Shown here piece by piece: positions 1 through 64,000 of a stretch of 64,000 nucleotides of DNA. Source of the stretch: Octopus sinensis (Eukaryota); NCBI RefSeq assembly GCF_006345805.1, contig NC_043016.1, forward strand, positions 5,084,001 through 5,148,000. Reading direction: 5' to 3'. The translations under genes and the position numbers were made by a program. The notes below the pieces were generated by a model, which was given only the letters and a program-made list of their open reading frames with translations, was not told where the DNA came from and made no database searches. Position 1 is the first letter of the stretch, and each line of letters starts with the position of its first letter.

Positions 1-13929: not shown

Positions 13930-13931
<2 letters not shown>
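13651..13931 (-). mobile_element. CR1/L2-group LINE 3' end with (AATC)n tail
   Basis: GPQLFNILPKNLRDLHGVDADVFKMKLDLFLSGIPDEP..RAAASNSL, then 3' UTR GGCGGTGCCCCAGCATGGCCACAG..CTGAAAC. Confidence 0.75.
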
Positions 13932-13976
<45 letters not shown>

Positions 13977-13987
13977 TAAGAATTGTC

Positions 13988-14270
13988 TATAACAAGGGCA
14001 CTAAAGCATCAGTTTTGCTAAAAATAGGAGTCAAAAATACCCCGAAGCCACAAAAATTAACGCTAATTAACTGAAGAGAATCAAATACTTTTGTCGCTAA
14101 ATTCGAATCATGACACCAGGTTAACTTGTATTTTTCAGAGCTAAGACGCAATCCTTCTTCACTTAGTTTTTTCCAATCATGCATGTAAAAATTTAGTGTT
14201 AAATCTAATGGCTCGGAGTATTTTTGTTTGCTATTTTCAGCAAAGCTGGTGCTTTAGTGCTCTTGTTATA
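13988..14270. mobile_element. MITE with ~75-bp imperfect TIRs
   Basis: TATAACAAGGGCACTAAAGCATCAGTTTTGCT.. versus reverse complement TATAACAAGAGCACTAAAGCACCAGCTTTGCT.. Confidence 0.75.
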
Positions 14271-14275
14271 TATAA

Positions 14276-14309
<34 letters not shown>

Positions 14310-15105
14310 TTTTGCATATATATATATATATATGTGTGTGTGTGCATAACATGGTATGATTATAAACGGTAAATTTTAGCCATTTCTCTGCAGACAGGAA
14401 AAAAAATGAACATCCTTAATCGATTTTCAAACCTTAATGTGTTCTTATCAGAGGAATCTACATCATTCTGACAGTCTCCAGAGAAACAAGCATCCAAACT
14501 CTTGATATACTCAATAAATGCAGCAGTTGCTCTATGCAGGAGTCCCTAATTTGCATACCGAAAGTATTTAGAGTCGATCTTTTCGGAGAAGCATTCTGGT
14601 CATTTTTGAAAATCAGCAGTCTACTTATTTTGACTCAAAAAATCTCTTTTTGGGAGTAATGGCGTTATGGTCCTATCATCTGTAAGTGCATTGCTTAAGG
14701 CTGCAGGTGAGTTGGTATAGAAGATGCCCCTCAACCTGCAACATCATTAACTAACATACAACTGGTTATACAACATACAAAATATTACTGTCAGCATCAA
14801 CAGGCTATGATGGAATGAATAATAAATATTATCTTCTGACAAAGATTAAATAGTAAATTGAATATTTTCAAGTAAGCATGGGTAAACTCTGATAGTATTG
14901 ATTTTTCATTTAAAGCCAATAATTTATTACTGTTACTCTTTCGAATACAATCTGAAATATGTCCTCATTCAGAAATAAGACATCTGTTGACGATTGGAAT
15001 GGAAAAACCGATAAAATTGTCGTTCTCACGAAGTTAATAATGCGAATAATATAGTCTTACTAACAATTTATTTCAGACAGATATTAATAAAAAGTATGAA
15101 CTTAC

Positions 15106-15744
15106 ATAAGCATTTACATGTGGGACACTATTTGCTGTTGCATCCGTCAATTCTGGTACTTGATGCTTTATATTTTGCCCATGCGTTTCTGTCATTCCAT
15201 CTTGATCAATATCGCCGTCCATCATATTACCCTGATCACCAAATTTGCTGTCCACATAATTTTTCTTGTTTTCTCTTAACCCTCCATTTTCATTGACATC
15301 TTCAGCCTTTTCGTTTTCTTCTCCCTCATTGCCTCTTTTCTTGTCTTTTACGTTTTTACCATTACTCGCTTTTCTGTTTTCCTCTATCTTTTTATCAGTG
15401 AGTTCTTTTCCTTCTTCGACCGCCATCTTTCCGACATCTCTTTTACTCCGATGGTTTTCCGTTTCCACCTCTACCAGCTGTTCTTTTTCTACATTATATT
15501 CACCATTTTCGAATTTCTTTGAGTTTCGATAATTGCTTAACTTGTCCCTATAGTTTTGTCCGTCGTCTTCTTGACCCCACGCTAACTTTTGATTCACTAC
15601 GATACCATCAAATTCATCATCTGTATTGTCATTTCCAGATGTTTCTATAACTTTGGCGACATCAAACCGTTTGAAATTAACTCCTTCTGCTGAATACATG
15701 TATAATAGCATCATTAAAATGCATCCTGTATCTACAAACCTCAT
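15106..15744 (-). CDS. MMP: MMP-B coding exon 1: signal peptide + long acidic extension (213 codons)
   Basis: Open 639-nt frame from ATG. Hydrophobic N-terminus MRFVDTGCILMMLLYMYSAEG; KR(25-26), RSKR(99-102), KKR(135-137). Perfect phase-0 donor TAT|gtaagt that joins in frame to exon 2. Confidence 0.82.
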
Positions 15745-16882
15745 AGTTATTAATGAAGTATTAACGAGTTCTTTCTTTTTTATATATATATGAATATAAG
15801 ATTGTGGAGGTGCGAGCGTATATGCGAGTTTATTTTCCTACTGCAACGTCACAATAAGTCTTATTTACTGATGTTGTTAATATTGTCTTATGGATAATTC
15901 CTTGTTCACATCTGCTTTTACCTGTATTACACTGGCTTATACAACCAGCTTCTCTCAAATTTATATATATATGTATGTGTGGGTGTGTAGATAAATAAAT
16001 AAACAAATAATCGTATGTATGTATGTATGTATGTATGTATAGGTGTAGAGGGGCGGGAATGTATATGTACTGTCTGTTTTTCTTCGTGTGTGTAGACGGT
16101 TCTATTTTTTTACTGGATTCCTATTTGTGACTGCTGCTCCATTTATTATATATAAAAAAACACAATATTTGTTTTAATGTTTGTTTTGACAAAAGAGAAA
16201 CTTGTTACCAAATTCTAATTTCTTTTATGTTCAATGGAGCGTTCTGTTTACGTAACAGTAGAGTTGTCTTCAAAATACCAACTGAACATTCTAACCTACA
16301 CTACTTCTATTGTTTGCTTGATGACGTTCAGACGGAGTCAAGCAAATTAATTTATTCACTTATACGAGCATACACACGTTCGGTTATAAGTACAACCCAC
16401 CTCACAGATATGTGGTTATGTGTATAAATGTATATATATATATGTGTGTGTGCGTGCGCACCTATAAACGTATGTATATGTACTCATATATGTTCATTTT
16501 AACAGACGTTGCATTTTCTTGAATCATCACTCTAGGTCTCGCGCTTCCGATTATTCAGCCGATTTAATTAGAGAAGCCACATGAGATGCTAACGAAAATG
16601 TTTCCTAGTGCTTCGAAATACAATCAGTAAACACGATTGGCTGACGAAGAAACGTAAGAAAATTCGTCGTAAATTTATTTCTAGTTGTAGAACCCACGAT
16701 ATTTTCAGTTATTCTCTTAAAATACCTGAGCTTTTAAAACATCTGTATCAAATGCATAAACACTCATGAGAGAAAACATTACTTGAAAATGTTTTATAAA
16801 TATTAAATATAAATTCATTTTAAATAAGTAATCATCTTTCAGAAAATGTTGAGTCTATTATATAAAAAATATACATTATATA

Positions 16883-16924
<42 letters not shown>

Positions 16925-16934
16925 TATATATATA

Positions 16935-17216
16935 TCACGTGATCGCCCAGGCCATCAGATGTTGCAACACATCGCTGGTCACAATGCACTTCGCATGGTT
17001 TTAGCCTTCGAATGACGCCACCCCGCTGGCTAAGCGAGCAGGCCAACAGAAGAAAGAGTGAGAGAAAGAGTGGTGAAAGGTACAGCAGGGATAACCACCC
17101 CCTGCCGGAGGCTCGTGGAGCTTTTAGGTGTTTTCGCTCAATAAACACTCACAATGCCCGGTCTGGGAATCGAAACCGCGATCCTACGACCGCGAGTCTG
17201 CTGCCCTAACCACTGG
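16935..17216 (-). mobile_element. tRNA-derived SINE
   Basis: Head CAGTGGTTAGGGCAGCAGACTCGCGGTCGTAGGATCGCGGTTTCGATTCCCAGACCGGGC (A/B boxes), nearly identical to 40188-40250. Confidence 0.85.
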
Positions 17217-17597
17217 TTAGTATGTATGTATGTATGTATGTATGTATGTATGTATGAATGTATGTATGTATGTATGTATGTATGTAGAAGGCTGAAAATG
17301 CTAAATCAATTTTATAAAAACATTTCAGTACCGGTTATTCTAAGGCTGTGGTGGATAACCGGTACTGAAATGATTTTTTATAAAATTATTTCACCATTTT
17401 CTACCTTGACTTTTCCATATATATATATATATATATATATATGAATAAAAATGGAGTTCAAAATATTCAACGTAAACACGAAGTTTCAACCTTTATAAAC
17501 AAGGAGTTACATCTTTACTTGTGAGATTTTTGCTGCCCTGCGTAACTATATTATTTTTTCCGTGTTAATTGTTAACAAGTAAAAATACACTCATCTA

Positions 17598-17661
<64 letters not shown>

Positions 17662-17760
17662 ATATACATATATACAACACACACACACACACACATTCAC
17701 GCGCGCGCACGCGAAGTCAAATACGTGAGGTCATAGAGTAACCAACTGTTCGGCATTTAT

Positions 17761-18506
17761 AAAGCGCGTAGCTTTATAGACGACTCATTGGACTCCAGTG
17801 GCCGCGGATATATAACCACTCTCCAAACTGGAGCTAGAAAAACGTTACGGTCTGTTAATTTGTTAGCAAAAGAATAATATACATTCTGTAAGCCCTAAAT
17901 GAGACAGTTATCGCTCTTAGACCGGTCATACCTTATGGACTTGAAGAGAGAACGAGGAATCTCCGCCCTTAGGTTGGTCTCAGGTCCGCAAATACTTTTT
18001 ACCGTCTTAATGGACGAACGGGGAATCCCATAAAATGCAGCAGGTGGCGTTTGAAACGTAAGCAGGGGCTATAGACCACGTGTCACGGGTTTAAAAATAC
18101 TCCGCATCATAGCGTAGCTAGGCTCCTATATAAACAGGACCAGACGATGCAAGCTTTTCATAGCTGATGTGAAGTCTTTCTTAAACTCAAGATACGAGAT
18201 TTATAGCCCCTGCCTTTATTTCAAATGTTATCTGCTGCAGGCAAAGGATTCCACTTTTGTCTATTAGGACGGTAAAAGTATTTGTAGACCTGAGGAACCT
18301 AAGTGGGATGATTCCTCGTTCGCTCTTTAGGCCAATGAGATTTGCTGATTGGACCCCTCTAAGGGAGATAAACTGTCCCACTCTAGGCTCAGACAGTGTA
18401 TATTATTCTTTGTTAACAAATTACCTGACAGTAACGGCTTTCTGCATCCAGTTTGAAGAGAGTTTATATTAGAATCTGACGAATCGTCTATAAATCTAAG
18501 CGCTTT
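17761..18506. repeat. ~746-bp diverged palindrome (foldback element)
   Basis: The reverse complement of 17761-18120 aligns by eye with 18150-18506 along its whole length (e.g. TATATTATTCTTT..AACAAATT, GACGGTAAAA.GTATTTG, TATAGCCCCTGC). Centre CCTATATAAACAGG at 18125-18138. Confidence 0.85.
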
Positions 18507-18540
18507 GTGGAAGCGAAGCCATATTCTCTTTTGCATTTCT

Positions 18541-18779
18541 CATTTTACTTGTTTCAGTCATTTTGACTGCGGCCATGCTGGAGCACCGCATTTAATCGAG
18601 CAACTCGACCCCGGGACTTATTCTTTGTAGGCCCAGTACTTATTCTATCGGTATCTTTTGCCAAACCGCTAAGTTACGGGGATATAAACACACCAGCATC
18701 GGTTGTCAAGCAATGTTAGGGGGACAAACACAGTTACACAAACATACACGCACACACACACACACACAACACACACACA

Positions 18780-18829
<50 letters not shown>

Positions 18830-18993
18830 TATATACGACGGGCTTCTTTCAGTTCCCGTCTAACAAATCCACTCACAAGGCTTGGTCGGCCCGAAGCTAT
18901 AGTAGAAGACAGTTGGCCAAGGTGCCACGCAGTGGACTGAACCGGAACCATGTGGCTGGTAAACAAGCTACTTACCACACAACCACTCCTGCG
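18541..18993 (-). mobile_element. Full-length tRNA/CORE-type SINE with central (CA)/(TA) microsatellite
   Basis: Head GGAGTGGTTGTGTGGTAAG..GGTTCCGGTTCAGTCCACTGCGTGGCACCTTGGCC; tail GCGGTGCTCCAGCATGGCCGCAGTC..GACTGAAAC. Same family at ~21060-21235, ~29695-29840, ~30310-30530, 52769-53345, 58615-59020 and 59693-60110. Confidence 0.85.
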
Positions 18994-19091
18994 ATGCCAA
19001 TACATAACTGCTCTAGCTTTTATGGTGGGTTTCTTTTTCGGATATATGATCCACTGACCACACGCACGCACACACACACACACACACACAG

Positions 19092-19151
<60 letters not shown>

Positions 19152-19158
19152 ACACACA

Positions 19159-19200
<42 letters not shown>

Positions 19201-22200
19201 ATGGCGTTGTAATCAAAAGTGTAAATAAAGATTTATCCATTAGTGTCAGGACAAGCGCTAAGTGCTTGTTAGCAATGTATAGTATCAATGAACATTCGTG
19301 AATTTCATATTATTAATTTCATTATATTTTATTTTCGCTTATCATTTTAAAAACTTTCTTGCTTGGCATTCACTCTTTTAACAGACTCGTAGGTGTGCTC
19401 GTATATTGGAGAATGATAAAATATGTGAGTTTATGTGTGCATACGCATGTTGTGTTTTGGAAGTAATATAGGATCATTCAGGCAAACAACATCGGTGTGC
19501 GACAGCAAGGTACCCCAAACGTGCCAGTTTACCTGTCATTAGAGCTTTACAAGTTGATTGGGTACTTAAGTTCTAATGTATTAGGACTTCCCATACAGGT
19601 TAGCATTAATCCGTTAACACAGATCGGCAATCGATGAAACTAGGCAATAATTAGTTGAGACATTATTTCATTTGATGCACCGCAAAAAGATAAAAATACA
19701 AAATCGACTTCGGTGATATTGAACGTAAAATAAATAGAACATATACAAAGAACAAATACCGCAAAATATTTTGTTCGACACACCAACGAATCTATCTATA
19801 TATACTAGGTTTAAGTAAATACATTGATAGAAAGTTCCTCAATATATATGTATAAACAGTCTCATAAATTAAAAACTCAATAAAAGAAAATAGTAAAGAC
19901 AAAATATAAAAGATGCTTGTATTAGAATTGTATAAAATTGTATAAAATTGTATAAAAGATTAAATGATATATCTATAAGAACAAGTATAAAAGGTACTGC
20001 ATCAACAAAACAAGCCAAAAATATCCAACAAAAAATTCTACATATGTTTCAATCGAACATATGTTTGAAACATCAATAATTCTAACTTTTATAGATGTAA
20101 TTATCGATATATTGCCATATTATTAGGACACAGAGTTCATGCAATTAGAAATTCATCGTTTAAAATTTAGCTAATTTTGAACGTTGAAATGCTGCTGAAA
20201 CATCAAATTTATTTGAAAAATATATCTATTATTATATTTAAATTTAAATTTAACTCTAAAATTTGAATATATTTATAAAAGCTTATGTGAGGGAGATGGT
20301 AGATAGACGGATGTAATTTATCGTGAGAGGTGTAATATACAAAGAATTAGATTGGGAAATGTAAATAAAGATTGCATAACAGTGGTGTCATTTAGGATTA
20401 AATTGTTTAGGATATAATTTCCGGTGTTCTAAGAAAAGAATATTTAGTATTCAAAAATATTAGGTATATAAAAAATTATATTGAACACAATTACGAAATG
20501 CTATATATATATATGTATAAATGAGTAGCGTAGATGTACGCGTGTCAATTCATTACGGCCGTTTCAAGCTACTCTTTTAATTGATTAATGAAAACAATAC
20601 ATCATGTGAAGGAAACCGTTCTCGTCAGATAACGGCATAGGCTTCAAACATAAAAGATACACCCACCGCATTAACATATTCACATCAATAATGGAGCTCA
20701 AATTATTTACTTTGTTTCTGTTGTCATATCTCTAGTAGAGTGAGTTTAGAAAGTAATGCATACATTGTCAAGTCTACCATAATTTTCAGAGCAGCAAAGG
20801 AAATAGTGGGGATCAGGATAAAAAGCGTGGTGACTTAGTTACTTACACATAGAAGACAATATGTAGAATGTAGTCTTCAACCAGTTAGAATCAAATGCAT
20901 TGGGAGTTGTCAACTGTATTCTAGTTAATGGTTATAAATCAATTATTGTCAGACAATCTACTAGATTCTCAATATACTGGAACCATATATTCAGCTTAAT
21001 CTACACAAAAAGGTAGGGCGTGGAGTAGTAATAAGGGAATGCCTGATGTACGTATGTTTGTGTGTCTGTGTGTGTCTCCCCCCCCCCCCCCAACGTCGCT
21101 TGACAACCGATCCGATTTTGGTTTGTTTATGTCCCTGTAACTTAGCGGTTTGGCAAAAGAGACCGATAGAATAAGTACCAGGTTTACAAAGAATAAGTCC
21201 TGGGGTTGATTTGTTCGACTAAAAGTCTGAAACAAAGAAGATCATGAAAAATATATTCTATAATGAATGCATAACAGAATCAAATTATCATATAAATAGA
21301 AACTTATCATTTACGTTAAACAAATATAAGCGCTATTTGCTTCATTATGGGTGGATAAATATAAGATGTCCTAAGAAATGGTTTCCAATATATGGGTAAT
21401 TAAATTAGAGATATACCAAATGTATACGGGGGTACATTCAGATACAATATTTAAACCAATTTGGGCACATAAACGCTTAATGAATATACTACATGATTAA
21501 AAATATAATAAAATAAGAATTCACATACTCAGCGAATTGCATAAAAAGCCTTATAAATTGTCGAAAAAATATTATAAGTTATAAGCGCTATGGAAGTATA
21601 TAAAAGAATATATAAATGTATAGAAATATCAAATATAAAATATAAAAATTTATAAAATATGCTTAATTACAAATATAAAAATATATTATATTATATGGTG
21701 AGTTTTATGAAAAGAAATTATAAACTGCCAGACCATTTATAAGCTATAAAAGTTACAAATATGTATAAAATGCTATATAAATACATTAAAATTTAATAAT
21801 ATAAAATATAAAAATTTATAAAATATCTTTTACAGAATGATATAAAATATTTAAAAGAGACATAAAGAAAATATATAATATAAAATTAAATTAAATTAAA
21901 TAAGAAAAAAGCTGCTTGCTAATTAAGTATGTAATAACTATTAAAAAGTAGTAAAAGAAAGCAATTATTAAAGGGTTGACCATATGGAAATATTTTTATA
22001 AATTCATGTTCTAAGGAATTTCCTATAATTTCGATTTCGCAACTTTATTGAATTTTTTAACTCCAATTTCTCGTAAATTTAATTATTCACTGCGTCCAAT
22101 TCATCACAAATTTAAATATCCATTGCATTCACTGCGGAATATTCCGTTTTCATTTACAACGTCTCTCACTTTCTCTGTTAAGTTTTAATTCGCTTTTAAT

Positions 22201-23611
22201 GTATACGTAAGTTAAAAAAATATTTTTTTGACTGAAATATTATTATTAAAATACCTATATAACGTTTGAACGCGGGATAGCTTTGAGAAGACCCTAGAAG
22301 GTTGGGTAATTACTATTAGAAGACGAGAAGAAAAAAAGTTAGCGACACGTACTCGAAACTTGCATCTTATTCAGAGTTTCCAATCACAACTTCAACAGTG
22401 ACACACACACACACCAATACACACTCACGCACACACATAGATACACATATACCTAAATGAAAGATAATGAAAGTGTGTATGTGCGTGTGTGTGTGTGTGT
22501 GTGTCTGTGTGTGTGTGTGTGTGTGTGTGCACTGTTCACTGACAAAACTTTGTGCTGCATCACTTTCGTGGAGTTTTGTCAGTGAAGAGGTCGCGGTTTC
22601 AAAGCGTCGAAAATATTTTGACACAAATGAAGTTTTAATGTTGAAGTAAAACTAACGCTATTTGTGTGCTTCGTGAATGGTTTACAAACACCTTCCACGC
22701 TGCAATTGTTTTTGCTTCAGCACACGATCTCGGATCGGGTCACTTGCTATGCAAGTTACGTCTCCGTAATTTTTTTTAATCACTGAGGATAAACGCCAGC
22801 AGTGACCTTCTTAGGATCTCCAATATTTTAATTTCTAAACAGAAACAATCGAGAGCAGGGAGTGGGATCGCAAAAATTTCATAATTTCTAAAATTTTCTT
22901 TTTATAGCATATAAATATATTTATAGGGGAAAAACATATTGAAAAACATTAATACATACAAGAGTGATAAATAAACGAGGAGGGTTGTCTTTAGATGATC
23001 TAGAAACAACACCCTTAAATGACGCTTCCCTCTGAAAATATTAATATTTTTTCACCGAAAACTTTCTTCTCATGTTTCTGAAGAGCCAAAACAAATTGGT
23101 CAAAACAGGCTCGGAGTGGAATGATGAGGGAGACGGGTGTAAAGAAAAGAGTTTTGAAACCTTCTTTCATACAAAGATGTCCTCTATAACCCCATTATTT
23201 CGAAGGCTGTAGTTTAAAAGAAATGGGGAAAATCCCCGAAAAAAGTTTCCCCACAAATTTCTTTATAATCATAATCTATGTTGTTTAGAAGAGACTTGTA
23301 TAAATTTTCATTAAAATATACTCATCTTCCTGAAAGTTATGAAGAAAAAAGTCAGATCGTGAGAATTATCTCCATCCCCTCGCAAATTTTTTCCCATAAA
23401 TCTCTATATATATTCTGAAGCTACAACATCTAAGCGGCATTTGTAAAAAAATTTGTTAACAGCTATTTTTCTAGTAGTTATGAGGCAACAAAGGGTGGTG
23501 CGTATACATCCGTTGTAATGCTCTTTTATTATACGATTTTTTCATTTGATGTTTACTTCATTCATTCTTTGCAATCTTCTCTCTCTCCCACCCTCCCTCT
23601 CTCTCACTCAC

Positions 23612-23827
23612 ACACAATGCAAAGCTGATAGGAGGGATGCTGAATTGAAATCTCTATGTTGCTTTGAGGGGAAGATAAAGCTTGACAAACTACTTCCCCA
23701 TCAGTTGTTGGACTACCTTGATGTTTGTTTAAAGAAGAAAGATTATTACTGTGATAAAATGATGAAAGCAATATTTACTAAGCAAGTGAGCACTATTATA
23801 CAAAGAATAATTAGACGTAAAATATAA
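23612..23827 (+). mobile_element. Possible Helitron RepHel N-terminal fragment, just downstream of a HINE-like 3' end (~23538)
   Basis: QCKADRRDAELKSLCCFEGKIKL resembles the Helitron C-x-A-x5-E-x3-[LM]CC-x2-GK[IV]-x-L motif (from memory). Confidence 0.45.
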
Positions 23828-25039
23828 GAATTATAAGAATTGGGAATCAAATGTGAAAATATTAACGGAAGCAAAAATATCTTTGGAGGTAAAAATATCA
23901 AGTGCAAACACTCCTGCGCAGAGTTTTAGTATTCAATATTCAATTAATACTGTTTGAGCGTGCGGATTATACCGACCTAACAAGGTACCTCAATTTCAGT
24001 ACCTAATTGAACGGAATTCGTCAACAATATATATATATAGACATATGCGTGTGTGTGTGTGTGTAATTAATCATATTTCTTTTTTTTTTTTTTCATTTGT
24101 TGGAATAAAGTTTCCTTATTAGTAATTTCACTTTTACTGATGAATATTAGTTTAAAAATAAGAGAGAAAAGTCAGTAGGATTTAGTGGAGACGGATATCC
24201 ATAAGAAGGAACCTAAACTGGAATGTGGAGAAATTATATAGATACGTCTACGGCAATGACGAAAGCGCTTCATCACGGATGCAGTCGCATCGAAACAAGA
24301 ACTGCATGATTAAGAAGCAAACGTATCAATCACTCGGCCTTAAGGATACTTGCGCATGATTACAAGTGTGGGCTTGGGTTGTCACGTTAGCAAGGGTGCA
24401 ACATGTACTTTTAAATATCTGCTTAAAACACACGACTTGGTCTATTATGACGTATCTAAGTTAATTGACAGATTGAATATCATCACGTACACTTAACAGA
24501 TTACGTTCTTTGTATATACTGGCGCCGTAATAGTTGTTTGATAAAGACGCTCACTTTGGAACCTTATGATTCCGGATTCCACCAGACGGAGGGGGTTATT
24601 GGCAAGTGTCTTTATCATAAACTCTGCTTGGATAATACTTTGTGAGCGTCATCTGAGAGTCAGAAACTGTGAAATACTGTTGAATAGATAATGTTTGCTT
24701 ATTTTTTGTTTTTTTCTTTTTTGGTTTCCCTTTTGAGAAATTGCCAAGTTTTGCCTTTAAATGGTGAACTCTCTTCTGTTTTTAATTATTTGAAACCTTC
24801 TTAGAAAGGAACTGGTTTCTAAGAAATGTACTAATCTCCATTGTTGGAATGTAGATAACAAAATCAAATTCACATTTTAAACATGAGAAAAGTCTTGAGT
24901 ATTTTTACTGTCCACTTACAGAATGTAATTATAATGTGCGAGTCGCTTGATTTCTTTTATCTGAAAATCCTAGCTTATCCAAATTGTTACTACGGCATTT
25001 ACTCATGAAGAGCACTAATTATTTTTAGTAAAAATAATC

Positions 25040-25790
25040 ATTCCTAAACTTGGCACACAAGCTAAAGGTTTCGAGTAGTTATCCCTTTGATTTTCACATC
25101 AGCAGGGCAGCTCTAAGACGGTAGATAAATGTTTTCTTGTTTTTCCCAAGCAACGATATCTGGCCTGTTTTGTTTACACTTGACAGTAATTTTGATGGGC
25201 ATGTTCTACCAATATTCTTTCTGTTTGTGTATGTATTCAATAACAATGAGGTTCTCTATATTTACTTCAGGACAGACTCTTTTTCCTTTTTTTTTTAGTG
25301 ACATTAAACAGGTTCTTGTGCTAAATGCAGTCTTGAGCAACCATGAGGCGGGAATTGAATCTAATCATCCTATAATCAAACCATACTATCGCAAGGTTTC
25401 TACGGTGTTTTTCTACTTCGGACACCACAGTATTGTTTATCAATAACTGTTCGGCACATCCCCGTATTCCCTTCTTTTCATCTACCAGCTAATCAGTCAA
25501 TATGTTATTGAACACCCATTGAACTTGGAGGAATTGGTTGAAGCAGTCTGTGTATAGGCGCTACGATAAATTATTGCTTTATTAATGTTTTAACCAGCAT
25601 AAGGATTTTATAGCTCTTCAATAATACTTCATGGTTCTTAAATTATACTTATTCCATCAGCTATTTAGATAAGAATTACCTGACGTACGTTTATACTTTT
25701 ACCACTATGAAATTTGTTGCCCAACATATTGAAACAGGCAACAGATCCTATCTGTCCAGGGATTCAGGTGTCAATTACTGCAGTATTCTT
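25040..25790 (-). mobile_element. Old, internally deleted R4/Dong-type remnant
   Basis: Minus frames give GIRGCAEQLLINNTVVSEVEKHRRNLAIVWFDYR (RT motif 3) and MPIKITVKCKQNRPDIVAWEK (REL). Confidence 0.7.
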
Positions 25791-26214
25791 CCTGATACAT
25801 ACACATACACGCAAAAACACAGAAAGATATAGAAGACACATACACTTAAATGTTTTCAATGTCGCATATACCACGTCTTAGTAAAAAGGTATAAGAATAA
25901 AATAGATTAATTTACATTCGGACAGTATTACATGAACGCACAAATTAAAATTTATTCTTCATTCTAGCATTCATTGTAATTAACTAAGTCATATATTCGA
26001 ACATAGAATTGTATATTCAAATAAATAAATGTAGATTCAGTGATTCGACAGCGAATTTATTTATTAACAATACCAAAATATAAAAGTTTGTATTTGTTCC
26101 ACGTAAGCTCCCTCCATTTTTGATATTGTGATATATATATCAAAACAGATTTTAGATGGTAGTGTATATATATATATATATATGTGTGTGTATGTGTGTC
26201 TAACTCGACTCCGT

Positions 26215-26538
26215 CGGTCACGAATGACCATGGGTGCACCTAGGAGTCCGGGCAGAAAGTCGCCTGACCGGCGAACGCACAACCTAAGGTTGTTTTTATG
26301 GAAGACCAGAAGCTGCTCATGCATACCAGCTTCCACCGATGTTATCCAAGGGAAAGGCAAAGTCTGATACAGCGTGCCACTAGTGACGTGGCAACTCACT
26401 TTTACAGATGAGTGAACTGGAGCAACAGGAAATATAGTGTCTTGCTCAAGAATATAACACACAGTCCTGTCTGGGAATCGAACTCATACCCTTATGATCG
26501 TAAGCTCGATGGTCTAACCACTGAGCCATGCACCTTCA
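26215..26538 (-). mobile_element. tRNA-derived CORE-like SINE
   Basis: GGCTCAGTGGTTAGA..GAGTTCGATTCCC head, TTGAGCAAGACACT..CTCCAGTTCACTCATCTGTAAAA core, GTGACCGACGGAG tail. Confidence 0.75.
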
Positions 26539-26613
<75 letters not shown>

Positions 26614-26720
26614 TATATTATAATATATATATATATATATACACATACAACTACATACATACATACATACATAAACATACACACACGTGTGTGTGTATAG
26701 ATAGACAGACAGACAGATAA

Positions 26721-26791
<71 letters not shown>

Positions 26792-27200
26792 TAGATAGAT
26801 AGATAGATATTACATATTTTTATGTGTGTGTGTGTTTGTGTGTGTACTGTGTGTGTGTACTGTGTGTACTGTGTGTGTACTGTGTGTGTACTGTTACATA
26901 GACTGAGAAAGAGAGAGAGAGAGAGAAAGGTAAAGCAAGAAAGGAAGAAAGAAAAAGAAAGAGATAGCATATACTCTCACATATACGGTAACTCTCTGTC
27001 TGGTATCCTTTTAGACCATAATTCTGAAAAATTTCGATGTCATAAATATATTAAAATGTATTTCAGTCTTCGGTAAACGCTTATGTTCCCCATCCCTAAA
27101 GGGCCACCATCTAACCCTTTCAGTGATAGGCCTAAGATTTTGATTTCTAAAATCCTTAAGCTGTAGCTAACAGTCATTGCTTTCTTTATCCCTTTCAATC

Positions 27201-27252
<52 letters not shown>

Positions 27253-27322
27253 TTCCCACTGTAATTAACACTAGTACGACTTTCTTACACTCAGGTCAGT
27301 CCCGAATTTATTCTTCTATATC

Positions 27323-27431
27323 ATTCCTCCATATTAGCCTATTGTATATGTTCATATATATTGTTTTATTCCTCCATATTAGCCTATTGTATATGTTCAT
27401 ATATATTGTTTTATTCCTCCATATTAGCCTA
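27323..27431 (+). repeat. Perfect 45-bp tandem repeat, ~2.4 copies
   Basis: Unit ATTCCTCCATATTAGCCTATTGTATATGTTCATATATATTGTTTT. Confidence 0.9.
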
Positions 27432-29847
27432 CCACCTCTAAGTACTTACTGAGGTTCATATTATTAAAACCTTAGCACTGACAAAGAGACTCTAGTTAAA
27501 GTTCCTGTCTATTGGTTTTGCCCGACTCTCATTACTAGGAAAGAAAGCTTCCTGTCTGTTTTCACTATTGCAGTGTGTTCTGGTACGGCTATCTACCAAT
27601 CCACACTCTTTCAGTTCTGGTACCTTTTTTGGTAGAAGTTTATGTTTTCAATCCTAACAACACACTCGGATGCAATATTCTTAACCTTCTGTCCATAGAC
27701 CCTATCCACTTGCAAGCTAGACAGCTCATGCCTAATTTGTACTCTGAGACCTGAAATCTGGAAAAGATAATAAACTCGTTTCAACAGCCCAAACTCATAG
27801 TTGCAACACGAGTTTCTTTGCATCGCATCCTTTCTACTCATCAGTGAAACGCAATTAAAGATCTCACAGTCACTACGTAGGCAACTCTCCACAAGCACTG
27901 ATTATTTTCTTTTATAGCAACACCATAACAACTGCACCAGACAGTGTAAGTTTCCACTTTATGGCCAGAAAAAAAAACTCGGGTTTCATCATTTACTGAT
28001 ATTCTATAGAATCCAAATAATATCCCCATTGAAGTACTTTTCACATCTATGGGGCTCCGGGGTAATGGGGCAATACTGCTACTTGGTGCGCTAACACACT
28101 AGGCCACATCCAAACGGAAGCTATCCGGCTGTTGGACAAAACACTTTATTACTTGTCTATTGGCGCTCTGTTTCTTCTCTCAGTGCCTTCTACTGATATT
28201 TGAATTAATTCTGCGCTTCTGAGATATCCTGTTGCACAATGCTTTCATCTGGGTTCACTCCATTTACTCGCTTCTGTTTATCTTATCTTCATTGCTGTCA
28301 ACTCTCCTTTAAGACTCAGACCCTAACTTCTCAAACAAGCAATCATCCGAATTCTTTCACTGAATATGTCTTTAGTACATACATGGACCAAACATCCATC
28401 TCACTAACTTCATCAGGGCTGCATAAATTATGTGCAATGAACCTACCTGAGTGACTAACGTATAAAATATTTTTCAATGTTTTAGCGTATCAATAAGAAA
28501 AACTTGTAATGATATAACCATACAGATCAAAACTTTGGTTACGGTGAGATTTAGAACTGAAATAGTATCTCAGTTTCTGATGATCATTCTACTCGTAGCT
28601 AAAATATTATCTCAACATTTGCTGGCCTCACCTTTTAGAGATGATAATCTACATGAACAACACAAAACATAAAGTAAGGTGGTCTGGCGCGTCCATGACA
28701 AAGATAAGGTAGATTTCTTTGAAATCTCATTTCTTTGTTAAAAACTGGGAAGGAAATGCCAACAGTAATCTAGAGAAGTTGATAAAATGAATACAAAACT
28801 CTTTACATATATGTATGTATGTATGCATGGTGTGTATTGTATGTGTGTGTGTGTGTGTGTGTGTGCGTGTGTGCGCGTGCGCGCATATCGTGATGTGATT
28901 CATAACGATAAGTATATGGGTGAAATATGAGTCCGTAGTCAATTTGTACTAAAGTATTATCTTCACGTTTCTACATCAAACCCTTAATATTGCCAAGCTT
29001 CCGTTGTCTCTTACCTTGTTGATCGTCACGTTTGTTAAACAATATAGGGTTTGTTTTCTTCAAATCTATACGGGAAGTCGATTCAAAAGAACTGAATATA
29101 AAATTCCATGTAGTTTTCTTTCGTGACGTGACTCATCCATTTTTATGGTCTCATCAAGTGAAAACTTTTATTGATTCAGTATATCTGCTATCTTCATCAG
29201 ACCATCTAGTTGTCCATAATCTATTTTTTCTATCTATTCTTCTTTAAATTATTTGGGTGATACATTCTGTGTAACGCCGTACTCAGCAATGGTGTTATAT
29301 TTCTTACTTATTGGGACTATTAATGTTAGGAAGAATAACTTCTAGATATTAGATACAATTCTAGTTTTTGTTAAATAATTTATCCTCAATAAGTTTTAGA
29401 GGAAAAGTTATTGCCATAAATGGATTTATCCACAGTGACAGATAAAAGATGAAATCATTCTTGAGTAAGTAAATATAATTATTAGTTGTATTAGATTTAT
29501 TAATCAAGGGAAACAAAATGATGACACTAACTTGCAGTATTTACTTTCGTTCATCTAAATTCTAATCCCCTGGATCAAATATTCCTTTCATCCTTCACAG
29601 GTCAACGAAATAAACTCCAGTGGAGTTATCTGTTTCTCAAAATGTGTGACCCTTCCTAGAAGTGACTAGATTATATATATATATTATATTCTAACAGGTG
29701 TGGCTGTGTGATAAGACGCTTGCATCTCAACCACATGATTCCGGGTTCATCCCACAGCATGGCAGCTTGGGCCTTGGGTTGAGCAAAGCCTTGAGAGTGA
29801 ATTTGATGAAAAAGAAAACTGGAAAAGCACGTCGTACATATACATAT

Positions 29848-29918
<71 letters not shown>

Positions 29919-30197
29919 AGTAGCACGTGCCTTAATGGTTAAGGTATTCAGTTCAATTCCCGGCGACGCGTTGTGTTCTTGAGCAAGACACTTTATTTCA
30001 CGTTGCTCCAGTCTATTCAGCTGGCCAAAATGTGTTGTACCTGTATTTCAAAGGGTCAGTCTTGTCACACTTTGTGTCACGCTGAATCTCCCCGAGAACT
30101 ACGTTAAGGGTGCACATATCTGTGATTAATTTTAAGAGCAGCCTGTTCCGTGGATTGGATCAAAAGGAACCATCGTCGTCGTAACCGACAGAGAGCT
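29919..30197 (+). mobile_element. tRNA-derived SINE sharing its 3' half with the SINE at 40175-40558
   Basis: CORE-like middle, then TGTACCTGTATTTCAAAG..CCCGAGAACTACGTTAAGGGT..CGTCGTAACCGAC. Confidence 0.75.
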
Positions 30198-30252
30198 CTT
30201 ATTTTATATATGTGTGTGTGTGCATGTATATTTGTGTATGTATGTGAGTATG

Positions 30253-30301
<49 letters not shown>

Positions 30302-30893
30302 GTGTATATGTGTGTGTGGATTTGTGTCTGTGTTTATCTCCCGCCACCGCTTTACAACCGGTGCTAGTGCGTGTATGTCCACACAACTTTGCGGTTCGGC
30401 CTAAAGATAGATAGAGTAAGTACTAGGTTTTAAAAAGTTACTCCTGAGGTCGATTTGCTTCTTTAAAACCCTTCAAGATGGAGCTAAAGCATGGCCAGAG
30501 TCTAATAACAGAAACAACTAAAAGATAAAAGAAACACTATATCTTGCCTTGGAACCTGAGTTCCTGGTGAGATGTAAGAGTGAGAGGTGAAACATATGGC
30601 GTGTCATAGACATCATCAGACCTGGCAGAGCCCCATCTTTACCTGATCGAAAAGACAAAAAGAGAAGAATTGATCACTATATAGTCCTTTATTTATCTAC
30701 AGGGAAACGATGACAAGTTTAATATAGACGAACTGAAACAATTAACACAAGGCGATCTGTCTCTTTAGCAACGCGGCCGTCACCATCTACATACTTCATG
30801 TCAAATAGTATGGCTATATCATTTACGTTATATAATAATATTAAATTATATATATTACATTTCCTTATATTGAAGCACATCCGATTTCATTCG

Positions 30894-30926
<33 letters not shown>

Positions 30927-30977
30927 GCATATATCTATGTATATATATGTGTGTGTGTGTGTGTATTTATAGATATG

Positions 30978-31008
<31 letters not shown>

Positions 31009-31009
31009 T

Positions 31010-31890
31010 ACATTCCCCGTCCCCCTCTTTCTCTCCTCTCCTCTCCTCTCTCATATACCCACCTACCCGCTACCCCTATACACCCCACCCACCACCCCTA
31101 CTCCACCTTCCCTATCCTTCCACCCGCTTCCCTATCTTTTCCACCCTCTTCTCCCACACCCTCCCTTCACACCTCATCCCTATCCCACACCTCTCCCCCA
31201 TATCCCATACCCCTCCCCCACATACCTCACCTCTAACCCAACCCTCTATTTATTCACCACCCCCACTCTACCCCAATCCCCAGCCGAACCCACACCCCAC
31301 CTGTGCTTTCCCCACTCTCGCATCCCCCACCTTCCCACAACATCACACCACACTACACTACACCACACCACAACATCACACCACACTACACTACACCATA
31401 CAACATTACACATCACAACACACCACCCACAGCACACCGCCCACACACCTATCCCCACATCTTTACACCTACACATACATATACATATCACATCACAACA
31501 CACCACCCACATCTCCACACCCACACATACATACACACACACGTCCAGACCACCAGCCCTCTTTCACACGCACATACATACTCTCTTATACACACACGCA
31601 CCTTTGTGTTGGAGGTACCTTCGTTTTGGAAGTCACTTGACCCTGTAATCTCCCCTACTGTCCTTCTCACGTCTGACCACTGTCCGAAGTCAGGACTCCA
31701 TGATAGATCGTTAGCTCCGACACGCATTTTTTTGTCTCCTTGTTTTTCTCTGTGTATCTTTCTGTCAAAGAGCGTAGGCTCGAAACGTAAAAGACTTTTT
31801 CTATTTCTATTCCTGAGCTCTATACTAATACATTTGTTTGTTGTACTCGACCTGCCTTGTCTTTTGTTTATTTTCGTAAACCTTACCGTG
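31010..31890 (+). mobile_element. C-rich low-complexity tract followed by a Penelope-like 3' repeat fragment
   Basis: CT/CA-rich tract 31010-31590; AAGAGCGTAGGCTCGAAACGT motif at ~31768. The family assignment is from memory. Confidence 0.4.
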
Positions 31891-31936
31891 ATAATATATA
31901 ATACATATATATATTATATATATATATATATATATA

Positions 31937-32007
<71 letters not shown>

Positions 32008-32008
32008 G

Positions 32009-32042
<34 letters not shown>

Positions 32043-32658
32043 TATATATACATATCTATATCTTGTTATGTCGAACAACTACTATCACATGTAATAAGAC
32101 AGATTCAGTAATCGGCCGACTCCGTTTTTAAAGGATCACCTGACCGCCTCGTTTCGACTGAGACGAGCAAGTACTTTTTATCTGCCTGGTAGCTATGTCG
32201 AAAGTGGTACTTTGGTAGACGACACTGATAGAATTCAAGACATGCACGTTCGTCTTCGGTCAGTCCTCAGCAATTATTTTAAATTCCACTTAAAAGAGTA
32301 GGCAAAGATAGAGAAGAAGGTACTACTCCAACCACAGTATTTTTGTTGAACATGAGTGAATTTGACGGGGACGGTCAGAATGAGTAGGCCTACTCCGAGC
32401 TTGCGCCTGTAGAGTCAATGGCTGGGAGATGGGGACCTGCTTGTGGTGCTTTTGATAGTCGGGTTTATCTAGAATCGATGGGGGTCCTTGATTATTTCTA
32501 GGTGTTATTCCCCCCTCCTTGGAAATTTGTTTCAATTTTTCATTTTTTATTTTCAATATTTTATTGTTTACACGTGTATATCTAAGTTTCCACTATTCTT
32601 CGTTTTATTTTGTTTTTTTTCCTAAAAGGTCACAAAGAAAGTACTTATTATTATTATT

Positions 32659-35600
32659 ACCCAGAGACCTCAAGAGACAACAGGTTGGAAGTTCTGTGCC
32701 ATATATTTGGGTTTTTTTTCTTTTTTCTTTTTCTTTTTTTGGTGTTGTACTAGTGAATGTCTAATACATAAAAAAAAATAAATAAATAAAAAGTTTGTTT
32801 TAAACCTTGGGATTACATAGAGAGTATTTTGCGTAGGATATGAGCAGTTCCCATGAGCACTATCTTTTGAACTTCTGCCATTTTTGGGTTTCCTGGTATC
32901 TGAGTTAGGTAGCAATCAGTCCCTTTCGCTATCATTCCCAGGGGACCTATGACAACAGGTATTGTTTTAGTCTTCAGCTTCCACATTTTGCTGATTTCTT
33001 TCAAGATCTTTATATTTGCTCAGTTTTTGGTAGGTCTTGACAGATACGTTTATACGATTGGGACAGTCATATCAATGAGGAGGCATGTTCTTTGTCTGAA
33101 GTCTTTCAATATAACGTCTGGCCTATTTGCATCTATCTTCCTGTCAGTTTGAATGGTGAAGTTCCAGAGGAGTGAGATGTGGTCATTTTCAAGCACAGGA
33201 GGTGGATTGTGTTCCCACCAGTTTTTTTCATGGGGCAAATCCAGGTTTTTGCAAATTACCCAGTGAATAATATTGTGCAGCTCTATCATGCCTACTGAGG
33301 TACTCTGTAGGCGCTAGAAGACTGCATTTGGAGACAACATGGTCAATGGTTTCAGTTTGTTGTCGGCATACACGACATGTTGGGCTACTGCCGTTCTTTA
33401 ATATGTTGGCCTGGTAGTTTCTTGTGGTAGGCATTGATCTTGAGCTGCTATGATAAACCCCTCTGTTTCAGATTTTAAGCCAGAGGCCATTAGCCATTGA
33501 TGGGTCAGGGCTTTGTCGATATCTGCATTATTCGCTCTCTTTGGGTATTTGCCATAGAGAGGTTTTCTTGCCATTTATTATTCAGAATATCTAAGGCCGC
33601 AGTTTTGGCACGGGTTTTCATGCGCCTAGCTTTTTCGTGCTTGTTTCTTGTATATCTATCTCTAATTCCGAAATTGGTTGTATTCGGAATTCACTTAGAT
33701 ATTCCTTTGCCTGTTTTGTTACTGAGTATGATGTTTTCTTGTTTTCATGTTTTGAGACAAGTTTTAACATCCAGTCCTCAGAGTTTTTCAGGTAGGTGTC
33801 TAGGCCAATTGTAGCAATCTTCATTGTTATTGCCAGTTGCAAAAGACCACGGACTCCCTCTTTTCTTGGCAGATAGAGTCGTTCTGTATCTGCCTTAGGG
33901 TGGTGCATTCTATGCATTGTCAACAGTTTCCTTATTTTTCTGTCGAGCTGACATATTTCAGTAATTGACCAGTTAACAATATTGAAACTGTAAGTCCCGA
34001 CTGGTATGGCTAATGCATTGATCGCTTCGATCCTGTTTCTTGCATTCAGCTCTGTCTTGAGTATTGCTCTCACTCTTCGATAGCATTCTCTCCTGATCCT
34101 TTCCTTCATCTCTGAATGCCTTATTCCGTTCCCTTCAATTACCCCTAGGTACTTGTAGCTCTCCGCTGGGTCTAGTTCTTTTATGACATTCTGTTGGCAG
34201 GTTTTAACGTTAGATGTTTCTGTCATTTTTCCTTTGATAAAGGTAGCCTTTGCACATTTATCGAGGCCGAATTGCATTCTGATGTCGTCACTGAATTGTT
34301 TGACTATCGCTAGTAAGCCCTTGAGTTGTTGATCATTTTTTGCAAAAAGCTTTAAATCATCATTGTGTAAACGAGGTGATTTATATTTTTATCAAACATT
34401 TATCCCGCACTGCGCGCATTGAGCAGCTTTGAGAGAGGTATTAAGGATAAACAAAAGAGGAGTGGTGACAGTGAGTCACCCTGGAAAATGCCACACGAAA
34501 TTTTTACATCACCAGCATTTAGGGATTCATTGTCACTGTTCAGAGTTAGTGTGGTTCTCCATGATCTCATACTTACAGTCAAGAAGTTTCGCAGAGTAGG
34601 TGCTATCTTATACATTTCCAGGCATTTCCTAATCCAGCTATGTGGTAGGCTATCAAAAGCCCTTTTATAGTCTATCCAGGCTATTGATAAGTTTTTGTGT
34701 CGTTTGTGACAATCTTCTAAGATCATCTTATTGATGAGTAGTTGGTCTTTACAGCCGTAGGATCCACGTTTACATCCTTTCTGTTCATTAGGGAATATGC
34801 TGCGTCTGTTAAAAAAACTATAGGTATATTCCGTCAGGACAGATGTTAGTGTTTTGTACATAGTTGTTAAGCAGGTTATGGGTCTATAGTTTTTGGTTCA
34901 TTTGTTTCTTCACTTTTTGGAAGCAGGAATGTTAACCCATTAACTAGCCAAGGAGGCATCCTACTAGGGTGTTGCAAAACATCATTGTACAGTTCTGTTA
35001 GCAGTTCATGGCTCTCTGGGAAGACATTCAGCCAGAAGTTAGGAATTTTATCCTTTCTTGGAGACTTCCATTTGCTTGACCTCCTGAGAGCAGATCTTAT
35101 ATCTTCTACACCCTCCCACTTTTGCTCTTCTAAGGGGTCCAGTTCTGTAGATATTCTGTCAATCCAAGGGGGCCTTTTCGTTGTGTGTTTTTTCTTCTGC
35201 CCAGATTTTATTCCAGAATCCCTGCACTTCTTCTTTTGATGGTACAGACCTTGCAGTAAACGCTGTTTTTCCTATCTTCCTGTAAAAATTCTTGGTGTTA
35301 TTTTTGAACATGTTGTTGTCCTTGAAAAATCTAACACGCTTTTCATACCTCGCTATGCGGGCAGCTTTGGCAGATACCTTTTGTTTGATGGTTTCTATGG
35401 TGGCATCAATATCAAGTATAGTTTTCATATTGTATTTTTTCAGTAATTTTGGGGTTTTTGTAGGTTTGGTAGTCTTGTGAGCCTTAAGTTTTTCAAATAT
35501 TCAATGTCAGATCTAAATATTTTAATTTGTTGTTGCAGACGCTCTTGCCAAGAAGGCTTTTGTGGGAATGTTGCCGTTTTCTAATCTTTACACCACATAG

Positions 35601-36156
35601 GATCGTTGAGATTTTCGCGGATGCATAGTATAGGTGGTTGAGGTTTGTGATATCAACATCATTAGCTGAAATTATATCCTTAAGTGCAAGCCGGATTTTA
35701 CCAATTATTTTCATGTTTTGGTTAGAGTTGCGGATTTTAGGAAGTGTATCACGTTCATCCATGCTGGTTTCTTTAATTTTCAGCCATTCGATCATGATTT
35801 GATTTTTTTAGCTCATAGTGTCGTTTGTTGGGTCAATATTTGTGTGACTTTCTTTATCTATTTGATGCTCATCTGTCTTAGTGTTTATGATTGGTTCAGG
35901 GAGTATTTCACTTTGCCTATCACTTATACTAACTCTTTCAATCCTCTCTCGTTTTTATCAGCCCTGGGCTGGTCTATAATTATTTCCTCTGTATTATCTT
36001 CTCTAGCTGCAGCTTCGTTCATTTTATCCGATATTGCTTGTCTAACCTGATCAATTTCTACTTCAGTCAGTATTTTTTTTTATAATGTTTCTTCTGACGT
36101 TGGCCAAGTTTGTTACTGTCTATGTAGGGTCTTATTCAGGGTGTTTCTGTTTAGTA
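32659..36156 (-). mobile_element. Near full-length (~3.5 kb) but frameshifted R4/Dong-type retrotransposon
   Basis: N-terminal region, RT (CGIFQGDSLSPLLFC, DDLKLFA), CRVCRQQTETIDHVVSKC, ANRPDVIL, KYKDLE. Split over at least 7 ORFs. (AAT) arrays at both ends. Confidence 0.92.
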
Positions 36157-36235
36157 TATTATTATTATATTATTATTATTATTTTATTATTATTATCATT
36201 ATTATTATTTTATTATTATTATTATTATTATTATT

Positions 36236-36279
<44 letters not shown>

Positions 36280-36415
36280 TCATTATCATCATCATCATCA
36301 TCATCATTATCATCATCATCATCATCATCCTCATCATTATCATCTCATCATCATCATCATCATCATCATCATTATCATTATTAATTATTATTATATTATT
36401 ATTATTATTATTATT
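36157..36415 (+). repeat. (ATT)n/(ATC)n compound array separating two retrotransposons
   Basis: Direct inspection. Confidence 0.95.
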
Positions 36416-39400
36416 GTCATTGCCTTTGCACAGCTTCTAACACTGGAGATGTACTACGGTGTCAGTTGTTCACTACCAGTGAACTACCCCTTAATTTTCG
36501 AGCACCTTCCGGAGTATTCAAGCGGTTTCAAACAGTGCTGTTTTCTGCAAGTGCTCCACACTTATTGCAGCCTCTATTTGTTCCACGTACTTCTCAAGAT
36601 TTTTGCTTACTCTTCCCAAGGCTCTGATAATTATTGGTACTACTGCTACCTTTTTCCTCGGATACAACTGCTGAACTTCCCAAGCTAACCTGTCATATCT
36701 ATCGACTTTCCTTTGTTCCTTATCGCATACCTTGTTGTCAGCTGGGGGCATGCTATATCTATGATCCAGTATAGTTTTTTTTTCTTTCTCAATTAAGACT
36801 ATGCCCGGCTTCCTATTCTTTATCTCATTGCCGCCCTGAATCATAAAATCCCATAGGATCTTTGCATTATCATTTTCGATGATGCCTTCAGGTTTGTGGT
36901 CGTACCAATTGTTTGCTCTGTCAAGTCCATATTTGTTGCAAAGTGTCCAATGGACAATCCATGATATATTGTCATAGCGACTCTTGTATTCTTTCCGAGC
37001 TAGTGGCGTACATTGGCTGGTAATATGCCATACGGTTTCACCATTTTGTCCACAAATTCTGCATTACCACTTTCTGATGCGTTGTCTCTTCTGTGTTTGA
37101 TGTAGTTGGTTCTTATTGCTTGTTCTTGGGCAGCACAGATTAGAGCCATCTTTTCTCTCTGTCTGCTTTATCTTCAATATCCCTATGAAATTGTCCATGT
37201 ATTCTTTTCTTAACCCACCTATTTTCAGTTTCATTCATTCTCAAGTCCTTGTATAGTGCTTTATCTTTGCAATCTTCCACCCTACACAAGCCTGGCCTTA
37301 TTTCCTATAATAGCGCTTCTGTGGCATTTTTTACATACCATGCTATGTTGTTTTTTCTACTCTAATCCTGTGTTCGCATCCAATAAGTACTCTTCCCCCT
37401 CCTTTTCTTGATACATACAGTCTGTGTCACTTTTTGGGTGGTGTATCCCCATATCTTGTCAGCAACGTCCTTGCCTTTCTGTCTAAGCAGTCTAGTTACT
37501 CTACTCTCCATGCGATTACCTGTGCTCCATATCTAAGTAGTGAAACCGACCAAGTGTTGATAACTTCGATCTTATTCCGTCCGTTTAATTTCGACTTAAG
37601 GATCAGTCTCAATCTGCGCAAATACTCCACCTTAAATTTTCTGTCATTTCTTTCTTCATCAATTTATCCATTTCCAAAATCCCCAAGTACTTATAGCCCG
37701 GCTCTTCTATCTGCTTCATAACCTCCCCCGATAGTATCACTATCCCGTCCATGCATTTGATTTTGTCTCTCTTCAAGACTAATACACCACACTTTTTCAG
37801 TTCGAACTCCATTCTAATATCAGCACTGAAGGTATACACCGTATCAACGAGGGAGCTGACTTGGGCTTCATTTTTACCATAAAATCTGAAGTCATCCATG
37901 GATAACAAGTGCTTGATTTTTTTTATGGCGGCTCTTGAATACATGCCCAGCTTTTGCTTTCCTCGGAATCAATGTTAGTGATATCAATCACAATACAAAT
38001 ATCAGTGGGGACAGGCAGTCCCCTTGGACGATGCTTCTCCCGATGTCTATTGTCCCTAAATTTCTTCCATATGCTATCAGTTTCGTCCTCCACTTTGCGA
38101 TACTTTTTCCAAACAATCTCTCTACATTTGATGCAATATCAAATAGGTTCATACACTCCATGATCCAAGAATGTAGGATCATATCGTACGCCTTACGATA
38201 GTCGATCCAATACGTGGCTTAGTTACTTTTTCTCCTCTTGCAGTTTCTAAATACAGCTTTGTCTACTAGGAATTGATTCTTGTTACTTCTGCACTTACAC
38301 TTGCAACCCTTGTGCTCATGTGGCAGGACTCCATTTTTTTCCAGATGTTCGGACATTGACTCTGCGAGTTTTCCAGTCAATAACTTCCACATAAGTGGCA
38401 AACAGGATATCGGCCTGTAATTGCTTACTCTATTGCCTTTTTCGATGTTTTTCAAGCACAGAAGTGTCCTACACACTGTCAACCACTTTGGTGTTACTTG
38501 GCCGACATCTAACAAGATGTTGAGTTTCGTAGCTATTTATGCATGACATTCACTAAATCTTTTTATCCAGTGGCCTTGAACTCCATCTGGTCCCGGGACC
38601 TTCCAGTAGCCCATTTTTTTTTCGCCGATTACCTTCACTTCCCTAACTGAACTAGTTCTGTCTTTTTGGGGCAAACTACTGTTTGTTTTAGTTCTTGCAA
38701 CTATTCAGCACCCTTCTTGTGCTTCTTGTCTTTGCTCCAGATGTCACTCCAAAACCTTTGACTTTCAATGTTATCTGGTATCAACTTTCCATCTGTACAC
38801 CCTCCATTTATTTCTTTGTAGAATCTCTTCTGATCTACTCTGAATAACCTATTCTGGTAGCAACCCTTCATTCTTTAGACGTATCTTACCATCTTTGCTT
38901 TCTTTGCAACGAGACGCTGTTCCAGTTCCTCCACTACTACTTTCAGGCCCTTTCTGTCTATATTACACTTCCTTTTCAGCGCCCTGTATTTTTGTTCGCT
39001 TTTAAGTTCCCCTTTCTCTTTTCGGTCTAACACAGAGTTTTCCTTCGAGAGCATGTTTAACCCTGCCTAGATTCTTCTTTTCCACCATGGATCCTTTCTT
39101 TTGTCACTCCCATTACGTTTCTCATGTTTTCTGCTACAACAATACTTGCTGCCTTCATCAAATTATTAGTTTCTGTGATATTTTTTATTCTGATGTATTT
39201 CAGAATATCATTGACATTTTTCGTTTCTTGGTTCATCTTCAACCGGTCAATCTTTTTAATGTTGCAAATAATGTTGCTATCGTTCTCCCGTAGCCTTGCC
39301 TTTATTCTGTCGTAGATTGCCTTTTGCCCCTCTGTCATGTCGCCATCAGTATTATGGTCTTCTTCCAAACCATCTATATGTCTCTCATCGAGCAAGCTAT

Positions 39401-39900
39401 CACTGTCCCCTTTCTAGTGCTTTATTAGGCATTTCACCTCTGTTTTCTGCTATGAGATTATTTTTATCAGTAGGAACTGTATTTTGATCTTTTCCTCCGC
39501 TGCTGTTTTCCAATACCCGTCTTTTGATAGCTTCGAGCTCTACTTCTGTGAACCAAAGTTTTTTTCTTATTGCTCTAGCTTGATCACATAATCTCTGTTC
39601 CATGAGTTGAAACAATTCACTTTCTCTTCTTTTATTATACATACGTTGTCGGTGTCCCCTAAGGTGAACACCATTTTTGTCTGCAGGGCTACTCAAGTTG
39701 TAAAACTCCATGACCACAGCATTGACGTGTTTGTTCCATCTACTTTATGTGTGCTGGTCCCTAGCTGGATAATGACAGGCTGGAGACGGACCAGTATCTC
39801 TGAGCCAGCCGGATGCAACACTGTCACCATCAAGGGTGTGTGTTTTCATTGTCACTCATGTGAGAAAGCGATCATCAGGTTGCGTAGATTAGACTATTGG
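36416..39900 (-). mobile_element. Near full-length, degraded R4/Dong-type retrotransposon of a different lineage
   Basis: EQRLCDQARAIRKKLWFTEVELEAIK; NYRPISCLPLMWK; SIVQGDCLSPL; HLLSMDDFRFYG; YKYLGILE; REL remnant EHLQKTAL. Confidence 0.9.
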
Positions 39901-39904
39901 AAAA

Positions 39905-54265: not shown

Positions 54266-54289
54266 TAGAACGGATTTTATATAAGAGAT
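53708..54289 (+). mobile_element. Helitron/HINE-like non-autonomous repeat, copy 1 of 5
   Basis: 5' ACGAGCAAA..TCCAATGGACGG (the CCGTCC-AAT-GGACGG hairpin is perfect in copy 4). 3' CAAAT.TGAG.GCAATCGGATGG..(CA)n..TTTTATATAA.AGAT, the architecture of DINE-1/Lep1-like elements. Confidence 0.65.
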
Positions 54290-54407
54290 TAGTAAAGTAG
54301 AATATTCACAATACGCACAACTGTGAGATAATGTTATGAAGAAATATTCATGACATATAACATTAAATACTGAAAAAATGAACAGTGTAAATGATAAAGT
54401 AACTTAC

Positions 54408-54553
54408 TTATAATTCTCCAAGAATACCAACTCATTGTTTCGGGACAATATTGTGTCAAAGAAGAAAAATGGTGCGTTCGGATAAATGCTTCCCCTAAAG
54501 ACAGAACTCAGTATATCGAAAGTGTCCGTGTCGAATTCAGTAGCGAGGAAAAA
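54408..54553 (-). CDS. MMP: MMP-A hemopexin-like exon
   Basis: Acceptor ..tttatatttcag, donor AA|gtaagt. Phases 0 to 2. Translates FFLATEFDTDTFDILSSVFRGSIYPNAPFFFFDTILSRNNELVFLENY; SSVFRGSIYP echoes SDTFHGSQYP of the upstream blade. Confidence 0.82.
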
Positions 54554-54750
54554 CTGAAATATAAATATAAATAAATAGATATTTATCAAAAATTACATGA
54601 CGTAATTCAAATATTAGCACATTTCCATTTCAAAATTTAATAATCTACATATATTTAACTTTTTTTATACTCGCCCATTTTCAAACTGATGACTGTTCTG
54701 GTTTAGGCACTGCTAATAAAATGAAGCTATACAATAACAAATATCAAGAA

Positions 54751-55624
54751 ACGAGCAAAACGCCCCCCGTCCATTGGATGGTGCTGAATCATATCTGCTG
54801 AATAAAAAGCAATCAATGTTTTCTTTTCATTAAAAAATAATTTTTGGTTTTGTTAAATGAAGTTAAGGCAAAAAAAAACTTCTTGGGAAACCATTCAGTC
54901 TTTCCTTCCTTCATGCCAAGTTGGAAGAAAATATCTCTTTTGCATCTTACTTTTTTGGTCTCTTAAACATACTGCATTTTGTGGCATTATTTCAAGCCAG
55001 CTGATGTACTTGCGTGTACAAATGCACGTTTCCATGGCTTTATCGATCGCATTCTCACCTGGAATCGATTTTTGTAAATTTTTGAAGACTTATACGCACC
55101 CTAATACCGTCAGTATCTACCTATCAAATTTGAGCGCAATCGGATGGAGGATGCCCGAGATCATAGAAGACACATACACAGACAGAGGGAACGAATTTTA
55201 TATAATAGACGAGCAAAATGCCACCATCCAATGGACGGTGCTGAGTTGTCAAACATTTAAACCAAATTTTCTCAAAACAACTTGTCCGACCGGCCCATAG
55301 GCCACCCCTTTGAGAAACACTGATTTAACCTAAATTTGAGACACCAGCAAAAGAAGAAATAAGGATAGACTTTTTTCGATTCCAAAGAAAAACGATTATA
55401 TTCATACCAATATGCAACCGAAGAGTTTAAAGTACCAGTAAGTACATCACAACAGCTGGTGTACTTGCGCGTACAAATGCACGTTCCCACGGCTTTATAG
55501 ATCGCATTCTCACCTGGAATCGTTTTTTGTAATTTTTTCAAGACTTATACACGCCCTGATACCGTCGGTATGTACATATCAAGTTTGAGCGCAACCGGAT
55601 GGAGGATGCCCTAGATCCTAAAAG

Positions 55625-55655
<31 letters not shown>

Positions 55656-55719
55656 AACACACACACCCACACAAACACACAATCACACACACACACACAA
55701 TGGCTGTTATATAATAGAT
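54751..55719 (+). mobile_element. HINE-like copies 2 and 3 joined head-to-tail at ~55209
   Basis: ..TTTTATATAATAG|ACGAGCAAAATG.. Copy 2 has a different internal segment (~54800-55000). Confidence 0.68.
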
Positions 55720-56408
55720 ATTTCATCCATTTGTGCGCATTCTCTTTCAATGGCTGCGCATAATTCAACTGCTGATAGTTTTGTACTGTAAACTTCATAT
55801 TATTTTAAATATCTCAAAAAAAATTTCTAGTGATATCAGGTGTGGTGACGTGGAGGCTATTCTACAAAATCATTTCGTCCAGTCCACCTGTATGACAAAA
55901 TCTCAACAATACAGGCCCTAACATTAATAAGGTAACGTGGGAGAGCCCATTCTTGCTGAAAATAAAACTCCACATCTTCAAAGTTCTTTTGGAGATTTTG
56001 TTAAAATTATACTAATGTGTCCTAATTTAATCAAATTTTATACCTCTGTGCAGCTGAAGATTGCTCTACATATTAAATTGAGCATAATCCTATGAACCCG
56101 GAAAAAAATTAAAACAGAGAGTCACTTACTTGCAACTAAATGTGTTAACATGTGACATTATGGACCGAGTTACCGTGGTCTTTTCCGTAAGCTTTTCTTT
56201 CCACGGATAAACCTAATCTGTTTACACTTTACATCATGACATTTCTGTGATACATGATCCCTAGTGATCAATTTTTTTACGATTCATTTTGATCGAAAAC
56301 CTACACACCCTTTTTCTTTTTTTTCTCCCTAAAAAGAAAAGCTCTATTTTGTAATTTGTCACCTCTGTGTTCAGCCCTGTGTGGCTAATAACGAAACATA
56401 CTTGAGCC

Positions 56409-57107
56409 GTTTAATTAAATATGGCCTTATCACATCTAGCAATTATTGCTGAAAAGTTAGAGTTAGGGTTAGGGTTAGGGTTAGATTTAGGGTTAGGGTT
56501 AGGGTTAGGGTTAGATTTAGGGTTAGGGTTAAGGTTAGGTCTAGGGTTAGGTTTAGGGTTAGGGTTTAATTAAATATAGCCTTATCACATCTAGCAATGA
56601 TTTTTGGAAAGTGTTGGAAAGGGTTAGGGTAAGGGTTAAGGTTAGGTTTAGGGTTAGTGTTAGCGTTTAATTAAATATAGCCTCATCACATCTAGAAATC
56701 ATTGTTGGAAAGTGTTGGAAATTGTTAAGGTTAGGGTTAGGGTTAGTTTTAGTGTTAGGGTTAGGGTTAGGGTTACGGTTTAATTAAATATAGCTTTATC
56801 ACATCTAGCAATCATTTTGGAAAGTGTTGGAAAGTGTTAGGGTTAGGGTTAGCGTTAGGGTTTAATTAAATATAGCCTTATCACATCTAGCAATCATTGT
56901 TGGAAAGTGTCAGAAAGGGCTTAGGGTTAGGGTTAGAGTTAGGTTTAGGGTTTGGGGTTAGGGTTAGCGTTAGCGTTTAATTAAATATAGCCTTATCACA
57001 TCTAGCAATCATTTTGGAAAGTGTTGGAAAGGGTGAGTGTTAGGGTTAGGGTTAGGGTTTAATTAAATATAGCCTTATCACATCTAGCAATCATTGTTGG
57101 AAAGTGT
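56409..57107 (+). repeat. Minisatellite: 7 constant ~50-bp units alternating with 6 degenerate (TTAGGG)n tracts
   Basis: GTTTAATTAAATATAGCCTTATCACATCTAGCAATCATT(G)TTGGAAAGTGT at ~56409, 56564, 56665, 56778, 56860, 56975 and 57057. Confidence 0.95.
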
Positions 57108-57699
57108 GCATCGTGAGTAACGGTGTTTTACGCTTTGATCCGGATCATGCACTCAATCATTGGAATATAACTTTTCCAATGACAGTTTCAAAATGCTGTG
57201 GAAGCTTGATTTTAAAATTCCTATCTCAACACTTGATAGCTGCACAGATTTTCTTGAACTCTGGCAATTCTATTCCTGCATCCTTTCTTGCATTCTAGAT
57301 GTCGTTGATGTCTGCAATGTTCTGGAACGTTTCGTGTGGACATTCTAATCACTTATATCTGCTTCAAACAAATCTCTGATTCGAGTAATATCAAGTCCCG
57401 TTGAGGGATCTCTTCAAAATTCCACCCCATCCTAAACTCCTCTCTTTATTTAGGCATAAAGCCCCAACATAGAATGGACATTACAAGTACAGACAACACA
57501 CAAAACGTGGGGTACATATAACGGATGATGTTTGTGAAATGAAAAGATGGAATGACTTACGCCCCCCACCCCCACCCCAAGCTCGCATTTCCATTTTACT
57601 TTTTTTATACAGTCTCTCATCATTTTATTATTTGTCCGTTATATGTTCACACTGGGCAGATTCTCATAACGAACATATATTTGCGAAAGAATAATTAAT

Positions 57700-58500
57700 C
57701 CAGTAAATGATTCATTCAGTCTTTCTACCTTTCTACCGCTTTCTCATCTGGTTCAAACAAAACTGGTTCCAATCTTACTCTAATCAAACCTTTCCTTTTC
57801 GTTATCTTCTTTTCCAATTCTATATCTTTTCTGTAGTGCATCAACATTCTTATACTCCGACCCGAAGCTCTGCCCATTCTCCTCGCTTTTTTCTCTTTCC
57901 GCGTGTACTTTATTCAACCAATCTTCCATTTTCTCCCGTCTAATTCTGTCTTTTTCACTAATTTCTCTGGTTCCGTGGTTCGATTCATTATGTCTTCTGT
58001 TTCGTCCACAAATGCCATTTTCGCTTCCCCTGCTTTCCTTTTCTTGGGACATTTGGGTGGTAACTCCACCCTCGTCCTTTTTCTGTCTATCACAGCTTCC
58101 TCTTCATTTTCTTCTACCTTCTCTACCTCTTCCTTATTGCGTATTTCTCTCCTCCGTTTGCACTTCTCTTAGGGAACACTTTGCTCGTATGTGTCCCCTA
58201 TTTCAACATTTATAACATACAGGTGGTCTCCCCTCCACCACAACTCTCAGTCGGGTCTCATCGGGGGGCGTCAATTCCTCAGCAATATTGTGCAAATCTG
58301 GCAAGATTATATGGATTAAAATTTCTAATCCAAAACCCCACCAGTTGATTTCTCTAAACCTCTCGATTTTTATAACTTCTACCTAGTCTTTGCAATTGAA
58401 AATAATAATTGCCACCAGCCATTCTTCATTCATCCCATCCTTAACTGTCTTTAAACATAGCAGTTTCAAACTTCCTGTAGCGTTTCAGCATAAAATTCCT
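57700..58500 (-). mobile_element. Degraded gag-like ORF1 of a non-LTR retrotransposon
   Basis: RLRVVVEGRPPVCYKC*NRGHIRAKC = CX2CX4HX4C zinc knuckle at ~58175-58215, followed by a K/E/R-rich stretch. Confidence 0.65.
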
Positions 58501-58614
58501 TTATTCAAATCTTAGACTAGCTTCCTTCATTTTTTGATGGGTTAAATCTAAAGAGAATTGGAATTTGGGTCATCAGATGCTAAAATGTGCATGCACTTTG
58601 GGGGAAAACTTGTA

Positions 58615-59020
58615 TTCTTTCATTCTTTTGCATGTTTCAGTCATTTCATCGCGGCCATGCTGTAGCACCGCTTTAAAGGGATTTAGTCGAAGAAATTGCC
58701 CTCGGGGCTTATTCTTTGTAAGCTTGGTGCGTATTCTATCGCAATTTTTTGTTGAATCACTAAGTCACGGAGACATAGAGGCACATATCTGTTGTCAAGC
58801 GATGTTGAGTGAACAAACGCAGGCACAAAGATACATACACGTAAATATACACGCAAATACGCCCGCGTACACACACAGACATATATATAGACAACGAGTT
58901 TCTTTCAGTTTCCGTCTACCAAATTCACTCACAAGGCATTGGTCAAAGACACTTGTCCAAGGTGCCACGCAGTGGGACTGAACCCGGAACCATGTTGGTA
59001 AGCAAGCTACTCACCACACA
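58615..59020 (-). mobile_element. tRNA/CORE-type SINE
   Basis: Same family as 59693-60110, more diverged. Confidence 0.75.
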
Positions 59021-59044
59021 TCATCATCATTATTATTATTATTA

Positions 59045-59082
<38 letters not shown>

Positions 59083-59151
59083 CATATATATATAGCGAGA
59101 GATGGATAGATAGATAGATAGATATATAGATAGAGAGAGAGAGAGATAGAG

Positions 59152-59195
<44 letters not shown>

Positions 59196-59200
59196 GGATG

Positions 59201-59289
<89 letters not shown>

Positions 59290-59322
59290 CGTGTCCATGT
59301 CTATTAAGCAACGTATACTTAC

Positions 59323-59438
59323 ATCGAAAAGGATGACTTTATTCTCAATAACGACGGCACTCAACGCATTATATAGGCCAATATTTTTCGGATATCCACT
59401 TTGCAGAGTGTTGTTTACGTACTTCCAGGCGTGCTCGT
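59323..59438 (-). CDS. MMP: MMP-A hemopexin-like exon
   Basis: Acceptor ..ctttattatttag, donor GAT|gtaagt. Phases 1 to 0. Translates (D)[38 protein letters not shown], containing the hemopexin W-x-Y..GYPK motif. Confidence 0.9.
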
Positions 59439-59692
59439 CTAAATAATAAAGAAGAATCATTTATGGAATGCGATGTATGTAAAAGGAACTTTAATATTCT
59501 ATTCTGCTTTAGGCGCAAGGGGTGGGGAGACCAGTCGATTAAATCGAACCCCGTATGCAACTGGTATTAAATTTATCGACGCCGAAAGGATTAAATCAAA
59601 GTTGACCTCGGCGGAATTTGAACACGGAACGTACGGTGCTAACGATTCTGGCGACTTGAAACGAAATATAATATTGATCATATAAACATATG

Positions 59693-60110
59693 CGTAGGAG
59701 TGGCTGTGTGGTAAGTAGCTTGCTTACGAACCACATGGTTCCGGGTTCAGTCTCACTGCATGGCACCTTGGGCAAGTGTCTTCTACTATAGCCTCGGGCT
59801 GTTCAAAGCCTTGTGCGTGGATTTGGTGGACGGAAACTGAAAGAAGCCCGTCGTATTAATGTGTGTGTGAATATATATATGTGCGTGTGTGTGTGTGTAT
59901 GATCGTGTGTCTGTGTTTGTCCCCACCCCAAAATCGCTTGACAACCGATGCTGGTGTGTTTACGTCCCCGTAACTTAGCTGTTCGGCAAAAGAAACCGAT
60001 AGAATAAGTACTAGGCTTACAAAGAATAAGTCCTGGGGTCGATTTGCTCGACTAAAAGCGGTGCACCAGCATGGCCGCAGTCAAATGACTGAAACAAGTA
60101 AAAGAGTACG
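59693..60110 (+). mobile_element. Full-length tRNA/CORE-type SINE
   Basis: Head, ACCTTGGGCAAGTGTCTT core, central (GT)n and LINE-like tail. Confidence 0.88.
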
Positions 60111-60279
60111 AGTAATATATGTGTGTGTGTGTATGTTACAAATATATGCATATATATAAATGTGCGTGTGTGCGCGCGTTTATGTGCGTGTTAATATGTT
60201 TATGTTTAGGTGTGTATATGCGCATATGAAGATATACATATACGCAAGCAAGCGCGCACGCACACACACACATACGTAC

Positions 60280-60738
60280 ACGAGCAAAACGCCCCGTCCA
60301 ATGGACGGTGCTGAGTTGTCAAACATTTAAACCAACTTTTCTCAAAACAACTTGTCCAACCGTCCCATGGGCCTCCCCTTTGAGAAACACTGATTTAACC
60401 TAAATTTGAGACACCAGCAAAAGAAGAAATAAAAATAGATTTTTTTCTATTCCAAAGAAAATCGATTTTATTCACACAAATATGCAACCGAAGAGTTTAA
60501 AGTACCAGTAAGTACATCGCAACAGCTGGTGTACTTGCGCGTACAAATGCGCGTTCCCACGGCTTTATCGATCGCATTCTCACCTGGAATCGATTTTTGT
60601 AATTTTTTTTTGACGACTTATACACGCCCTGATACCGTCGATATCTACATGCCAAATTTGAGCGCAATCGGATAGAGGATGCCCGAGATCCGAAAAGACA
60701 CACACACAGACAGAGAGAACGGATTTTATATAAGAGAT
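60280..60738 (+). mobile_element. HINE-like copy 4
   Basis: Same termini and body as 55209-55719. Confidence 0.68.
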
Positions 60739-60818
60739 ATGGTCGCGTTTACGTTTGTGTGTTTTCAATTGCGTGCGTGGTTTGAACATGTGGAGGCATA
60801 TATGTGTATATATATGTG

Positions 60819-60862
<44 letters not shown>

Positions 60863-60897
60863 GTCAGAGAGGTTAAGTAGACAGCTAGATACACATG

Positions 60898-62066
60898 CCG
60901 TAAATCCTTGAGTATAGTCCGCCCTTGAGTATAATACGCAGGGGATTTTTAGGGGGCTGTACCTCTGAAAAACCTAAATCTTGTGTATAACAGGCACCCC
61001 ATCTCTAACTTGAATCAAGGAGGTCTATATAACTTCCTTGGTTTGTAAAAATGTATACAGTAACGTCCTTTATTATTATTGTAGATATAACATAATGCAA
61101 ACGTGTAGCTTTTTTGTGCATTTTGTTTGCAGAAAATAAAGAAATAACAGAAATAACGTCAGTGAAAAATAAATATTAAGTAAATTGCCTTTACATATTT
61201 ATCACTATCAGTTACAAAAGCAAAAGCAAAAGCATTTATTTAAATCTTTCAAATTCAACATCACTTTCAGCATCAAATAACTGTTTCATTTGTTTCTCCG
61301 TGAACATGTCAGCATCATTGTAGTGTAAATCCCCGTCATCGTCAGATTCATAGTCAACATCAGAAGATTCATTTTCATTTATTTCTGGATACTTTTATTT
61401 TAATAAATGTTGCTTACTGCAAATTATGGATGATTCTTTTATGACTTCATTGCTTTCAGGCTTAGCTTAAAGGTATTTTCGCGCCCGACATCACAAAATG
61501 CGTCTGAATAAACATTGCCGGACAGCAAATAGAGACTCGGACATTGCTAAGAAAATATTTTTCCTTTTTAACCTTGTATGGGGCTGAGACATGGCGAACA
61601 ACAGTTAAGTCAAATAGGCAAATACAATCATTCATCTTGTGTAGAATACTTAAAATTAGATGGCCCGAACACATAAGTAATATGGAGCTATGGCAAAGAA
61701 CAAATCAAGTTTTGATTGGGGAGCGAATATTTAAGAAAAAGTGGAAGTGGATTGGTAGAATAATTAGAAAAGACACACCAAATGTAGCGAAAAGTGCTTT
61801 AAAGTGGAAACCGGTTGGATATAGAAAGAGAGGTTGGCCTAAGACTCGCGGCGTAGATCAACACAAAAGGAACTAGAGAAAGGGGGACATTCATGGCAGA
61901 GTATAAGTACAGAAGTGAAAAATTATGCGACATGGAATTCAATTATAAGTGGTCTATACTCCGCGTTGGAGGGTTAAAGGTAAAAAATATATATATAGTA
62001 CGCTCTAGGGATTTTAACCTTTAAATTTTGGGGGAAAAATGCGGATTATACTCGCGGGATTTACGG
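60898..62066 (-). mobile_element. Internally deleted pogo/Tigger-like DNA transposon
   Basis: TIRs CCGTAAATCC..GAGTATA.TCCGC at 60898 and reverse complement ending at 62066 (TA follows). The minus frame carries an acidic transposase-like tail DYESDDDGDLHYNDADMFTEKQMKQLFDAESDVEFERF*. Confidence 0.7.
61476..61973 (+). mobile_element. RTE-clade LINE 3' fragment nested in the pogo-like element
   Basis: LYGAETWRTT..CRILKIRWPEHISNMELW..WKWIGRIIRK..KRGWPK. Possible 9-bp TSD TTAAAGGTA at 61467-61475 and 61974-61982. Confidence 0.8.
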
Positions 62067-62127
62067 TATTTATGTGTTTATCAATAATGGCGTGCGATGC
62101 ACGCAAACACAAAAGATATATACTTAC

Positions 62128-62304
62128 CAGCAAATAAGTAGCTCGTATTTTTATTTGCATCGAATGCTGCAGCGGACACATAAGATGGATATTGAGAACC
62201 ATGAAAGGTATCCGATATACTATGATATCCAGGTTTGAGGGAACCGAAACGATCAAATTCATATACTTGGTCTCCCCTAAAAGCAAGGTAACCACCATTA
62301 TGAT
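62128..62304 (-). CDS. MMP: MMP-A hemopexin-like exon (symmetric, phase 1-1)
   Basis: Acceptor ..tttttcattcttgcag, donor G|gtaagt. Translates (D)HNGGYLAFRGDQVYEFDRFGSLKPGYHSISDTFHGSQYPSYVSAAAFDANKNTSYLFA, a recognisable hemopexin repeat. MMP identity (versus a hemopexin-only protein) is inferred from the neighbouring gene. Confidence 0.9.
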
Positions 62305-62368
62305 CTGCAAGAATGAAAAATATGTTCATTAATACATATATGTGTGTCAGCACATAAATACATATATA

Positions 62369-62897
62369 TTGGGTTGTCCGGAAAGTTCATGCCGGTTTTT
62401 AAAGGAAAGAAAAAAGGTCAATAAATACTTGCCATTGCATTTTTAATCAAACAAATATGAACCACTTTGTTGCACAATGCGTCTCCATATTTCCTTTAAC
62501 TTGAAAATTTGAGGTGGTTTCATGGCAAACAATTCATCAAGGTATTGAAATTTTAACCATTAAGACTATTCTGCAGAGACCTGAATAAGTGGAAATCCGA
62601 AGGAGCAATATCTGGTGAATATGGAGGCTGGGGTACACATCCCAGCCGAGCTGCAGCAATTTTTGTCTAGTTCCCAAAGCATCAAGTGCCGAAAATGAAC
62701 TTTCTTATCTTCCATTTTAAAGGGTTACAGAATTAACACAGTTTATAGGAACATAAACCTTCATCCACAAAAAGATGGCTTAAACTGTGCTTTAAATAGA
62801 GGTGTAGTCAAATCCTATTTTATGGACTCAACCATGTTCTAAAATAAGTGGAAAGGTAAGCTATTATAAATCGGCACGAACTTTCCGGACAACCCAA
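62369..62897 (-). mobile_element. Deleted mariner element (529 bp)
   Basis: TIRs TTGGGTTGTCCGGAAAGTTC with TA on both sides. Internal minus-frame PPYSPDIAPSDFHLF is the mariner motif. Confidence 0.92.
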
Positions 62898-63159
62898 TAG
62901 ATACATGACAGAAGTGGATATAATCCTTTCTACTGAAGGCACAAAGCCAGAGATTTGAGGGAAGGGAGCCAGTTGCTTAGATCATCCCCAGTACAAATTG
63001 GTACTTAATTTAGCGACCCCGAAATGTTGAAAGGTAAAGTCGACCTCGACGCTATTTCTGTTCAGAACGTAGCAACGGGCGAAATACTACTAAGCATTTC
63101 GTCCAGCGTGCTAACGATTCTGCCAGCTCACCGCCTTAACGAAGTGGATATAATAATGG

Positions 63160-63790
63160 ACGATCAAAAGCCCCCCCCCCCCTCCAATGGACGGTGCTGA
63201 GTTGTCAAACATTTAAACCAAATTTTCTTAAAACAACTTGTCCGACCGTCCCATAGGCCTCCCCTTTGACAAACACCGACTTAACCTAAATTTAAGACAC
63301 CAGCAAAAGAAGAACTAAAGATAGATTTTATTCACACAAATTATGCAACCGAAGAGTTTAAAGTACCAGTAATGATAAGGCTGTTGACTGGGAGAACACA
63401 AACGTGGTTTAAACAGTAAGCTTGGCAGGAAAGAAACGTGCTTTTAAACAGTACAAAAACAACAAAAAATGGAAGGTGCAGTTATGTACAGGTTGACGGA
63501 AGAATAGCAGGACAAAAACGATGCATGCAAATGGGTTAGCTCGTGCATTTTTCTCGCGTACGCGTAGTATCGATCGCAACAGCTGATGTACTTGCGCGTA
63601 CAAATGAACATTCCTATGGCTTTATCGATCGCATTCTCACCTGGAATCGATTTTTGTAATTTTTTCAAAACTTATACACGCCCTGATACCGTCGGTATCT
63701 ACATTTCAAATTTGAGCGCAATCGGATGGAGGATGCCCGAGATCCTAGAAGACACACACACAGACAGACAGAACGGATTTTATATAATAG
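63160..63790 (+). mobile_element. HINE-like copy 5 (longest), abutting a second Helitron-like start at 63791
   Basis: Same termini as the other copies. Followed directly by ACTAGC..ACCCGCTCTACGCGCGGGT hairpin. Confidence 0.68.
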
Positions 63791-64000
63791 ACTAGCTTTA
63801 GGTGACCCGCTCTACGCGCGGGTGAGGGTGTGCTTGTTACTTTCTGTTTCTTATCACCACATTCTCCCCCTTTGTTTCTCTCTCCCTTCTCTTTCACTTT
63901 CCCACTCTCTTACTCTTCCTTTCTTTCGGACTCTCCCTCGCTTTCTCTCATGAGTAAGTTGAGAAAGAATATATTTTGAAAGATCAATCATATGTATCAA

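What the first reader, a model, noticed from the sequence alone, without database searches (positions are those of the whole stretch)
15106..15680. MMP with a ~190-residue acidic, multi-basic-site extension ahead of its pro-domain
Seen: between the signal peptide (~21 aa) and the canonical pro-domain lies a D/E/N/K-rich, Cys-free, probably disordered segment with KR, RSKR and KKR sites, all in one exon. Known: typical MMP pro-domains start almost directly after the signal peptide. Inference: convertase processing could release separate peptides (a prohormone-like module on a protease), or the segment may control latency, ion binding or matrix binding. The activating-position furin site is absent while this upstream one is present.
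Basis: partly seen in the sequence, partly recalled or inferred. Interest (0 to 1): 0.72.

Follow-up and report, generated by a model that had tools for sequence, protein, structure and literature searches.

The report
Octopus MMP with disordered N-terminal extension
The first exon of an octopus matrix-metalloproteinase gene really does add about 185 acidic, probably disordered residues between the signal peptide and the pro-domain, but the segment evolves almost neutrally and looks like a lineage-specific spacer rather than a hormone-like module.

Summary
Exon 1 (15744..15106) encodes a signal peptide, a Cys-free E/K/N/D/G-rich segment of about 185 residues (pI 4.9, net charge -12) and the first residues of the pro-domain. 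It joins in phase, through GTAAGT donors, to exon 2 (11464..11382) and exon 3 (10234..10101, PRCGVPD).

The catalytic domain lies outside the window. It is intact in the collinear Octopus vulgaris locus. The deposited model there (CAI9734326.1) makes the same exon joins but skips the catalytic exon and starts at M16.

A second octopod has the same exon at 61% amino-acid identity. The reading frame is kept, which is unlikely under neutral substitution (P = 0.004-0.02), and the only indel is 3 nt. However, dN/dS in the extension is about 0.85. Dibasic sites are not enriched, and conservation is not patchy. RSKR is conserved, but that could be chance.

No furin motif follows the cysteine switch. 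No homologue of the extension was found outside Octopus.

Best reading: a fast-evolving disordered pre-pro segment that is discarded on activation and possibly clipped at RSKR. The prohormone idea is not supported. No RNA evidence was available. Interest is modest.

The parts
15106..15744 (-). Exon 1 coding part (213 codons): signal peptide, extension and the first residues of the pro-domain. The donor GTAAGT at 15105-15100 is in phase 0.
   Evidence: The exon is 99.4% identical to O. vulgaris L002 9956-10594. It is orthologous to L001 220-861 at 81.5% nt and 61% aa identity.
15682..15744 (-). Predicted signal peptide, MRFVDTGCILMMLLYMYSAEG. The hydrophobic core is GCILMMLLYMY, and A-E-G fits the -3/-1 rule.
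   Evidence: Kyte-Doolittle profile. dN/dS is 0.35 here against 0.85 in the extension. This is a heuristic only; SignalP was not available.
15130..15681 (-). The N-terminal extension, residues 22-205: E/K/N/D/G-rich, Cys-free, no repeats and no Pfam domain.
   Evidence: The only homologues found are P0001 and P0002.
15439..15450 (-). RSKR (residues 99-102), the only RX[KR]R proprotein-convertase consensus. It is conserved in the second octopod (HRSKR).
15667..15672 (-). KR (residues 25-26), conserved in the second octopod.
15334..15342 (-). KKR (residues 135-137). It is not conserved as such; the second octopod has EKK.
11382..11464 (-). Exon 2 (83 nt): HFLMQFGYIDNSPYSPLSLTNPTTEAL-K, helix 1 and loop of the pro-domain. 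The acceptor is in phase 0 and the donor GTAAGT in phase 2.
10101..10234 (-). Exon 3 (134 nt): KFQEFANLNVTGEFNTETIKQMSSPRCGVPDMFNGKTVFNFQIN. The donor GTAAGT is in phase 1. No furin motif follows the cysteine switch.
10141..10161 (-). Cysteine-switch motif PRCGVPD (residues 266-272).

Best explanation
Exon 1 of an octopus matrixin (MMP) gene is translated as part of the zymogen. It supplies the signal peptide, a segment of about 185 residues that is probably intrinsically disordered and mildly acidic, and the first turn of the pro-domain.

The segment is a lineage-restricted, fast-evolving 'pre-pro' spacer. Selection keeps it in frame and keeps its composition, but hardly constrains its sequence.

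The enzyme is an archetypal, non-furin-activated MMP. Latency is held by the PRCGVPD cysteine switch. Activation must come from extracellular or autolytic cleavage downstream of the switch, which discards the pro-domain together with the extension.

The single convertase-grade site, RSKR(99-102), probably lets a furin-like convertase trim off residues 22-102 in the secretory pathway. That cut would not activate the enzyme.

Shown: the exon anatomy, the composition, orthology, the evolutionary rates, and the absence of an activating furin site. Inferred: splicing of exon 1 to exon 2, secretion, disorder, cleavage at RSKR, and the lack of a sequence-specific function.
For: Splicing of exon 1 to the pro-domain exons:
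- All three donors are GTAAGT, acceptors have pyrimidine tracts, and the phases fit (0, then 0/2, then 2/1). The join gives ...VNAY|HFLMQFGY..., continuous with the PG_binding_1 match.
- O. vulgaris CAI9734326.1 makes the same joins. That model comes from a pipeline combining transcript, protein and ab initio evidence (PMC10700109).
- Intron 1 holds no alternative first exon with a signal peptide and an in-phase donor.

MMP identity:
- With its skipped in-phase exon restored, the orthologous locus encodes an intact catalytic domain: [12 protein letters not shown] plus a Met-turn, Peptidase_M10 165 bits.
- The closest solved relatives are pro-MMP-3, pro-MMP-7 and pro-MMP-1, at E about 1e-43.

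The extension is coding but weakly constrained:
- Against a second octopod, nt identity is 81.5% in the exon, 84.4% in the 5' flank and 82.9% in the intron.
- The exon has one 3-nt indel, while the flanks have many that are not multiples of three.
- Under neutral substitution the ORF would stay open with P = 0.004-0.024.
- dN/dS is 0.85 in the extension and 0.35 in the signal peptide.
- There are no internal repeats, no paralogous copy and no domain.

Other points:
- RSKR is conserved.
- No RX[KR]R follows PRCGVPD.
Against: - No RNA evidence was available. The O. vulgaris model has clear errors (it starts at M16 and skips the catalytic exon), so it may be largely ab initio.
- Only one divergent orthologue exists in the data, so dN/dS and the conservation tests have low power.
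- At 59% background identity, four conserved residues (RSKR) are expected by chance about 12% of the time.
- Retention of a 640-nt ORF implies some selection, so 'spacer' may understate a composition-dependent function.
- Disorder rests on composition only. The single-sequence AlphaFold2 run was uninformative, because the known pro-domain also scored pLDDT below 50.
- Signal-peptide cleavage was not predicted with a trained tool.
Confidence: 0.55

Rival explanations
1. The extension has a composition-dependent regulatory role. As an acidic polyampholyte tail it could shield or steer the zymogen: keeping it soluble, binding cations or basic matrix components, or carrying a glycosaminoglycan at the conserved acidic-flanked Ser-Gly (ETSGNDNTDDEF). 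Its removal at RSKR would tune where and when the zymogen can be activated.
For: - The ORF and its composition are maintained between species despite near-neutral substitution.
- The conserved islands are SGND, NSKKFxNGEYN, HRSKR, ENEKAEDV and KHQVPExTDA.
- Acidic disordered N-terminal domains on extracellular enzymes have precedent, for example the PG-like domain of carbonic anhydrase IX (my own knowledge; the enzyme is the subject of PMC8632303, listed).
Against: - The islands are no longer than chance given 59% identity (P = 0.49).
- There are no D/E runs longer than 3 and net charge is only -12.
- There is no domain hit.
- No binding or modification was tested.
Confidence: 0.2
2. This is a prohormone-like module. 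Convertases cut at KR, RSKR, KKR and the other dibasic sites and release separate bioactive peptides from the N-terminus of a protease precursor.
For: The protein has a signal peptide, 8 dibasic sites, one RX[KR]R conserved in two species, and no Cys.
Against: - The dibasic count is not above the composition expectation (P = 0.08).
- KK118-119 and KK160-161 are lost and KKR is altered in the second species.
- There is no Gly-[KR][KR] amidation signal.
- dN/dS is about 0.85, with no peptide-versus-spacer contrast.
- No homologue was found beyond Octopus.
Confidence: 0.06
3. Exon 1 is not part of the MMP mRNA. It could be a separate single-exon gene for a 223-aa secreted acidic protein (the ORF ends 10 codons into 'intron 1' in both species), or a mis-joined or alternative first exon. 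The real MMP would then start elsewhere.
For: - The ORF reads through the donor to a stop at the same place in both species.
- The O. vulgaris model is demonstrably imperfect.
- No transcript data were seen.
Against: - The donor is a perfect GTAAGT and is conserved in all three sequences.
- The phases match through three exons.
- Exon 2 has no start codon or signal peptide of its own, and intron 1 offers no substitute.
- The 10-codon read-through is explained by plain intron conservation.
Confidence: 0.1

Closest known systems
Archetypal secreted MMPs (stromelysin-1/MMP-3, matrilysin/MMP-7, collagenase/MMP-1; MEROPS M10A)
   Same: - A pro-domain with the PG_binding_1 fold and the PRCGVPD cysteine switch.
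- In the orthologous locus, a catalytic domain with [12 protein letters not shown] and a Met-turn, E about 1e-43 to 1SLM, 5UE2 and 1SU3.
- No furin motif, so activation is presumably extracellular or autolytic.
   Different: - About 170-185 extra residues lie between the signal peptide and pro-domain helix 1. PRCGVPD is about 245 residues after the signal peptide here, against about 73 in pro-MMP-3.
- No Pfam hemopexin hit in the C-terminal part of the O. vulgaris model.
Furin-activatable MMPs (MMP-11, MT-MMPs, most echinoderm MMPs; PMC8467561)
   Same: Both contain an RX[K/R]R convertase consensus.
   Different: In those enzymes the motif sits immediately before the catalytic domain and activates the enzyme. 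Here it sits about 165 residues upstream of the cysteine switch, and cleavage there would leave the zymogen latent.
ADAMTS and ADAM pro-domains with more than one convertase site (my own knowledge, not tested here)
   Same: Metzincin zymogens in which an upstream convertase site can produce a processing intermediate before the final activating cut.
   Different: Those pro-domains are folded, conserved and Cys-containing, and a second furin site performs the activation. Here the upstream region is low-complexity and fast-evolving, and no activating furin site exists.
Proteoglycan-like N-terminal domain of carbonic anhydrase IX (my own knowledge; the enzyme is the subject of PMC8632303, listed)
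   Same: An acidic, intrinsically disordered N-terminal extension placed ahead of an extracellular zinc enzyme.
   Different: There is no sequence relationship. The CA IX domain stays on the mature enzyme, whereas here the segment lies upstream of a removable pro-domain.

Membership tests
Matrixin / MMP (MEROPS M10A) | Pro-domain with a cysteine switch, PRCGxPD | tested here: met
   PRCGVPD at window 10161-10141. PG_binding_1 scores 30.9 bits against a cut-off of 23, on residues 216-263.
Matrixin / MMP (MEROPS M10A) | Catalytic domain with HExxHxxGxxH and a Met-turn | tested here: inconclusive
   Absent from the window: there is no motif and no Pfam hit in 1-10095 on the minus strand. It lies beyond the window start. 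It is present and in phase in the collinear O. vulgaris locus, at L002 about 27962-28212 ([19 protein letters not shown]; Peptidase_M10 165 bits).
Matrixin / MMP (MEROPS M10A) | N-terminal secretion signal | tested here: inconclusive
   There is a hydrophobic core at residues 8-17 and A-E-G at the -3/-1 positions. It is conserved, with dN/dS 0.35. No trained predictor was available, and the public model starts at M16.
Matrixin / MMP (MEROPS M10A) | C-terminal hemopexin repeats (present in most MMPs but not all) | tested here: not met
   No Hemopexin hit at E < 0.1 in the reconstructed O. vulgaris protein. The C-terminal exons of that model are unverified.
Furin-activatable MMP subgroup | RX[K/R]R between the cysteine switch and the catalytic domain | tested here: not met
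   The sequence after the switch is PRCGVPDMFNGKTVFNFQINRSEIILRY..., with no such motif. The only RX[KR]R is at residues 99-102.
Neuropeptide / prohormone precursor | Dibasic sites enriched above composition and flanking conserved peptides, with variable spacers | tested here: not met
   There are 8 sites against 4.9 expected (P = 0.08). The longest conserved run has P = 0.49. dN/dS is 0.85 throughout.
Neuropeptide / prohormone precursor | Amidation or processing signals (Gly-[KR][KR]) and detected mature peptides | tested here: not met
   No G[KR][KR] occurs in residues 22-213 (read from the sequence). Peptide detection cannot be tested here.
Acidic Ca-binding / biomineral-type proteins | Long poly-Asp or poly-Glu runs, or a strongly negative net charge | tested here: not met
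   The longest D/E run is 3. There are 42 D+E against 30 K+R, and pI is 4.86.

The most novel reading that the evidence does not exclude
The extension is a functional, convertase-released acidic pro-piece, so that one octopus gene yields both a latent MMP and a separate secreted N-terminal fragment with its own activity. The fragment (residues 22-102, about 9 kDa, pI 4.8) might act as a matrix- or cation-binding or signalling fragment. The RSKR cut would be a regulated step distinct from enzyme activation.
Probability: 0.07. Interest if true: 0.6.

Novelty: new variant of a known kind. Interest (0 to 1): 0.28.

Why it matters
If the segment is translated, as the evidence suggests, it is an unusual architecture for a matrixin. 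The literature I could search describes MMPs as a signal peptide followed directly by the pro-domain.

It gives a small, tractable case of how a long disordered segment is gained inside exon 1 of a conserved secreted enzyme, and then kept in frame while drifting in sequence.

It also corrects a public gene model. The O. vulgaris entry looks like a catalytically dead MMP only because an intact exon was skipped.

The functional pay-off is uncertain. Nothing here points to a new mechanism.

Tried and rejected
- **Word-indexed protein search with exon 1, then with a 3-sequence profile.** Only P0001 was found.
- **The same search with the 72-aa pro-domain.** It returned no candidates at all, although P0002 contains that stretch. 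That index therefore missed P0002 and returned no animal MMPs, so it cannot show how common such extensions are.
- **Exhaustive phmmer of exon 1 against 1.84 billion representatives.** Only P0001 and P0002 were found.
- **AlphaFold2 on residues 1-285 as a single sequence.** Mean pLDDT was 35.7, and the known pro-domain also scored below 50. The run says nothing about disorder, so I did no fold search.
- **Repeats.** Tandem Repeats Finder on window 15000-15850 and a self-BLASTP of the extension with BLASTN of exon 1 against the window and L002 found no repeats and no paralogous copy.
- **Catalytic exons in window 1-10095, minus strand.** A motif scan and a Pfam scan found none. Collinearity shows the next exon lies about 1 kb beyond the window start.
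- **An alternative first exon in intron 1 carrying a signal peptide.** None was found.
This could not be done. Only one hemopexin exon of that neighbour is in the window, and its 5' end is beyond 64000.
- **Literature searches.** Searches on octopus or mollusc MMPs and on N-terminal extensions of MMPs found nothing relevant.
- **The species of run SRR11869391.** It could not be identified.
- **Window versus O. vulgaris for selection.** With only 4 differences this is uninformative.

Full report
**1. What is at the coordinates**

The window is AT-rich eukaryotic DNA (34% G+C) full of microsatellites and reverse-transcriptase fragments. The finding lies on the minus strand.

An ORF starts at the ATG at 15744, the first ATG after an in-frame stop, and has an A at position -3. 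It runs 213 codons to a GTAAGT donor directly after codon 213, so the last coding base is 15106.

- Residues 1-21 (MRFVDTGCILMMLLYMYSAEG) have a hydrophobic core and small residues at -3 and -1.
- Residues 22-200 are E 13%, K 12%, N 12%, D 10% and G 9.5%.
- They contain no Cys and one Pro, with net charge -12 and pI 4.86.
- Charge-hydropathy values fall on the disordered side.
- KR (25-26), RSKR (99-102) and KKR (135-137) are present.
- There are no tandem or internal repeats, no paralogous copy in the window or the orthologous locus, and no Pfam domain.

**2. Is it joined to an MMP pro-domain?**

The cysteine switch PRCGVPD lies 5.5 kb downstream at 10161-10141. Between it and exon 1 I found a small exon, 11464..11382, encoding HFLMQFGYIDNSPYSPLSLTNPTTEAL-K.

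| Exon | Coordinates | Acceptor phase | Donor | Donor phase |
|---|---|---|---|---|
| 1 | 15744..15106 | (start) | GTAAGT | 0 |
| 2 | 11464..11382 | 0 | GTAAGT | 2 |
| 3 | 10234..10101 | 2 | GTAAGT | 1 |

Both acceptors have a pyrimidine tract followed by AG. The joined 285-residue N-terminus reads ...VPHVNAY|HFLMQFGYID...EALK|KFQEFANLNVTGEF...PRCGVPDMFNGKTVFNFQIN. It matches Pfam PG_binding_1 above the curated cut-off (30.9 against 23 bits, residues 216-263).

Intron 1 holds no alternative exon with a start codon, a hydrophobic leader and an in-phase donor. Exon 2 has no start of its own, so exon 1 is needed to give the protein a signal peptide.

**3. Independent gene model and the rest of the gene**

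An exhaustive phmmer search of exon 1 returned only two proteins. One is P0002, which is CAI9734326.1 / A0AA36BH44, 'matrixin family metalloprotease [Octopus vulgaris]'. It is 98% identical over exon 1 and has exactly the exon joins I derived.

Its locus, L002 (OX597829.1:4735454-4810276), is collinear with the window at 95-99% identity per aligned block, about 1.2% substitutions. The window therefore comes from O. vulgaris or a sibling species.

Window position 1 corresponds to L002 23804. The next coding exon is at L002 about 24822, roughly 1 kb beyond the window start. This explains why neither a motif scan nor a Pfam scan finds a catalytic exon in window 1-10095.

The public model has two probable errors.

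- **Start codon.** It starts at M16, although the M1 codon and the whole upstream 241 nt are identical in L002.
- **Skipped exon.** It skips an intact exon at L002 about 27962-28212. That exon is in phase 1 at both ends and encodes [22 protein letters not shown]...[26 protein letters not shown]...ALYG.

With that exon restored, Peptidase_M10 rises from 43.8 bits (profile positions 19-72) to 165 bits (19-159 of 159). The closest solved structures are pro-stromelysin-1, pro-matrilysin and pro-collagenase-1, at E about 1e-43.

So the gene encodes a catalytically competent archetypal MMP. No RX[KR]R lies between PRCGVPD and the catalytic domain.

The O. vulgaris annotation combined Iso-Seq and RNA-seq, protein alignments and ab initio predictions through EVM and PASA (PMC10700109). 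I cannot tell which kind of evidence supports exon 1.

**4. Conservation**

The second hit, P0001, is an ORF called on a 1254-bp genomic contig from run SRR11869391 (L001). The species is unidentified, and dS to the window is about 0.26. The contig covers the whole exon plus both flanks.

| Region | nt identity to the window |
|---|---|
| 5' flank | 84.4% |
| Exon 1 | 81.5% |
| Start of intron 1 | 82.9% |

- The exon has a single 3-nt indel, while the flanks carry several indels that are not multiples of three.
- The GTAAGT donor and the AY before it are conserved.
- I applied the observed 118 substitutions to the exon at random. The ORF stayed open in only 0.4-2.4% of trials, with a mean of 3.6-5.2 new stops. 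The reading frame is therefore under selection in both lineages.
- The sequence itself is barely constrained. Nei-Gojobori dN/dS is 0.85 for residues 22-200, against 0.35 for the signal peptide.
- Amino-acid identity in the extension is 59%. Its longest identical run (9 residues) is what shuffling gives (P = 0.49).
- RSKR, KR25-26, KK76-77 and RK124-125 are conserved. KK118-119 and KK160-161 are lost, and KKR becomes EKK.
- With 59% identity, four conserved residues in a row are expected about 12% of the time.
- Dibasic sites (8) are not significantly above the composition expectation (4.9, P = 0.08). One RX[KR]R appears in 4.7% of shuffles.
- A profile of the three sequences found no further homologues.

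**5. Interpretation**

The best-supported reading is a lineage-restricted, fast-evolving 'pre-pro' segment, probably disordered, that lies inside exon 1 of an otherwise ordinary MMP. It is translated and secreted with the zymogen.

Its only convertase-grade site, RSKR, may be cut in the secretory pathway. That cut would remove residues 22-102 and leave the cysteine switch in place. Everything upstream of the catalytic domain is discarded when the enzyme is activated by a non-furin route.

The prohormone idea fails each test that I could run: site enrichment, a peptide-versus-spacer conservation pattern, amidation signals, and breadth of conservation.

A composition-dependent role remains possible, because the ORF is maintained. 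Candidates are solubility, electrostatic shielding, cation or matrix binding, or a GAG chain at the conserved acidic-flanked SG. Nothing here tests these.

The remaining risk is that exon 1 is not in the mature MMP mRNA. Only transcript reads can settle that.

**6. Comparison and novelty**

Reviews of invertebrate MMPs describe a signal peptide followed directly by the pro-domain. [quoted passage not shown]

I found no description of a long acidic segment ahead of the pro-domain. The protein databases reachable here could not be used to survey animal MMPs.

I rate it a new variant of a known kind. The protein is already deposited, but the feature is unremarked. Interest is modest, because the evolutionary signature is that of a drifting disordered insertion.

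**7. What led nowhere**

A single-sequence AlphaFold2 run was uninformative: mean pLDDT was 35.7, and the internal control, the pro-domain, was also below 50. The neighbour 'MMP-A' is represented in the window by only one hemopexin exon, so its exon 1 could not be examined.

Noticed in passing
L002 27962-28212 (O. vulgaris OX597829.1; outside the window): The public O. vulgaris model CAI9734326.1 skips an intact, in-phase exon that encodes the zinc-binding motif [12 protein letters not shown] and the Met-turn. As annotated, the protein therefore looks like a dead protease. Restoring the exon raises Peptidase_M10 from 43.8 to 165 bits. The model also starts at M16 instead of the conserved M1 at L002 9956.
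   Followed up: yes
window 15570, 15483, 15324, 15128 (and 16082): All four differences between the window and O. vulgaris in exon 1 are G in the window and A in O. vulgaris on the coding strand. All four are non-synonymous (E59K, E88K, G141R, S206N). The next difference upstream is also G/A, whereas the regional substitution spectrum is symmetric (G>A 32 and A>G 31 of 179). K/E, R/G and N/S are the codon changes that A-to-I RNA editing mimics, so these sites are worth checking against cephalopod editing tables. With so few sites this may be chance.
   Followed up: partly
window 62129-62304 (-): A hemopexin-repeat exon with a canonical acceptor and a GTAAGT donor (Pfam Hemopexin 21.9 bits, cut-off 21.3). 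It lies about 46 kb upstream of exon 1 on the same strand.
   Followed up: partly
window 34403-34897 (-), 33621-34388 (-), 37612-37968 (-), 4892-5416 (+): These are reverse-transcriptase (RVT_1) fragments of retroelements. They lie in the intergenic region and in intron 3 of the MMP gene. The best hit is 58.5 bits.
   Followed up: partly
window ~10000-10088 (-): A (TAC)n microsatellite of about 27 units begins roughly 10 nt after the exon-3 splice donor.
   Followed up: no
window 12632-14683: About 2 kb of microsatellite-rich sequence in intron 1 has no counterpart in the O. vulgaris locus. Intron 1 is about 3.6 kb in the window and about 1.7 kb in L002.
   Followed up: no
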